A stretch of DNA of 64,000 bases from an uncultured virus (IMG/VR IMGVR_UViG_3300025646_000023) (IMGVR_UViG_3300025646_000023); one strand, 5' to 3'. Shown: positions 1-64,000, counted from the first letter of the stretch. The notes: generated by a model not told the origin, from the letters alone. Program-made: numbers and translations.

Positions 1-34
1 GAAATAAAATAGAGAGATACATTATCATATTGCC

Positions 35-820
35 GTGCATCTTCCTGACAGCATTGATACGGATCATGTTGTCATCTTGCAGAAGATCGACAAGATAATC
101 CTTGCTGCAGAGGAAAAAGAATATGACATTGGCTTTAGGCGTCGCCTTTATGCTCTAAGAAATCTTGTTGTTCACCACTCAGGTAAAGCACAAGACTTTA
201 AAGATGAGATTGAAAATCTTATCCATAAAAATAAGAACAAGATTTTGATTGTTGGTGCTTTACTTACAAGCTTAATCTTTATCCCTTATTTTGTACTAAC
301 TAGGACAACATGGTTGATGCCAAGACCAATTACTTGTAGGGAGTTTCCTACTAAAAGTAATCTGTATCCAGGCTCAATTCAGATCTGTATTAACGGTGTT
401 ACTAAAGCTTATTCTGTACAGAATGGTGACGTTGAATTAGATTTAACTTTTCTCCAGGCTCCTCGCCAGCGGGTGCAGATGGATGCTGTCTTCTGGATTG
501 CAGATCGGCTTGGTGATAAAACAGTTGATTATAAAGGTGAATACAATGTTGAGCGTATTAGGATCTACCACAATACATTACTTGTGGAAGATAAGGAAGA
601 GAAAGTTAGTGCCTGGTTGAATCCAATTGTACCTGTTGATGTACAACTTCCTCTCTGGTATTATGTTCGCTCTCTAAGGAATACTTATAACTTTGATCGT
701 ATGCCAGTGGAAGAGAAATTAACCAATCACCTCAAGCGTGTAGGTCCTCTACTTGCTGGTGTTGGCAGTATTGCTCTTACGGTTTATCGATTTATACGAG
801 CGGGTCGTACTATGGCTTAA
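35..820 (+). CDS. hypothetical membrane-anchored protein
   Basis: 261-aa ORF with GTG start; hydrophobic segments ILIVGALLTSLIFIPYFVL and VGPLLAGVGSIALTVY. Confidence 0.6.
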   Translation: MHLPDSIDTDHVVILQKIDKIILAAEEKEYDIGFRRRLYALRNLVVHHSGKAQDFKDEIENLIHKNKNKILIVGALLTSLIFIPYFVLTRTTWLMPRPITCREFPTKSNLYPGSIQICINGVTKAYSVQNGDVELDLTFLQAPRQRVQMDAVFWIADRLGDKTVDYKGEYNVERIRIYHNTLLVEDKEEKVSAWLNPIVPVDVQLPLWYYVRSLRNTYNFDRMPVEEKLTNHLKRVGPLLAGVGSIALTVYRFIRAGRTMA

Positions 821-1009
821 TGAATTCTTTGCTTGTGCATCAATGCCAAATGATGCAAGCGTTGAAGTAAACACAGCTGCTACAAATGTAGGATCCATCT
901 TTTCTAACTTGCCTGCATAACCTAAGGTTAATAATGCAGAAGACCAGAACAAGATAAAGATTCTAACAATTGTGTGAGCAGATAAGTTTTTACTTTTTCT
1001 TTCCGCCAT
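749..1009 (-). CDS. small two-TM membrane protein (holin-like possible)
   Basis: Likely start MAERKSK at 1009; two hydrophobic helices (IVRIFILFWSSALLTLGY, FVAAVFTSTLASFGI). Confidence 0.55.
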   Translation of the reverse strand: MAERKSKNLSAHTIVRIFILFWSSALLTLGYAGKLEKMDPTFVAAVFTSTLASFGIDAQAKNSLSHSTTRSYKSINRKSNTANTSK

Positions 1010-1103
1010 TCTTAGCTTTACGTGCGGTTGCATTACCGCTGTTTTGCTTGGCATTCTGCCTGGCAGTTGCCTGCTTACCTTTTTTATTTTTGGGTTTGGA
1101 CAT
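990..1103 (-). CDS. small Lys-rich basic peptide (37 aa, MSKPKNKKGKQATARQNAKQ...GGKKK)
   Basis: Translated by hand; not in the ORF track; TAGAAT-like box upstream; overlaps the next start codon. Confidence 0.5.
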   Translation of the reverse strand: MSKPKNKKGKQATARQNAKQNSGNATARKAKNGGKKK

Positions 1104-1170
1104 ATTTAATCATTTCTTCTCTTGCTATTCTATGGGATCTGAGTACAGTGTTCACGAACTCCACCAACCA

Positions 1171-1344
1171 ATGGAACCCCAGCGCATCCGCGACATCAAA
1201 GCCTCCCTTTACGACATGTCAATGGAGGAACTTCAGGACATGAGTGATGATCTCTCAAATCTCATCTCAGTCTTAATTACACGCCAGGTTGCAGTGGAAG
1301 ATGCAATCTTGGATCGTCTAGAAGCTGCTTTTACCAGAAGCTGA
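1171..1344 (+). CDS. hypothetical helical protein (MEPQRIRDIK...)
   Basis: 3' part of ORF 970-1344; TGA overlaps the ATG of the dCMP deaminase gene. Confidence 0.6.
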   Translation: MEPQRIRDIKASLYDMSMEELQDMSDDLSNLISVLITRQVAVEDAILDRLEAAFTRS

Positions 1345-1808
1345 TGGATGCTACAGAACACCGGTGGCACCAGCGTTTCATGCGATTAGCGCGTGAAGTT
1401 TCCACCTGGAGTAAAGATCCTAGTACACAAGTTGGTTGTGTATTAGTTAGAGAAAAGAAAGTATTAAGTACTGGATATAACGGTTTTCCTAAAAACATTA
1501 GTGACAACTTAAACCGTCTTATTGATCGGGAACAGAAGTATGAAATCACTGTTCATGCTGAAGTTAATGCCGTCACTTCTGCTGCCCTTCACGGTGTCAG
1601 TACTGAAGGATCTATTGCTTATGTCACTTTCAACCCATGCTCTCGCTGTGCTGCTGTACTTATCAATGCTGGTGTGGTATCCGTCTATAGCGATGGAGCC
1701 GCACCAATCCCTAATCGTTGGTTAGAAAACTTCATACTTGCCAGCAAATTACTTGCTGAAGCTGGCGTACACTACGACACAATCGATCCTCAATCTGAGA
1801 TTCCCTGA
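1344..1808 (+). CDS. dCMP deaminase
   Basis: SKDPSTQVG, TGYNG, HAEVNA and PCSRC zinc-binding motifs of the deoxycytidylate deaminase family. Confidence 0.93.
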   Translation: MDATEHRWHQRFMRLAREVSTWSKDPSTQVGCVLVREKKVLSTGYNGFPKNISDNLNRLIDREQKYEITVHAEVNAVTSAALHGVSTEGSIAYVTFNPCSRCAAVLINAGVVSVYSDGAAPIPNRWLENFILASKLLAEAGVHYDTIDPQSEIP

Positions 1809-2563
1809 TGAACACCCTACTCGCAACAGCTTCTTACGTTGGTGAGAAATTCATGGATAACGGCCTCAGGTTCATGCAAATGAATTTACCTAAGGTAGGT
1901 AACTCAGGTGCAATTGCTCCGGTATTTGTTGTACCTAATAAAGCAGCTGGTGAAACATTTGATGTGTTCCAACCAGGAGCAAACCTTTTAGTCAGTGGTC
2001 GTTTATATCCAAATCGCCAGGACTACAAGATGTATTTAGTTCCTAATCAGGTCATTCAAGTTGCACCTCCTACTTTGGTTGTTAATCAAGTTAACCTTGC
2101 TGGTGGTGTTGGTTTTATTCCTGATCAAACTAAAGAAGATCTTTTTACATTTTCATTAATGTGCTCAGCTCCTGCACAGCAGATCCTTGGCCACACCTGG
2201 GATGACAGCCTGTCCTTCCGCATGGAAGCGTGGGGTGATGATGCCAAACGTATGAGCGCTAACCTGCATGTCGGTAGACAGATTGCTGTAACAGGCGTTC
2301 TTCGTTACAACACCTGGACAACACAAGATGGCCAACATCGTGGCATCTATCAGGTGCGTGTCAAGAGTGGTACTTATGCTTTCTTTGGAAAGAATAAAAA
2401 GAAAGAGGAGGAGAAAGAACTGAGGGCTATTAACACGGGTAATCGGTTTGAGTCGCCAGCAGCTGTTGTGGCTGAGCCCTATCAGTCTGCAGTTCAGTTG
2501 CCACCACTGCAACAGGACACGCCTATTACCACAGCTGGTAGCACTGACGACATTCCTTTCTGA
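1808..2563 (+). CDS. ssb: single-stranded DNA-binding protein, probably two OB folds
   Basis: EAWG..A, GRQIAVTGVLRYNTW OB-fold pattern; acidic DDIPF C-terminal tail; N-terminal half has a second VSGRL motif. Confidence 0.85.
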   Translation: MNTLLATASYVGEKFMDNGLRFMQMNLPKVGNSGAIAPVFVVPNKAAGETFDVFQPGANLLVSGRLYPNRQDYKMYLVPNQVIQVAPPTLVVNQVNLAGGVGFIPDQTKEDLFTFSLMCSAPAQQILGHTWDDSLSFRMEAWGDDAKRMSANLHVGRQIAVTGVLRYNTWTTQDGQHRGIYQVRVKSGTYAFFGKNKKKEEEKELRAINTGNRFESPAAVVAEPYQSAVQLPPLQQDTPITTAGSTDDIPF

Positions 2564-2617
2564 TTACTTTTCTTAATACTCGATGACATTCTGATCTAGC
2601 CTTTTCAGACTAGGGTG

Positions 2618-2726
2618 GGTTGGGAACCTGGTTGTAGTCACTCCGCCTACAACCCTTTCATCTTCAGGCCAGTGCCAGCATTTGCTGTTCAGGTGCAACT
2701 CCTGTTCTGAAGACCGTCCCATAACC
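2618..2726 (+). ncRNA. putative structured RNA leader with a T-loop-like hairpin
   Basis: Nested stems ggttgtag/ctacaacc, tcttcag/ctgaaga, cagc/gctg, cagg-TGCAACT-cctg. Confidence 0.45.
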
Positions 2727-2734
2727 TGACTGTA

Positions 2735-3658
2735 ATGTCTGTACTTGATCGTTACCTAAATACTGAAAAGTACCAAGGTGAAATGCGCGATCTGGTTAAT
2801 GCCCAGATCCTTAATGACAAATCACAATGTGGTTTGTTCCTCAAAGATACTGCACTCTCTCGCATTGGTTGGACTGGTAAAGTTAGCCAGTTTCCTAAAG
2901 CAGAAGAGTACACCCACACCTATAACAATGGTGACAAAAACGATGGAATCTTTTTCAAGACTCCTCGTATGGTCATCCTCCACTGTGGCTTCCGTAAGGA
3001 CGTAACCTTCATCGAGAACTCTGATAAGGGTCAGATTGAAGGCATGTATCCCCGTGATGCATCCGTCTATGACGAGTGGGAAGTAGCTAACCCTGGTAAG
3101 CCCCACCCTTATCGTCGTCGTCGCCTCATCCTCATGTTCCTGGTGGATGAGAATGGTGTTGCTGTGCACAAGAAGCCACTGATCCTCTCGATCCATGGCG
3201 GTGCATCCAACCTGTTCTGTGATGCTTACTCCACGTTCATTGAGCAGTTGGAGTCTGCTTTTGCAAATCGCATGGGTCTGAAGTCTGCTGCTGGTTTTGA
3301 TGCCAAGCAGAGTGCTGCTGCAATCTTCACTCCGACATTTGGTTCACAGCTGTATGGCGGTGAGCGGGCGAAGAGCTGGATTGCTTACCCTGAGAAGTGG
3401 GTTACCCCCACTGCTGAGAAGGTCGAGGACTTCTTCCCTAAAGATGCATCTGACATTGACTTCATTGAAGATGTTTGGGAGACCTGCCCTCCTACCGTTT
3501 ATGCAGACAGCTTCTTCAAGCAATGCGAGAAGGAGATTGGCTACCATGCTATCAAGCCTGGCCTTGATTTCACGCTGCCTCCAGTGGAATCCAGTGGTGC
3601 TAGCTCCCGTGTCCTGACCGGTGCACGTGATCCAGAGACAGGTGAGATCGAGCTTTGA
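2735..3658 (+). CDS. conserved cyanobacterial/phage protein (DUF5895-like), putative ssDNA-binding or annealing protein
   Basis: Follows ssb; C-terminal DPETGEI motif like that of phage single-strand annealing proteins; followed by a terminator. Confidence 0.55.
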   Translation: MSVLDRYLNTEKYQGEMRDLVNAQILNDKSQCGLFLKDTALSRIGWTGKVSQFPKAEEYTHTYNNGDKNDGIFFKTPRMVILHCGFRKDVTFIENSDKGQIEGMYPRDASVYDEWEVANPGKPHPYRRRRLILMFLVDENGVAVHKKPLILSIHGGASNLFCDAYSTFIEQLESAFANRMGLKSAAGFDAKQSAAAIFTPTFGSQLYGGERAKSWIAYPEKWVTPTAEKVEDFFPKDASDIDFIEDVWETCPPTVYADSFFKQCEKEIGYHAIKPGLDFTLPPVESSGASSRVLTGARDPETGEIEL

Positions 3659-3684
3659 GCTAGACTCCTAACGTGGATTGTTCA

Positions 3685-3709
3685 GCCGCTCCTTCGGGGG
3701 CGGTTTTTT
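3685..3709 (+). terminator. rho-independent terminator
   Basis: gccgctcc-ttcg-ggggcggt followed by a T run. Confidence 0.8.
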
Positions 3710-3962
3710 ATTCTTGATAATATTTCCTAACTACATCTGCTTCTAAATTTGCTAAACGATTAATCAAACTTCTAATAACTGCCTGGCGTTGTACTGCTAA
3801 TTGCAAGAGCTTCAATGCACCTGCTCGTAGTACATCAGGATCCTTTGCTGCTTCTAGTTCCTTCGTTAACTTTGTTAAGAGAAACTCATCTTCTAAAGAA
3901 AGATCAAAGTCATCAGGGTCAAACTTAAATTCAATTAATTCAAAGCCAGACATTATTGACAT
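3708..3962 (-). CDS. NblA-like protein (divergent)
   Basis: LSLEDEF followed by two amphipathic helices ending QRQAVIRSLI; resembles NblA LSLEQQF...RE...QELL. Confidence 0.5.
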   Translation of the reverse strand: MSIMSGFELIEFKFDPDDFDLSLEDEFLLTKLTKELEAAKDPDVLRAGALKLLQLAVQRQAVIRSLINRLANLEADVVRKYYQE

Positions 3963-4021
3963 GGCATAATGTTCAGTTTAAACATTAAACATTTAACGTC
4001 AAGTAATTATTGTTACTGCGC

Positions 4022-4049
4022 TTGACACCACAGGCTGAGATCCTAGACT
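4022..4049 (+). promoter_or_regulatory. sigma70-type promoter
   Basis: TTGACA-16 nt-TAGACT upstream of the ATG at 4078. Confidence 0.6.
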
Positions 4050-4077
4050 GCTACTGGCTTCTCGGCTCTCAACTACA

Positions 4078-4209
4078 ATGGCAAAGAAATCCTTAAGCGG
4101 CAACATTCACAAAGAAGCCGTTCCCAAGCGCACTTCTATTGGCCATGGCCGTCGCAAGCGCGGATCTTTTAAAAGGTCCAAGCAGTATCGCGGCCAAGGC
4201 AAAGGCTAA
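4078..4209 (+). CDS. small basic protein (MAKKSLSG...YRGQGKG, 43 aa)
   Basis: Translated by hand; directly downstream of a promoter; C-terminal YRGQG resembles small basic phage proteins. Confidence 0.7.
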   Translation: MAKKSLSGNIHKEAVPKRTSIGHGRRKRGSFKRSKQYRGQGKG

Positions 4210-4263
4210 TTGCCAGACCTGAGTAAGTCTTAAAACTGCTCTCGCACACACCACCACAACGTA

Positions 4264-5130
4264 ATGACCGTAACGGAAGCCCTTCTCTCAGAAGCTCAGC
4301 GTCTCGTTTATGGACGCAAAAGAATTATTGATTCCCTGTATCAAGAAGATCCAGATAAGTTCAAACTTTTACAAGCAACTGATATTCAATCGATCTCTCT
4401 CCAGGAAGATCTTGTTTGCTTAGATCTTGCAGATACCCAACTCTATATAGAGCGCTCAAAAATCCTAAAAAATTTCTGGGAGCACCGTACTCGTACACCT
4501 TCTTACTTTGATTACAAGATTTGGAGCCAGGCACTAACCTCTCGGCCCTGGCAAGGCACTCCCATTGCTGCTCTTGATTACGGTCCTTCTACAACTTCAG
4601 ATGCACTGCAGCCTCTGCTAGGTCGTCCTCCCCGTATCCAAACAGACAAAGATGGCGTGCAGAAGCTTTACTTTGTCATGGAGAAAGAAGAGATGTGTAG
4701 CTGTGGTTCATGGGACCAGCTACACACGCAGCGCCAAGAGTTGGAAGAAGAGTTCAAGCGCTATACAACCATTCAGTTCAAGCCCATCTGTAAGCATTTG
4801 CAGTGGTGTTCAGCCAACATGATGCTTCATGCTCTGCGGTTTGAAGCCAGGGAGAAAGAGCGTGAGTACAACCCACGGATCTGTGTCTACTACTTTGATC
4901 ATCGCCGTGGTCTCCTCCTCTATCGCATCACTTACGATGGCCTGAAGGATAAAGGTCAGTGGCTGCCGGTTGCTGGTTGGAAGGAGAAAGCTGTCTATGA
5001 CAGCAATCACATGCCAACTGGTGCTTGTTGGGAGATGTTTACCAATGCACTCACACAAGATCCTCCCTTCAAATTGTCTCCGTACTCACAGACCCTTGGC
5101 GCTATCATGAGTTCCACCCGCGCTAGGTAA
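4264..5130 (+). CDS. SWIM-type zinc finger protein
   Basis: CSC...CKH pattern (MCSCGSW...PICKHL). Confidence 0.6.
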
Positions 5131-5231
5131 TTGGATTACTTCACCACAGCAGCAATCTGGCTTGTCATGGGTTTCTGCTTTGGTGTTTTGCTTTACGAAT
5201 TCTTTGCAGGTCCACCACCCCGTTTCTAATC

Positions 5232-5828
5232 ATGGCTGACAAATTGAGCCTCATTCAAATTGCTGAATCCATCCAGCACATCGGCTTTCTTAAGGACATG
5301 CCTGACATCCCAGAGGATGAAAGGGCAATGCTGGAGCAGCATCTCGCTGATCTTGCTTCTCGCCAGGAGTCCAAGTTTGATGCCATCATTGGCATGATCA
5401 AAAAGTGTGATGCTTATATCGAAGCATTACAAACTGAGCTGAATGAAGTAAAAGAAAACCTTGATGCTTGGAAGAAAAATAGAGAGAAGATGGTTTCTAT
5501 TATCAAGTTTGCTTACCAGCAAAATCTCATTGATAACAAACCAACTGGCCTTAAGTATCAAGCTACAATCCGTAAAGTTAAGCCACGTCTAGTGGATAAC
5601 TTTGATCATTGGGAAGAAGAAGATCGCCAGGAGTTTGGTCTTCGTAAGACCACAACAATTACACGGATCAAAGACAACACTGTCCTTGATGTAAAGCAAG
5701 AAGATCTTCCTGATAAAGATAGGATCCGCCAGGAGTTAGAAAAAGATTCAGGTGCTGCACCTGGTCCGTCACAACTTGTTCCTGGTTTCTCCTTTGCTTA
5801 TGAACGTCGTAAGCGCTTAGCAACTTGA
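5232..5828 (+). CDS. siphovirus Gp157-like coiled-coil protein
   Basis: [11 protein letters not shown]...[11 protein letters not shown] coiled coil and a late PDKDRI motif typical of Gp157/Gam-like proteins. Confidence 0.6.
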
Positions 5829-5967
5829 TTCAGTAAGCCGTAATGATTGGTTGGGTGTTCTTACTTGTTATTAGCTAAAAACCCTTGCAACAATATAATG
5901 TTGTATGGTTTGATGCTTAACAATGCTAGTTATTAACCCTATACTTAGAGCACCCAAACAATCTGAA

Positions 5968-6171
5968 ATGGCTCTCTCTGCTCAAGTTAAAGAAGGTATC
6001 CAACAATCAGCAGCAACATTGCGAGAAACTCTTGCTTTTGCTGCACGTACTGAACATCCTGTTGTTATTTCTAGCATTACAGATGTTTTAGTTCGTTTAG
6101 AATCCCTAGAATCCGTGGAAGAAATCATGGATAAATATGGTAAACCAAGGGAACTTCCAAAGAACATATAG
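5968..6171 (+). CDS. hypothetical protein (MALSAQVKEG...)
   Basis: ORF track; probable internal ATG start. Confidence 0.65.
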   Translation: MALSAQVKEGIQQSAATLRETLAFAARTEHPVVISSITDVLVRLESLESVEEIMDKYGKPRELPKNI

Positions 6172-6340
6172 GACCAGGCAAAAGCTTTGGCACCTATGGG
6201 CTAAAGCTCTAGGAGAAAAAACAGGACGTACAAAATCAGAAGCGGATCAAGTTGCCCTGATCCGCTCTGTTATTTTCTTCAGTTATTTTTTAACTAATTG
6301 TTTCATTGTGGCAGGTGTTATCCGCCACTGGAACAATTAA
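6137..6340 (+). CDS. small membrane protein (LWAKALGEK type)
   Basis: ORF with a C-terminal hydrophobic helix; resembles small cyanophage proteins. Confidence 0.6.
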   Translation: MVNQGNFQRTYRTRQKLWHLWAKALGEKTGRTKSEADQVALIRSVIFFSYFLTNCFIVAGVIRHWNN

Positions 6341-7095
6341 CGACCGCGGCTGCCGCCCTTACGACCGCCCATTCCCTTGCGACCATTGCCAGAACTCTTG
6401 CGAGTCTGACCGGTTGCTTCCCTCAGACCAGAAATACGCTTGGCTGAGATGCCGCCAGGAGTCCTGCGGCTTTTCTTTTTCTCGCCTGATTCACTCTTAG
6501 AACCGTACTTTGCCTTAGCAGCTTCAATGTACTGTTCGTACTTAGCTTGTGCTTTCTCTTTACGAGCTAACAAACGTTCACGGCGGCGATCAAACGCTTC
6601 CTGTTGAGCTGGAGTTAACTCACGCCGTTCTTTTGAGCCACGCTCAGAACGATTCTCTCTTGCTGCCTTTAAGCGGTCTAATTTTGAACGCCGGGCTTCA
6701 GCATTGTCGCCACGGAACATACGCTCTTCCCCGTTGGCACGACGAGGACCTGCACCGCCTTTACGACCTTGGCCGCGACCGCCCATTCCACGAGGAGTAC
6801 GTTCCTCTCCATCAGCACGACGAGGACCTAAGCCAGCCTTGCGACCTTGGCCACGACCGCCCATTCCACGAGGTGTGCGCTCTTCTCCGTCCATACCACG
6901 AGGAGTGCGACCGCCTACACCACGTTCGCCTGCTGCTTTACGACCAGCACCTTTGCGACCTTGGCCAGGACCACGCGTACCTTCTCCACGTGCTTTACGG
7001 CCCTGACCTTTACGGCCTTGGCCCCTACCTCCCGTAGAAGGTGCACCGCCGCCTAGAAAATTTTCTGCGGATTCGGTAAGAATAAATTCATTCAT
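6337..7095 (-). CDS. Arg/Gly/Lys-rich basic low-complexity protein
   Basis: 252-aa ORF; GQGRK repeats and a ~26-aa repeat GEERTPRGMGGRGQGRK; TATAAT upstream. Confidence 0.75.
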   Translation of the reverse strand: MNEFILTESAENFLGGGAPSTGGRGQGRKGQGRKARGEGTRGPGQGRKGAGRKAAGERGVGGRTPRGMDGEERTPRGMGGRGQGRKAGLGPRRADGEERTPRGMGGRGQGRKGGAGPRRANGEERMFRGDNAEARRSKLDRLKAARENRSERGSKERRELTPAQQEAFDRRRERLLARKEKAQAKYEQYIEAAKAKYGSKSESGEKKKSRRTPGGISAKRISGLREATGQTRKSSGNGRKGMGGRKGGSRGR

Positions 7096-7296
7096 GAGAG
7101 ACTCCTTTGGAAATGGAGCGAGCCATTAATCTTTAACTAGATTCAATTTATATTATACTATTCTTCTTTTCTTAATCAGTTAGCTATTAGTTCTAAGGTC
7201 AGCTGAAGAATACTAAGAACTTTAACTGCATACCCACACCTCCCCTAGTCAACAGCAAACCGCCCCGCTAGTCTCGGTGCGCACTTTGCTTTGCCC

Positions 7297-7623
7297 ATGG
7301 CTTCTGAATACTACTTCAAGGACTACGAGAACTATCTTCTGTTATTTAAACAGCATTCAGCAATGGTTGCTGAAATGATGGGTGCACTCAATGATCGGAT
7401 CTTTGATCGTGGTTTGTCCCCAGTTGAAAGTCACAAGTTATTCAGAATGACCTTGGATCTTCTCTATGATGTGAATCGAACTTATAAAGAGCAAAATAAA
7501 TTACCTGATGAATACGAACTTGTAACTTTTCCTAAAGCTGATGAAGTGCTTAATTCAATGCGATCTCTCCTCAAAGAGGAGCTTGATCGGTACCTGGGAT
7601 CTAGCGATGCAACCAACCAATGA
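7297..7623 (+). CDS. hypothetical protein
   Basis: ORF track (ATG at 7297). Confidence 0.6.
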   Translation: MASEYYFKDYENYLLLFKQHSAMVAEMMGALNDRIFDRGLSPVESHKLFRMTLDLLYDVNRTYKEQNKLPDEYELVTFPKADEVLNSMRSLLKEELDRYLGSSDATNQ

Positions 7624-7783
7624 AACCACCAAATCCTGGATCTGTGATGTTAATGAGGAAGGTATTCTTATCGTCCCAGACGATCTATGGGAAGAGCTTG
7701 ATTGGGAGATTGGAGATGAAATTGAATTCATTGATAACGAAGATGACACCTTCTCGATGGTTAAAGTAAATGAAACTATCTGA
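7607..7783 (+). CDS. AbrB/MazE/SpoVT-like DNA-binding protein
   Basis: GILIVPDDLWEELDWEIGDEIEF pattern. Confidence 0.7.
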   Translation: MQPTNETTKSWICDVNEEGILIVPDDLWEELDWEIGDEIEFIDNEDDTFSMVKVNETI

Positions 7784-8183
7784 ACTCATCAATAAACTCC
7801 AGCGTCTTCACGATCTTTATCCAAACATTGATCCTGAAGTTACAATTACTGAAGTTGTCTACAGACCTTTTGATAAAGAAAAAGAAGATCCTGAGTTTTA
7901 TTGTCGATCAATATATGATCTAACATGTTTTGAACTACAAACATTTGTTAACATCCCTTCTGAACAACTCTTCTCTGAACGTGGTCCTTACTTAAATATC
8001 TTCTATGAAGGTGAAGTCATTCATCGACCTGAAGATTACTGGAAAAACAACTACTTCACGCAACATGCAAACAAACAAACTGGCAGCATTCATTCAAGCA
8101 GCTGCACAACAACAGAACCAGGAACTTCACTGGATCAGCAGTCTCTATCAACAGAGATTGAAGACTCTTACGGAAACAAATAA
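7770..8183 (+). CDS. hypothetical protein
   Basis: ORF track; overlapping start/stop with neighbours. Confidence 0.6.
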   Translation: MKLSELINKLQRLHDLYPNIDPEVTITEVVYRPFDKEKEDPEFYCRSIYDLTCFELQTFVNIPSEQLFSERGPYLNIFYEGEVIHRPEDYWKNNYFTQHANKQTGSIHSSSCTTTEPGTSLDQQSLSTEIEDSYGNK

Positions 8184-8253
8184 GAAATATAATGAATGGA
8201 TAAAGTCTCAATGTAATGAAGACACACAAGCCATTAGATCCGAAACAACCTGA
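8065..8253 (+). CDS. hypothetical protein (MQTNKLAAF...)
   Basis: 3' part of ORF 8005-8253. Confidence 0.4.
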   Translation: MQTNKLAAFIQAAAQQQNQELHWISSLYQQRLKTLTETNKKYNEWIKSQCNEDTQAIRSETT

Positions 8254-8434
8254 TCTAGTGTGTCGTTCTTGCGGTGGTGACTGGGGTTTATGGTGGGACG
8301 GTGGTGACTACTCCGGACCACCTACTAACTGTTCAATATTTGCTCCAGGTAAATGTGGTGTTTGCGGTAAAAATACAGCTGTAACTAAACCAGGTAATTA
8401 CGGATATTTAAAAGAAGGCTGGCAAAATCTTTGA
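8216..8434 (+). CDS. small Cys-rich (zinc-ribbon) protein
   Basis: CRSC...CGVC motifs. Confidence 0.6.
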   Translation: MKTHKPLDPKQPDLVCRSCGGDWGLWWDGGDYSGPPTNCSIFAPGKCGVCGKNTAVTKPGNYGYLKEGWQNL

Positions 8435-8466
8435 TAGAGTAGGTAAGGCAACCATTTATATTTGTT

Positions 8467-10833
8467 ATGCCTACAAGAAACTCAGGTGGTGGAGGTTCTA
8501 GATCCGCTCCAGCACCTGCACCAAGGGCAGCTGCACCTCCTCCCCGTGTATCAGCCCCGGCTCCGCAAACTGCTTTTATCAGTACAGTTGCGTCTTCTCC
8601 ACAACAGTTTGTACCTCCTAAAACTCAAGGAGGTGGTAATGCTGCTAACCGAAACCAAGCACCAAAAAATCAAGGTGGCGGTGGTGGCAACCGAAACCAA
8701 GGTCCTAAGAACCAAGGTCCTAAGAACCAAGGTCCTAAGAACCAAGGTCCTAAAAACCAAGGCGGCGGTGGTGGCAATCGCCAAGGCGGTAACCGCTCAA
8801 CTCCAACTGCTGCTCCGCCTCCTAGTGCAGGACAAAATCGCCAAGGTCCTAAAAACCAAGGTCCTAAAAATCAGGGCCAAGGTCGTAAGAATCAAGGTGG
8901 TAGAGGACAAGGTGGCAAAGGTCAAGCCGGTGCTAATCCATTTGTTGACGTAGCAAATAGAACTGGAAACGACGGTCGTCAGCGTGGCCAAGGAGGTGGT
9001 CGTGCTGGTCAAGAACGTGGTGGCCAGGAAATGATGGGTCGTGGTCGCGGCCAGGGCCGTAAAGGCGGTGGCGGTCGTGATGATCGTCAAGGTCAAGGCG
9101 GTCGTGGTGGTCGTAACCGCGATGAAATGATGGGTCGTGGTCAAGGGCAGGACCGTGGCGGTCGTGGTCAAAGGCAGGACCGTGGCGGTCGTAACCGCGA
9201 TGAAATGATGGGTGGCGCAGGCGAAAACATGCGTGATCGCATGGGTCGTCGTAACCGCAACCGTCGTGATCGTGGTGGCGCAGCCGGTGAAGACCAAGGT
9301 TTTGATCAAGGTTCAGAAGATCAAGGTTTTGACCAAGGTTCAGAAGATCAAGGTTTTGATCAGGGTTCTGATGAAAGCTTTGATCAAGGTTCTGAAGATC
9401 AAGGTGGCGCAGAAGAAACTCCTCCTGATGCCAATGAATTCCTTGATAATTTCATTGAAGAAACTGGTGCAGGACAAGAAGAATCTCCTCAACCTGCCCA
9501 AGAAGAAGAGCAACCTACAAGGACTCAAGAAACAACCTCTACTCAATCGGAAGCACCTGCTTCTGGTGGAGGTGGCTTCGGTATCCAAGGTCTCCTCTCT
9601 GCAGAAGAACAGCAAAAAGCTGGCGGTAGTAATGCTGCTGCTGCATTAGCAGCTGCTCAAGCACGACGCCGCGCTTCTGGTAGCGATGGTGGCGGTTCTA
9701 CTCCTGCTCCTACACCTGCACCTGCTCCTACTCCAGGACCTAAAAGAGCTCCTACTCCTCCACCTAAACAAGGCCCCACACGTCAGCCTGGACAACAAGG
9801 TGGTCAAGCTGGTGGTCAAGCTGGTTCACAACCTGCAAGACAGCCTGCAAGACAGCCTGGACAAGGCGCTGCTGGTGGACAAGCTGGTGGCCAAGCTGGT
9901 GGCCAGGCTGGTGAAAGTTTTGATCAAGGCGGTACTGATCAGACAGGTACTGATCAAACTGGTACTGATCAAACTGGTGGCCAGGAAGAAGCTGGGGGTG
10001 GCCGTACCCGTCGTGAACGTCGTCAAGATCGCCGTGAAGAACGCCAGCAAGATCGTCAAGGTGGCGGTCGTCAAGATCGTCAAAGCGGTCGTGGTGGTCG
10101 CGGTGGTCAAGAACGCGGTGGCCAAGAACAAGAAGGCGGTCGCGGTGGCCGAAACCAAGGCCGTAAAGGTCAAGGTGGTAAAGGCCAAGGCGGTAAAGGA
10201 CAGGGCGGCAAAGGTCAAGGTGGAAAAGGTCAAGGTGGAAAAGGACAAGGCGGTAAGGGCCAAGGTGGCAAGAACCGCAACATGCCCTTTAACCCCATGG
10301 ACCAACCATCTAAAAAACAAGGTGGTAAGGGTCAGGGCAATAAGGGACAAGGCGGTAAAGGCCAAGGACCTAAAGGCCAAGGTGGCAAGAAACAAGGTGG
10401 AAAAGGTCAAGGTGGTAAAAACCAAACGACACAGTTTGACTTCTTGCCACAACCCGGTAAAAAACAAGGCGGCAAAAACCAAGGTTCTAAAGGCCAAGGT
10501 GGTAAAAACCAAGGTAGTAAAGGCCCTGGACCCAAAAATCAACCTGCTAAAAAGCAAGGTGGTAAAGCTCCCGCACCCAAGAACCAACCTCCTAAAAAAC
10601 AGAGTGGTAAAGGTGGTGTTGGAAGCCAAGCACCTAAGGGTCAAGGTGGAAAGGGTCAGGGTGGAAAAAACCAAGGACAAAAAGTTCCTTTCATTCCTCC
10701 CAAAAACCAGCCTCCTCAAAACCCACCGCCTAAGAGCCCACCTCCCAAGAGCCCCCCTCCTAAAGGGCAAGGTAACAAGGGCCAAGGTGGTAAAAACCAA
10801 GGTGGCAAAGGACAAGGCGGTAAGAAACGTTAA
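8467..10833 (+). CDS. 788-aa intrinsically disordered Gly/Gln/Lys/Arg-rich repeat protein
   Basis: Long open frame with in-frame tandem repeats (NQGPK, QGGKG, EDQGFDQGS, TDQTG); followed by a hairpin. Confidence 0.8.
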   Translation: MPTRNSGGGGSRSAPAPAPRAAAPPPRVSAPAPQTAFISTVASSPQQFVPPKTQGGGNAANRNQAPKNQGGGGGNRNQGPKNQGPKNQGPKNQGPKNQGGGGGNRQGGNRSTPTAAPPPSAGQNRQGPKNQGPKNQGQGRKNQGGRGQGGKGQAGANPFVDVANRTGNDGRQRGQGGGRAGQERGGQEMMGRGRGQGRKGGGGRDDRQGQGGRGGRNRDEMMGRGQGQDRGGRGQRQDRGGRNRDEMMGGAGENMRDRMGRRNRNRRDRGGAAGEDQGFDQGSEDQGFDQGSEDQGFDQGSDESFDQGSEDQGGAEETPPDANEFLDNFIEETGAGQEESPQPAQEEEQPTRTQETTSTQSEAPASGGGGFGIQGLLSAEEQQKAGGSNAAAALAAAQARRRASGSDGGGSTPAPTPAPAPTPGPKRAPTPPPKQGPTRQPGQQGGQAGGQAGSQPARQPARQPGQGAAGGQAGGQAGGQAGESFDQGGTDQTGTDQTGTDQTGGQEEAGGGRTRRERRQDRREERQQDRQGGGRQDRQSGRGGRGGQERGGQEQEGGRGGRNQGRKGQGGKGQGGKGQGGKGQGGKGQGGKGQGGKGQGGKNRNMPFNPMDQPSKKQGGKGQGNKGQGGKGQGPKGQGGKKQGGKGQGGKNQTTQFDFLPQPGKKQGGKNQGSKGQGGKNQGSKGPGPKNQPAKKQGGKAPAPKNQPPKKQSGKGGVGSQAPKGQGGKGQGGKNQGQKVPFIPPKNQPPQNPPPKSPPPKSPPPKGQGNKGQGGKNQGGKGQGGKKR

Positions 10834-10863
10834 TTTCTTATTCGTTTAACCTTTAGTTAAATG

Positions 10864-10899
10864 GGCAGATCGACTAGGTTTCTTAGTTGATCTGCCTTT
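10864..10899 (+). terminator. stem-loop terminator
   Basis: ggcagatcgactagg...cttagttgatctgcc then ttt. Confidence 0.65.
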
Positions 10900-10934
10900 A
10901 AAATTTGCTACCTTGATGTTGTTGAATACTTCTT

Positions 10935-11174
10935 ATGGCTCGCAACACTAAAATCCGCTTTCGTGGTAAACCATCTGAAATCCTGGAGCCTATTGACTTC
11001 CAGGGTTATTCCATTCAGTCCCTACGCCACGGCAACACCGGTCACATCCTCTACCGCTATCCCTCTAAAGAATACAATTGGGAACCATGCTGGGGTATGG
11101 ACCTGGAGACTGCTAAAAAATCTATTACTCGCTACCAAGAAAAACTAGAACTACAATCAGAAACAGAGTCATAA
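10935..11174 (+). CDS. hypothetical protein
   Basis: ORF track; extended -10 TGCTACCTT upstream. Confidence 0.65.
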   Translation: MARNTKIRFRGKPSEILEPIDFQGYSIQSLRHGNTGHILYRYPSKEYNWEPCWGMDLETAKKSITRYQEKLELQSETES

Positions 11175-11440
11175 TGCATATGGGACCAACGAAGAATGAA
11201 CTGATGGATGATCTTGCATTGTCCATCTATGAATACCTTCATAAGGAGGCAACTTCCTATCAAGGTTCTTTGTTGGTCCTAATGCCCATTACAAAAATTG
11301 CTAAAGAGTTTGATCGCAATCATCGGACTATCACCCGTCGCATCAGTGCTCTTAAAGCTGAAGGGTTGATCCAACCTATTATCAAAAAAGATTACGTTAC
11401 CCTCTATAGTATTGTTGACTGGGAAGAATCTGATGAATGA
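11174..11440 (+). CDS. winged helix-turn-helix DNA-binding protein
   Basis: ITKIAKEFDRNHRTITRRISALKAEGLI. Confidence 0.75.
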   Translation: MHMGPTKNELMDDLALSIYEYLHKEATSYQGSLLVLMPITKIAKEFDRNHRTITRRISALKAEGLIQPIIKKDYVTLYSIVDWEESDE

Positions 11441-11726
11441 AAAAGGTCACAATCCGGTATCTGATCTTACTTTTCTGCTCGGTAGCTTTACCGATAACGG
11501 CAGGTCTCTACGTTCCTTTGTGAGTCACCCTCAAGAGCTTGCTATTACTATCCTTGTTTCTGGATTACTCGCTAACTCCAGGTGGGCCATGGATCCAGAT
11601 GATGCAATTAAAACTGCTTTCATCATCCATGAAAAAATTCAAAAGGAAGTTCAGAACTATCAGTCCCTCAAATTTGTTAACAACGTTGAGGGTTGCTTCC
11701 GTCGCCCAGAGCTCACAGAAGAATGA
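11433..11726 (+). CDS. hypothetical protein
   Basis: ORF track; ATG at 11433. Confidence 0.6.
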   Translation: MNEKGHNPVSDLTFLLGSFTDNGRSLRSFVSHPQELAITILVSGLLANSRWAMDPDDAIKTAFIIHEKIQKEVQNYQSLKFVNNVEGCFRRPELTEE

Positions 11727-11971
11727 AGAACCAGCCCCTCTACTACTTTGATGTAGACATTGAATGGGGCCATCTTCGAGTCGGTCCACTCCTTGTGCAC
11801 TGGTTCAACTCCAGTACGGAGTACGACTCTTGGGGAAGCGTGGATATCACCTGGGATCTTAAGCATTCCTTCCTTTTTTGTTTTAATCAGGCTAGGAAGC
11901 GCTTTGAATTCAACCACCGCGTCCTTGATCCAGACATCCGCCGTGTCATGAAAGGGGTCAAGCACTTCTAA
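11723..11971 (+). CDS. hypothetical protein
   Basis: ORF track; ATG at 11723 overlaps the upstream stop. Confidence 0.55.
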   Translation: MKNQPLYYFDVDIEWGHLRVGPLLVHWFNSSTEYDSWGSVDITWDLKHSFLFCFNQARKRFEFNHRVLDPDIRRVMKGVKHF

Positions 11972-12025
11972 ATTGCTTGCACAGACTGGGTTTTTTGCTA
12001 CGTTACAGCTACTTGAGCTGCGTCT

Positions 12026-12958
12026 GTGCCTGCTGTACTGGATGAAATCCGCGTAGATGCTCAGCTACTTGAAGAACTAGAGCGCAAGATTTATACCCCG
12101 TACTCTAAAACTGCATCGTATGAGCAGTTTTTGGACTATCGCTCTGAAGGAGATACTCGTTTAACGATTAACGGTAGTCGCCACTACAAGACGCCTTACG
12201 GTGCACTGCCTTCTGTCACCACAATCCTCTCAGCAACTGGTGGTAACAAAGCTGCCTTAGAACGTTGGGCTAAGAAAAATCCGGGTGGACGTGAGGCTGC
12301 TGCTGCTCGTGGTACCCGCGTTCACTCCCTTATGGAGGAGTATCTTCTTGGCATCAACAAGGATCCTGTCATTGACGATGAAGAAATTGCTGAGTTCTGG
12401 AAGGGCCTTCCTGAAAAACTTGACAAGCTGGATCGGATTGTCTGGGCAGAGAACCCTGCCAATCCTGATGATTTTAGTTGGACGATGGGTGGTGATGGTA
12501 TCTCCCGAGTCTGGCATCCAGGTGTTCACGAGGAAGAAACCTGGGGTTGGGCTGGTGCTCCTGACATCGTGGCAGAGTACAAAGGAAAGGTGGTTCTTGG
12601 CGATCTTAAAACCAGCAATGGTCTTTACTACAGTAAGTGGCCGGGACCTGAAACCCTCCGCAGTGAGTATGGAATGAAGCGTGCAGGCTTCATGAAGTAT
12701 CAAAAATGCATGATGCAGATGGGTGCCTATGCCATGGCACTGGAGCACACCATTGGGATCATCCCTGAAATCCTGATGATTTTTGTTGCAACTCGTGAGC
12801 GCTCTCAGGTTTTTGCGGTACAAGGCGGCACCATCGAGAAATACAAGAACAAGTGGCTAGAAGCTGTTAACAAGTATTACTCTGAGATCCTGCCAGCTCA
12901 AAATAAAACCGACATAGATATGGATGTGGTGGACGCGGATGCCGAAAAAACCGACTGA
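12026..12958 (+). CDS. PD-(D/E)XK exonuclease (Cas4/RecB-like phage nuclease)
   Basis: PSVTTIL, RGTRVH, AGAPD, DLKTS and QMGAY motifs. Confidence 0.85.
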   Translation: MPAVLDEIRVDAQLLEELERKIYTPYSKTASYEQFLDYRSEGDTRLTINGSRHYKTPYGALPSVTTILSATGGNKAALERWAKKNPGGREAAAARGTRVHSLMEEYLLGINKDPVIDDEEIAEFWKGLPEKLDKLDRIVWAENPANPDDFSWTMGGDGISRVWHPGVHEEETWGWAGAPDIVAEYKGKVVLGDLKTSNGLYYSKWPGPETLRSEYGMKRAGFMKYQKCMMQMGAYAMALEHTIGIIPEILMIFVATRERSQVFAVQGGTIEKYKNKWLEAVNKYYSEILPAQNKTDIDMDVVDADAEKTD

Positions 12959-13077
12959 GTGCAGGTGTCTGCCTCGTAAATTAAAGATACGAAGAAAAAC
13001 GGTGGATCCACTGGGCTACCTCATTAATACTGGCTACGCTGGCTCCGTCGTCTTCCCTTGACCTGCAATAAAAAACT

Positions 13078-15696
13078 GTGACGACCGCTACCCCAGAGCC
13101 CAAGCCACCTCATAAGCACCTCTCACCAGGGCAAATTAACCTTGATTTCATTCCGGTTGATTTCCCCCTAACGCCCCTGCAGGGCAAGAAAGCTTATCTT
13201 CCGGGCTGGACTCAGGATCCAAAAACAATATCTGAAATCCGTAAAGAACTAGAAGACGGTAGAGCAACAGGTGTTGGCCTCCTCTGTGGGCAGTGGAGCA
13301 ACGACCTTGCTCTTATTTTTGTTGATGTTGATGGGGAAGATGCCATCCCTGCTATTGAAAAACTAGGTGGTGGACCTATTGCAGATATCTTCCCACCAAC
13401 ACTGACGATCACTAGTGGGAAACCCGGTAAATTCCGGATGCTTTTCCGTGTTCCGCCGGATCGAATCCAGGAACTTCCGGATAAAGCAACTATCAAAGTT
13501 GATAAGGCGCCATGGGAAATCCTTTGGCGGTCTCGTCAAGGTGCACTCATGGGTGCTCACCCTGATACAGACGGCTATTCCACGACTGCTCACGGCGGTT
13601 TTGAATACGCTAAACAACTTCCTGAAATGCCAGAATGGCTTTATCAAGCCATCTCTCGTGCTTATCCCAGTAGTCGCTACCGTAAACGCACATCTCCTGC
13701 TGGTGCTGTTGTAACTCAAAGCATCACAATTAATTACGATAACGATTCCAAGTTCTATCTTGATTCTGCTATTGAAGAAGCTGTTTTATATCTTCAAGTT
13801 TTAGATCCTCAACGTGCTGATGATTATGAAGAGTGGCTTGCTGTTGGCATGTCACTCCATCAAATTGACGAAAGCCTTCTTCCTTCCTGGATTGAATGGT
13901 CTTCTCAATCTGATCACTTTGAAGACGGCGCTTGTGAAAAGAAATGGGAAAGCTTTGAACGTCTCCCAGGTGGACCTAATCCAGAAGGTGCACGTGGTTT
14001 AAAAACACTACGTGCTAAAGCAAAAGAAGATGGCTATATCGACATGGGAGGCTTTGTTGTTCCTTCCATTGACACAATTCGTAAGCAAGTTGGCGGAGAT
14101 GAAAACGCCATTGCTATCCAAGCTGATCAAAACGCACTCTTTCAGGAACTGTTTGGTGGTCAGTTTGATGAAAAAGACTTTGTTGACTTCCCGCCAGAAC
14201 TAGATCTCCCTGGTTTTGCTGGGCAGCCACTCCTACCTGGAAGCAAAAAACAGAAACAACCTGTAAGAAATCCACCCGCTTCTGAAATTGCCAACTTCAT
14301 CTCACCCATGTTCAACAAGAACGGGTGGCGTTATGACCCTAGATTTGATAGGTTCATGAAGTATGACAAGAATAGGGGTGTATGGAATGAGCAAGATCAT
14401 ACGAAAGATTTTAAACATGAGGTACAGTTTGTCCTCGGAAATACTTCTCTCCCTAATGGGTACACTTCTCATCTCGTTGCTGATGTGTGTGCTCTCTTGG
14501 AAGGGCACCTCACCGAGTACCAATGGAATGATGATCCCTCCCGTCTTGCATTCCGTAACGGTGTCTTCGATCTCGATACAAAAGAATTCCTAGAACATAA
14601 CCCTGAGCACTTTATTATCTGGGGTCTGGACATTGATTTCATTCCAGAAGCTGATCCAGGTCCTATCACCGAATGGTTATATCGTACTCAATACGGTGAT
14701 GAATCCCGTGTCAATGTTCTTCGTGCTTGGTTGCGTGCCTGTTTAGTGGGACGTGGCAACGAAATTCAACGTTTCTTTGAAGTGATTGGACCAGGTGGCC
14801 GTGGTAAATCCACCTTTGCCAACCTCTGCTGTGCTTTAGTTGGTAGTGGCAACTACGCCAGTACAACTCTCAACCAGTTGGAGCAGAGCCGTTTTGAACT
14901 TTCTTCCATTAAAGGGAAGCGCTTAACACTAATCAATGACTCTGAACGATACGGTGGTTCTGCTCAAACCTTTAAGGCTCTCACTGGTGGTGACTCCCTC
15001 CGCTATGAAGAGAAGCTAAAGCCCATCGGTGAACCCTTTGTGTACACCGGTATGGTCATGGTTGTTGCTAACGAGCCTATTCAAACCACCGATAACACCA
15101 GTGGTTTGAGCCGCCGTCGCTTAACAATTGAGTTCAATAGGCCCCTCTATGAACGTAATAGTGAAGCAAAGGACATGATCAAGATTGAACATGGTCGTGT
15201 TTCTGGTATCTGGAAGGACTACCTACCAGGTCTTGTTAACTGGGTGCTCGAAATGGATGAGCAAACCATGCGTCAGTACCTGCTAGATACCAATGAAATG
15301 GTGCCTGCACTGCGCCGCGTCCGCAATAACATCCTCCTCAACAGCAATAACCTGATTGAATGGTTGCAATCAGAAGTGGTTAGGGCAGATCATGTTACTG
15401 CTGTTGGTAAGAAGATTCCTAATGGCAATAAGGAAAGCAATGAACGTTATGTCAACAGCACTTATCATCTGTATCCCAGTTACTGTGAGTACTGCGAAGC
15501 AACAGGTTCTAAAGCTGTTGGCCAAAAGCGTTTCATCAACCTCTTGCTTGATTGCTGCAAGAACCAGCTAAACCTTGATGACGTTCGTACCTTTAGCAAA
15601 GGTGGTAAACCTTTTGTGAAAGGTCTTGCAATTCGTAATTCTGATCAGAAGTTTAAAGATCTTCCTACTATCCTTCCAGAAGGTAAAGACGAGTAA
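13078..15696 (+). CDS. primase-polymerase with PriCT-2 domain and D5-like SF3 helicase
   Basis: N-terminal VDVDG Prim-Pol motif; YEEWLAVGMSLH..WS PriCT-2; FRNGVFDL; Walker A GPGGRGKST; FKALTGGD. Confidence 0.92.
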   Translation: MTTATPEPKPPHKHLSPGQINLDFIPVDFPLTPLQGKKAYLPGWTQDPKTISEIRKELEDGRATGVGLLCGQWSNDLALIFVDVDGEDAIPAIEKLGGGPIADIFPPTLTITSGKPGKFRMLFRVPPDRIQELPDKATIKVDKAPWEILWRSRQGALMGAHPDTDGYSTTAHGGFEYAKQLPEMPEWLYQAISRAYPSSRYRKRTSPAGAVVTQSITINYDNDSKFYLDSAIEEAVLYLQVLDPQRADDYEEWLAVGMSLHQIDESLLPSWIEWSSQSDHFEDGACEKKWESFERLPGGPNPEGARGLKTLRAKAKEDGYIDMGGFVVPSIDTIRKQVGGDENAIAIQADQNALFQELFGGQFDEKDFVDFPPELDLPGFAGQPLLPGSKKQKQPVRNPPASEIANFISPMFNKNGWRYDPRFDRFMKYDKNRGVWNEQDHTKDFKHEVQFVLGNTSLPNGYTSHLVADVCALLEGHLTEYQWNDDPSRLAFRNGVFDLDTKEFLEHNPEHFIIWGLDIDFIPEADPGPITEWLYRTQYGDESRVNVLRAWLRACLVGRGNEIQRFFEVIGPGGRGKSTFANLCCALVGSGNYASTTLNQLEQSRFELSSIKGKRLTLINDSERYGGSAQTFKALTGGDSLRYEEKLKPIGEPFVYTGMVMVVANEPIQTTDNTSGLSRRRLTIEFNRPLYERNSEAKDMIKIEHGRVSGIWKDYLPGLVNWVLEMDEQTMRQYLLDTNEMVPALRRVRNNILLNSNNLIEWLQSEVVRADHVTAVGKKIPNGNKESNERYVNSTYHLYPSYCEYCEATGSKAVGQKRFINLLLDCCKNQLNLDDVRTFSKGGKPFVKGLAIRNSDQKFKDLPTILPEGKDE

Positions 15697-15843
15697 TTAT
15701 TTCTTGTCCTGTTTAGGTTTCTTGCACCAGGTTTTATCGCCAGGGATGACTTCAGTTCCGTACTCGAAGTCATCGTAATCCTTTTGATTTCTTAACCAAC
15801 GACCAAACTCTTCAATATATCTTTTGATGAGTTGTGTCGGCAC
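15697..15843 (-). CDS. small hypothetical protein (..DYDDFEYGTEVIPGDKTW..)
   Basis: Translated by hand; GTG start just after the upstream stop; 48 aa. Confidence 0.5.
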   Translation of the reverse strand: MPTQLIKRYIEEFGRWLRNQKDYDDFEYGTEVIPGDKTWCKKPKQDKK

Positions 15844-15845
15844 AC

Positions 15846-16094
15846 CTATACTCCTTGAACAACTCCATACTTGTTCATTAAATTAGGTACTGCCATCTTG
15901 CGCCGTTGCTCATAACCTGGATACAACCGCTCCATCTCTAATCGAAACATCTCTGGTGTAACAGCTGGTCCATACCCTGGCTTCTCAATTTCAAAACTAG
16001 GTGAACCAGCAATTAAAACTTCCTCAACGATTGGGCTTTTGCTATAGCTCTTTAAAAAGCCCAAGGCGTTAGGGAAATCATTATCCATCATCAT
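15846..16094 (-). CDS. hypothetical protein (FLxxY motif)
   Basis: ORF track. Confidence 0.6.
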   Translation of the reverse strand: MMMDNDFPNALGFLKSYSKSPIVEEVLIAGSPSFEIEKPGYGPAVTPEMFRLEMERLYPGYEQRRKMAVPNLMNKYGVVQGV

Positions 16095-16096
16095 AA

Positions 16097-16804
16097 TTAG
16101 ATGCCGCCGTAAAGGAACTGCTGTACCCGATTACGGATGGGTAACTTAACAGTCGTTGCTTTGTCTGCTTGCTGTGCAGTAGCTGCCTGTTGTGCAGCTT
16201 GTGCCGCCACGGGATTCAAAGTTTCCATCGTGTAGCCGCCTTCACCTTGAGCACGGGTACCGAGATCGCCCATCTGCACTTCTTCTACAGGTTGCGTACC
16301 AGCAGCAAAACCACCGGTTTGCGGGAACATGTTCGCAAGCAGCGGGTTGTAGGCACCAATTGCACCACCGGCTTGGCCCATAGGAGTCTGGCCGTACTTC
16401 TGCATCCAGATCTGCATACCAAGATCTTTTGCTTCTTGAGTCTTCTTTTGTCCAATCAGGTTTCCGTATTGCGCAAGCTGAGAACGATACTCATCACTCC
16501 CGCTACGGTCAACAGTACCTTGAGGAGTTAAACCGGTAACAATTGTTGTATTAGGTGCAACTGTACCAGCAGACAATACTTGAACTGGTTTTGGATCAGT
16601 TAAGGGACCTTTTAATGGTTCAACTAAAGGACGATAACCTTCTGCACGTAATTGCGCATCAGTAGGTGCAAGTGTTGCTGCATTAGCACCACGACCAGCA
16701 AAGAAAGCGCCAGGACCAAACAAGAATCCAGCACCTGGAAAACTTGGGTTCCACTGAGCTTTTTGTGCACGTTTGGAACCGCGCTGGCCGCCTTGATATG
16801 CCAT
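16097..16804 (-). CDS. Gln/Ala/Gly-rich hypothetical protein, possibly virion-internal
   Basis: ORF track; composition like the late-region proteins. Confidence 0.65.
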   Translation of the reverse strand: MAYQGGQRGSKRAQKAQWNPSFPGAGFLFGPGAFFAGRGANAATLAPTDAQLRAEGYRPLVEPLKGPLTDPKPVQVLSAGTVAPNTTIVTGLTPQGTVDRSGSDEYRSQLAQYGNLIGQKKTQEAKDLGMQIWMQKYGQTPMGQAGGAIGAYNPLLANMFPQTGGFAAGTQPVEEVQMGDLGTRAQGEGGYTMETLNPVAAQAAQQAATAQQADKATTVKLPIRNRVQQFLYGGI

Positions 16805-16858
16805 TGTTTATAAGAAATCCTTTCATACAATAGTAACACTGGGAAATAGAAATTCCTT

Positions 16859-17044
16859 ATGTCACTTATTCAAACTCTGCCGCACGGTACAACTATTGAA
16901 TTGCTGGACGATAAACACGGTAACCAAGTACATCGTGTTTGTACTCCAGGGGGTTCGATGTGTCGCTACGTGGAACCTTATCACTGCGCTATCACCTACG
17001 CAGAGCAATATGATCAATACTATGTAGAAGGTCCCAAGGAATAG
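16859..17044 (+). CDS. hypothetical protein
   Basis: ORF track. Confidence 0.55.
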   Translation: MSLIQTLPHGTTIELLDDKHGNQVHRVCTPGGSMCRYVEPYHCAITYAEQYDQYYVEGPKE

Positions 17045-17103
17045 GGCTTCGTTTGCTTTAGTTGGATTATGGGGTACAGATGTTCTGCTCAGTACCCCGT
17101 CAA

Positions 17104-17341
17104 ATCCATTGCGCCCCAGGGGTTCTCAAGGGTGGCCTGCGCACGAACGAGTATGTCTTTTTTTTCATGGTTTCACTTAAGACGTAGTGGTAAGTGGTTA
17201 TTAGGTGACAGTCACATCTACTCGTTCATGTGACGGACAGCTAAGAACCACTTAGAACTCCTTATAGAGTGATATAGGCTTTTTTTGAACGCACTCGTTC
17301 GTTCGTTTGCCTTCCCTGAAAACCCTTGACCTGCAAGGGAT
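17104..17341. repeat. ~240-bp degenerate gap-free palindrome; candidate origin or protein-binding site
   Basis: At least five inverted blocks all share the axis at 17222/17223. Confidence 0.8.
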
Positions 17342-17888
17342 CTCAGCCTATCCTGAAGCCCTCTTCTCATCCCCTAACTTGGATTACTTCAAATTCTTTA
17401 GAGATGAGTACCTAACTGGAGAAGATCTCCTCTCATTTGCTACCAGTCTTAGGTTGTGTCAAGACGAACTCGGAATCACTTCATGTTGGTGCATTAAGCG
17501 GATCAACCACCCCTCACTGAAGTACTTCACCAGTTCACACCCCTCACGCCCCCTCTTCAAAGGGAAAGATGCCCGCCTCCTGGCAATGGCACTGGCCAAC
17601 AAGTACGCTCCAGCTGATGGCCCTGACATGGTGGTGCGCTATTCGTTTTGCAACTCACAGCACTGCATCAATCCCACCCACTACTTCTTTGGCAGTACTC
17701 AGGACGTGTGGATGCAGAATGCAAAACGCAAAGGACGTGAAATCAATTCATCCATTGTGGAGGCCATTAAGCAACAAAGAACCAGTAACAGAAGTGAGTG
17801 GACCTATGAGAAGCTAAGTAAACACTACAAGCTTCCATATCATGTCATTAGAAGAATCTGCAATGAAGGAGCCTACTCCAATGATTGA
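17307..17888 (+). CDS. HNH-like (zinc-binding loop) protein with C-terminal HTH; true start probably downstream
   Basis: SCWC; CNSQHCINPTHY; WTYEKLSKHYKLPYHVIRRI helix-turn-helix. Confidence 0.65.
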   Translation: MPSLKTLDLQGISAYPEALFSSPNLDYFKFFRDEYLTGEDLLSFATSLRLCQDELGITSCWCIKRINHPSLKYFTSSHPSRPLFKGKDARLLAMALANKYAPADGPDMVVRYSFCNSQHCINPTHYFFGSTQDVWMQNAKRKGREINSSIVEAIKQQRTSNRSEWTYEKLSKHYKLPYHVIRRICNEGAYSND

Positions 17889-18495
17889 AGAAGAGAATAA
17901 GGCGCTAACCGAAAACTTAGATCACATCTTTAATTGCAATACAAAAAACTATGAGGACAAAGTAAAAGAATTAAAAGAAGAAAACGTTAATCGCTATTGT
18001 CTATGGCATAAGAAAGGTCATCCAGGACACCACAACAACTTTGGTTTGATGGGTGAATGCAAGGACTGCATGGCAGAAATTGAGAAAGGGCGTTGCTCTG
18101 TTGACGTTTGTAACTTTGACATGGACATTTACTGGACAGTCCGTAACTTTTGGTTGAAGGTCGATGTCAAAGGTCCTGATGAATGCTGGAAATGGCTGGG
18201 AGGTACGAAGAAAAACGGACAAGAAACGGTTGCTTACATGCCAAGTCCCTTTCACTCCGCTAAAACACAGTCAGCTTCTCGCGTCGCATTCTGGTTAAGC
18301 CGTGGTTACACGGGTCGTTATCGCATCTTCCACCAGGAAGGCTGTGATATTACCTGCTGTAACCCCTTACATTTGCGTATAAAGGAGTTAACATTAACAT
18401 CTCAACCCACTGACATAGAGACAGTCAATCTGAGTTATGGCAACATCTTCGACCACGCAAAAGCCAACCTCGAAAAGAAGTCAAGTTATTTCTAG
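17881..18495 (+). CDS. HNH-family homing endonuclease-like protein
   Basis: FWLKVDVKGPDECWKWLG, ASRVAFWL, CDITCCNPLHL. Confidence 0.75.
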   Translation: MIEEENKALTENLDHIFNCNTKNYEDKVKELKEENVNRYCLWHKKGHPGHHNNFGLMGECKDCMAEIEKGRCSVDVCNFDMDIYWTVRNFWLKVDVKGPDECWKWLGGTKKNGQETVAYMPSPFHSAKTQSASRVAFWLSRGYTGRYRIFHQEGCDITCCNPLHLRIKELTLTSQPTDIETVNLSYGNIFDHAKANLEKKSSYF

Positions 18496-18754
18496 TAACC
18501 ACCACTTAACTACAAAAAGTTACGCTGGTTTTGTATTCATTGATGGCAAGAATCATACAACAGAATGGTTTGATACCATCGAAGAAGCAACGTTAGAACT
18601 ACGTTGTTTAGAGAAGAAACTGAATTATGAGTTGATTGAAACTATTGAGATGGAAGGTTTCTATCCAGAACGCGCTAAAATTATTGAAGAGCGTTACCAA
18701 GCCAGTGGCCGTACAAACGGTTTGTATACTGGTTTATGTTTAAAAGATGGCTAG
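18437..18754 (+). CDS. hypothetical protein
   Basis: ORF track. Confidence 0.5.
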   Translation: MATSSTTQKPTSKRSQVISSNHHLTTKSYAGFVFIDGKNHTTEWFDTIEEATLELRCLEKKLNYELIETIEMEGFYPERAKIIEERYQASGRTNGLYTGLCLKDG

Positions 18755-19430
18755 GTTTCTTACAACATTACCCGTTAACTTAGGTTTTGTAAATCTTGGT
18801 ACTGTCGAAGCTTATCCAACTGGGGGTAGTGGACCTACTGCATACGGTCCGACTTCCTACTACGGTAGCGATCCGTTGCCTCCGTACGTGGGAGATTCTG
18901 TTAATAACCCTCTTAATCTGGGCGATTTCACGCCTGTATACAAAGCGATAAGGATCTCAAATACACATGGTGGTTTGTCACGTCGTCAAACCACCTTTTA
19001 TTCTTTCAAATTAATCAAACGACGTTCAATCAAATTAACGCAGAATTTTAGCCAGTTTGCTACAACTCAAAAGACAAATCGTAATACACTGGTTGCATTT
19101 TATAAAGTAGAAGATGGTAACAATCGTCGTGAATTAGTTGTTAATGATGATGGATATGTAGTACCAGAAGCATCAGTTATTGATGGCGGAGATGGTGATC
19201 AGTTTCCAGAATTTAGACCTGACTACCCAACATTAATGTTGGATCCAGGTGAATATGTCTTCTTAATTACAAATGATATTCGTTATTTAGAAACAACTTA
19301 CTCTATTACCCTAGAAGGTTTTGTTACCGACTGGCGTTACGTTGCTGAAGATGTAGAAGACTCCTTAGAATTTGGTCTGCTAACTGAAGGTGTAGAGAGT
19401 ACGTTTGATTTTGGTACTCTTACAACTTGA
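18747..19430 (+). CDS. hypothetical beta-rich protein (PPC-like domain possible)
   Basis: FYSFKL...LDPGEYVFLI...YSITL pattern. Confidence 0.6.
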   Translation: MARFLTTLPVNLGFVNLGTVEAYPTGGSGPTAYGPTSYYGSDPLPPYVGDSVNNPLNLGDFTPVYKAIRISNTHGGLSRRQTTFYSFKLIKRRSIKLTQNFSQFATTQKTNRNTLVAFYKVEDGNNRRELVVNDDGYVVPEASVIDGGDGDQFPEFRPDYPTLMLDPGEYVFLITNDIRYLETTYSITLEGFVTDWRYVAEDVEDSLEFGLLTEGVESTFDFGTLTT

Positions 19431-19475
19431 CCAGAATCAGAAATCTGCTAAGGTATTGTTAATTGCACAGCTCTC

Positions 19476-19685
19476 ATGAAAACTGTAACCTACAAGGAAC
19501 TTGAGGAAAGGTTTGATGAGATCTTCGAGGATGTAGTTGAGAACCACATCCACTACAAAATAATAACAGAAAATAACAAAGCAGTTATGCTTATTCCCTA
19601 CCAAGAATATAGCGTTTTAATGGATACCTATACCCAGTGGGTAGAGCAGAAAGAAGAAATCTTATCAGAAGATAATCTATTCTAA
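19476..19685 (+). CDS. Phd/YefM-family antitoxin-like protein
   Basis: MKTVTYKELEERFDEIFEDV...IITENNKAVMLIPYQEY matches the Phd/YefM N-terminal pattern; own promoter TTGACC...TAAGGT. Confidence 0.7.
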   Translation: MKTVTYKELEERFDEIFEDVVENHIHYKIITENNKAVMLIPYQEYSVLMDTYTQWVEQKEEILSEDNLF

Positions 19686-20135
19686 TTATTTATTTAGCCG
19701 TACTCTGTTAATTGCATCAAGATACTTATCACGCGACATGCCAAAGATTGTATCTTCCTCTTCTTGCTGCCTCATCATCCTACGTTCTGCACGACGTTCC
19801 TTTTGTTTTTCAATTCGCCTTTTACCTAATTCTGCTTCAGCTGCAAAATACGGATTCCTTTCAGGATCAAACGCATAGGTAATATCAAATGGTGCTGGCG
19901 AACGAGTTGGATCAATCTTTTCGCCTTCAAAATTAAACGTACCAGTGTAAGGTTGATTTAACAAACCTGCAGTAGCTTGATCGCGCCGCGCTGCTTCATA
20001 ATCAGACCGTTGCTGCTGGATGCGGTTGGCTTCGCCATAGGCAGCAAGAACTGATAAAGGAGTATACTCTTTAAAAATCTGTGAAGGTGGGGTTTTGACT
20101 TCCTGAACTTGCGGCTGTTGACTGCCTTTAGCCAT
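19686..20135 (-). CDS. hypothetical protein
   Basis: ORF track. Confidence 0.6.
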   Translation of the reverse strand: MAKGSQQPQVQEVKTPPSQIFKEYTPLSVLAAYGEANRIQQQRSDYEAARRDQATAGLLNQPYTGTFNFEGEKIDPTRSPAPFDITYAFDPERNPYFAAEAELGKRRIEKQKERRAERRMMRQQEEEDTIFGMSRDKYLDAINRVRLNK

Positions 20136-20139
20136 CGCT

Positions 20140-20268
20140 CTACTTGAACTTAACCTCTATACTCACTCTATCTGAAACAAACCTATACAGGTGGGGGACC
20201 AGCTGGAAGCCGCCGATGGCCAACAAGGCAATCAAGATCAGCTCAGCGTAAGTAATGGGGCGACGCAT
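20140..20268 (-). CDS. small membrane peptide MRRPITYAELILIALLAIGG... (42 aa)
   Basis: Translated by hand; stop codon 4 nt before the next start codon. Confidence 0.5.
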   Translation of the reverse strand: MRRPITYAELILIALLAIGGFQLVPHLYRFVSDRVSIEVKFK

Positions 20269-20313
20269 TCGTGTAGTCCTTTTACAGAGGATTTTAAAGA
20301 CTTGCTCAAAGCA

Positions 20314-20529
20314 ATGTCAACTAAAACGATGTTATCACTAATGTCAACCCAACAGAAAAACTTCGCAAACTCTTTATGGGAAGCCTCTAACTTTGGAGGT
20401 AGGCCTAAACCAGGGGATTATAAAGAGCTGGAGCCAAAGCGTGACTACTACGAACTGGTTTTAATGATGGATCATCAACGCCAGTGGGAAGAGCGTATGC
20501 GCTATTGCAAACAAGCAAAAAATGGTTAG
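20314..20529 (+). CDS. hypothetical protein
   Basis: 3' part of ORF 20191-20529; start uncertain. Confidence 0.5.
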   Translation: MSTKTMLSLMSTQQKNFANSLWEASNFGGRPKPGDYKELEPKRDYYELVLMMDHQRQWEERMRYCKQAKNG

Positions 20530-20549
20530 GCTATAGAAAATAATCACTA

Positions 20550-21134
20550 TTGATGAGCTATCGTTTTACGGATCTAGACATTAGTTTAGTTACCGTTGAG
20601 AACTACCACGAGGTTTTAAAAGCTTCATTGGCAGCTCAAGTGCAACCGTTCATACCTCCTGAAGGTTCATTTGAAACCCTGGACCTTCAGCGTTATCTGG
20701 AACTTGTAAAGAGTTACGAGGTAACAAGTACAGATTTAATTCATGGATTGTCGCTAGCGGATCAGATTCGTATTACGTTTAGTGACATGAAAGCAGCCAC
20801 AATCTGTGAGAAGTTTCCCGATATTGACTTGGCAACAAAACGACGGTATCGTTGTGTAGCTGAATATTTAATTAGACAGGGTGAATTAACCAAGTTAAAA
20901 GATGAGAAAAATAAACTCATCAAAAAACTAGGCAACATGGGAAAGATGGTTGTCATTTACCAACCATTACCTAAGCTCTGTAAAACATTACACCAAACAG
21001 GTCTCGGACAATTTATTAAAGATGAGCAACAGGCGGCAAAGGTTAATCAACGGAATGCTCTCCAACGTGAAGACTGGTGGGGAGAAACAGATGACCCAAC
21101 TTGTGATCGAGAGGGTCTGTGCGGACATGTGTGA
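20550..21134 (+). CDS. hypothetical protein
   Basis: ORF track. Confidence 0.65.
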   Translation: MMSYRFTDLDISLVTVENYHEVLKASLAAQVQPFIPPEGSFETLDLQRYLELVKSYEVTSTDLIHGLSLADQIRITFSDMKAATICEKFPDIDLATKRRYRCVAEYLIRQGELTKLKDEKNKLIKKLGNMGKMVVIYQPLPKLCKTLHQTGLGQFIKDEQQAAKVNQRNALQREDWWGETDDPTCDREGLCGHV

Positions 21135-21429
21135 CTTCTATGAGAAGTTCTACGCAAATGAAGGTCCTGGCGCCATGGTTTATTTGCCACGGGTGGAAGA
21201 TCCCACTAACTCAATGTTCTATTTAACGGTTGCTGCCTTGATGGAAGCGCAATCTGATCTCAGGAATCGTGAAATGGAAGGACCTGCTGATGTAATGCAG
21301 AAAGCTATTGCCAGGGCAGAATCTATTAATCCAAAAACTGCAGGACTATTTATTATTCAAGATGAAAAAGAAATGTCCTTAGTTTGCTATCAACGTGATC
21401 AACCTTTGGCATTTAGTGATACTGAATAA
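21022..21429 (+). CDS. hypothetical protein (MSNRRQRL...)
   Basis: ORF track; internal ATG. Confidence 0.6.
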   Translation: MSNRRQRLINGMLSNVKTGGEKQMTQLVIERVCADMCDFYEKFYANEGPGAMVYLPRVEDPTNSMFYLTVAALMEAQSDLRNREMEGPADVMQKAIARAESINPKTAGLFIIQDEKEMSLVCYQRDQPLAFSDTE

Positions 21430-22055
21430 TGCATAAACAAGGTGGTGCACGTGCACGCAATTATCACACTCTCTATAGAATTTATCGACTAGAAGATGAT
21501 TGGTGCACCCCTGTTTCTTACCTACCTCTTATTTATCACACGTTAGATTATATTGATTTAGATCCAGGTTCTACAGAAAAAGTAAACCAAGAGTTTATTC
21601 AAGCAGAAAAAATCTTTTCTAAAAAAGATGATGCTTTAAATAAACAAGAGCCATGGAGTGGGAATGTTTATTGTTTCCCTCCAACGTATGGTCGCTGCTC
21701 ATTTAATAAGCAGCGTGGATCCTGGCGCTGGTCCACACGTGGTGGATTCGGTGGTATGTCTCCAGCGGTAGCTTGGTTCCGGCGCCTGGAGAAAGATTGG
21801 AAGATGGGTTTTGTTAACTCTGCATTGTTTTTTACAACAGCACATGAAACACTGCGGAAGCAACAAAGCATCTGGGATTATCCAATCTGTATACCAAAAG
21901 AACGACCTAAGTTACTACATGGCCGTAACTTTTACCAGCTGGATAATCCCTTGAAGTGGGGATTCTTTGTATTCCTTCCGCCTAAAGAACTAGGTTTTAC
22001 CAGGCTTGATAAATTTGAAGAAGCTTTTTCAACGATTGGCCGAGTTATCCTTTGA
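21429..22055 (+). CDS. phage N6-adenine DNA methyltransferase-like protein with atypical motif IV
   Basis: DDWCTP, IDLDPGS, DDAL..W.G.V motifs; FPPTY where NPPY is expected. Confidence 0.65.
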   Translation: MHKQGGARARNYHTLYRIYRLEDDWCTPVSYLPLIYHTLDYIDLDPGSTEKVNQEFIQAEKIFSKKDDALNKQEPWSGNVYCFPPTYGRCSFNKQRGSWRWSTRGGFGGMSPAVAWFRRLEKDWKMGFVNSALFFTTAHETLRKQQSIWDYPICIPKERPKLLHGRNFYQLDNPLKWGFFVFLPPKELGFTRLDKFEEAFSTIGRVIL

Positions 22056-22062
22056 TGTTAAA

Positions 22063-22353
22063 TTATCGAGCCCTAAAAGTATTACGGAAAGAAGCAGACC
22101 CGTCAGTATTGCCGACACTGGAAGAACCGCGTGGCTCAAAAGGTAATGCACCGACGGGGACAGTGCCAGTAAGTGCGGGGAAAATAAACCGGTCATCCTC
22201 AGCACGTTCACTTGTTATAGGCAGTTTAGAGTTATTTTTTCGCGTCTGGATATATTCATTAAGAAAGCTCAGCGCAGAATCGTTGTCTGCAACATCACGT
22301 GCTTGGGAGTACCGGTTATCAACCCGGTAAGATTGACTCTTTGCAAATGCCAT
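22063..22353 (-). CDS. hypothetical protein (FLxxY motif)
   Basis: ORF track. Confidence 0.6.
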   Translation of the reverse strand: MAFAKSQSYRVDNRYSQARDVADNDSALSFLNEYIQTRKNNSKLPITSERAEDDRFIFPALTGTVPVGALPFEPRGSSSVGNTDGSASFRNTFRAR

Positions 22354-22382
22354 ACTAATATTCTTGCAGAACTAAACACTCC

Positions 22383-22604
22383 ATGGAAGACGACAAAGTA
22401 AATCATCCTTCGCACTATACGTTCGGTCCAATAGAGTGCATTGACGCTATCGACTCCTCTTCAACAACAGAGGCATATCGTGGTTATTTAAAGGGATGCA
22501 TCATGAAATATATCTGGCGATACGAAGCAAAAGAGAATCCAATTCAAGATCTACGCAAGGCAAACTGGTATTTAAACCGGTTAATTAATACTTATGGAAC
22601 CTAA
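22383..22604 (+). CDS. DUF3310 / SaV-like (T7 gp1.7-like nucleotide kinase family) protein
   Basis: VNHPSHY..G.IECIDAI, KYIWR, QDLRKANWYL. Confidence 0.85.
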   Translation: MEDDKVNHPSHYTFGPIECIDAIDSSSTTEAYRGYLKGCIMKYIWRYEAKENPIQDLRKANWYLNRLINTYGT

Positions 22605-23341
22605 TTATCCAGTGATTGATCTAACTCCAGAGGAATTAAACTACTTGCAAATCTTAGAGCTTCAAGCTGCTCTAGATCATCTTGAGAATAAAGTGAACGA
22701 GATCCAGTTGACTTTGGACGTTGATTCCAGAGCCTAAAAAACTCATCAATAATTTCATGTTTAGGATCAAGCCTAAGCAAGTGTTCTTCTAAAAATTCAA
22801 TAGCTTTAACTTGAGTTGGAGAACCATTAAAGTTCTCTGCAATATTAAGCAGACACTTTGGTAACTTACAGTTGTGCTTCACCAGTAGGGGCACATCTGT
22901 ATCTGGTTGTAAATAAACATCTAATTCACTGCGTCTACGCTCTAGTAAGCGTTGATTACGTAGACATTCTTTATTGATATAAGGAGACCATTCTTTTATA
23001 ATCTCTTCTCGATTTGCACCACTATTAATTAACTGGAGTAACCTGCAGTCTTTAAACTTAGTGATGCCAATACTGTAGGCATAACTTAAAATTGCACCTT
23101 TCTTCTTTTCATTTAAAGGCATAAAGATAAGGTCCTGCAGGATAAAAACAAACTCCTCCAGGTCTTTCTCCAGCTGGATTTCAATCTGTTTACGTGTGCA
23201 ACGCAAGAAGGGCGTGACAGCACTGCGCCCTATTCGCTTACTACCGTAACCAATCATCCACGGACCGTCTTCCTTGGCCCGATATGGAGAGTACTGCTCC
23301 ATGCCAGTGTGGATCCGACAGGGTGTGTACCGCCGGATCAA
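22601..23341 (-). CDS. lysozyme (GH24)-like protein, probably catalytically degenerate; start may be ~30 nt upstream
   Basis: WMIGYG, AILSYAYSIG, LLERRRSE lysozyme motifs; no EG catalytic motif. Confidence 0.65.
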   Translation of the reverse strand: MIRRYTPCRIHTGMEQYSPYRAKEDGPWMIGYGSKRIGRSAVTPFLRCTRKQIEIQLEKDLEEFVFILQDLIFMPLNEKKKGAILSYAYSIGITKFKDCRLLQLINSGANREEIIKEWSPYINKECLRNQRLLERRRSELDVYLQPDTDVPLLVKHNCKLPKCLLNIAENFNGSPTQVKAIEFLEEHLLRLDPKHEIIDEFFRLWNQRPKSTGSRSLYSQDDLEQLEALRFASSLIPLELDQSLDN

Positions 23342-23376
23342 CTGGAGGCTGTACTCATTGATATAAGACAGAAGTC

Positions 23377-23766
23377 TTACGGAACAACAACAGAACCGTT
23401 ATAGCTGATTTCGCTGTAGGCGTCAGGTGTGGTCAGGATCACCACGTAGTTTTTGCTGGCATCTGTTACGTTAACTGCAACAACACCTTTGCTCTTACCA
23501 GCTTTAGCAATGTTGAAGAACTTCTGATAGCCGGTTGGAGGGTTGCCTGCCGTGAAGTCGTCTTCTTGGAAGATCTGGATGGTGTCAACACCAACACTGC
23601 TATCAACTTTAACAATCAAGTCGCCAGTGCTAGCGGGGTTAACAAGGAAAGCACGTTGGCAAAGGTCGCCACTCGCATCATTAGGAAGACCATCGCCTTT
23701 GTAGGTGATTTCAGAACCAGAAGCGGTAAAGGTATCGTCAGTACCTTGGAATGTAAGGGTAGGCAT
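23377..23766 (-). CDS. hypothetical beta-rich structural protein
   Basis: ORF track. Confidence 0.6.
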   Translation of the reverse strand: MPTLTFQGTDDTFTASGSEITYKGDGLPNDASGDLCQRAFLVNPASTGDLIVKVDSSVGVDTIQIFQEDDFTAGNPPTGYQKFFNIAKAGKSKGVVAVNVTDASKNYVVILTTPDAYSEISYNGSVVVP

Positions 23767-23768
23767 TA

Positions 23769-23990
23769 TCAGTTGACTTGGTTGTGAGTTTGAAATTGAA
23801 AGCTAATGTCGGCATCAATACCATGTTCTTTCAAGATGCTTAAGAACATTTGCCGATCCATCATCTTCATGTGAAGCATGTCAACAAACGCTTCTTCTAA
23901 TTCATCTCGATCTAGGTCTTTGATTGCCAGGGCTGCTGCATGAATTGCGAATTCGCTATCAATTGGCAGATCTAGGGCATTGGCATCCAT
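23769..23990 (-). CDS. nblA: NblA-like phycobilisome degradation protein
   Basis: LDLPIDSEFAI...IKDLDRDELEEAFVDML..KMMDRQMFLSILK aligns with the NblA two-helix consensus. Confidence 0.7.
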   Translation of the reverse strand: MDANALDLPIDSEFAIHAAALAIKDLDRDELEEAFVDMLHMKMMDRQMFLSILKEHGIDADISFQFQTHNQVN

Positions 23991-24046
23991 TGAAAATTTA
24001 CCAATCCGTCTCTACATCCTAACAGTTGTGCAATTTTTTGCTACCA

Positions 24047-24214
24047 TCAGATTGTAGTTGTATTTCGTAACGGTATATACCTCTGATCAACGGCAAAGGA
24101 AGGGGTCCCCATGTAGCCGAGGTCTTCATCAGAGCCTTCAACCATTGGCGGTAAGGCCATGGTAACAAGCGTTTTGTAACGCTCAAGCAGCTGTTCCGGA
24201 GTAGGGTTCATCAT
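24047..24214 (-). CDS. small hypothetical protein (MMNPTPEQLLERYK...)
   Basis: Translated by hand; ATGA overlap with the upstream stop. Confidence 0.5.
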   Translation of the reverse strand: MMNPTPEQLLERYKTLVTMALPPMVEGSDEDLGYMGTPSFAVDQRYIPLRNTTTI

Positions 24215-24552
24215 GCTGCAGCAACTTGGAAGCTCACAGTGGCATCAGTACCGCCAGACTCTGTAATAAAAACAGGACGAATCCACTTTACTGGACGCCC
24301 AGTTACTGAAAATACAGAAGCGCCATTTGCTGCAACTCGCTGGCTAGCAATGATAGGAACAAAGTTAGTACCATCAATACTACCATCTAACGAAACATCT
24401 ACATGGCTATTAACATTAGCAACGATAACAATCAAAGTATAACTTTGAGTTGAGAAAGTATTATTAACAGCAACTTGTAATAAATTACCGTTGCCAGGTG
24501 CTGTTAATGTTGGGCTGATATCAAAAATTGTATCTTGAAAGTAAGTAACCAT
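24211..24552 (-). CDS. hypothetical structural protein
   Basis: ORF track; beta-rich, GSIDGTNF motif. Confidence 0.6.
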   Translation of the reverse strand: MVTYFQDTIFDISPTLTAPGNGNLLQVAVNNTFSTQSYTLIVIVANVNSHVDVSLDGSIDGTNFVPIIASQRVAANGASVFSVTGRPVKWIRPVFITESGGTDATVSFQVAAA

Positions 24553-24556
24553 GGTG

Positions 24557-25027
24557 TCAGCCTAAGTTAGATTTTAAAAGCCACTGGAATTTTTTATGAG
24601 CGCGGCCACGCTCTACAGCTAAGTCTAAGGTCAACTGATCTTTTAAAACTTCAGCTTCTTCTGCAAGTTGGTTAAATGATTCTGCCAAACCATTATGGTT
24701 AATAGCAAGTGCACGAATCATCCCATCCTGATCAAAGCAGCTCTCAGGAATGGGAGGCATGGGCGAACTATTGAGATCCTCAACGCTAAGCGGTGTGCTG
24801 ATATCAAGAGAGCGCAGGTGTTCTGCAATAGTATCTAAACCCTCTTGCATTTCTTCATAAATCTCTTGCGTTAATTTATGAATGGAATAAAACTTACTGC
24901 CCATCAGATTCCAGTGGACAATATAAGTTTGATTCAACAGATGTGATGTATCCCGCAGAAGCTGGACAAGATGGCAGTAACAAACTGCCTTGGGTTCCAT
25001 TTTTGCTTTAGCCATTGGTTTTACCAC
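24557..25027 (-). CDS. dps: Dps family ferritin-like protein
   Basis: HWNLMG..FYSIH...YEE....LDTIAE ferroxidase motifs; HKKFQWLL. Confidence 0.88.
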   Translation of the reverse strand: MVKPMAKAKMEPKAVCYCHLVQLLRDTSHLLNQTYIVHWNLMGSKFYSIHKLTQEIYEEMQEGLDTIAEHLRSLDISTPLSVEDLNSSPMPPIPESCFDQDGMIRALAINHNGLAESFNQLAEEAEVLKDQLTLDLAVERGRAHKKFQWLLKSNLG

Positions 25028-25308
25028 TTAACTTTGTGGCTCCAGTAACGAGCCGACATCTTATCTGGGTTGGGATCTTGTGCGTTATGTCTAGCATAAT
25101 ATGATTTCTTTCTTGCTTTATCTTTGGCAGTCTTAGGATTTCTACCTGCTCCTTGTACTCCCTGCTGACCAAAGCGGATAATCTTTTCTTTACCGCCTTC
25201 ACATGCTTTAACCACGTGTGATTTGGTCGGGTGGTTAGGAGTACGCTGTGGTTTGTTGCAAGCCATTCGATCCTTAGCTAGCTTTTGTGCTTTAGCTCGA
25301 TCTGCCAT
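25021..25308 (-). CDS. basic hypothetical protein
   Basis: KSHVVKAC..GKEKIIRFGQQG...SYYARH...SARYWS. Confidence 0.7.
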   Translation of the reverse strand: MADRAKAQKLAKDRMACNKPQRTPNHPTKSHVVKACEGGKEKIIRFGQQGVQGAGRNPKTAKDKARKKSYYARHNAQDPNPDKMSARYWSHKVKW

Positions 25309-25312
25309 GGCA

Positions 25313-25525
25313 TTAACCGTAATAATTGCGATATCTTTCTTTGCTGGTAATCTCCATACTTGGGATACCTACACCAATAATTTTGCGGTACTCAGGAATA
25401 CGTTCTGTTTTTAATTCAGCAATAACAGCATCTGGATCAGGAGGCGGCATTAAACCCTTCTGTTGCATGAAGTCTTTCAAAAAGACTTCTGGCGTTGGTT
25501 CTGCTTCGTCCCCTGGATACATCAT
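25313..25525 (-). CDS. hypothetical protein (FLxxF motif)
   Basis: ORF track. Confidence 0.55.
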   Translation of the reverse strand: MMYPGDEAEPTPEVFLKDFMQQKGLMPPPDPDAVIAELKTERIPEYRKIIGVGIPSMEITSKERYRNYYG

Positions 25526-25899
25526 GCTGTTACAACAGAATCAATAAAACTAAATAAAGATACAGTCTGTGGTTTTTGATTAAGCCACTCTTTAATTTTA
25601 CTTGCTCTCTCCTCAGAATAAAAAGAATGCTTGCTAGTAAACCAGTTAAATGGTAGCTCAGATGCTTTTGATTTATTACAAGAGGTGCAGCAGCAAACAA
25701 GGTTATTGCGTGTGCTGTGACCTCCTTTATGTTTAGGGATTACGTGGTCAATGGTTGCAGTGCGATCACAAAGTTGCTTTTCACAGTAAGCACATTTGTA
25801 ATGCCAGGCTTCAAATATAGATTCTCTGAATTTCTTGCGTGCACATTTAGGACTAAGAACAATTAAGTTAGCTAGTAAATCGTTCTCACTATGGAACAT
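25522..25899 (-). CDS. HNH endonuclease
   Basis: CAYC...TIDHVIPKHKGG...NLVCCCTSCNKSK. Confidence 0.9.
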   Translation of the reverse strand: MFHSENDLLANLIVLSPKCARKKFRESIFEAWHYKCAYCEKQLCDRTATIDHVIPKHKGGHSTRNNLVCCCTSCNKSKASELPFNWFTSKHSFYSEERASKIKEWLNQKPQTVSLFSFIDSVVTA

Positions 25900-25969
25900 G
25901 TTTGTTCATAATTCCTAACATCAAATTAGGGCACACAAACCTGTACTATCCGCTAAACTATGTTCGTTA

Positions 25970-26052
25970 GGGAGTGTGGCGGAATTGGTCTACGCTGCGG
26001 ATTTAAAATCCGCTGGTCTTTGACCTTGTGGGTTCGAGTCCCACCGCTCCTA
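25970..26052 (+). tRNA. trnL: tRNA-Leu (anticodon TAA)
   Basis: Cloverleaf: anticodon arm gcgga-tttaaaa-tccgc, long variable arm, GGTTCGAGTCC T-arm; CCA not encoded. Confidence 0.9.
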
Positions 26053-26055
26053 TCT

Positions 26056-26130
26056 CGGGATGTAGCTCAGTTTGGTCAGAGTGCTGCGTTTGGGACGCAG
26101 ATGCCGCAGGTTCAAATCCTGTCATCCCGA
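26056..26130 (+). tRNA. trnP: tRNA-Pro (anticodon TGG)
   Basis: cgggatg/catcccg acceptor stem, ctgcg-tttggga-cgcag anticodon arm, GGTTCAAATCC T-arm. Confidence 0.92.
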
Positions 26131-26334
26131 TTCTTCATCTGCAGGGTCATACTCTGCATCTTCTAATAGTTTCAAAATGAAGTGGTGGATTCGATCCGTC
26201 ACCCACCGTAGATCTTCATCAGAAATATCACAGATAATTGCGTCCAAACGGAGTTCACGCGAGGGTTCTCGAACATGATCTGCAATTAACTCCAGTGCTC
26301 GATAACGACCTGGCGTGAACTCTCCCAACATCAA
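26122..26334 (-). CDS. hypothetical protein
   Basis: ORF track; stop lies antisense within the tRNA-Pro 3' end. Confidence 0.6.
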   Translation of the reverse strand: MMLGEFTPGRYRALELIADHVREPSRELRLDAIICDISDEDLRWVTDRIHHFILKLLEDAEYDPADEESG

Positions 26335-26549
26335 TCTAGTCCTGCAACAGTCAGCTGATCTTTAGTTTCTTGAGCTGCTTGCTCCAGCTGGCGCTGTTTG
26401 ATCACCGTAAGAATCTCAAGAGCACCCTGAACTTTAAGATAACCTTCTTTATTACGTAAGATCTTTTCTTCCTCTTCTCGAATTGTTTCAGCAAGAGAGG
26501 AGAGTTGAACTTGCAGACCAGTTTCTAAATCAGAAATAATGGTGTCCAT
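26331..26549 (-). CDS. hypothetical coiled-coil protein
   Basis: ORF track; LKVQGALEIL. Confidence 0.65.
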   Translation of the reverse strand: MDTIISDLETGLQVQLSSLAETIREEEEKILRNKEGYLKVQGALEILTVIKQRQLEQAAQETKDQLTVAGLD

Positions 26550-26575
26550 AGGTACAGATTTTTTGCAATAGTAAT

Positions 26576-27820
26576 TTACTTTAAGTCAATCCACCAGCCC
26601 GTACCTTCTCCTTCTACCATCCAGCGCCTATAGAAGAAGTTGTAGGTATAGAGCACTTCTTTACCATTGGTTGTTTTGTATTCGCCAGTGTAGTTGTCAA
26701 GTTGTCCCCAGGGGTCATGGACAATGAACTTCTTGGCTTCATCCTGGTAACCAATCACACAGATCCAGTGACCACTACCTGTGGGGGCATTGGCAGGGCC
26801 TTTGTGGAGGATACCAACTGGACAGGGTACATCTTCATCGAGGCGTTGCTTGAGCTCTTCGATGGTGCCATTCTGTTTGAATTTAGGACTAAAGCCAAGG
26901 CTTTGGAGAACTTTGAGTTGAGTGGCCACTTCAACAGTGTCACCAATAGCAAAAACCTTTTTAAGATAATCATTATCAGTACTGATGCAACCAGGGCGTA
27001 GGTACATGGCAGCCATGGCGCAAGCAGAGGAGAAGCAAGTACGGCTTGCATCTCTATAGTTATCACGCTGTGATTGATAGGGAACAGCTAATTTAACGCC
27101 ATCATATTTAATCTCTGCTTTATCTTTAGGGTGATTAAGAACACCTTTTAATCCATACCAGTGTTCATCAAAAACCCACCAGGTACCTAGGTTATAAGGG
27201 AATACAAGCTGTGTATGTTTATCTTTTTTAGCAATAACTTCTACACCTTTATAGCTGCGATCTTCTTTGATGCGCACCTTTTGATCCGGCCTTAGATCAC
27301 CACTGGGAATTGGTTCTTTTTTAAGAAAGGTATCAACAGTACATGTAATATCAATTTCATTTTGCTTCTGTTTCTCTGCTCGACCTGAAGTAAACAGTAG
27401 AACTTCTTTCTTTCGCCGCTCTACTAAACCTGGGAGAGTGACACCATGATCACCCTTAACCCACTTAGGTAACTCTTCTTCTGCAACTTTATTAGGATCT
27501 TCGTTGTTATTAAGACGCTTCCTTAAGGTAGAACGCTCTAATGCGCCAGCACCACAGTTGTATGTGAAGGAGACTAAGGCATCAAACTGTGCCTGGTTAA
27601 TCCTAGCAACAACCAGATCTTGTACGGCCCGTTCAAACTGCGCTACATCAGCACGGAGAAACCGATCAGCTTGGTCTTCGCTGATGGTCATATTGGCTTT
27701 TACATCAGGGCCAGTGTGTCCCCAGCCAATAGTCCAGACGCCAGCTGGACAAAGGTAGCTCTTTAAGCGGAGTCCTTCAAATTCTTTGATAAGTGCTAGG
27801 CCAGCATCGGAGATCCGCAT
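26576..27820 (-). CDS. endolysin: GH24 lysozyme fused to a C39-like peptidase
   Basis: GLALIKEFEGL..Y.CPAGVWTIGWGHT, FDALVSFTYN, GLVERRKKE; then VPYQSQRDN..TCFSSACAM, GHW.CVIGY, HDPWG. Confidence 0.9.
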   Translation of the reverse strand: MRISDAGLALIKEFEGLRLKSYLCPAGVWTIGWGHTGPDVKANMTISEDQADRFLRADVAQFERAVQDLVVARINQAQFDALVSFTYNCGAGALERSTLRKRLNNNEDPNKVAEEELPKWVKGDHGVTLPGLVERRKKEVLLFTSGRAEKQKQNEIDITCTVDTFLKKEPIPSGDLRPDQKVRIKEDRSYKGVEVIAKKDKHTQLVFPYNLGTWWVFDEHWYGLKGVLNHPKDKAEIKYDGVKLAVPYQSQRDNYRDASRTCFSSACAMAAMYLRPGCISTDNDYLKKVFAIGDTVEVATQLKVLQSLGFSPKFKQNGTIEELKQRLDEDVPCPVGILHKGPANAPTGSGHWICVIGYQDEAKKFIVHDPWGQLDNYTGEYKTTNGKEVLYTYNFFYRRWMVEGEGTGWWIDLK

Positions 27821-27883
27821 GAGTACATTAAAAAGCTGTACCCATTATAAATAAATACAGCTAAGAAGTAATAATGTAATTAA

Positions 27884-28258
27884 CTACTGAGGTTTAACTG
27901 GCCATACAACTGTTTCTGGAAAATTTTGTTGCTGAGGAACATCTAGAAGTGCTTGCCTGTAAGTTCGCCAGGAATCCTGTAATTGTGCATTCATTGATTC
28001 CCAACGCAAAGGATTAAGCACATCAACCTCTTCTTTTAAAAGTTGGTTGCGCTGCTCTCTTAAGCTTTTTGCTTTCAAGGCTAATAGCTCTTGCTCTGTT
28101 AATGCGTTTGGATTCTTAAAAGCGTTTCCATCGTATTCCCAGCCAATACCCGCATTGCCTTGAAGCTGGACCCATCCTTGACTATTAGCAAAATCGGCTT
28201 CTGCAACTGCGGTATTAACAACGATACCGTTTTCGATAATTGCGTAATTAGACATGAT
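27884..28258 (-). CDS. tail fibre assembly chaperone
   Basis: REQRNQLL...W.TYRQALLDVPQQ..FP..VVWP.KP. Confidence 0.8.
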   Translation of the reverse strand: MMSNYAIIENGIVVNTAVAEADFANSQGWVQLQGNAGIGWEYDGNAFKNPNALTEQELLALKAKSLREQRNQLLKEEVDVLNPLRWESMNAQLQDSWRTYRQALLDVPQQQNFPETVVWPVKPQ

Positions 28259-29838
28259 TACACCCATTGAATACGTACAAGACCGTCTGAGCCAGATTGG
28301 GCACTTCCAAGAGCACCTCCTCCTGCACCGCCGCCACCTGGAGAGCTCGGATAAGCAAAATTATAAAATGCAAGAGTACCACCGTTAGTTAATGCAAGAC
28401 CTCCCCTGGAGCCGGATGCTCCAAATCCTCCAAATGAAGACATAGAATTACTTTGTGTATCAAGAAATCCTAATCCAAAGGATCCCGATAGACTCCAGTC
28501 TCCACTACCTGACCCGCCAGATGCTCCAGCGCTGCTTGGATTAGTGTATCCTCCTCCTGATCCTCCGTTTCCACTAATAGTTTTTGAAGAATGTACAAAT
28601 GAAGACTGTCCACCGCTAGTACCGAAGGAGTTGGTGCTTGAAGCCCCTGAACCCCCAGTTCCAACTGTAATCGTACAAGAGTCGCCAGGTGTAACGTTTA
28701 CATACCCAGCGCCATAACCTCCTCCTCCGCCTCCTGAACCTATTAGATAGTTATTATTAGTTCTTCCACCGCCGCCTCCAGCTCCCCAAGCTTGGACAAA
28801 GAGACGCCTAACTCCAGAAGGCACAGTAAATGTTCCAGAAGATGAGAAGTCTTGATAATTAAATCCTTCTAATCTATTCAGTTCAAACGCAGTTCCCGTG
28901 CAAGAAAATAACCATAAATCACCGGGATTCAGCGCAGCAGTTGATACACCTCCAATAAGCTCAGAAGCATTGGGGTCAATAGTAATTGTTCCTGTTCCTA
29001 TATTTTTAACAAACAAATACCAGCCATCTCCTAATGTAGCAGCTGCAGTTAAAGATAAAGTCCAACTGCCACTACATAAAAGCATGTAGCCTGAATCTGC
29101 TTCTACTGCTGTGTAGGCGCTTGTTTTGCTTGCGACATTTAGAGAAGACCCAGCAGCAATAGTAGCAAAAGCTAAAACACCTGCACCGTTAGTACTTAAT
29201 ACTTGACCTGTTGTACCATCTGCATTTGGCAGGGTCCAAGTAACATTACTAGCAACAGTTGCAGGTGCTTGGAAAGCAACCCAGTTACTACTATCTGCGT
29301 CTGCAAAACGCAAATCATACTGAGAATTAAGTGTTAAATCAGCTCCAAATGTTTGAGCTGCAGACCAAGTTTGTGCTGCATCGAGTTTAGCTGTGTCTAC
29401 ATCATAACCTTGAACGGTTACTCCAATATCAGCACTCTTTAGAGTTGTTGCATCATAACCTTGAACGGTTACTCCAATATCAGCTGGAACTAAAGATGTT
29501 GGAAGTGTTGACCAAGAAGGCGCAGATCCTGAACCAGAACTCGTTAAGACTTGGCCATTTGTACCATAAGTGGCACCACCTATTCCAATTTCTCCATTAG
29601 AACCAATTCTGATCTGTTCAGAACCTGATGTTGCAATAGAAACCTGATCAGCTCCAGGGCTATAAAGTCCTGTATTAGTGTCACCAATAAAGGTAATAGA
29701 TGGCGTTGATGCGCTACCTAAACTAAAAGGACTATTAGTTGCAGAAGAAGTCCATTTAGTTCCATCCCAAATATAGGTAACAGAACCGACTATAAATACT
29801 TGTCCTGTTGTTGGACTAGAAGGAAAATCAATTGCCAT
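28258..29838 (-). CDS. tail fibre protein with Gly-rich C-terminal domain
   Basis: Tail fibre repeats (PSITF.GDTNTG.YSPGADQ, NVTWTLP..DGT.GQVL); SSGTFTVPSGV..GAGGGGG. Confidence 0.8.
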   Translation of the reverse strand: MAIDFPSSPTTGQVFIVGSVTYIWDGTKWTSSATNSPFSLGSASTPSITFIGDTNTGLYSPGADQVSIATSGSEQIRIGSNGEIGIGGATYGTNGQVLTSSGSGSAPSWSTLPTSLVPADIGVTVQGYDATTLKSADIGVTVQGYDVDTAKLDAAQTWSAAQTFGADLTLNSQYDLRFADADSSNWVAFQAPATVASNVTWTLPNADGTTGQVLSTNGAGVLAFATIAAGSSLNVASKTSAYTAVEADSGYMLLCSGSWTLSLTAAATLGDGWYLFVKNIGTGTITIDPNASELIGGVSTAALNPGDLWLFSCTGTAFELNRLEGFNYQDFSSSGTFTVPSGVRRLFVQAWGAGGGGGRTNNNYLIGSGGGGGGYGAGYVNVTPGDSCTITVGTGGSGASSTNSFGTSGGQSSFVHSSKTISGNGGSGGGYTNPSSAGASGGSGSGDWSLSGSFGLGFLDTQSNSMSSFGGFGASGSRGGLALTNGGTLAFYNFAYPSSPGGGGAGGGALGSAQSGSDGLVRIQWV

Positions 29839-29874
29839 AACTAATAACCTTTATTTAATAATACTGCCGAATAA

Positions 29875-30381
29875 TTAAGCAGGTACAGGTGGCCACTGCA
29901 CGTTCCAAGGAAACCCAGCTTGCTCGGGCACCATGCGCAGCGTTTCACGGTAGAGCTGCCACGCCAACTTGGCGTCAGCATCTAAAGGGCTGTCGGCAAG
30001 TTGGGTCCAGTCGCAATCAGCGAGGCGGCGGTTGCGGTCATCGCGTACCACCTTGGCTTGCTCAGCATCCTTGCCAAAGCAATACGCCTCATACTGCTCT
30101 GCTGCGGTATGCACCACGCCTTGGTCGTCGGTGTAGTCCTGGAAGACGGGACCGGCGATGTATTTGGTGAACCACTGCCCGTTGATTTCTTCGACACCAT
30201 CCCGCTGGCTGTATTGATAGGGCGGTGTGACCGTTGCTTGCGGACCTTCCAGCACTGGGTCGTAGCCGAAATCATCGATGATCTCAGGAGTAATGACTGG
30301 CGGGAAGCTGGTCTGTGGGTGTTCGCGGCAAAACTCGTCTTGATTTACGACGACGCCAGTAATGCGATTACGGAGTTCCAT
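29875..30381 (-). CDS. tail fibre assembly chaperone
   Basis: RDDRNRRLADCDWTQLADSP...W..YR..LR.VP.QAGFPW.V.WP. Confidence 0.85.
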   Translation of the reverse strand: MELRNRITGVVVNQDEFCREHPQTSFPPVITPEIIDDFGYDPVLEGPQATVTPPYQYSQRDGVEEINGQWFTKYIAGPVFQDYTDDQGVVHTAAEQYEAYCFGKDAEQAKVVRDDRNRRLADCDWTQLADSPLDADAKLAWQLYRETLRMVPEQAGFPWNVQWPPVPA

Positions 30382-30405
30382 GATTAATTATTGATGAAGG
30401 GGAAA

Positions 30406-32391
30406 TTAGGCAATGGCAAGGAAGATGTATTGCCCGCCGTTGGTATTTAATTCTCCAGGAGCTGCTCCAGGAACAGTAAAGCCTGAAGCTAATGGATCAA
30501 GAAAATCATCCGTTGTCACTTCAGCGCTTGTTAAGTTAAGGCGCAAATACGGATCATTGCCACTTGAAATGCCGCGAGCGGTGTCCCAAACATACCAACC
30601 GCCCGCGCCGTCTGTGCGCTTGATTAACACAAATCGCGCGCCATTAGTGAAGCCACAATCAATATTGAGCGTAGAGCCCGTTCCCGTGTAGCTTCCCACT
30701 TTACTTACGCCTGGGCAGGAGGCGAAGAGGTAGGCGATGTAAGTGTCCCCACTACCATTCACTGAACCGTGTGTGGCTAGATTTATATCCGTAGAAGTTG
30801 GGGCACTTGACCATCTTTCGGCTGTGCCTGTTCTGTCTATAGCTTGAGTGGTTGTGTTTAATTCTAAGCAGTTATTTGGCTCAGTTGGACCTGAGTAGAC
30901 TTGCCACCCTTCAATACCATTTCTCCTTTTAACAATCATCAACTCAGGAACCGCGCCAAGATTGTGCGCAACAGTCCTGACAATGCCCGTGCCTGTATAA
31001 GCCACAATGTCGAAGAAGCCTGGGGCCCGACGCATGAAATAAAAGATATAGTTCCCGAAGCTCGAGCTATTCCAGCCTGACCCCCTTGTAATATTTTGCC
31101 CATCAGCTTTTAACTGGACATAGCTTTGATTAATTGAATTTTCAGCACCTGTAGAGGAAGAAATAAGATACGGAGCAGATGCTGAAAAAGTATTACTAGG
31201 GGTGCCAAGTCCGCGGAGTCTATCAACAAAGGTAAAAAGATTGTATCCAACTGTTCTATCTGTGCCATTTCTTGAAAATGTATTAACCAGATCAGGAGGA
31301 AATGGAACGTTCGTAGAATCAGTGTTGTCGGCTTGAGGCACACTATTTGCATAAAACACCTTTGTTGCATCCGTAGGCGTCTTCATCGGCCCGCGACGGA
31401 TGGCAATATAGATGTAGTTATTGCTTGAAAGCTGCTCGTACACAAAGAAACCGCTTGCGGTTGGATAGCCTATGCGGGTACCTGTAGCTTCAGCGTCAGA
31501 TGAGTTTGGATTCAAGCGATTGTCGTCAAATCCTCGCCCGTTATTTGGGAACCCACGCATAATATCTACGAGCTTCCAGCTCTCTGATGTTGACGTGTTT
31601 TTTATCAATACCCACTGAGGCTCCCAGCCAAGAGTTACCGTTGCATCACCTAAAGCATCAGTGGTAAAACTCCCACAGCTAATCACATTTTGACCACTGT
31701 CCTCGCCAAACCCGCCAGCGTCGTGCGCGAATAAATAGGCGACATAAGTGGCGCCGCTTGCATTAATTACCGCAGTGCTTACCTTGAACTCTGTTGAGGT
31801 AGGAGTAAAAGACGCCCAAATATCAGTGTTATTGCTTACAGCGCTAGTTTCGTTTAGACGCAAGCTAGAGGAATTGCCAGTGCTTCGATGATAAACAAAC
31901 CAACTGCCTGTGCTATCAGTACGTTTTAGGAAAATGCAACCAGGCACTGAGCCAAGGCTATGAGAGAGAGTGCGGTTTGATGTGCCATCTCCCGTATAAG
32001 TAACTATGTCAAAAAACTTTTCCGCTTGACGGAAGGTCCAAGAAACGTATGTTTTTCCTCCTTGATTAACTTGCGCTGTCGTTGTATCTGCACCAAGACT
32101 AAAACCGTCTGCATTAAAACTGGTTAATGCATCAGTGCCAAATAATTGTTCCCCGTTTGTATTGGTTGTAGACAAAAATTTGTTAACACCCCTAACCGTA
32201 TCTTGCAATTGATGAGGATCTGCTTCATTTCTTTTCTTAATCCAAACCAAACCTCCCTCGCCGCTCAGATCAATCCCATTCGTGATCGTCTGCGTGCTTC
32301 CGTTGCCGGTATAGAGGTATGTGCTAAATACATCCTCAACGTAAACTTTGGCGGCGCTGGCAGATGCAGCAAGTGCTTTAGTGTTCAGCAT
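30406..32391 (-). CDS. tail fibre / receptor-binding protein
   Basis: Repeated YTG.G, FFDIV.YTG, YIAYLFA and KVGSYTG modules. Confidence 0.8.
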   Translation of the reverse strand: MLNTKALAASASAAKVYVEDVFSTYLYTGNGSTQTITNGIDLSGEGGLVWIKKRNEADPHQLQDTVRGVNKFLSTTNTNGEQLFGTDALTSFNADGFSLGADTTTAQVNQGGKTYVSWTFRQAEKFFDIVTYTGDGTSNRTLSHSLGSVPGCIFLKRTDSTGSWFVYHRSTGNSSSLRLNETSAVSNNTDIWASFTPTSTEFKVSTAVINASGATYVAYLFAHDAGGFGEDSGQNVISCGSFTTDALGDATVTLGWEPQWVLIKNTSTSESWKLVDIMRGFPNNGRGFDDNRLNPNSSDAEATGTRIGYPTASGFFVYEQLSSNNYIYIAIRRGPMKTPTDATKVFYANSVPQADNTDSTNVPFPPDLVNTFSRNGTDRTVGYNLFTFVDRLRGLGTPSNTFSASAPYLISSSTGAENSINQSYVQLKADGQNITRGSGWNSSSFGNYIFYFMRRAPGFFDIVAYTGTGIVRTVAHNLGAVPELMIVKRRNGIEGWQVYSGPTEPNNCLELNTTTQAIDRTGTAERWSSAPTSTDINLATHGSVNGSGDTYIAYLFASCPGVSKVGSYTGTGSTLNIDCGFTNGARFVLIKRTDGAGGWYVWDTARGISSGNDPYLRLNLTSAEVTTDDFLDPLASGFTVPGAAPGELNTNGGQYIFLAIA

Positions 32392-33143
32392 CAGGCATCA
32401 CCCACGCGAGCGCCGTACACCTGCGTGCCGACTTTCCACAACACAATAACGGTGTAACCCGTTGTATTCAGCGTTGGTGCGTTCCCTCCTCCGGTCTTCC
32501 ACACAACGCCACTGCCGCCAAAGGTCGCATCACTCCAAGTCAGCGTATAAGCGCTGCCGTCATCCACCATCAGCGTCACAGACTCACCTGCCGCAAAGTT
32601 TGTGGCTTTAGGTGTACGGTTGGCGCCAAGCGTAATCAACTGGATGCTGCCATTACCAGGGTCAATCTCAAAGGCAGCACCGTCTGTAATGGTATAAATA
32701 TCTTCTAATATGCTACCGATAATTGCTGGATCTGTTAGTGTCTGTACAGCAGTAAATGTTTGAACTACATCTAGCTTTGCTGTATCAGCATCATAGGCTT
32801 GAACAGTTGAACCAATATCTGAACTAATTAATGCAGTACCATCTGCATCAGGTAACGTAATTGTACGAGATGCAGTTAAGGTTGTAGGAACAATTTCACT
32901 CGTATAAGAACTACTACCTCCGGCTCTACCTCTTAATAAGATTCCATCTTGTGTAGAAGTCTGGCGAAAGATCTGACCGGTGCTATTTGTAAATGTATTA
33001 GCACCAGTAAAAGCATTATTTGCAGATAAAGAAATGCCACCATTCAGCGATGCAGTCCATTTAGTCCCGTCCCAAGTATACGTAACGTTACCAGATGTAA
33101 AAGTTTGTCCAGTTGTGGGACTTGCAGGAAAGTCAATCGCCAT
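32391..33143 (-). CDS. tail fibre protein
   Basis: MAIDFP.SPTTGQ N-terminus shared with 28258-29838. Confidence 0.75.
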   Translation of the reverse strand: MAIDFPASPTTGQTFTSGNVTYTWDGTKWTASLNGGISLSANNAFTGANTFTNSTGQIFRQTSTQDGILLRGRAGGSSSYTSEIVPTTLTASRTITLPDADGTALISSDIGSTVQAYDADTAKLDVVQTFTAVQTLTDPAIIGSILEDIYTITDGAAFEIDPGNGSIQLITLGANRTPKATNFAAGESVTLMVDDGSAYTLTWSDATFGGSGVVWKTGGGNAPTLNTTGYTVIVLWKVGTQVYGARVGDA

Positions 33144-33231
33144 AATTAATTACCTGGTTTTATTTCAAAAGCTACTTCTATTATAAATAAAAGTAGCCAA
33201 GATACTTAGTTCAGCTCAAAACAACTATTTA

Positions 33232-33474
33232 CTAAGGAGTAACAGCAGGTTCTGGAGCATCAGGCTCCGGTGGATCCGGTGGTGGTGGAGGAGGAGGCGG
33301 CGGTGGTACAAAAGTACCATCTGGTTCTTTAATCCAGTTTTGCTCTACTTCATTAGGACATGGTTCAAACTGTGCCACAATTTCAGGAGTAAAACAATCT
33401 TCAATTGTGAAAGGAGGAGGTGGTGTAAACACCTCAATCACAATGTTGTCAGAAGAGATACGTGCGTATTTCAT
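33232..33474 (-). CDS. small tail-associated protein with poly-Pro tail
   Basis: MKYARI..., W...DGTFVPPPPPPP. Confidence 0.65.
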   Translation of the reverse strand: MKYARISSDNIVIEVFTPPPPFTIEDCFTPEIVAQFEPCPNEVEQNWIKEPDGTFVPPPPPPPPPPDPPEPDAPEPAVTP

Positions 33475-33479
33475 GATGA

Positions 33480-34340
33480 TTAGTACTCCACAATTACAAG
33501 ACCGTTTCCACCTTTTCCTCTAGAGCCCGAATCTCCTCCAGCTCCTACTGTTACTGCATAGCTTGTACCTGGTGTAACAGTTGCGGTTTTTAATGCAAAA
33601 CCACCGCCTCCAGCGCCAGAATTACCATTTATACCACCGCCTCCTCCTCCCGGAAATCCGCCACTCCCTGCCCAATAATTAGTGGTTGATTGTGTACCAC
33701 CACCGCCGCCGCCGTTAACTCCTGATCCTGGAACACTTTCCAGTCCAGTTGCAATATTACTTGATCCTCCTCCCCCACTTCCTGTACCTAATAAATCTAT
33801 TGATAAAGATTGTAAATCATATCCAGGAAATAACGATCCGTCTTCGCCTGCAAAAGCATAATAACTACTTCCGCCACCATATCCCCGCGCTCCGCCAGTA
33901 CCAGTAATTCCGTCTCCACCCTGTGCTTCTGAAGCACCACCACCTCCAGAGGTTCCGTCTATTCCGGGTGCGCCTGTTGTGCTTCCTCCAGTTCCACCTG
34001 TTCCAAATAAATTTCCAGCCCCGCCGCCACCTCCTCTGCTTCCACTTCCTCCATTTCCTCCGGAATTATTTATATCCCCACCACTACCGTTTCCTGGAGT
34101 AGTAGAGCTTCCACCAGTTGCAGATACAAGTGCGCCAAAAGAAGAAGTGTTGCCGCCACTGGCACCTGCTCCTCCTCCCCAAAGTCTTACACGAATTTGG
34201 GTAACTCCGGAAGGAACTATAAATGTTCCAGAGGTGAGATAAGAGATAATTTTACCTGTCCCAAAAGGTCCTTGAGCTGGGTAGCTAAACATAGGGACAT
34301 CTCGAGAATTACTTAAGCTTTGAGTTAGTTGGCGCCCCAT
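33480..34340 (-). CDS. Gly-rich tail fibre protein
   Basis: SGTFIVPSGV..WGGGAG...VTVGAGG...GLVIVEY. Confidence 0.75.
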   Translation of the reverse strand: MGRQLTQSLSNSRDVPMFSYPAQGPFGTGKIISYLTSGTFIVPSGVTQIRVRLWGGGAGASGGNTSSFGALVSATGGSSTTPGNGSGGDINNSGGNGGSGSRGGGGGAGNLFGTGGTGGSTTGAPGIDGTSGGGGASEAQGGDGITGTGGARGYGGGSSYYAFAGEDGSLFPGYDLQSLSIDLLGTGSGGGGSSNIATGLESVPGSGVNGGGGGGTQSTTNYWAGSGGFPGGGGGGINGNSGAGGGGFALKTATVTPGTSYAVTVGAGGDSGSRGKGGNGLVIVEY

Positions 34341-34342
34341 AA

Positions 34343-34657
34343 TTAAACCTCTTCAAAACCAAAAACAGAAACGGCTGCAGTAGCAGCACTAACATTTACA
34401 ACTACATTTTTTGTTGCTTGAGCAACAATTCCTGTTCTCTCTAAAACACCAAATGAAGGAATAGTTGTATCATACTCTAACCATTCACTTGAACCTGGTG
34501 TTCCAGTCGCAGAAATAGCTAATCTTGCAGTAATAGATGAACTACTCGTATTGCAAATACTAACGCAAAAAGTAGAAGTTGTAGCTGCAGGTACTGTATA
34601 AACAGTTGTGTTTGTAGCAGCTGTGGGAGCAGATTGCCCCAGGATTCCATTAGCCAT
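34343..34657 (-). CDS. small virion structural protein
   Basis: TTVYTVPA...SICN...VSVFGFEE. Confidence 0.7.
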   Translation of the reverse strand: MANGILGQSAPTAATNTTVYTVPAATTSTFCVSICNTSSSSITARLAISATGTPGSSEWLEYDTTIPSFGVLERTGIVAQATKNVVVNVSAATAAVSVFGFEEV

Positions 34658-34659
34658 AA

Positions 34660-37521
34660 TCAGAAGCCAGAATAGAAGTAAGCTTTAGAGCGAGAGAAAC
34701 CTGCTGGAGGATCTGTCCAGCTTAAAGTTCCACTGCCATCGGTTGAAAGAAGTTGACCTAATGTACCATCAGCTGTTGGTAATGTATAGGTTGTAGACCC
34801 TGCAGCAGCTGCTGGAGCAAGACCGACATAGCCAGAAGTTGAACCTGAAAGGCGCAGAGTCCCTTTGATATCAACTTTAGAGCCAGGTGTAGCGGTACCA
34901 AAACCAGAATTGCCAGAACTATCAACTCTAAATTGTTCAGATCCTTCTGTTGTAACAACAAAACGGCCATCAATACCAGTGTCAATAACCTCTGCTTTTG
35001 TGTTACCTACTGTAATCTCGGTTGGTGTTGCAGTTTCCTGCGGTGCTGAATCAACCCATTGCGAAGTATTTCCATCATTGTAGTAAATATAAGTGCGTCC
35101 GCCTACAGTATCAAACCAAAAGTCTCCAGGATTAGGACTAGATGGAGGTGTGTCTGCAGTATAAACAATAGGTACTCCTTGCGGAGAAGCATCAACCCAC
35201 TGAGTTGTATTTCCATCGTTGTAATAAAAATAAGTTCTTCCCCCAACAGAGTCATACCAAATAGCACCATCATTAGGTGCTGAAGGCGGAGTATCACTTG
35301 CAACAATAGAAATTAAACCTTGAGGTGCAATATCAACCCACTGTGCACCGTCTGGATCATCGTAGTAAACATAAGTACGCCCACCAACGGAGTCATACCA
35401 AAGATCACCGTGATTTGGACTTACAGGTGCAGTGTCACTTGTTGTAACAGAAGCACCACCTCCTCCTCCCGTAGCCCAAGAGAGAGCACCAAAACCATTA
35501 GTGCTTAATACTTGACCAGCAGTACCATCAGAATCTGGAAGAGTCCATGTAACGTTGCTTGCAATAGTTGCAGGTGCTTGCAAAGCTACCCAGTTACTGC
35601 TATCCGCATCTGCAAAACGAAGGTCAGATTGTGCATTGAGTGTTACGTCACCAGTTAAACTACCACCAGCTTTTGGTAACGCAGCATTGGCTAGATCATA
35701 AGCAGTCTTAACACTATTAGGCGTTGCTGCTTTTGTAGTACTTGTACTGCTTGTTGAATCTTCTAGTTGAACAGCACCTTTCTGAGCTGTTGTTGCATCC
35801 TGAATACTGATATCAGGTGTTGTGCCGCCAGTGCTTGCAAGTGGTGATGTTGCCGTAACAGCAGTAATGGTGCCGCCAGAGCCGTGAGCACTGATCGTAA
35901 TTGTGCCATCACCATTGGTAATCGTGACACCAGTAGAAGCAGTTAATGTTGCTTTAGCTAAAGTCCCGTCTGTTTTACCAATTAAAAGTTGGCCATCAGT
36001 ATAAGTAGTTTGACCAGTACCACCGTAACCTGTGGCTAAAGTAGTGCCTTGCCAGGTACCAGAACTGATTGTTCCTACACTTGTTAAGCTGGAAGAAACA
36101 ACAGCACTGCCAAGGCTTGTTGCATCAAGAACTTTTACATTATTGATTCGATATTCTTTAGTTGAAACAAGATCAATATGTTCACTAAATGTCCAAGCAT
36201 CAGTTGCATTTAACCATTCAATAGTTTTATCAGTCGATCCTTTAAGTATGATTCCACCTGCATCTGCTGTAGAATCAGTCGGAGTAGGAACAACACCTAA
36301 TTCAATATTCTTATCTTTAACAAGAAGTGTTGTTGAATCAATTGTTGTGGTTGTTCCCTGAACTGTTAGATTACCAGGGATATTAATATTACCTGCTGCA
36401 TCAGCACTTAAACGAATAGCACCGCCAGTAACAAGTGCAATTTCATTTGCACCTGGACGTAATAGGCCGGTATCAGCATCGCCATCAAAAGCGTAACCAG
36501 GTGTAGAAGGACTTGTAGAATCGTCACCTAAGATGGCACCTGTCATAGTGCCGCCTGCTTTTGGTAATGCAGCAATGCCTAAGTCATAAGCAGTTTTAAC
36601 ACTGTTTGGTGTTGCTGCTGTTGTAGTACTAGTACTAGAGGTAGAATCTTCTAATTGAACAACACCTTTTTGTACTGTTGTACCATCAGCAACATTAAGA
36701 GTGACTGAACCATCACCATTAACAACACTAATATTCGTTCCAGCTGTTAAGGTTGACTTGGCTAGAGTTCCGTCTGTTTTACCAATTAACAGTTGACCAT
36801 CAGTGTAAGAAGTGTGGCCTGTGCCCCCATAGCCATGAGTAACTGTTGAAGCTTGCCAAGTACCTGTTGTAAGGGTACCTACACTAGTTAAACTAGAAGC
36901 AACAACAGCACTACCTAAACTTGTTGCATCAAGAACTTTAGTTCCGTTAATTCTATATTCTTTGCCACTAGCAACACTAAGATGACCGGTTAAAGAGCTG
37001 TCGCCAGAAGCATCAATAACAAACTGACTAACACCGTTAGTTGCAAATCCAAGTTGATCAGCACCTGGAGAATAAATGCCAGTATTAGTATCACCGGTAA
37101 AAGTAATACTTGGTGAAGCTGCAGTTCCTGCCGCAAAACTTACGGGGCCGGCAAGACTAATTGATCCTGTAACAGATAAGTTACCACCAACTAAAACATT
37201 ATTAGCAAAACTTGCGGCGCCACTGGAATCAAGACTTAAGCGAATAACACCGCCAGTTACAAAAGCAAGTTGATCAGAACCAGGGCTAATAAGTCCTGTA
37301 TTGGGATCAGATGCAAATTTTACTGCACAGTTTGTAACGCTACCTGTAGATAGCGCCATGTTGCTACCGTCTTCTCGCAGAAGAGGATAACCACCTTGAG
37401 TAAATCCATCGTGAACAACACAAGTATCTTTATCGATATCAACAGTGACTTCACCAACTGCACCAGTGAAGAGTGCGGTTTCACCTGTTGTTCCGCGACG
37501 AAATTGTACTTGTGTAGCCAT
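34660..37521 (-). CDS. long tail fibre protein (Mtd-like N-terminus) with internal duplications
   Basis: MATQVQFRRGTT..F.GA.GE.TVD..K; two AATPNSVKTAYD repeats; three GD.WYDSVGGRTY repeats. Confidence 0.85.
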   Translation of the reverse strand: MATQVQFRRGTTGETALFTGAVGEVTVDIDKDTCVVHDGFTQGGYPLLREDGSNMALSTGSVTNCAVKFASDPNTGLISPGSDQLAFVTGGVIRLSLDSSGAASFANNVLVGGNLSVTGSISLAGPVSFAAGTAASPSITFTGDTNTGIYSPGADQLGFATNGVSQFVIDASGDSSLTGHLSVASGKEYRINGTKVLDATSLGSAVVASSLTSVGTLTTGTWQASTVTHGYGGTGHTSYTDGQLLIGKTDGTLAKSTLTAGTNISVVNGDGSVTLNVADGTTVQKGVVQLEDSTSSTSTTTAATPNSVKTAYDLGIAALPKAGGTMTGAILGDDSTSPSTPGYAFDGDADTGLLRPGANEIALVTGGAIRLSADAAGNINIPGNLTVQGTTTTIDSTTLLVKDKNIELGVVPTPTDSTADAGGIILKGSTDKTIEWLNATDAWTFSEHIDLVSTKEYRINNVKVLDATSLGSAVVSSSLTSVGTISSGTWQGTTLATGYGGTGQTTYTDGQLLIGKTDGTLAKATLTASTGVTITNGDGTITISAHGSGGTITAVTATSPLASTGGTTPDISIQDATTAQKGAVQLEDSTSSTSTTKAATPNSVKTAYDLANAALPKAGGSLTGDVTLNAQSDLRFADADSSNWVALQAPATIASNVTWTLPDSDGTAGQVLSTNGFGALSWATGGGGGASVTTSDTAPVSPNHGDLWYDSVGGRTYVYYDDPDGAQWVDIAPQGLISIVASDTPPSAPNDGAIWYDSVGGRTYFYYNDGNTTQWVDASPQGVPIVYTADTPPSSPNPGDFWFDTVGGRTYIYYNDGNTSQWVDSAPQETATPTEITVGNTKAEVIDTGIDGRFVVTTEGSEQFRVDSSGNSGFGTATPGSKVDIKGTLRLSGSTSGYVGLAPAAAAGSTTYTLPTADGTLGQLLSTDGSGTLSWTDPPAGFSRSKAYFYSGF

Positions 37522-37588
37522 GGATTGTCCTTGCTATTTAAAACTTTGTCGCTGTTCTTCTTTTTATTTTAAAGCAGGTAGGTTCTAT

Positions 37589-38011
37589 TTATACTGCTAC
37601 CCAGCTAGATGATGTTCCATTATAAATGTAAAGGGCTGGAACAGACTTATCATAATGAAGCTGACCATCAATAGCATTGGTAGGAAAACCACTCAGGGAT
37701 GTTGATGCAACAGCTTTTGGTGTTTGCCAAGTGCTGCCATCATAAATCTTAAAGATCTGCGTACTCGTTGAATCTAACCAGCTTTCTCCTTTTGAAAGAG
37801 GAGTATAACCAGTAGGTACAGCATTAGGAGCACTACTGCCAACATGAATCGGACCAACCTTAATTAACTTTGGTGTTACTGCATCATCGCGGAAATACAA
37901 TCCCGGTTCTGTAGCATTAAAGTTAAGTCCAATTTCACCATCACCTAACCGACTTGGTAATACGCGGTCATATAAAAGGCTTGAACGGAGGCGCAGAATT
38001 TGTACAGACAT
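37589..38011 (-). CDS. tail/baseplate structural protein
   Basis: LGDGEIGLN, GESWLD, GQLHYD motifs typical of fibre-attachment proteins. Confidence 0.7.
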   Translation of the reverse strand: MSVQILRLRSSLLYDRVLPSRLGDGEIGLNFNATEPGLYFRDDAVTPKLIKVGPIHVGSSAPNAVPTGYTPLSKGESWLDSTSTQIFKIYDGSTWQTPKAVASTSLSGFPTNAIDGQLHYDKSVPALYIYNGTSSSWVAV

Positions 38012-38013
38012 TC

Positions 38014-40386
38014 TTAGTTACTGAGATAGATTCCGCAATCAATCTGGCTGGCATGGCGTTCAGTAGGAACACCATTAAGATATGTACCGCAGTCTAAAAC
38101 ATCTACGGTTCTAACTCCAGTATCCACATCATAATCAGCAGGATTGCCATTCAGATAAGTACCACAATCAATAGCACCACCACGGAAAGTAGAACTGTAA
38201 TCAGTAAGGGGTTGATCAAGCATACCAAACTTGGCAGTCTTGATTAAGGTCATATCAATATTTAACATCTTCTGCATTACTGTCAGCATTGTATTCGTTA
38301 CATTCAACGGAATACCAGTAAAGCTAAACCGATCACTATTAGGATCATTTGGATCATAATCAGGGTTCTGCCTGATGTTATCTGTAACCATACTGGTCAC
38401 TAAGTTGGGATCGTAATTAGCTTGCTGGTTAGGTTGGTTACGAGGGCCGCTCATGCCTTTAGCTCCGGTCCAAGGCATCCCATAACCCATCATCTGGAGA
38501 CGTTCTGCAGCCATCCGCAAGCGTTCATTTTCCTTTTCTAGCTTCTTCAGAAAGGTTTCAGCAGACTCGCCAACAGGTGGATCATTCGGTTCAAGCAGCC
38601 ACGTGTTGATGTACTCATGGGGTTTTAAATTATGAACTTTGCAATAACCTGATGTTGTTTGGGGTGTTGGGGCAATAATAACAAAGTTATTAGCATCAAT
38701 AATGTGGCTAACAATATAGTCACTTGACTCGTGATTATCAGCAATAAACTCAATGTTAACGCGGGTATTTAAGCCTAAGTCATGGGGTTCTTCTGTTGTA
38801 ATTGTAATGTTAGGACCCGATTGTGAATATGTTGCGTTTAGATCGAATACTTCATTGCCTTCATCATGGACAATGGACCACATTGCTGCATAGATATGCT
38901 TGCACCAGCGAAGCTGATAGTAGGCAAGGAGTGGGCGCGAATCTTCTGAGAGATCTTCATACGTAGGTAGCTGATAAAAATTATTGATAACAACGTAACC
39001 AAAATCAGAGTAAACGCCAACATCATCCCTGGTTGGAATCAAATTTCCATTGCGGTCCATGCTGTAGCCAGGGCGAACAGAACCTGCTTTTGTATTTGGA
39101 AACCTACGCCTTTGTTCCTCTTTGTAGAAGTTATATGTTTCTCTTTTTAGATAATCTTGGCATGTGCACTGGTAACGAATTTCTGTTGTCAGGTACCGGC
39201 CAACAGTAAACCCACGGTGCGCAGGAACAATTGTTTTGGCAACACCCTGGCCTGTCGTGGATGGTAAGTTTGTTACAGGATCAAATAATCTTGTTCCATA
39301 ACTATCTGTACGTTGGAATAGAACTTCATTTGTCGATAGGTCTACGCCAGTGGCGGTATAACCTACGTAATCTTTATAATCAAATCCACGTATTCTGCGC
39401 GTAACAGTTACATTTCCAGATGCAACACCTGTAGTCAAACTTGTAATAGTAAACTGTGTACTATTTAAAACAAGAACTTGGTAGAGTCCAGATTCAACAG
39501 GTCCGGTTGTAACTGAAAGAAGGACTTCATTGCTTGTTGATAAACCATGAGCAGAAGGGCAGGTAACTGTAACAACAGATCCTGTTCGTGTATAGGTTGC
39601 ACTTAAACCAGGATCACGTTCGATAACTCGATCAACAAAACGCTCACCAGCAGCAAAGCTAAGCGATGTATGAATAGAACTAAGTTGAACTCGTTGTTGC
39701 ACCCAAAAAGGATCACTAAAAGTTGTAACCTTAGAAACAGTTACATTTCCAGATGTTGAAAGAGATCCAGAAGCTGTGCAAGTAAAAGTATTTGTTGTGG
39801 TAGTTGTAATTACTAATGTTTCATCTACAGCTGCACCACTCGTTACATTTAAATAAATAGAATCACCAACGTTATAACCATGCTCTACAGAAGTAACTGT
39901 TATTGTTGTTCCACTTTGTATATAAGTTCCATTCTTTTCTGACTGCATATAACGTACAGCCAGAATTGGTATTCCATAGTTATAAAGATTAACTGAGTTG
40001 GCATCACGAACGCCAACCATCTGCTCCCCTATCTCCGTATGGGAGCTGGGAAAGGTAAACATTCTGGCGCCAGTAACTACTCCAGGGAACTGCTGAAACT
40101 CGCAGTACATCCTGAAGTCGCCACGGGTGTGCCTGGTCTTAGCGCCGTTACCTAGATAAGTTTGGGTTAAGGTGTAGAGCTCATAGCCACGACGCCAACG
40201 ATTCCACATCGAGTCCTGGTTATAAAACCGGACACGGCTAATTTGCTCACGATCCTTGGGTTCAAAATCAAAAGGATTAACCTTTGGATTTATATCGTAC
40301 TTATTACTTTCCTTTTTTATTTTGTCCGAAAAGGATTGAAAGCTCCTATCAAAGCTGCCTCCAAAACTATTCTTTTTCTTTGGCAT
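38014..40386 (-). CDS. large virion-region protein with beta repeats and a split SWIM-like zinc finger
   Basis: Repeated TITVT..HGL..GD motifs; CTCQDY...WCKHIYA. Confidence 0.7.
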   Translation of the reverse strand: MPKKKNSFGGSFDRSFQSFSDKIKKESNKYDINPKVNPFDFEPKDREQISRVRFYNQDSMWNRWRRGYELYTLTQTYLGNGAKTRHTRGDFRMYCEFQQFPGVVTGARMFTFPSSHTEIGEQMVGVRDANSVNLYNYGIPILAVRYMQSEKNGTYIQSGTTITVTSVEHGYNVGDSIYLNVTSGAAVDETLVITTTTTNTFTCTASGSLSTSGNVTVSKVTTFSDPFWVQQRVQLSSIHTSLSFAAGERFVDRVIERDPGLSATYTRTGSVVTVTCPSAHGLSTSNEVLLSVTTGPVESGLYQVLVLNSTQFTITSLTTGVASGNVTVTRRIRGFDYKDYVGYTATGVDLSTNEVLFQRTDSYGTRLFDPVTNLPSTTGQGVAKTIVPAHRGFTVGRYLTTEIRYQCTCQDYLKRETYNFYKEEQRRRFPNTKAGSVRPGYSMDRNGNLIPTRDDVGVYSDFGYVVINNFYQLPTYEDLSEDSRPLLAYYQLRWCKHIYAAMWSIVHDEGNEVFDLNATYSQSGPNITITTEEPHDLGLNTRVNIEFIADNHESSDYIVSHIIDANNFVIIAPTPQTTSGYCKVHNLKPHEYINTWLLEPNDPPVGESAETFLKKLEKENERLRMAAERLQMMGYGMPWTGAKGMSGPRNQPNQQANYDPNLVTSMVTDNIRQNPDYDPNDPNSDRFSFTGIPLNVTNTMLTVMQKMLNIDMTLIKTAKFGMLDQPLTDYSSTFRGGAIDCGTYLNGNPADYDVDTGVRTVDVLDCGTYLNGVPTERHASQIDCGIYLSN

Positions 40387-40389
40387 TGA

Positions 40390-41160
40390 TCAATAGAAAC
40401 CACCTTGAGCATTGATATAGAAACCACTGGTTAAAGCAGTACTACCACCTGCTGCAACGTAGATAGCTTGACCTTTCTGTAAAACTAAACCACGGTTCTT
40501 AGGTGCAACTTCATTATTTGCTGTTGTAAAGTTTGCACCAGCATGGGGAACAGGGTGGTTAATGAGAGGTAGCTTCTCATTAATCGTTAAGCTGTAGAAC
40601 TGGTTGATAGGATTGCTATCAATACTTGCAGTAAACAGCGGGAAGAACTGATTAACGTTAGTAACAGTGGCAGCATCAACAAGATAGAAACACAAATCTA
40701 CAGGAAGATAGATGTTGCAATCACCGCTTGTTGTTGCACTGATTGTCGCAGTCGCTGTAAAGTTATTAGCTGTTACATCAGTAACAGTCAACAGTTCGTC
40801 AGTACCTGCACCAGTTGTAAAGTTGACATAAATCTTTTGACCAACTTTAACGTTGGAGTTTGCTACAACAATAACAACATCTAAACCAGCTTGTACATAG
40901 GTACCTGCAGAAGGTGGTTTAGGGTTGATAAAAAGAGGAGCTTCCTTAGAAAAACGTACCCAGATCTCATCAATATAAGCACCACCAATAGAAGAATCCG
41001 TTAAAGAGCTATCAATATCAATAACTTTAGTTGCATTGCCAACAGCTGTCGGAGATAAACTTGTTGCAAAATGTTGACCAGCAGCAGCCGTTACCAGAGC
41101 ACTGGTAAGCAGTGGCCGATCAATCATTGCTGGCAGTTTATTGGTACTGGACGATGCCAC
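40390..41160 (-). CDS. structural protein (tail/neck)
   Basis: ORF track; Ala/Thr/Val-rich. Confidence 0.65.
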   Translation of the reverse strand: MASSSTNKLPAMIDRPLLTSALVTAAAGQHFATSLSPTAVGNATKVIDIDSSLTDSSIGGAYIDEIWVRFSKEAPLFINPKPPSAGTYVQAGLDVVIVVANSNVKVGQKIYVNFTTGAGTDELLTVTDVTANNFTATATISATTSGDCNIYLPVDLCFYLVDAATVTNVNQFFPLFTASIDSNPINQFYSLTINEKLPLINHPVPHAGANFTTANNEVAPKNRGLVLQKGQAIYVAAGGSTALTSGFYINAQGGFY

Positions 41161-41210
41161 AGATCTTCCTCTTGTTTAAAACTTATATTGTTATTTTAAC
41201 TGATCAACAG

Positions 41211-41438
41211 TTAAGGGAACAACTTTGCAAAGATTGTAGGATCTAGCTGAGATAGTCCCTTAATCTTGTCACCTGCAAAACGAAAGTCACCAGGTTCAGA
41301 ACTGATAAAAGGATCAATGTCTCCAGGTAAACTAGGTAGCCTCAAATCCTCATCACCACGGATACGCCTTAAACCGCTACCACGAGAACCTGTTGGAAGT
41401 TCTTCTTCACCTCTTTCGTTAAGGAATGGATTAATCAT
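41211..41438 (-). CDS. hypothetical protein
   Basis: ORF track. Confidence 0.55.
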   Translation of the reverse strand: MINPFLNERGEEELPTGSRGSGLRRIRGDEDLRLPSLPGDIDPFISSEPGDFRFAGDKIKGLSQLDPTIFAKLFP

Positions 41439-41647
41439 TTTTGTTTGTAACGTGTAGCAAGTTCAACTGAGCGTCTTGCTTTTTTTGCAGCTTCTGTATT
41501 GGCTACAAATTGTTTACCAGTTCTAGACTGGCGTTGCTTTTTTTGATCAGTTTGTTTTCTTTGCTCTGGTGATAGTTTAGCCCAGGCTTCTTTTGGAAGA
41601 TAACGCTCTGTGCTTTTTTTACCAGGTTCAATTGCTTTATCACTCAT
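41435..41647 (-). CDS. basic protein, C-terminal half of a DUF5872-like protein
   Basis: TERYLPKEAWAKLS.EQRK.TD.KK...GKQFVANT; ATG at 41647. Confidence 0.65.
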   Translation of the reverse strand: MSDKAIEPGKKSTERYLPKEAWAKLSPEQRKQTDQKKQRQSRTGKQFVANTEAAKKARRSVELATRYKQK

Positions 41648-42068
41648 CTCGGATTGGCCCACCATGTAACCAGGCATCACATGTACGTGAGCCTGCACAC
41701 TTGAATTTAAACAGCTGACAATAACCTAAGTCAGCATGTTCAATAACAGCATGGGGATCTGCAGCTTTATCTTCATTGATGCCTTCAAGAATGCAATCAA
41801 GAATCACATCTGATTCATCAAAGGCAGAGCAGTTACCGCAGCGTGCTGACATAGCAGTTTCTACATCAGTGTTCCACATATCTGCTTTCTTTTCCCAGAA
41901 ACCAGGATCAGGTCGATCCGGGTTCAAGGGTCCATAGTTGAAATTATCAATAGTCCAATTACGGTTTTTGATATTTTCTTTAATATCAGTTGTAGCGCGT
42001 GGGCAAGATTGACCTACAGCAGTAGCTGTTTTACCAAGTAATACTTTTGCTTTGAAGTGCTCCATCAT
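41640..42068 (-). CDS. Cys-rich hypothetical protein
   Basis: RCGNCSAF, GYCQLFKFKCAGSRTCDAW. Confidence 0.7.
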   Translation of the reverse strand: MMEHFKAKVLLGKTATAVGQSCPRATTDIKENIKNRNWTIDNFNYGPLNPDRPDPGFWEKKADMWNTDVETAMSARCGNCSAFDESDVILDCILEGINEDKAADPHAVIEHADLGYCQLFKFKCAGSRTCDAWLHGGPIRDE

Positions 42069-42298
42069 TTATCTCCTTTTTCATATTGTTCTTTTGTCAT
42101 CCACTTCTGATCACCCCAGCGCTTCAATGATTTTTGCTTTTCTGTTTTGCCGCCTTTATAGCCGCCACCACTCTTCTTGTATTCTTGCGCCAGGAGCTGA
42201 GCTTTGCGAGCACTCCACTGGCCAGGCTTGCCTCCTTTAGAGCCAGCCATGATTCGATCTTTGATGCGTTCTCGCATCTCTGGCTTTGTATAGCTCAT
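42065..42298 (-). CDS. basic protein, N-terminal half of a DUF5872-like protein
   Basis: YTKP.MRERIK..GSKGGKPGQWSARKAQLLAQEYKK.GGGY. Confidence 0.7.
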   Translation of the reverse strand: MSYTKPEMRERIKDRIMAGSKGGKPGQWSARKAQLLAQEYKKSGGGYKGGKTEKQKSLKRWGDQKWMTKEQYEKGDK

Positions 42299-42579
42299 CA
42301 GAACTGATTCTGGATTGGCCTTTTATTAAGAATAACAGGGGGAACCATATCGCTAGCAGAACGATCTACCTCACGCATGTAGGCAGGATTGTTTAACTGA
42401 AAGCGTGGATCATTACTACCGTTATAACCAACAACATAAGAACATGGCTTACTTTGTTCTTGCATACCTGGTTGCAGTGGATTAGACAATCCAGCTGTCG
42501 TCATGCTGTAATCCTGGTACATATTGTTATATGTAACAGGGTAAGCAGAACTATAACCAGGGACTTGAGCAAACCTCAT
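42298..42579 (-). CDS. hypothetical protein
   Basis: ORF track. Confidence 0.6.
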   Translation of the reverse strand: MRFAQVPGYSSAYPVTYNNMYQDYSMTTAGLSNPLQPGMQEQSKPCSYVVGYNGSNDPRFQLNNPAYMREVDRSASDMVPPVILNKRPIQNQF

Positions 42580-43259
42580 CCGAAGTAATTAACAGGTGCC
42601 GTACTTAAAAATTGTTGTGCCATTTGCATTGGACTCATGGCACTGCGGCGGTTTGTTTTAAAACGTTCAACAATATAGTTTTGCAACATTTCATTTGGAG
42701 TGATTTCTTTCTTACCTTCATCTTCTACAAGATCAATAACAATATTAACAGGCTGGCCCCCTAACTCCCCTTGTTGCATTTGTTGGGTCTGCTGCAGTTG
42801 TGGAGTAGCAACAGCTGGTGCCATTTGTTGTTGCCCCATCAAAGACGCTTCTTTCCCGCCCTTCGTATGGAGTAATTCAATTTCGTAACCGTCAGGAGTT
42901 TGAATTGTACCTAAACCTTTGCCAGGTTTAAAAGATCCTGCTCCTTTCCAATAAAGAGGCGTGCCACCACCAATGCCAAAATCAACACCACGGTGGAATG
43001 TAGATGCACCTGCTACAGGTGCAGTTCTAGGTCCAAAGGGAGACGTAATTTGAAAGGCTGGCGTAAAGGTCTCACCTGATTGTTTAAATAGTGGAGTTTT
43101 TGATTCACCAACAAGAAGGTTTTGTAGACCACTACGCCAGGTAGTGGGGTCAATATATTGACCACCCTTTTTGACGCGGACATCAAGGTGAGGACCTGTT
43201 GTTGGAAAGATATCCTCTCCAGGTCTTGCAACGTATCCTGCTTGAATGATGCCCGCCAT
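42576..43259 (-). CDS. M23-family peptidase-like protein, circularly permuted
   Basis: TTGPHLDVRV...IDP precedes ITSPFGPR...HRGVDF. Confidence 0.7.
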   Translation of the reverse strand: MAGIIQAGYVARPGEDIFPTTGPHLDVRVKKGGQYIDPTTWRSGLQNLLVGESKTPLFKQSGETFTPAFQITSPFGPRTAPVAGASTFHRGVDFGIGGGTPLYWKGAGSFKPGKGLGTIQTPDGYEIELLHTKGGKEASLMGQQQMAPAVATPQLQQTQQMQQGELGGQPVNIVIDLVEDEGKKEITPNEMLQNYIVERFKTNRRSAMSPMQMAQQFLSTAPVNYFG

Positions 43260-43276
43260 TTGTTTAAGCTAAAGAA

Positions 43277-44032
43277 TTAACCAAAGTTAAAGTAATCAAC
43301 CTTAGGAGTACTAACAAGACTTTGTGCAATCTCTAAGGGTGAAGGAACGCTAGAGCGCTCTTCTCTTGCTTTTTTAAATTGATTAATAATACTCACAATA
43401 GGATCTGACTGTTCTGCATTTGCACCTTTGCGGTTAATGGTAATGTTAATGGTTGGAATACCAGTTTGCTGTTGGCCAACAGGTGTCTGTTGTTGTTGAG
43501 TTTGTGCTTGTGCTTGGTTGCCAGGTAAAGTTTGTCCGGCCAATTGTTGTTTTTGTTGTTCGTAATATTTGTACAAGTCACCGAGTGGTTTAGACGGCTG
43601 CCCGTAGTAGCTTCCTCCACCAGATGTTGGCAGTGAAGCCCACTCTGGAGCAAGCTTGTTAGTAACAGTTCCAAATTTTTCTCCTCTTAAGAAAGGTTGT
43701 AATGCGCCTCGCTTTTTATCAATCAAATAAAGAGCAGCAAGGTCTTGTGATTTGGGATCAAATCCAGGTAATCCTAATGCTTTAGCAGTCCCTTGCCAGG
43801 TAGGTGTTAGGAATTGATAGGCTCCAGCAGCTGTGCTCGTATAGCCACCACCACTAATGGCTTTATCTGGATGACGCCAGCCTTTGGATGTATCAAACTT
43901 ACCACCACCAAACATGGTTTGATAGCCTGCTTCTCCTGGTGTACCTTCCGCGTAACGAATGGTATTTAGTAAAGCACGTACTTCAGGACGTGTTTGAAGC
44001 AACGTTTCGTAGTATTTACGGAGTTCAGACAT
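43277..44032 (-). CDS. lambda R-like (GH104) lytic transglycosylase, probably virion-associated
   Basis: ALLNTIRYAEGT, STAAGAYQFL..TW, F.P.SQD.AA, EWASLP; ATG at 44032. Confidence 0.85.
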   Translation of the reverse strand: MSELRKYYETLLQTRPEVRALLNTIRYAEGTPGEAGYQTMFGGGKFDTSKGWRHPDKAISGGGYTSTAAGAYQFLTPTWQGTAKALGLPGFDPKSQDLAALYLIDKKRGALQPFLRGEKFGTVTNKLAPEWASLPTSGGGSYYGQPSKPLGDLYKYYEQQKQQLAGQTLPGNQAQAQTQQQQTPVGQQQTGIPTINITINRKGANAEQSDPIVSIINQFKKAREERSSVPSPLEIAQSLVSTPKVDYFNFG

Positions 44033-44036
44033 TGGC

Positions 44037-44516
44037 TTATCGGAAGTTGTACTCGAAGTAGAAGCGGGTTCCAACAGCCACATCTGCGGGTCCAGGTAGG
44101 GCTTGAATGAATTCAGCACCTTCCCGCTCGAAGCGATAACGGGCTTGCATAGGATTCCTATAGTTAGCCACGTAAAGGTGGTGAGCTAAGCGATCAGTTT
44201 CATAAAGATAAATCTCTGTCCAGGTTTTAAGGGTGTCTCGGAAATCAGTTGTTGTAATGGTACGATCAACGTCACCAGCAATATTTTCTAAACGATTCCT
44301 AGGTACTTGATCGTTATTAGAACTACCTGTCATATCGGTGCGTTTTTCAGCCTCGTCGCACCGAGTGATTTGTTCAACTAATTTCTGGTACCAGAAAGAA
44401 TCCGGTACGTTGTTTAAAGCTTCTTCTAGTCGAGCAAGATCACCGGCTGGGATAGATGTGGTGTTATATCCCAAATGCCAGCGAATTTTTGACTTGAGGA
44501 AACTATCAAGTTGCAT
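44037..44516 (-). CDS. head completion / head-tail adaptor-like protein
   Basis: Position downstream of the capsid genes; KIRWHLGY start. Confidence 0.5.
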   Translation of the reverse strand: MQLDSFLKSKIRWHLGYNTTSIPAGDLARLEEALNNVPDSFWYQKLVEQITRCDEAEKRTDMTGSSNNDQVPRNRLENIAGDVDRTITTTDFRDTLKTWTEIYLYETDRLAHHLYVANYRNPMQARYRFEREGAEFIQALPGPADVAVGTRFYFEYNFR

Positions 44517-44594
44517 TAGAAAACTCTAACAGCGCAGAGGATATACTCCTCTATTAATAGCTTAACACGGTCAAGTTTTCAGTTGCTGCAACTA

Positions 44595-45035
44595 TTATTC
44601 AACACGAACAAGATTCTCTTTAAAGATCTCATCCCAATCAACACGTTTGATTTGTTTCAATTGATCTAAACGTACAAACTTTTCACCAGCCATGGAAGTT
44701 TGTAAATCCTTAATATCACGTGCAGTCTTCAGCCCAACGCCAGGTAGATGATCTGCAATCTGCCGAGCGGTTGCTGTGTTGATATTAATCCGGGTATCAA
44801 TCGGAAATGTTTCTTTATTGGTTGGAGTTGGAGGATTAACGCCTTCATCCTGCAGCTTCCTGGTCAGGCGTTCTTTGGTTATATCCTTCTCGTTTGTTGC
44901 GTTAATATGCGGAATTAAATCTTCCCGCTCAATATAAAGAACTTCGTCTTGTGAATCAATGCACATCATGATTCCATCACCGTGGTGAGAAATCATTTCA
45001 ACGAGTTGGCCAGTTGGTTTGTATTGGTAGAGCAT
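44595..45035 (-). CDS. helix-hairpin-helix DNA-binding protein (ComEA-like)
   Basis: ININTAT..QIA..LPGVGLKTA..I. Confidence 0.8.
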   Translation of the reverse strand: MLYQYKPTGQLVEMISHHGDGIMMCIDSQDEVLYIEREDLIPHINATNEKDITKERLTRKLQDEGVNPPTPTNKETFPIDTRININTATARQIADHLPGVGLKTARDIKDLQTSMAGEKFVRLDQLKQIKRVDWDEIFKENLVRVE

Positions 45036-45089
45036 TTAAAAAAAGGCAACTACCAATACAATACCAACCTTAACTCAGCTAATCAATGA

Positions 45090-45908
45090 TCAGCTATCAG
45101 TACCGCCAATCTGAGAAGCAAAATCAATGAACTCATTGATGTCTTCCCAAACAACAGACTTAGCGGGACGCAGGTAGTTCACGCGGCACAGGATGTAGCC
45201 AGCGCGACCGGCATCTTTGTCAGTCTGGCTGATGAACACACCGTCGCCATCCACAGTAGTGGAGGTAACGCCGTTCACGTTAAACACCTTGAAGGTAGTA
45301 TCTGCAGTGACCTTGTAGAACATCGAGTTGGCAGCATCAGCAGCCACGATGCCAGCAGTAGTCACACTGGTCCAGAAGGGCAGATCACCAACGGTGGTGT
45401 CGCTCAGACCCTGAGCAAACAGGGAGCTGGTAGCCGAAACAATCGAGCTAGCAGCAGCCAGACCGTTTGCTTGAGTTGCAGGAACACCAAAAGGAGCACC
45501 AGCATTGTTAGGACCCAGCAGCAGACCTTCGCCAGTGGTACCGCCAATAGCAGCAGTCACAGGGGAGGCAGGGAAGCTGGGCTCACCACCGGCAGGAATA
45601 TCTTGGCCAATCGCAATCGAAGCGCCATAGATATAAGCAGGACGGTCAGCGCTAGCCTGCACAACAAGGGAAGTGCGGTTGTCGCGGACCCGATCATCAG
45701 GACGACGATCAGGAGAAGGAACAGTGATATCAAAGCTCTTGTAGTTAGCTTTGTCTGCGGCAAGGTTATCAATCTTGACGTAGCCAATCAGCTCAAAAGC
45801 TTCGACGCCAGGCCAGCCAAAAACACCTTCGGTGTTATAGGAGGAAAGGCGGTTGATTTGGTTACCGGGATACAGAATAGAGCCCGCTTCTTCTTTGTAA
45901 AAAGCCAT
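45090..45908 (-). CDS. capsid-associated structural protein (decoration or tail tube)
   Basis: Directly after the MCP; strong RBS (GGAGG); codon bias like the MCP. Confidence 0.6.
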   Translation of the reverse strand: MAFYKEEAGSILYPGNQINRLSSYNTEGVFGWPGVEAFELIGYVKIDNLAADKANYKSFDITVPSPDRRPDDRVRDNRTSLVVQASADRPAYIYGASIAIGQDIPAGGEPSFPASPVTAAIGGTTGEGLLLGPNNAGAPFGVPATQANGLAAASSIVSATSSLFAQGLSDTTVGDLPFWTSVTTAGIVAADAANSMFYKVTADTTFKVFNVNGVTSTTVDGDGVFISQTDKDAGRAGYILCRVNYLRPAKSVVWEDINEFIDFASQIGGTDS

Positions 45909-45926
45909 TGTTAATTACCTCCTTCC

Positions 45927-47069
45927 TCAAACGATGGTGAAAGCAGTGGTAACAAAGTCCTTGTTCAGGTTGGCAAAGCCAGCGTACAGCTGCCAAATCA
46001 GAATGATAAAGCGGCTGAAGTCATCATTGTTATTGATGAGGACCTGAGCATTAGGACCGCCAATGCCAACACCCACTGCCTGAGGACCGAAGAACAGAGC
46101 AGGAGGAGTGTCGTGGGAAACAGCGCCAGCACCGTCGCCAATGTCAACGGTAATGGTCTTAGACGGGAAGTTGGTGGACTCGAAGAACCGCACACCTTCA
46201 AACACAAAGCCAGAAGGCATGGTCGGCTCACCGCCAACAAACTGGGCTTGACCGTACTGACCACCGCCATAGATGGCAGCGTTGGGGTTCATGCCGCTCA
46301 TCAGTGGGTTGCCAGGGGCAAAACCAGGATAACGAGCAACCTCACGGAAGCCTTGATCAGCACGCAGATCCTTCATGAAGGAGGGATCAGCGATACAACG
46401 GTAGTAGCCGTCAGCAAAGACAGGAACGTTACGCTTACGCAGGCTCTTCACCACGTTAAGAAGGTCGTTCTTAACATTGAACTGATAACGCTCAGAAGCG
46501 TACTCAGTAGCGGTGTAAGCAGTCAGCGTGGTGGCGCCGGTCTTAGCTTTGTTGTTGGGGTAGTAGTAGCCACCCTGGGAATCAGAAGACTGACCACGGG
46601 ACTCGGACTTGAACATCTCGTCCAAGAACACACGGTCGCGCCAACGACGATAGTCGTCAAGCAGAGTCAGCGAACCGATGGACTGGTGGAACATGTTAAG
46701 GTTCCCGGTGTCCAGCAGCAGACGCTGAGCAGTCATCAGGGTTTCACGAGCAATCTTGAAGGTGCTCGGGAGGTTTGCATTATTCGGGTCAGCAGGACCG
46801 GTGTACTCACGCAGAGACACCAGCACTTTGTCCTTGACGATGGACCGGCTGTTTGCAGTACCGATGGTTTGATCCTGGGTACGCTCACGGTTGGTTTTGG
46901 TGCCAGGGTTACCCCAGAAGCGGTAACGATCTAACTGGACAGTCTGACCGGGTTGTTTAGTAAAGTCGTGGACAACAACTGGCTCGCAGGCCATCTCCAC
47001 GATATAAGCCGGATGGGGACGGTAAAGTTCCGCGCCCAACAGCTTAGGAAAATCGTTATCAATAAACAT
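45927..47069 (-). CDS. major capsid protein
   Basis: 380 aa; PGQTVQL, EYTG, G.FEGVRFFES, FFGPQAVG, DDFSR..IW HK97-like motifs; gene order TerL-portal-scaffold-MCP. Confidence 0.85.
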   Translation of the reverse strand: MFIDNDFPKLLGAELYRPHPAYIVEMACEPVVVHDFTKQPGQTVQLDRYRFWGNPGTKTNRERTQDQTIGTANSRSIVKDKVLVSLREYTGPADPNNANLPSTFKIARETLMTAQRLLLDTGNLNMFHQSIGSLTLLDDYRRWRDRVFLDEMFKSESRGQSSDSQGGYYYPNNKAKTGATTLTAYTATEYASERYQFNVKNDLLNVVKSLRKRNVPVFADGYYRCIADPSFMKDLRADQGFREVARYPGFAPGNPLMSGMNPNAAIYGGGQYGQAQFVGGEPTMPSGFVFEGVRFFESTNFPSKTITVDIGDGAGAVSHDTPPALFFGPQAVGVGIGGPNAQVLINNNDDFSRFIILIWQLYAGFANLNKDFVTTAFTIV

Positions 47070-47074
47070 GTTGG

Positions 47075-47182
47075 TTCTTCAGCGTAGGTTTAGCTGATAC
47101 CGGAGATCGAGAAGATCCCTACATAATGACAGATGCCATTAAAAGATCTGGGAACTTCCGTCCCATTGATAAAATTATAGCA
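47075..47182 (-). promoter_or_regulatory. MCP promoter (GCTATAAT) and structured 5' leader
   Basis: TATAAT followed by four hairpins before the ATG. Confidence 0.55.
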
Positions 47183-47211
47183 AAACTTATCTATTAAGGT
47201 TATTAATTTTA

Positions 47212-47880
47212 CTAGATGGTATCGACAAACGATCTCAGAAAGCGTCCTGCAGCAAGTCCGCCGAGTGCAGTAACAGCTGGAGCTGCAACGTAGGATGCAA
47301 CTTGATATAACCCAGGTGCAGAAGAAACTGGATAGCCTGCTTGATTCAAAAGTTTAGTTCCACGGCGACTTGCTTCTGCTTCTGCTGCAATACGCCCACT
47401 ATTGTTTAAGTAGTTAATGCCAAGAGCAAGAGAAGTTGCACGACGAGCAGAAGGAACCAAGGCCCCAACACCGACCGTAGCAAGCCCAACAACATTTGGA
47501 TTTAAACCTGAATACGCTTTTTCTTGTGCAAAACGGAAGATATCATTTCCTTTGCCAATAGATTGATGACCAAGTTCATGGCCAAGCGTAAACTTACTGG
47601 CAGAAGGATAGTTTAAAGAAATGTTATCTCCCTGTGAATAACTTACGCCAGAAGGTAACATGTTTGCTGTTACATTCGGTGCAGGTTGTCCAGTTGTTTT
47701 TGTATATTGATTTAAAATATTTTCACCGGCAGGATATGTAAAAGCACTTCCGGTTTCTTGATAACCTTTTTTACGATACTTATCAGCAGCAGAACGGCCT
47801 AAAGCATAAGCTCCAACGGCACCTGCTGTTGCCGCTGCTCCTTGTAAGAAGTTATTAACTGCAGGATTCACAGTTCTCAA
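47212..47880 (-). CDS. zinc metallopeptidase-like membrane protein
   Basis: HELGH and downstream EAEAS; hydrophobic helices. Confidence 0.7.
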   Translation of the reverse strand: MRTVNPAVNNFLQGAAATAGAVGAYALGRSAADKYRKKGYQETGSAFTYPAGENILNQYTKTTGQPAPNVTANMLPSGVSYSQGDNISLNYPSASKFTLGHELGHQSIGKGNDIFRFAQEKAYSGLNPNVVGLATVGVGALVPSARRATSLALGINYLNNSGRIAAEAEASRRGTKLLNQAGYPVSSAPGLYQVASYVAAPAVTALGGLAAGRFLRSFVDTI

Positions 47881-48044
47881 AAAGGAATACCTGGACGATT
47901 AACACCGCTATACGGAATACTCGGAACTGGTCCCATCCGTTCAAAAGGGTTTACCTCTTGCGGTTGCATTGTAATTACTTCACTAGTAATCTCTGGCCTA
48001 ATGAAATTAGCAAGAAATTGTTTTGACTTAGTTTTTTGATCCAT
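47877..48044 (-). CDS. small hypothetical protein (MDQKTKSKQFLANFIRP...)
   Basis: Translated by hand; 55 aa; stop overlaps the next start. Confidence 0.55.
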   Translation of the reverse strand: MDQKTKSKQFLANFIRPEITSEVITMQPQEVNPFERMGPVPSIPYSGVNRPGIPF

Positions 48045-48056
48045 TGTTTGTCAACT

Positions 48057-48677
48057 TCACATCATTTGTTGGTTGTTAACGGGATTACCTCCCATTGCAG
48101 TTAAAATTGCATTTGGCGCATAACGTTGAGCAACTTGTGCTTGTTTCATATTGCCGACGTTGCCAATATTCATTTGGCCGAGAGGTGAACCAAAACCATT
48201 TAAACTGATATAACCTGTCTGCAAATCATTTGGCATTGGTGTAGAACCAATAGTACCCACATCTTGACGACGTGCCATTGGATCTTGGGCGTAATAATTA
48301 GCAAGGGCATTCATGCCAGCAGTTGCTCCCATGCCTCCAACAAAAGCACCACCTAAACCAGCAGCAGCTCCTGCATAACCAAGAATACGCGAACCAGTTA
48401 AATTACTATAACTAGGTAAGGTATTTGCTTTAAATGCTGCAGTTTTAGCAGCACCAGATTGAATTGCTCTGCCTGCAGCTTTCATCCCCATGTTTTCTAA
48501 TCCGGTAGCAAGGGGAGTTGCGGCTGCAGTAATACCACGAGAAACTGACCCGCCTAATTGACTAGCGCCACCTTGGATACCTTGTGGGACAACTCCAGCT
48601 GCTGCATCAATAAAGGTTTTAACTTTAGCACCAACGTTGGACATATTAAGTACAAATAAAAAAGGGGCAGTACTCAC
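48057..48677 (-). CDS. Ala/Gly-rich hypothetical protein, probably virion-internal
   Basis: ORF track; true start probably MSNVG. Confidence 0.6.
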   Translation of the reverse strand: MSTAPFLFVLNMSNVGAKVKTFIDAAAGVVPQGIQGGASQLGGSVSRGITAAATPLATGLENMGMKAAGRAIQSGAAKTAAFKANTLPSYSNLTGSRILGYAGAAAGLGGAFVGGMGATAGMNALANYYAQDPMARRQDVGTIGSTPMPNDLQTGYISLNGFGSPLGQMNIGNVGNMKQAQVAQRYAPNAILTAMGGNPVNNQQMM

Positions 48678-48686
48678 TACCCCTTA
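48655..48686 (-). terminator. rho-independent terminator after the scaffold gene
   Basis: - strand AAGGGGTAG-TGAGTA-CTGCCCCTT followed by TTTT. Confidence 0.7.
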
Positions 48687-48711
48687 TTCTACATTTAATT
48701 GTTTTTAATAA

Positions 48712-49869
48712 TCAATCCATCACCAATAGCTTCTCACGGAAGACGTTCGGATTGCGCTGTGCTGCGGAAAGATAACGCCAGGCATTAGCTGGGTCACGTT
48801 CTGCAACGCTACCAAAGTTATTCCAGAAGCTCTGGCCATCAACGGTATTCTCTGGATGGGGAGGAACCGGGAGAGAAGGACGCTCTAAATAGTTGCTGTT
48901 GTCGTAAGCAGCTTCATAGGTGGTGTCATAACCACCGTCGTAGTAGTTGCTGTCATAGTTACCATCATAGTAATTAGGATCGTAACCAGAGTTGTAGCTA
49001 TTTTCATAACCGTAGTCATAACTATAGTCATAATCACTGTTATAAAAATCTGGATTATTAGAGTTGTAATAATCGTCGTAGTAATAAGTACCGTCTAGAT
49101 CGTAATAGCCAGTTGGATCATAGTAATAGCCCTCATTGTCATAGAAACCACCGTCATCAGTTTCTTGCTGAACTGGATAAGGACCATTAGGACCAAAGAA
49201 CTCACAGGTATAGTCAGCCAGAATATCTGGATCTGTGAGGATTGCTTCATAAGCACGGTGCTCTTGAGCAAGCTCTTGAAGCAAACCAACAGATTCCTCC
49301 AGCTGAGAATAACGAGTCAGCAGTGCATCTTCTAAATTGCAAGAATATTCGTTAAGAACAGCAGGTGCATCAGCACCGAAGTAATCAATAACTTCAAGAC
49401 TTGCTGGACTTACTCCGTTTGCCAGTAGTTGTTGTGTTGTTATTTCCTGTGATGTTGGGGAATAACTGGGCGAGTAACCCGGGCTGGACGGATAAATCGG
49501 GGCTGCCGAATTGCTGCTGTACCCCGCGCTCTGTTGGGAACTGAAGCTGGCCGGGTCGATTCCTGACATCCCGGCGGACTGTTGACCCTGGAACGGGAAG
49601 GGGACTGGTGAACTCAGGAGTGACACCACCCTGTTGAACGCCTCCTTGTACGGGTTCTCCGCTGAAGGTTGGGCTTGCGGGTACGACTGGATAGGGGCGT
49701 AATTGGCTTGTGCTATCGGCGTCTGTGCCGCTGGTGCTGCCGGAGCTGTCGGTGACACCCATTGATTGGTCGTTGCCACCGCTGTTGTCGGAGCTGCCGC
49801 GTAGCTGGTCGGCGGGGTCGAATACTGTTGGGGTACCGATTGGATCGGCGCTGCGGTATCGGCCTGCAT
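48712..49869 (-). CDS. putative capsid scaffold protein with Tyr/Asp-rich insert
   Basis: Between portal and MCP; Pro/Ser/Ala-rich N-terminus, coiled core, helical C-terminus. Confidence 0.6.
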   Translation of the reverse strand: MQADTAAPIQSVPQQYSTPPTSYAAAPTTAVATTNQWVSPTAPAAPAAQTPIAQANYAPIQSYPQAQPSAENPYKEAFNRVVSLLSSPVPFPFQGQQSAGMSGIDPASFSSQQSAGYSSNSAAPIYPSSPGYSPSYSPTSQEITTQQLLANGVSPASLEVIDYFGADAPAVLNEYSCNLEDALLTRYSQLEESVGLLQELAQEHRAYEAILTDPDILADYTCEFFGPNGPYPVQQETDDGGFYDNEGYYYDPTGYYDLDGTYYYDDYYNSNNPDFYNSDYDYSYDYGYENSYNSGYDPNYYDGNYDSNYYDGGYDTTYEAAYDNSNYLERPSLPVPPHPENTVDGQSFWNNFGSVAERDPANAWRYLSAAQRNPNVFREKLLVMD

Positions 49870-51598
49870 AAGTTACCTCTTTCTGTAAACTTTCGAGTGT
49901 TCTGTAAAGGAATGGCGTCAAATCAAGACGCGGATCAGCTGCCAACGGAAGATCTGGGCGCTGAGGATGCGGTGTCCGCATTTCTTGATTAATGAGATCA
50001 AGGAATGCAGAGTACGCTCTTTGTACTTGACCAACCATCCGGAACGGATAACCAGATAACATTTCTGCCACCTCATCATCAGTTTTAGATGGGAACAAGT
50101 ACTTGAGTGCCTCAATACTATCAACACCCAATTCTTGTAAGTTACGAGTGAAGATAGATTGATTAACTTTATCTTGTGGAGTGTCTTCATAGACAGGACC
50201 CATCCAGCGCCACAAGACGGTTCGATCTCCATCAGGAGCTAAACCAATGACACCAGGGGGGATCTCTTTGGATTCAAATGCTGCTGTTAAAGCTTTATCT
50301 AATCCTTTTTCATACTTTTGTTTTGCTTTCTCATGAGCAGTTAACTGTTCTTCTGTTGGGTTTTCAGGAAGAACTGGATACTTCAAACCAGAAGCAACTG
50401 CCAATGATTTACGGAAGAGTTGTTCTTCCTGGTAAATCATTAATTCAAAACAACGGCAAATGCCATAGGTATATAACTGTAGGCATTTCTTTTTAGCTGT
50501 GGCACTAACACGGCCATATGCAGATTTAATTTCAGTTGCAGTTACATTAGTAATAGAGAGGTCATCAATACCACCAAGGGCAAGACGGATCTCAGAACGT
50601 AACTGCTCCACATAACGAGCTTGGTCTACGCTAATTGCATTTGGTGTAATAAAACCAACACGATCTGTTGGTTCTAGGTTTGCAATAACTCGTGGTACGC
50701 GCAACCCTCCCCCAGGTAAACCGATGTAACCAGAAGGCTGACGATCTACTGGATCTTGTTTGTAAGTAGAAGAAGACAGTGAGAACTCAGATTGGAAACC
50801 AGACTGGCTTGAAATACTAGGACGTTGAACTACACCGTCACGAGATGTTTCTACAATGTCACTCTTGGGACGAGAGGACAGCAGTGTTGGGTTACCAAAG
50901 AAGGAAAGGTTTGCTCGGATGTTTTTAACCATCTCATCGTGAGCAATGATTTGATTGGATAACCACTCAAATTCACCACTACCTTCTGTACCAAATGCAT
51001 CAGGGTTATTTAAAACCTCAACGCAAGGAATAAAACCTAAAGTATTTTCAACAACCTTATCATTAAAAGTAAGGCCGCTGTCCATAGAATCAAACGTTAA
51101 TTCCGTTTCACTATGGAGTTCTTCAATTTCAGTTGGTGTAATCCGTAAACGCATGTAGCGTTTATCTGTCATTAAGCCAACGCCAGCAAATCCACGATTG
51201 GATTTAACTTTGTAAGCATAGATAATAATGACTTCTTCTAAATCACCATCTGGTGAATAATAAGTTCGATAAGCATCTTTATCAAACCAATACAAACGAT
51301 ATGTTTTCTTAGTGGGCCGCATATAAAATAGGCCCTTGCCATAGGCTAAGAAACGATCCCAAATTGAATCCAGGCGTGCATCAAGTTTATTGAACTTGAT
51401 AACTTGCTGAATAAAATCAAAACGCTGGGTACCAAAGTTATCTTGGTTTGGATAAAACTCAACACCCTGCCGGATCCCAAACATTTTCATTTGGGATAAG
51501 TGGGCATTCATGAGCATGGTGTCTGCTGACCCCGTGGCTTCACGGTTGACAACAGCCTTGAGCATTCCCTCTAACATGGATTGGCTCGATGTGCTCAT
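49394..51598 (-). CDS. portal protein
   Basis: Follows TerL; NTLGFIPCVEV.N, SGEFE, AT..K.AY motifs; 734 aa. Confidence 0.75.
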   Translation of the reverse strand: MSTSSQSMLEGMLKAVVNREATGSADTMLMNAHLSQMKMFGIRQGVEFYPNQDNFGTQRFDFIQQVIKFNKLDARLDSIWDRFLAYGKGLFYMRPTKKTYRLYWFDKDAYRTYYSPDGDLEEVIIIYAYKVKSNRGFAGVGLMTDKRYMRLRITPTEIEELHSETELTFDSMDSGLTFNDKVVENTLGFIPCVEVLNNPDAFGTEGSGEFEWLSNQIIAHDEMVKNIRANLSFFGNPTLLSSRPKSDIVETSRDGVVQRPSISSQSGFQSEFSLSSSTYKQDPVDRQPSGYIGLPGGGLRVPRVIANLEPTDRVGFITPNAISVDQARYVEQLRSEIRLALGGIDDLSITNVTATEIKSAYGRVSATAKKKCLQLYTYGICRCFELMIYQEEQLFRKSLAVASGLKYPVLPENPTEEQLTAHEKAKQKYEKGLDKALTAAFESKEIPPGVIGLAPDGDRTVLWRWMGPVYEDTPQDKVNQSIFTRNLQELGVDSIEALKYLFPSKTDDEVAEMLSGYPFRMVGQVQRAYSAFLDLINQEMRTPHPQRPDLPLAADPRLDLTPFLYRTLESLQKEVTYAGRYRSADPIGTPTVFDPADQLRGSSDNSGGNDQSMGVTDSSGSTSGTDADSTSQLRPYPVVPASPTFSGEPVQGGVQQGGVTPEFTSPLPVPGSTVRRDVRNRPGQLQFPTERGVQQQFGSPDLSVQPGLLAQLFPNITGNNNTTTTGKRSKSSKS

Positions 51599-51617
51599 AA
51601 TAAAGATCCGTGGTTAA

Positions 51618-51803
51618 TCAGTTGTCTTCAATCTCGTAGCCACCTTGGAGACGCTTTAAAGTAATTACGTCATCCTCTACTTCGATATCAAACTCAGTAC
51701 CTGGTTGGAGAGCCATATCGTGACACAGCTCATCAGGTAAAGGAATGATAGCTGAACCGTAAGCATCTTGCTCCAGCTCAACAGTGAAATAACTTGTGCT
51801 CAT
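51618..51803 (-). CDS. AbrB/MazE/SpoVT-like protein
   Basis: IIPLPDELCHDMALQPGTEFDIEVEDDVITLKR. Confidence 0.75.
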   Translation of the reverse strand: MSTSYFTVELEQDAYGSAIIPLPDELCHDMALQPGTEFDIEVEDDVITLKRLQGGYEIEDN

Positions 51804-51843
51804 GTGGACTTAGTATCAGTTTAATTCCGACAATACTCTAACT

Positions 51844-53367
51844 TTAATATTCCAACTCCAGCCTACCCCTGGACATCAATCCGTTGCACAACCAAACAAG
51901 AGCATCAACACAGTCATCATGAGAGCTGACGCCAAAGTTGATGATCTCATCTTGCATTGCTTGGAACTTCCTGAACTTGTTAAAGAAAATTTTGTGTTGT
52001 TCAAACAAGCCCATAATGCCACGGAAACGTGCAAGCTTGTCACCACGGAATCCTTTCACCGGATGCCAGAGCAAGTTGTAAAGACCGTGCTCAACCTGAC
52101 AGATGCGTTTAAAGTCTGCCTCCAGAGAAGCTTGATACGCTACTGCTTCTGACCAAATATCTACAGTTGAACCAGTAGGAAAATATTTGTCACCATCTTT
52201 ATAAACAATTCCCCATTCAAACATCATTTCCATGATTGCTTCTAGCTTTTCCAGATTACCCATAATCCGGATACGCTTGCAATCAATGATATAAATCTTG
52301 TCGCCTACTCTCCCGCCAAGTACAAAAACGCTGTAATCGTTACGCTCACGTACACCAGCAGAAAGATCGACTCCAACACCTAACGTATCAAACTCTGTAG
52401 GAATTTTACTCTTAATAATCAGATCAGGTGAAATTGAAAGTTCACTGGTTTGAACAATCTGATTTTGATATTGAAAACTAAAGCTAATAGGTGCTTGTCG
52501 TTTTCTTTCATTTAGATATTCTAGCGACCACATCTCTGGCCAGTAGGAATGTTCATCTCCTTGTTCATCAAGAGTAATTGCAGATTGAACAATCTGTACC
52601 CAATCATTTGTTGGCGTAAAAGTTGTGTTATGAATATCGTCATGACGGAACCTAGTCCCTAGGCAAACAGCACGACCACCTTCAAACATGGTAGGAACAA
52701 TAACTGAGTTCCAGTTATCTTCCATGGCAGCGCGAATATCTCTGTTCTTAATATCGTCAGCAGATTTGATAGCGTCATCAATAATACAAAGATGCGAACG
52801 TTTCGAAGTCACAGCACCTTTCAAACCTGCACAACATACAGTGAATTCTTCTTCACCAGTAGACTTAATTCCTGCAAACTTCCAATCAATACTCCAGTAT
52901 TCATTAGAGTTAATTCCCTTGGCAATCTTTACCATTGGAAAGATTTCTTTATAAACTTTACTCTCTTCAATGATTCTTTTAATGGCTGCACTTTTAGGAC
53001 GTGCAACATCAACTGTATAAGAAATATAAAGAATCTTGAGTGGTTTTTTATTTAAAGCATGGATACCAATAGCCCACGCAGTAAACAAACCAAGAACTGT
53101 AGATTTTGCTGAGCCCCGTGGTGCAAGGATGTCAATGTTGGGGCCAGCAATTCCGAGTAAACATTCGCTGTCCTCACCAGTGCAGAGATAACGGTGCCAC
53201 TCCTTGTGGTGACTAGCTGGTGGTTTGTCACCAACTACATCACAGAAATAAGCAAAGTCTGTACGTGCTTTGTCAATATCAATATCAGTTGTTTTCTTAA
53301 CAACCTGTTGCTTAGCACCAGCACGTGCTGTGCGTCTATAAACTGCGTAGAGAGATGTGTTAGCCAT
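51844..53367 (-). CDS. terL: terminase large subunit
   Basis: Walker A APRGSAKST, Walker B CIIDD, GTRF..DD, GVDLS and HDDCVDAL nuclease motifs. Confidence 0.93.
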   Translation of the reverse strand: MANTSLYAVYRRTARAGAKQQVVKKTTDIDIDKARTDFAYFCDVVGDKPPASHHKEWHRYLCTGEDSECLLGIAGPNIDILAPRGSAKSTVLGLFTAWAIGIHALNKKPLKILYISYTVDVARPKSAAIKRIIEESKVYKEIFPMVKIAKGINSNEYWSIDWKFAGIKSTGEEEFTVCCAGLKGAVTSKRSHLCIIDDAIKSADDIKNRDIRAAMEDNWNSVIVPTMFEGGRAVCLGTRFRHDDIHNTTFTPTNDWVQIVQSAITLDEQGDEHSYWPEMWSLEYLNERKRQAPISFSFQYQNQIVQTSELSISPDLIIKSKIPTEFDTLGVGVDLSAGVRERNDYSVFVLGGRVGDKIYIIDCKRIRIMGNLEKLEAIMEMMFEWGIVYKDGDKYFPTGSTVDIWSEAVAYQASLEADFKRICQVEHGLYNLLWHPVKGFRGDKLARFRGIMGLFEQHKIFFNKFRKFQAMQDEIINFGVSSHDDCVDALVWLCNGLMSRGRLELEY

Positions 53368-53390
53368 CTCCCTACCCTAACTCCCTAAAC

Positions 53391-53876
53391 TCAGGATTCT
53401 TCTGACAAAATTTTGGTCCAGACTGCCATTACAGCATCCTGCAGTGGGCCTTCAATTGGATCATCCTTGAAGATCAAAACAATCTCTCTAAGTGCACGGT
53501 CTGCGCCAGCAAGAATTAAACCTTGCTTGTCGCCAACGTACCGTTCATCTTGGATTTGTTTAATGGCGCCACGCAGTTCTTTTTGAAGCATGGCAATACG
53601 TGCTGTGCCATTATCCTGCTTAACCATACCAAGATCAATGGCTTGACGCAGCTTCTCCACGTCTTCTCGCATACTGTCAATTTCCATCTCCAGGATTAAC
53701 TGGAGATTGCGTTTCTTGAACGTTGCCTGTTGCCACTCATCACATTCAACAATAGTACCTGCATACCCGAGGAACCGGGCATACAGGTACATTTGAATTG
53801 GAGAGGAATGTTTTTTACAGAATGTAAGAAAGGCTTCTTTCTCGTTGGGGCTTAGAGTCTCTAGCCAAGAAATCAT
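53391..53876 (-). CDS. putative terminase small subunit
   Basis: Helical 161-aa protein immediately upstream of TerL. Confidence 0.45.
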   Translation of the reverse strand: MISWLETLSPNEKEAFLTFCKKHSSPIQMYLYARFLGYAGTIVECDEWQQATFKKRNLQLILEMEIDSMREDVEKLRQAIDLGMVKQDNGTARIAMLQKELRGAIKQIQDERYVGDKQGLILAGADRALREIVLIFKDDPIEGPLQDAVMAVWTKILSEES

Positions 53877-54706
53877 GCTTTGAAAGCCCTGAGTGCGTCT
53901 AACTGATCCTTTGCTTCTTTGAAGCGACGGAACAACTCAGATTGTAGATCAGTTTTCCGAGTTTCTTCTCCGGTCAAACCAATCTGACGCTCTAAGCTTT
54001 CAGACCGCACTCGTTCGGTTTCAATAGAACCCCGAGCCTGTTCTGTTGCAGCAAACTTAGTTGCTTCTGCCTGCTGCTGAGATGCAAACTTAGTGGCGCC
54101 AGCCTGTTCAGAAGCTGCAAACTTTGTTGCATCTGCCTGGGCTTGAACACCCTGCAGGTTTAAACCAGCAACACCAAGGGTTGTTTGATTTTCGGCATTA
54201 GCAAGATTAAGTTCCTGTGCCTGATTGCTGTTATTAATTTCTCGAATAAAGCCTTGCTGCTGTTGAGAAATTGCTAGATCAAGTATGGAAGAAAAATCAG
54301 GAACAGCAGTTAAATCAATGTCTCCGGGGAGATTTAAAGTTTTAGTAACAAAACTATTTAACTGTGCTTGAGCTGCATCACGTGCTGCATCAGTAGCTGG
54401 CCCTGCATCAGCAGGTGGTTGTGTTTGTTGTTGTCTGTTTCGATTTCTATTGTTTTGTTTTTTATTTCCTTGTTTTTTATTCCCTTGTTTTTGTCCTTGT
54501 CCGCCTTGATTCCTGGGCGCCTGAGTAGCTGGAGGTGGTAACGGGGTAGCAGCAGACTGTGGTGGATTAGGTGGTGGAGTATTCCGACGACCTTGATTGT
54601 TATTGCCTTGTTTTTTACCGCCTTGCTTTTTACCACCCTGGTTTTTGTTACCTTGCTTTTTACCACCTTGGTTTTTGGGGCCTTGATTCCTGTTATCTTG
54701 TGCCAT
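53873..54706 (-). CDS. probable internal virion protein with NQGPK/QGGKK N-terminus and ATKFA repeats
   Basis: ORF track; repeats visible. Confidence 0.7.
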   Translation of the reverse strand: MAQDNRNQGPKNQGGKKQGNKNQGGKKQGGKKQGNNNQGRRNTPPPNPPQSAATPLPPPATQAPRNQGGQGQKQGNKKQGNKKQNNRNRNRQQQTQPPADAGPATDAARDAAQAQLNSFVTKTLNLPGDIDLTAVPDFSSILDLAISQQQQGFIREINNSNQAQELNLANAENQTTLGVAGLNLQGVQAQADATKFAASEQAGATKFASQQQAEATKFAATEQARGSIETERVRSESLERQIGLTGEETRKTDLQSELFRRFKEAKDQLDALRAFKA

Positions 54707-54712
54707 GGTGAA

Positions 54713-55255
54713 TTAAATACTGATGTTTACACCTGCTGCTGCCGCTTGCCGTAACTGAGCTAACGCATTCAAACGATTAGTAATAGCATCGCTTGCTGTT
54801 GCTAACTGGCCTTGACGGGCAACATCACGTGCAACTTGTCTTGTAGGGGATTGGATATCTGCATTCAAGCCTAGCTGATAATCAAGATTACGCAAGTCCT
54901 TGACAAACGGTAAAGAAGCAGCAGAAAATGCTACACCAGATCCAAGGCCAAGTAATTGATCTTTGAAATTAGAAAGGAAAGTTTTCTTTTCTAATTCATT
55001 GATAATGTTTTTTAAACCTTCTTGACTAAGATTTCCACCAGCAACTTCATAGCTTGGTGTACTAGGAAATTGAAGGTTATCAGCAGTTACTTCAAACGGA
55101 TTATTTGGTAAGCTATCTGCTACTTTCTTAGTATCGCGTTTGCCAGTTGCTGTATCTAATCCAAACTGGGGATTTAAAAAAGCAGCGTTATTACTAGAAT
55201 TCCAGTAACTAGTTGGCGTGAAATAAGGATACGGATTGGCTCCAGGATTAGCCAT
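54713..55255 (-). CDS. hypothetical probable internal virion protein
   Basis: ORF track. Confidence 0.65.
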   Translation of the reverse strand: MANPGANPYPYFTPTSYWNSSNNAAFLNPQFGLDTATGKRDTKKVADSLPNNPFEVTADNLQFPSTPSYEVAGGNLSQEGLKNIINELEKKTFLSNFKDQLLGLGSGVAFSAASLPFVKDLRNLDYQLGLNADIQSPTRQVARDVARQGQLATASDAITNRLNALAQLRQAAAAGVNISI

Positions 55256-55270
55256 TGTTTAACTCCTTAA

Positions 55271-56047
55271 TCAGAAGTAACGATACTGGGTTGCACCAGC
55301 TTGCCCAATATTATTCAAGAAACCTTCTGCCATACGCTGTGCACCTAACTGACCTTGCTGACGCATAGCAGCATCGGTTGCAAGAGCAGTCTGCAGTTGA
55401 GCAGCAGCTGCACTACGGCGTAAATCAAATTCTTTAGAACGCTGTTGATATGCTTCTTGATAAGGAGCATAACGCAGTGCATTAGCTAAGCTTTGTTGAT
55501 ACTGACGATTTTCAAAATCTAACTGTTGACGAATAGAACCAGTTGGATCGTTATAACCAAGAGCACCTGGAGGACCAAACTGACTGAGATCACCAGCAAC
55601 CCCATAACTTGGTACATCTGGTAACTGAGGCATCCCAGTACCGGTAATCTGTTGACCCACACCTAAAGCACCAGTAGCAGCGCGAGCACCCTGTCCAGCA
55701 ATAGAAGAAATTGGTTGAGCAGCAGCGCTTGCAATACGACCAATAGCAGGAGCAGCAATACCACCAGCAAGAGCAGCGCCACCTAAAGCACCTAGTTGCA
55801 ATGCTCTCCCAACAGGCATTGTAGATCCTGCTGCTGATGCAATTCCAGGAGCTGCGCTTACCAGTTGACCAGCACCTTTTGCTAAACCAGGTTTTGCAAA
55901 ACGGCCACCTACGTAACCAAGAGTTGCACCTGTAGCAGCTTCTCCTAGGTTACCTTTCATGAGGCCAGGGATGCCACCAACCGCAGCAGAGATATAGGGC
56001 AGACCCTGCATAGCCATACGGCCAACATTAAGCAAAGCAGGTAACAT
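55271..56047 (-). CDS. Ala/Gly-rich probable ejection/pilot protein
   Basis: Hydrophobic Gly/Ala N-terminus plus Gln-rich coil, like DNA-pilot proteins. Confidence 0.6.
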   Translation of the reverse strand: MLPALLNVGRMAMQGLPYISAAVGGIPGLMKGNLGEAATGATLGYVGGRFAKPGLAKGAGQLVSAAPGIASAAGSTMPVGRALQLGALGGAALAGGIAAPAIGRIASAAAQPISSIAGQGARAATGALGVGQQITGTGMPQLPDVPSYGVAGDLSQFGPPGALGYNDPTGSIRQQLDFENRQYQQSLANALRYAPYQEAYQQRSKEFDLRRSAAAAQLQTALATDAAMRQQGQLGAQRMAEGFLNNIGQAGATQYRYF

Positions 56048-56104
56048 AAACGTACTCTTTCTTATGTATTTATTTTAAAAGCAATGATCTTAAGGAAAAG
56101 ATTC

Positions 56105-56605
56105 TTAGCCAAAAATACTATCAATACCTTTACCAACTAATGCACCAATAGGAGCACCGAGAGGACCAAAAACTCCTGCGGCAGTGCCAAGTGCTCCTGC
56201 TGCACCGCCAATGCTACCAAATAATCCACTACCACCACTTGGTTGTTGTGTTCCTACCGGAATCTTTTTGGGTGGTGGTGTAACTAAATAAGTACTCCGA
56301 CCAATTTGCTGTATATCTGTTCCAGGTGTAGCACCCATTTTAGAAGAACGTGTACTTCCTTGTTGCTTGTAAGTATTTGCTTTATCTAAAGCTTCAAAAA
56401 TTTTACCTAAAGAACCAATAGCATTTGAAGCGCTACTACCTGATCCTCCATCTGATCCTCCATAACTTTGATCGGTAATGGGCCTAGCATCTAGACTAAA
56501 AACGGAAGAATATTTACTGGGATCAAATTGACTGGAATCAAAAAAGTCTAAGTCTGTCTCAGTATCAAAAACTTGTGGATTGAATTTATCAAATGTAAAC
56601 TCCAT
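56105..56605 (-). CDS. hypothetical probable internal virion protein
   Basis: C-terminal glycine-zipper GGAAGALG..FGPLGAPIGALVG. Confidence 0.6.
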   Translation of the reverse strand: MEFTFDKFNPQVFDTETDLDFFDSSQFDPSKYSSVFSLDARPITDQSYGGSDGGSGSSASNAIGSLGKIFEALDKANTYKQQGSTRSSKMGATPGTDIQQIGRSTYLVTPPPKKIPVGTQQPSGGSGLFGSIGGAAGALGTAAGVFGPLGAPIGALVGKGIDSIFG

Positions 56606-56608
56606 TTT

Positions 56609-57817
56609 TTAAACTCCGTAAGAAGACAACTGTTCCCAGCTGGAAACTGGCTGGCCAATTTGCTGACGAGCTGCCTCTAGAGAACCGTACTTATTTCTTA
56701 AATATTCTACTGGTTGTTCTTTCTTTAGCCGTTCATCGGCTTGCTGACGGAAGAAACCTTGTGATGCTTTCTTTGCTAGATAACCAGCACCAAGACCAGC
56801 TGCAATTAACCCAGCAGATGTTGCTAAAGAAGGAGTGTTAATGACTTCTGGTTTACGTAACTGCTTTGCAATATCTTTTAGATCATCAGCTGCTCTTTCA
56901 GTAACTTTGCCAAGCTTGACACCAGCACGAGCAACAGCTGCCTCTTGGCCAATCTCCTGTGCAGCTCGTTGCATAACAGGTGTTGTGCCAAGAGTTACGT
57001 TGGCATTCCTCATTGATTCTGGTAGTGCTTTGTAGAGTGCACCTGTTGTACCAATAGCAGCGGCAGTACCAATAGCAGAAGAGGCTGTAACAGGGAAACC
57101 AAAGTATGCAACTTCTGGTTCATTCAAACCACGTGCAGTTCCTTTGATAATACCAAGTGGTCCAACAAAAGATTGAGACTGAGGATCAATCTTTCCAAAA
57201 CCATCTGGCTTTAAATACTTATAACGTAAGTAGTTTTGATAAGTAGGATAAGCAACATCTGGACGCTCTTCTTTAAATGTTTGATAAGGAAGAGGATCAC
57301 CACGACGACCAGTAAAATACCGAAGTACAGACTCAGCTGCAGGATTGGCCGACGTTCGCCCCGTCGGATCCTGTTCTTTAGAAACTGGTAAAATACTTTT
57401 GTAGCCAGCTGGACGGCTACCTGTTAATGGGTTACCAACAGCACCAGCAAAAGCAGCAACAGCAAATGGAGTACTACGTCCAAGAAGATCTGTTGTAACC
57501 GGATCAAGTCCCATCTTCTCACCAGCGTAACGACCAACGTTCCTGCTAACAGCAAGCGTATGGTTTAAAAACCAATAGGCACCACGACTTGCATCCGTTA
57601 AAACATCAAGTGTTCCAGTTGCTGCAGCAAGCGGAAGGTTACCTTGTTTTGCATAACCAACAGCTTCTTTGATACCACCATAAACAGCACGTGGACCAGA
57701 AGCACCACGGCCAATATTTAAACCTTCTTGTAAGTAGGTACCAAATTCTGAACCAAAACTTTGTAAAGCTTTAGCACTATTAGAAAGATAATTATTGATT
57801 CCTGCAAACCTAGACAT
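56609..57817 (-). CDS. hypothetical probable internal virion protein
   Basis: ORF track; Ala/Gly-rich helices. Confidence 0.65.
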   Translation of the reverse strand: MSRFAGINNYLSNSAKALQSFGSEFGTYLQEGLNIGRGASGPRAVYGGIKEAVGYAKQGNLPLAAATGTLDVLTDASRGAYWFLNHTLAVSRNVGRYAGEKMGLDPVTTDLLGRSTPFAVAAFAGAVGNPLTGSRPAGYKSILPVSKEQDPTGRTSANPAAESVLRYFTGRRGDPLPYQTFKEERPDVAYPTYQNYLRYKYLKPDGFGKIDPQSQSFVGPLGIIKGTARGLNEPEVAYFGFPVTASSAIGTAAAIGTTGALYKALPESMRNANVTLGTTPVMQRAAQEIGQEAAVARAGVKLGKVTERAADDLKDIAKQLRKPEVINTPSLATSAGLIAAGLGAGYLAKKASQGFFRQQADERLKKEQPVEYLRNKYGSLEAARQQIGQPVSSWEQLSSYGV

Positions 57818-57819
57818 GA

Positions 57820-58515
57820 TTAAAAGTAATTTGCTGTTGGAACATTCACCATCTGGTTTGCAATTGCAAACGGATCAGGATTAGTTTGAGAAACGTGATG
57901 AATGTAACTAGGGAACTTATAGTTCCGTGCATAGATTAATTCTAATTGACGACGATGTGCTACTTCTGCAGGATCCATCATTCCAACTGGTAAACCAGTT
58001 TGTCCCAGCTGCGGTGCAACTGCAGCACCTGCCATATCCGCTTGTATACCAGTTTGCATATTTTGACCGCCGTTAAAACCTTCTGGAAAAACGGTTCGAG
58101 TTACAGCAGTACTAATTGGTTCAACAAAAGCTGCTTGACCAAGGGTACCTAAACCAAGCTTACCGGCACTTGCAGCAAGACCTGCTGCACCAGTTGCAAC
58201 AGCAGAAGGAATGCCAAGACCTGCTAAGCGCTCTGTTGCCCGGTTCTCCAATGTTGAAATACCTGGGAACATCTTTTTGGCGCCAGCAACAACACCGCGT
58301 TCAACAGGTCCACCTAAAGCACCAATTGAAACAGAACGCAAAATGCTCTCAGGTAGAGGGCGACCTTCTTGACCAAGTGCAAGAGGAAGACCTTGTTCTA
58401 AAGCAAGGTTTAACGCTGCACCTTTTGCAGCTTCTGTTGCAAATTGTTTAGCACCAGCTGGAGCAATGATTGGCAGTAACCTTTGGCCTGCCATGCGCAA
58501 TACGTTTGCAATCAT
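57820..58515 (-). CDS. hypothetical probable internal virion protein
   Basis: ORF track; C-terminal P..IA.Q...P.ANYF tail. Confidence 0.65.
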   Translation of the reverse strand: MIANVLRMAGQRLLPIIAPAGAKQFATEAAKGAALNLALEQGLPLALGQEGRPLPESILRSVSIGALGGPVERGVVAGAKKMFPGISTLENRATERLAGLGIPSAVATGAAGLAASAGKLGLGTLGQAAFVEPISTAVTRTVFPEGFNGGQNMQTGIQADMAGAAVAPQLGQTGLPVGMMDPAEVAHRRQLELIYARNYKFPSYIHHVSQTNPDPFAIANQMVNVPTANYF

Positions 58516-58922
58516 GATACTTTAGTTCCTGTAGAACCAGGGTATTCTTCTACTCCTTGAGCAGCTTGTCTAACAATATCTGAAATGGCTCCTGGATAAA
58601 CAGGTTCTTCTACAACAGAACTACGTCTGTAGGAGGAAAGAAATCTAGTTAAGGGATCTGTTCCGCTATAAGCAAAAGGATCTTTACCTGTGTTAGGAAT
58701 AATTTCAGCACTATATGGATCAACCATTAAATCAAGTGCTGGATCAAAACTCCGATAATCTTGTAACTTCTTAGGGTTAGTATCACGCAAGTTTGAAAGC
58801 CAGCGATTTAAAAACTCTTTGCCGCCAGACATTTGCTGGTCAGCAAATTGACCCAAAGAATCACCCGGTTCTTTTGAATCAGCTGGTACTCGTGAAAGGT
58901 AAGGGAGTTTTGTATTTGCCAC
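58512..58922 (-). CDS. hypothetical protein (two FLxx[WY] motifs)
   Basis: ORF track; GTG start. Confidence 0.6.
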   Translation of the reverse strand: MANTKLPYLSRVPADSKEPGDSLGQFADQQMSGGKEFLNRWLSNLRDTNPKKLQDYRSFDPALDLMVDPYSAEIIPNTGKDPFAYSGTDPLTRFLSSYRRSSVVEEPVYPGAISDIVRQAAQGVEEYPGSTGTKVS

Positions 58923-58924
58923 AA

Positions 58925-59140
58925 TTAACCTTTAGCAGAACGCTTCTTTTTCTTACGCATACCTGCAAGTGTCTTTGCAAGTTGTGCACGTTTCACTGTC
59001 TTATCAGAATAATCATCTGGATTAGACATTACTTCATTAGCAAATTCAGCAGTAGACATGCCTGCTTTATCTGCTTGAGAAGAAAAGGCGCCAGGTTTTT
59101 TAATGGCGCCTTGAATCCAGTTACTCTTTTTCTTCATCAC
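58925..59140 (-). CDS. small basic protein (WIQGAIKKPGAF...RAQLAKTL)
   Basis: ORF track; resembles a small phage protein type. Confidence 0.7.
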   Translation of the reverse strand: MMKKKSNWIQGAIKKPGAFSSQADKAGMSTAEFANEVMSNPDDYSDKTVKRAQLAKTLAGMRKKKKRSAKG

Positions 59141-59571
59141 TTAAGAAGTTGTTTAACTGCTTCTAAAGTATCTGCTTTGCTTGCAGTACCTGTAACAACA
59201 TTGCTAAGCAAATCAGCAGCAATTAACGCCTTAGGACGTTCTGCCAGTGCTTCATACTTCTTTACCTTATCTGCTGCAACCTGTGGTAACCAACGCTTGC
59301 TAACTTCAAACGTCAGTTCTTTTAATTCAGCAGCATCCAAGTGACCATCAGCAACAGCTTGAATAGCTAACTCAATAGCAAATTCAACATCGGATCCACT
59401 CCAGCGTGGGAGGTTACGCTCAAGCAACGGATCAAGCACGTCATAAACACGAGAAAAAATAGGACCGTGTTTAATCAGGTTGCGTGCAGAAATCAAACGC
59501 GATAACCAAGTGGCGCCAGCAGTAACACCAGCGCCAATCAGTAAAGCAATGATTGGTTCTAGGGTTGTCAT
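59137..59571 (-). CDS. membrane-anchored hypothetical protein (holin-like possible)
   Basis: Single N-terminal TM helix followed by a helical domain. Confidence 0.6.
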   Translation of the reverse strand: MTTLEPIIALLIGAGVTAGATWLSRLISARNLIKHGPIFSRVYDVLDPLLERNLPRWSGSDVEFAIELAIQAVADGHLDAAELKELTFEVSKRWLPQVAADKVKKYEALAERPKALIAADLLSNVVTGTASKADTLEAVKQLLK

Positions 59572-59602
59572 AATTACTCCCTAATAAGTTTTATTCTAAA
59601 TG

Positions 59603-61879
59603 TCACAACTCACCACGCAATGCTTTACGAACTAACTCATCACGTTGGCGCATCATTTCAATTTGCTGTGCACGCTCACTACCTTCTGCGGCACGCTGAT
59701 AGTTAGAGAATCGAGTACCCATTGCAGGATCAAGACCACTCTCACTAATGGCTCGGCCCTGACGGACACTTGCTGGAATGGTGGCGCCAGGAGTTACGCT
59801 ACTCCGTACACGGCGACCGCTTTGACGAGCTGCTTCAATTTGGCGACGCATGTCGGCAGCAGCCTGACCACCCATTGCTTGTGTGGTGTAGGCAAGACCA
59901 CTGGTTGGATCAATACGCTCTGGTGTTGCAGCAGCAATCTGGCTTAGTGCAGCAGGATCAAAAGAACGTGGATCAATTACATCTGCACTAACGCCTTTGA
60001 AAGTACGGCCCTCACGTCCCATAATTCGTTGAGGCTCAACAGCGGTTCCCCGCATTGGTGCAACAGCCTTCATTGGCAGCCCAGATTGCTGAAACTGACT
60101 TTCAGTTAAAACATCGCCAGTTTGAAGATTTCGGTACAAGTAAGGAGTTGCATCGATGGCGCTGCCTTGTGGAGTTGCAAAACCTTCTGCCGCCAGTGCT
60201 TCCCGGCGACGGCCAACACCACCAACTTCAGGACGACCGGCACCACCACCAGCACGCATCTGGTAGTACTGGCTCGTTGGGATTCCTTCTACTTCAGGAA
60301 CAATCCTGGAGCCAACGACTTCACCAGAAGTTTGATTAATGACAGGTACTTCACGAATACCTTGCGTTACTTCAGGACGTAATTTATAGAGAAGTTGATT
60401 AGCTTCTGCATCAGCAAGACTGGCTTGTGCAATCTTGACAGCTTCTGCAGTTTCACCCAGTAACTTCTTAGTACGTGGATCTAAACTTTGCAGTTCTGCT
60501 TGTGATGGTTGGTAAGTAGAAGGAACACCAAGTTGCTCTAATGCACGAGCTTTCATCTTGCTCTGCATATTGAGCGCACCTTGCAACGATTCACTGCGTC
60601 CTTGCGTTACAGGGATACCAGTCGTTGGATTAACAGTCTGGCCAAATGCTTCATACAGCGAACCAGTTGGAACACTCTCACCAGAAGGTAGGGTGACACG
60701 GATCGGTAAACCAGGTGCTTCTGCATATGCAGAACGGATCACACCAGGATCACCGGTTGCTTGGAAAATATTCTCAGCTTGCTTTTGTACCGTGGCAACA
60801 CGTGGATCATTTGAGAAGCTACGTTGCACGCCAGAAAGAGAACCTTCTGGAATAGGACGTTGCCTACCAAGTAAACCTGCTAGAGCACCGGATTCAACAG
60901 CACCTTCTCCTAATCCCCCTTGAGATAGCGGAATGATGTTTTGAGATTTACCACCAAACATTCCAGCAGTCGGAATCTGGGTCGATGGATTTAAACCTGC
61001 TACAGAAGGTGCGTTTGTAATTGGACCATAACCAATCTTTTGTGCAAATTGAGAAACACGAGATTGAATATCAGGATCTAAACCAGCTGCTGTTGTTTGC
61101 CCGCCAATAACACTTTGTTGTGCCGGGGCAGACATGGTTTGTGCCCCACTACCAAGAGCAGATTCACTCCATGGGTCTGGAATACGTGACTTCAGTGTTT
61201 GTTGTACACGAACTTCTGCAGGAATAACGTTTTGACCGCGAACAATACCTGGAGCAGCGTCATCCAGTGTAGAAATACCACCTTCTGCTACAGCAAGAAC
61301 GTTTTCTGCACCCTCACGTGTAACAAAAGAGGGATCAACAGCTTCTTGTGCTAAACCAAGAGCAGATTTAACACCAGATTTAGCGCGTTTACCTAGATCA
61401 CGCACCATTCCACCGATGCGACCAACGCCAAGGTCACGGCCCGTGAGTTTTTGTGCACCATAAATGCCAGCAGCTGCAGCACCTACCCCTAACGCCCCTA
61501 AGGCTGCCTTTTCAAGGAGAGATTTTGGCTGTTCAGTTCCACCAAAACCTGTTTCATAGGCGTCATCAGCGTGGTGTTGGCTGTAATGCTGGCCAGTCAA
61601 GCTGTTATTGAGCTGTCCAGCGACCTTTGGAATGTTGTTATCGGGTGTAATTGGCGATTGAAGTAAGGTATTTTCGCCAAAATGGCGGATAGAAATGGGT
61701 TGATCGTAAACAGTATCGGCTTGAAAGCCCTGTACTTCATCAAAACCCTTGAATTTACCAAATCCCCGGTTGAAATCATACACTTCAGGGGCTAACCGGG
61801 CCTTTTCCTGTGGAGTTGTAGGGTATGGATTGCCAGTTGCCTGCGCCCAAAGCGCATAATCCTGCGGAGATACAGGCAT
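59603..61879 (-). CDS. large probable internal virion protein (758 aa)
   Basis: First gene of the late block; TAAAAT upstream; Gly/Ala/Gln-rich. Confidence 0.7.
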   Translation of the reverse strand: MPVSPQDYALWAQATGNPYPTTPQEKARLAPEVYDFNRGFGKFKGFDEVQGFQADTVYDQPISIRHFGENTLLQSPITPDNNIPKVAGQLNNSLTGQHYSQHHADDAYETGFGGTEQPKSLLEKAALGALGVGAAAAGIYGAQKLTGRDLGVGRIGGMVRDLGKRAKSGVKSALGLAQEAVDPSFVTREGAENVLAVAEGGISTLDDAAPGIVRGQNVIPAEVRVQQTLKSRIPDPWSESALGSGAQTMSAPAQQSVIGGQTTAAGLDPDIQSRVSQFAQKIGYGPITNAPSVAGLNPSTQIPTAGMFGGKSQNIIPLSQGGLGEGAVESGALAGLLGRQRPIPEGSLSGVQRSFSNDPRVATVQKQAENIFQATGDPGVIRSAYAEAPGLPIRVTLPSGESVPTGSLYEAFGQTVNPTTGIPVTQGRSESLQGALNMQSKMKARALEQLGVPSTYQPSQAELQSLDPRTKKLLGETAEAVKIAQASLADAEANQLLYKLRPEVTQGIREVPVINQTSGEVVGSRIVPEVEGIPTSQYYQMRAGGGAGRPEVGGVGRRREALAAEGFATPQGSAIDATPYLYRNLQTGDVLTESQFQQSGLPMKAVAPMRGTAVEPQRIMGREGRTFKGVSADVIDPRSFDPAALSQIAAATPERIDPTSGLAYTTQAMGGQAAADMRRQIEAARQSGRRVRSSVTPGATIPASVRQGRAISESGLDPAMGTRFSNYQRAAEGSERAQQIEMMRQRDELVRKALRGEL

Positions 61880-62560
61880 TTTTATAAATTTATCTAGATA
61901 TAACTGATTTTAGGTGCAATCAATACAGTATTTACGCCAGGAGTGATCCCCTAACCGGCTTAAAAAGCTGGCTTTTGGGGTGGTAATCGCTGGAGACATC
62001 AAGCTAGCTGTGCTAGCAGAAGCGTGACGAAAGAAAAAAAAGAAACCTGTGATAATGTTCGCTCCCTTCGGTCGCTAAGTGTGGAGTTTGATGCTCCCTA
62101 CGGTCGCAAAGTGTGAGAGTAAGAGAAAGATTCTGTATGAAATGTTGTATTAAATATTGTATTTTATGCGAAGGATGAGCGCTCCCTCCGGTCGCTATAA
62201 ACCGGTGGACAGTTACAACATCGTACACTCTAACTGTCGAACAGTTTACAGTCTCTTTTTACCTTTTTTTACTCACTCATCCCCGCTTTCTCACCCTATT
62301 TCCCCTAGATCCACTGCGCCGCAACGCTTCTCAACCTCATTTCGACCAGGAGTTTTGTGCGGTTTTGGGGCTGCGAAAATTTCCAAATGTGGAAAACTTG
62401 ACGGGTTTTCCAAACTTATTGAATTGAATACTCTTTTAATAGGGATTTCAGCTGCAGCAAGTACCGCTTCCTTCGGTCGCTTTTCTGCTTAATCCTGAAG
62501 AGAAAGTTCTTTTAATTTTTGCCTCCAGTGGAGTTGGGCACCACACAGTTGGATTAAACC

Positions 62561-62713
62561 ATGTCGGTTTATGTCGTGATGCTTGGTGATCTGTATCAGG
62601 ATCACTTTATTGGTGTGTTTAACACCAGGTTAGCAGCTGAACGTTATGTTCAGATGCAAGATTCAGAAGAAGGAGAACAGTTCTTTATAACAGAATCTCT
62701 TGTCCAAAGCTGA
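62561..62713 (+). CDS. small early hypothetical protein (MSVYVVMLGD...)
   Basis: Translated by hand; 50 aa. Confidence 0.55.
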   Translation: MSVYVVMLGDLYQDHFIGVFNTRLAAERYVQMQDSEEGEQFFITESLVQS

Positions 62714-62795
62714 TCCGTTAAAGCGGGAGAGGAGGTGCAATCCCTCCTCCAGTTATTGCCTGCACTTCAGCAGGCTTTGCACACACCACTCTGTC

Positions 62796-62975
62796 ATGAA
62801 ACAAGACACTGCTGTTGTTGTTATTCTCTGGGCGATTAGCCTAGTGAGCTTTACACACATTGTAATTGATCAGATTGATATTGCTACGACTAAACAATGC
62901 CAAGCACATGATTGGCCTGTAGAAGACAATCAGAGGCACCGTGATTGGTGCATCGCTAATGGGTACCAGCTCTGA
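62796..62975 (+). CDS. small early membrane protein
   Basis: ATG at 62796; TM helix then QC..HDWP..H.DWC..NGY. Confidence 0.65.
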   Translation: MKQDTAVVVILWAISLVSFTHIVIDQIDIATTKQCQAHDWPVEDNQRHRDWCIANGYQL

Positions 62976-63046
62976 GCTGTGATGCCCTTACAGCCTCATC
63001 TGATTGCCTCTCTCAACGTTTACCGTCACTTCCACCACTGTTTAAC

Positions 63047-63268
63047 ATGTCACTTCTCAACAACATCCTCAAAGTCACTTTCGTTGGAGCTGCTGTTGTC
63101 GGCAGCACTGTCGCTTATGCTCGTCTCAGTGATGAGCAGAAGGATAAAGTTCAACAAGGTATGAATAAGCTACGCCGCAAAGTAGCTGACTTCATTACTC
63201 CAGATGATGGAGTTTATACCTTACCGAAAGAGATCGAAGAAGAGCTCAATGCTCTGATCACCGAGTGA
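63047..63268 (+). CDS. small early membrane-anchored protein
   Basis: ORF track. Confidence 0.6.
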   Translation: MSLLNNILKVTFVGAAVVGSTVAYARLSDEQKDKVQQGMNKLRRKVADFITPDDGVYTLPKEIEEELNALITE

Positions 63269-63338
63269 TGGTCACCCGAAGGGAAGCTTGCTTCCTTTCC
63301 TGTGATCTTCATGATCACATCATTCCTACTTTCACACC

Positions 63339-63563
63339 ATGGAATCTTTCATCTACGCCAAGGACAACGATGGTTATCTCGTCACCATTCGCGGTGACTT
63401 TGCAGAGATGACCAAGGTTGACCTGGATCGACATGTCTCCAAGTACATTCGCTTGGAGGCTCCTGTAGAGCATATCCGCTCCTCTGTCAAGAAACTCATT
63501 AGCCAGGGATACAAACTGAGTAATCAGTTGGAACTAAGCTGGCAGCATTTCATTGACGCATAG
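63339..63563 (+). CDS. small early hypothetical protein
   Basis: ORF track. Confidence 0.6.
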   Translation: MESFIYAKDNDGYLVTIRGDFAEMTKVDLDRHVSKYIRLEAPVEHIRSSVKKLISQGYKLSNQLELSWQHFIDA

Positions 63564-63638
63564 AACGAAACCAGGGGGCAGCCACCGCTCCCTCTGGTCG
63601 CTCCCTGACATGGGGAGCCTGATGAGTTCCTGCTTTGC

Positions 63639-63894
63639 CATGAAGAACACCCGCATGTTCAGCGTTATCGACGCCCATCGTGAATGCTTTCCTGCATACA
63701 TCGCAGTGATGTTAGGCACCAGCCTTGGTTTCCTTGGCTGTATAGGCCTTAACAAAGCAATTAACCACAGAGTATTAGCAACTTGTAACCGCAACTTACA
63801 TCAAGTTGTGTCTATTAAAACAGTCGTAGGTGATAGCTACGGCTGTGTATCTCGGATGGTTGTAAGTGGGCCTTCCGCTTCGCTTAAACCATGA
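63639..63894 (+). CDS. small early membrane protein; start uncertain
   Basis: 3' part of ORF 63553-63894 from MKNTRMF; one TM helix. Confidence 0.5.
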
Positions 63895-64000
63895 GAAAGA
63901 TTTTATTTGATTCATTGATGTTAACCATCATTTTCCTGTTCTTTTGTCTCTAAATGGAAGACCTAATGTATGCCCACGATGACGTGTGGCTTCTTCTCCA

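Follow-up and report, generated by a model that had tools for sequence, protein, structure and literature searches.

DNA of an uncultured freshwater phage carries an imperfect palindrome of ~240 bp that is noncoding, two-fold symmetric and deeply conserved. We propose, by analogy and with a probability of about 0.45, that this element is a replication origin of the SaPI, pRN1 or P4 kind which serves the AEP-primase/SF3-helicase encoded upstream of it. The window, by which we mean the whole 64,000-nucleotide stretch of DNA that was analysed, represents uncultured freshwater phages that are distant relatives of Synechococcus phage S-EIVl. No origin has been described so far for these phages, and we found no report in the literature linking cyanophages, a replication origin and a palindrome. 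The element offers a precise, testable origin candidate, and its 46 natural variants, in which the boxes co-vary, could be used in binding work much as a set of designed mutants would be. It further prompts us to ask whether initiation involves a nuclease-like reader of DNA. Were it an operator only, it would still be an unusually large symmetric control region.

The + strand gene cluster that runs from 1 to 22 kb encodes a dCMP deaminase, an SSB, an 88-aa HTH protein, an exonuclease (12026–12958) and the primase-helicase, whose Pfam matches are Prim-Pol, PriCT_2, D5_N and DUF5906. Lysis, tail and terminase genes occupy the − strand from 22.6 kb on. As originally predicted, the element lies 1.4 kb downstream of the primase-helicase gene in the same strand sense; the interval holds two − strand genes (15846–16804) and then a 61-aa + strand gene. 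A search for DNA similarity to GenBank phages returned nothing. The closest cultured relative by primase is S-EIVl (35% identity over 98% of the protein), which has neither the palindrome nor the two genes that flank it, and the 61-aa gene is absent from all cultured phages in the collection searched. The upstream genes that concern us here and the parts of the element are as follows.

11174–11440, + strand: 88-aa HTH protein with a weak PHROG match annotated as replication initiation protein (E 8e-06); possibly another binder of the element
13078–15696, + strand: primase-helicase, 872 aa, with Prim-Pol, PriCT_2, D5_N and an SF3 P-loop; candidate initiator
16859–17044, + strand: conserved 61-aa Cys/His-containing gene, immediately upstream of the element
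17104–17341, no strand: whole imperfect palindrome, ungapped, with its axis between 17222 and 17223
17106–17122, no strand: left outer box, a degenerate small dyad CCCTTG-N5-CAAGGG with 2 mismatches; box conserved in the 92-arm alignment
17143–17152, + strand: left iteron box ACGAACGAGT with hexamer ACGAAC; the hexamer varies by clade in both arms
17158–17165, + strand: T8 tract; its place is conserved and the strand of the tract flips among lineages
17171–17179, no strand: left box TTTCACTTA, which includes TCACT at 17173–17177 (sequence and arm alignment)
17191–17204, no strand: left box TAAGTGGTTATTAG; its core, GGTT, is more conserved than any other part of the arms
17211–17217, no strand: left inner box GTCACAT; the inner pair is broken in the L002 lineage
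17218–17227, no strand: asymmetric central 10 nt, with TACTCGTTC, which repeats the left iteron box in reverse
17228–17238, + strand: right inner box ATGTGAC and inner iteron ACGGAC (17233–17238)
17241–17254, no strand: right box CTAAGAACCACTTA (sequence and repeat search)
17268–17272, no strand: right box AGTGA (read from the sequence)
17280–17286, + strand: T7 tract, mirroring the position of the T8 tract on the same strand
17293–17306, − strand: right iteron box, two overlapping − strand ACGAAC hexamers (17297–17302 and 17301–17306)
17323–17339, no strand: right outer box, a perfect small dyad CCCTTGACCTGCAAGGG; it overlaps a −35 hexamer and is the sole perfect copy in the window

When all axes of the 64-kb window were scanned, mirrored positions about the centre at 17222 proved complementary at 74 of 120 places (Watson-Crick pairs only; z 8.3). 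The runner-up axes gave 55 and 54 matches, and the palindrome at 17222 is unique in the window. The original prediction had described a ~240-bp palindrome made of five block pairs, the coordinates of every pair summing to 34445, and all five were recovered in those places. Its claim of a single axis without indels is borne out by a repeat search, which returned two ungapped arm pairs sharing that axis: 17104–17152 with 17293–17341 (49 nt, 71% complementary) and 17173–17217 with 17228–17272 (45 nt, 76% complementary). The T tracts, T8 at 17158–17165 and T7 at 17280–17286, likewise occupy exact mirror positions on the same strand. The block pair at 17191 and 17241 is positioned as described, with the small correction that it contains one mismatch (an A in place of the expected C partner). 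A further repeat relates the left iteron box to the centre (17133–17153 versus 17219–17239, 76% complementary). Neither tandem repeats nor tRNAs were detected at the site, and an exact 14-nt repeat of the right outer box at 13055–13068, considered as a second site, is not conserved in relatives. The predicted folds are strong on both strands as RNA (+ strand, −90.8 kcal/mol, z −5.0; − strand, −97.8 kcal/mol, z −5.7) and on the + strand as DNA (−47.9 kcal/mol, z −6.0), and in each case 0/200 shuffles folded as well.

Relatives were gathered with a primase query (15 viral loci), an alignment of the protein encoded downstream of the element (11 viral and 10 metagenome loci) and an alignment of the 61-aa protein (50 viral loci), and pooling over all loci gave 46 distinct versions of the element. 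The palindrome axis falls 156–172 nt before the start codon in 14/14 distinct upstream regions of the downstream gene. In 49/50 loci found with the 61-aa protein, the strongest palindrome (axis half-width 90 or 60) has the 61-aa gene on one side and the downstream-gene homologue on the other; the one exception is L053, a record that ends 44 nt past the 61-aa gene. Axis z scores are mostly 5.5–10.3, with values of 4.1–5.0 in L063, L068–L071, L077, L088 and L089. The 61-aa gene, the palindrome and the four genes that follow are syntenic throughout these loci. Absence from close relatives had been named among the findings that would overturn the original prediction, and the element is instead retained at its syntenic place. 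The primase-helicase gene is found upstream of the axis on the same strand in 4/4 informative distant lineages, at 2.4, 3.1, 4.0 and 5.2 kb, and the genes in between vary among those lineages; the record of a fifth lineage stops short of that region.

The spacers between the conserved blocks had been thought to diverge freely. This turned out to be incorrect: the arms change in concert at variable positions, and pairing as a hairpin or cruciform may therefore still occur. For 14 close sequences (12 distinct rows), RNAalifold predicted 41 pairs, 15 of them with compensatory double changes. In the same close sequences 93.6% of cells are paired versus 83.1% in shuffles, and the 15 pairs with changes on both sides compare with 9.7 ± 1.5 in shuffles (0/500 as high) and with 2–6 when partners are slid. 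Across an alignment of 92 arms, the identity of a left arm to its own right arm is 0.44–0.69, while the median identity to orthologous arms is 0.38–0.50, and a left arm is nearer to its own right arm than to the orthologous arms of 23–45 of the 45 other lineages. The arms thus evolve in concert. Concerted change at variable arm positions is also expected of a functional hairpin.

The same 92-arm alignment resolves a fixed order of boxes in each arm. The outermost, at position 1, is the pair GATCCnTTGC and GCAAGGGTTT; then come an AACGnAC iteron at position 2, the A/T tract at position 3, TTTCAC at position 4, TAGkGGTTmT (with its best-conserved core, GGTT) at position 5 and, adjoining the centre, TGTnnGTnAnA at position 6. 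There are 25 copies of ACGRAC in the window, 4 of which are packed into the 164 bp between 17143 and 17306. The exact iterons of the element lie at 17143(+), 17233(+), 17297(−) and 17301(−), with one exact copy only on the left side. The hexamer of the outer box differs by clade (ACGAAC in this window, elsewhere ACGGAC, ACGTAC or ATGTAC), and many lineages have a further copy of their own clade's hexamer close to the centre, oppositely oriented. L035, which has the + − + − layout of clade B, carries ACGGAC at −80(+), −16(−), +10(+) and +74(−); L054 carries ACGAAC at −80(+), +10(+), +73(−) and +77(−), these being all four copies in a 5.2-kb locus; and L085 carries ACGTAC at −103(+), −24(−) and −11(−). 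Because inner and outer iterons are not mirror partners, their concerted change points to a protein that reads the sequence, beyond pairing alone. In L085, L076 and L043, extra repeats of 13–15 nt adjoin the centre.

On its right the element runs into a promoter and a pair of overlapping genes.

17326–17354, + strand: sigma70-like promoter, TTGACC (17326–17331), 17-nt spacer, TATCCT (17349–17354)
17379–17888, + strand: downstream gene, 169 aa, with a Cys/His-rich HNH-like module and a three-helix HTH; start codon TTG at 17379
17842–18495, + strand: second HNH-like gene; forms one ~380-aa ORF with the previous gene in eight other lineages

The pattern TTGACn-N16–18-TAnnnT occurs on the + strand 87–128 nt to the right of the axis in 40/46 lineages. 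A mirrored leftward promoter was considered and is ruled out, the corresponding − strand pattern left of the axis being found in 0/46 lineages; the two outer ends of the element thus differ in function. The outermost right block is present where it was predicted, although it is not merely a half-site but the −35 region of this conserved promoter. The element itself sits upstream of the promoter and outside its transcript. The downstream reading frame had been placed from 17307, which is wrong: in relatives, in-frame stops interrupt the stretch that corresponds to 17307–17379, the start codon aligned with 17379 is TTG or GTG, and the conserved N-terminus opens MDY. The two downstream genes overlap by 47 nt. 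Both halves are called HNH-like (PHROG, E 4.4e-09; actinophage HNH genes, E 2e-07), and neither product reaches the Pfam HNH family. The AF2 model of the fused protein is confident (pLDDT 89). In the model, residues 115–169 form a three-helix HTH that appears similar to the DNA-binding domains of transposases and resolvases (Z 5.0–6.0), and residues 217–344 bear a weak predicted likeness to NFI and Smad MH1 (Z 4.5–4.6) and to I-PpoI (Foldseek E 0.4). Foldseek returned no match at E<=0.001 for this protein.

These features make an operator the strongest rival to an origin, if a rather unlikely one as the sole role of the element. The array would act, in an enhancer-like manner, on the promoter at 17326–17354 alone, and the downstream product, with its HTH and two His-Me-finger-like modules, would bind the boxes as a dimer or higher oligomer and autoregulate its own gene with no part in replication. 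The promoter keeps a fixed position against the edge of the element, the window's sole perfect small dyad overlaps the −35 hexamer, the HTH of the downstream protein is modelled with confidence, and an HTH-type Pfam family is matched by 10/41 members of that protein's family. Over 36 lineages, divergence of the element is correlated most closely with that of the 17379–17888 and 17842–18495 products (Spearman rho 0.63 and 0.60), followed by the 105-aa protein (18437–18754; 0.45), the 61-aa protein (16859–17044; 0.39) and the 227-aa protein (18747–19430; 0.25). The downstream protein also evolves fastest in the block (mean distance 0.58 versus 0.28–0.40). The close tracking may reflect co-evolution or mere linkage: because the correlation declines with distance on that side, it can be explained by plain linkage to a neighbouring gene. 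Divergence of the element was also compared with that of primase-helicase regions in 8 lineages; all regions behaved alike (rho 0.72–0.79), which reflects phylogeny only and is uninformative.

Several other observations sit poorly with an operator and nothing else. A symmetric array of 200 bp whose centre lies ~140 bp before the start site greatly exceeds known autoregulatory operators in size, and there is no promoter on which its left half could act. The conserved synteny with the primase-helicase would go unexplained, as would the likeness to a palindrome in Bordetella phage BIP-1 that is discussed below, where there is no such downstream gene. Moreover, the origin and operator readings, which are the two leading ones, are not mutually exclusive, since regulation and origin function can coexist, as they do in iteron plasmids.

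A more elaborate possibility, which we regard as doubtful, is that the downstream protein is a domesticated homing-endonuclease-like factor (two His-Me-finger-like modules plus an HTH) that serves as the origin-recognition component of a two-protein origin system. Such a protein, possibly no longer a nuclease, would read the co-evolving boxes of the palindrome, and the outer dyad would double as its own operator. The melted or extruded element would then be passed to the AEP-primase/SF3-helicase, which would load as two opposed rings. NFI at the adenovirus origin would provide an analogy for a reader of this kind.

We considered whether the element might work as RNA rather than DNA, namely as the 3′ end of the 61-aa gene transcript, in which a long hairpin, just ahead of the following promoter, would be a terminator, a stabiliser or an RNase III site. 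In favour of this are the strong folds on both strands (z −5.0 and −5.7), the co-variation of the arms, G-U pairs included, and a T run that follows the inner hairpin on the + strand in this clade and in three other lineage groups. The + strand has a slight mean advantage in fold energy over the 46 versions (−88.5 versus −85.7; p 0.048, on non-independent samples). However, mirror pairs show no clear strand bias in their wobbles, with 13.3 G.T versus 12.2 A.C over the 46 elements (p 0.089, again on non-independent samples). The T7 tract, which begins 7 nt past the inner stem, is replaced by an A run in 12/46 lineages and absent in others. Reading the left and right tracts on the + strand, the combinations are T..A in 12/46 lineages, T..T in 11/46, none..A in 8/46, T..none in 5/46, none..none in 5/46, none..T in 3/46, A..A in 1/46 and A..T in 1/46. 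The hexamer, moreover, co-varies at copies that are not partners in pairing. An intrinsic (Rho-independent) terminator was rejected, the large hairpin not being called by a terminator scan. Rfam 15 gave no match at gathering score in the window, and at E<=1 there was a single chance-level match in 16700–17600, outside the palindrome. Two mirror-image ORFs, 17069–17233 (+) and 17218–17370 (−), were rejected as coding because no frame is kept open across lineages (open in only 21, 10 and 4 of 70 arms). We consider a structured RNA improbable. The wobble balance, the strand-flipping tracts and the non-partner covariation of the hexamer indirectly favour an element that acts at the DNA level, probably as an array of protein-binding sites rather than as a one-strand RNA hairpin, in keeping with the original prediction.

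Less probable again is that the element, as a cruciform or hairpin, is the target of a nuclease or recombinase specific for structure or site, with the adjacent HNH-like proteins cutting or resolving it for genome processing, recombination or homing: the HNH family matches of the adjacent genes, the weak I-PpoI likeness and the arm complementarity maintained on both strands are set against genes fixed in synteny over deep divergence, unlike mobile homing endonucleases, fold matches that include the non-catalytic relatives NFI and Smad MH1, a terminase 35 kb away, a scan of 64 ORFs that found no Pfam family of recombinases or integrases, and an asymmetric central 10 nt that is a misfit for a protelomerase-type site. 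A protelomerase (tel) site as such was rejected on the asymmetry of 17218–17227 and on finding no telomere-resolvase Pfam family among the same 64 ORFs. A MITE or other small mobile inverted-repeat element was discarded (single copy in 64 kb, syntenic in 49/50 loci, diverging together with its flanks), as was an attP or mobile element (single copy, syntenic, no integrase among the ORFs scanned).

We return to the replication origin as the preferred reading. The original prediction left the choice between an origin and a resolution or recombination site; the former is the best supported, by analogy with SaPI, pRN1 and P4, and the latter is unsupported by anything found here. The element would be a cis-acting, two-fold symmetric array of protein sites on double-stranded DNA. 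We infer that the AEP-primase/SF3-helicase would bind both arms, possibly aided by the adjacent HTH/His-Me-finger-like protein, and that two helicase rings would load in opposed directions, as proposed for SaPI Rep/PriRep, pRN1 ORF904 and P4 alpha. The symmetry may permit extrusion of a stem-loop or cruciform. Since the right outer box and the −35 hexamer overlap, transcription of the downstream gene would also depend on how far the element is occupied. Residues 484–689 of the primase-helicase match PriRep5 of SaPI5 (7OLA) with E 4.7e-15. The AF2 model of residues 690–872, the C-terminal 183 aa, is of low confidence (pLDDT 55), so that its winged-helix likeness is suggestive only; the matches of this model are mostly winged helices, all below Z 8, among them RFX (Z 5.6), Orc1/Cdc6 (Z 4.9) and the origin-binding domain of P4 alpha (1KA8; Z 5.4, rmsd 3.1, 80 residues aligned).

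Some of our findings count against an origin. Exact iterons are few (3–5). The element stands apart from the primase-helicase gene, and it is from the promoter of the downstream DNA-binding gene that it keeps a fixed distance. That downstream gene is also the one its divergence follows most closely, which fits an operator equally well, and S-EIVl lacks the palindrome. GC skew, suggested as a check on the origin, lent no support in the window or in two relatives. The window has no more than a weak local dip at 17687, its skew falling lower near 8.9 kb, and neither relative, G006 or G004, has a minimum at the axis, the global maximum of G006 being ~1 kb away. An AT-rich centre was not found in the window (AT 0.5 at −5..+5 versus a background of 0.54). 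Across the 46 lineages the centre is mildly AT-rich, at 0.60–0.66 versus 0.54, with a mean of 0.66 at the centre itself.

Comparison with known origin systems places these strengths and weaknesses in context. In iteron plasmids such as pPS10, F and P1, initiation repeats lie beside a dyad, itself overlapping the promoter from which a neighbouring DNA-binding gene is transcribed, and regulation and origin function can coexist. The adjacent protein here differs in being no Rep_3 or winged-helix Rep, with an HTH and His-Me-finger-like modules in its place, and the repeats are mirrored rather than direct. Phage P4 shares with our system a multifunctional primase with an SF3 helicase and short repeated motifs in both orientations, and the modelled C-terminal part of the primase-helicase here weakly resembles the P4 origin-binding winged helix (Z 5.4). 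It differs in that the P4 primase is of the Toprim type, and the P4 ori and crr are two separate repeat clusters, not a single palindrome.

The SaPI origins are a closer match in several respects. According to PMC9371898, they begin just past rep and consist of 6–12 penta- or hexamer iterons divided equally about an AT-rich centre, with at least two per side in opposite directions; two hexamers are believed to load there. The helicase core of the primase-helicase in our window is homologous to PriRep5 (7OLA), and, as in the SaPI origins described there, short hexamers flank a centre in opposite directions and the site lies downstream of the initiator gene on the same strand (PMC9371898). Clade B carries at least two opposed iterons per side; this window has one exact left copy. 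On the same text, the SaPI origin immediately follows rep, whereas the element here is 1.4–5.2 kb from the primase-helicase, and 6–12 iterons with an AT-rich centre contrast with the 3–5 exact hexamers and barely AT-rich centre seen here (PMC9371898). Unlike a SaPI origin, moreover, the element is palindromic over nearly all of its 240 bp, has further conserved boxes and includes a promoter.

Finally, according to PMC4234260, plasmid pRN1 requires a stem-loop of 100 nt that follows its AEP-primase/SF3-helicase gene and is conserved in structure but not in sequence, and a like stem-loop is proposed there for Bordetella phage BIP-1, whose replication protein has PriCT_2. As so described, both combine an AEP primase, a helical or PriCT_2 domain and an SF3 helicase, as here, and both have a large downstream stem-loop whose structure is kept while its sequence drifts (PMC4234260), as in our 46 versions, all of which have folds of −63 to −111 kcal/mol across 250 nt. 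We located a palindrome in BIP-1 at 26658 (43/60 matches, z 6.8), ~0.5 kb past the replication gene, which may not be the published stem-loop; each of its arms has two tandem 9-mers and a T6 tract, and the HNH-like gene that follows our element is lacking there. The stem-loop of pRN1 is ~100 nt long and, in that account, has no iterons and lies within 166 bp of the gene (PMC4234260), whereas the element here is ~240 bp long with conserved boxes, further from the gene and tied to the promoter of another. If it is an origin, the element would extend the large-stem-loop proposal for AEP-primase/SF3-helicase replicons, as set out in PMC4234260, to a deep phage lineage.

Directly downstream of the imperfect palindrome at 17104-17341, the two HNH-like genes of the window (17379-18495) overlap in different frames by 47 nt (17842-17888), and in eight related viral loci (L061, L067, L068, L070, L074, L077, L084 and L086) a single ORF of about 380 aa takes the place of the pair. 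Either the gene has been split here, or the overlap is a site of frameshifting.

Part of the right outer box of the palindrome also recurs exactly elsewhere in the window. The 14-nt repeat CCCTTGACCTGCAA occurs at 17323-17336, within that box, and again at 13055-13068, just 5′ of the start of the primase-helicase gene; conservation of the latter copy was sought in the relatives and was not found. Between the exonuclease and primase-helicase genes we also observed a non-coding block (12960-13010) that is nearly invariant among lineages whose proteins are 77-94% identical, and which may have a regulatory role or form a structure. The primase-helicase itself (13078-15696) contains a hypervariable middle segment, residues 321-470, in which identity to the related locus L003 is 0.71 as compared with 0.92-0.97 for the remainder of the protein, and falls to 0.33-0.43 in distant lineages.

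Further upstream, an ORF of 788 aa (8467-10833) has high GC content and a strong AT skew, and is overlapped by long ORFs in other frames. Seven copies of ACCTTGAC, together with near variants, lie within it on the minus strand between 9086 and 10647. The ORF probably encodes a repetitive protein; a search for family matches to it returned none.

Two further features lie beyond this region:

25970-26131: adjacent tRNA-Leu(TAA) and tRNA-Pro(TGG) genes
34660-37521, minus strand: tail-fibre protein of 953 aa with an Mtd_N domain and Phage_fiber_2 repeats

The Mtd_N domain is named for Mtd, the protein of Bordetella phage BPP-1 known as its major tropism determinant.

A weaker second palindromic signal (54/120 matches, z 4.5) is centred at 16607, inside a minus-strand gene (16097-16804) whose product resembles a protein that Synechococcus phage S-EIVl encodes among its structural genes. 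The equivalent place in the related locus L002 gives a palindromic signal of z 5.4. A palindrome is present in Bordetella phage BIP-1 (L094, record 26570-26750), where it lies about 0.5 kb beyond the replication gene with 43/60 matches, and each arm carries a T6 tract and a 9-mer repeated twice in tandem.
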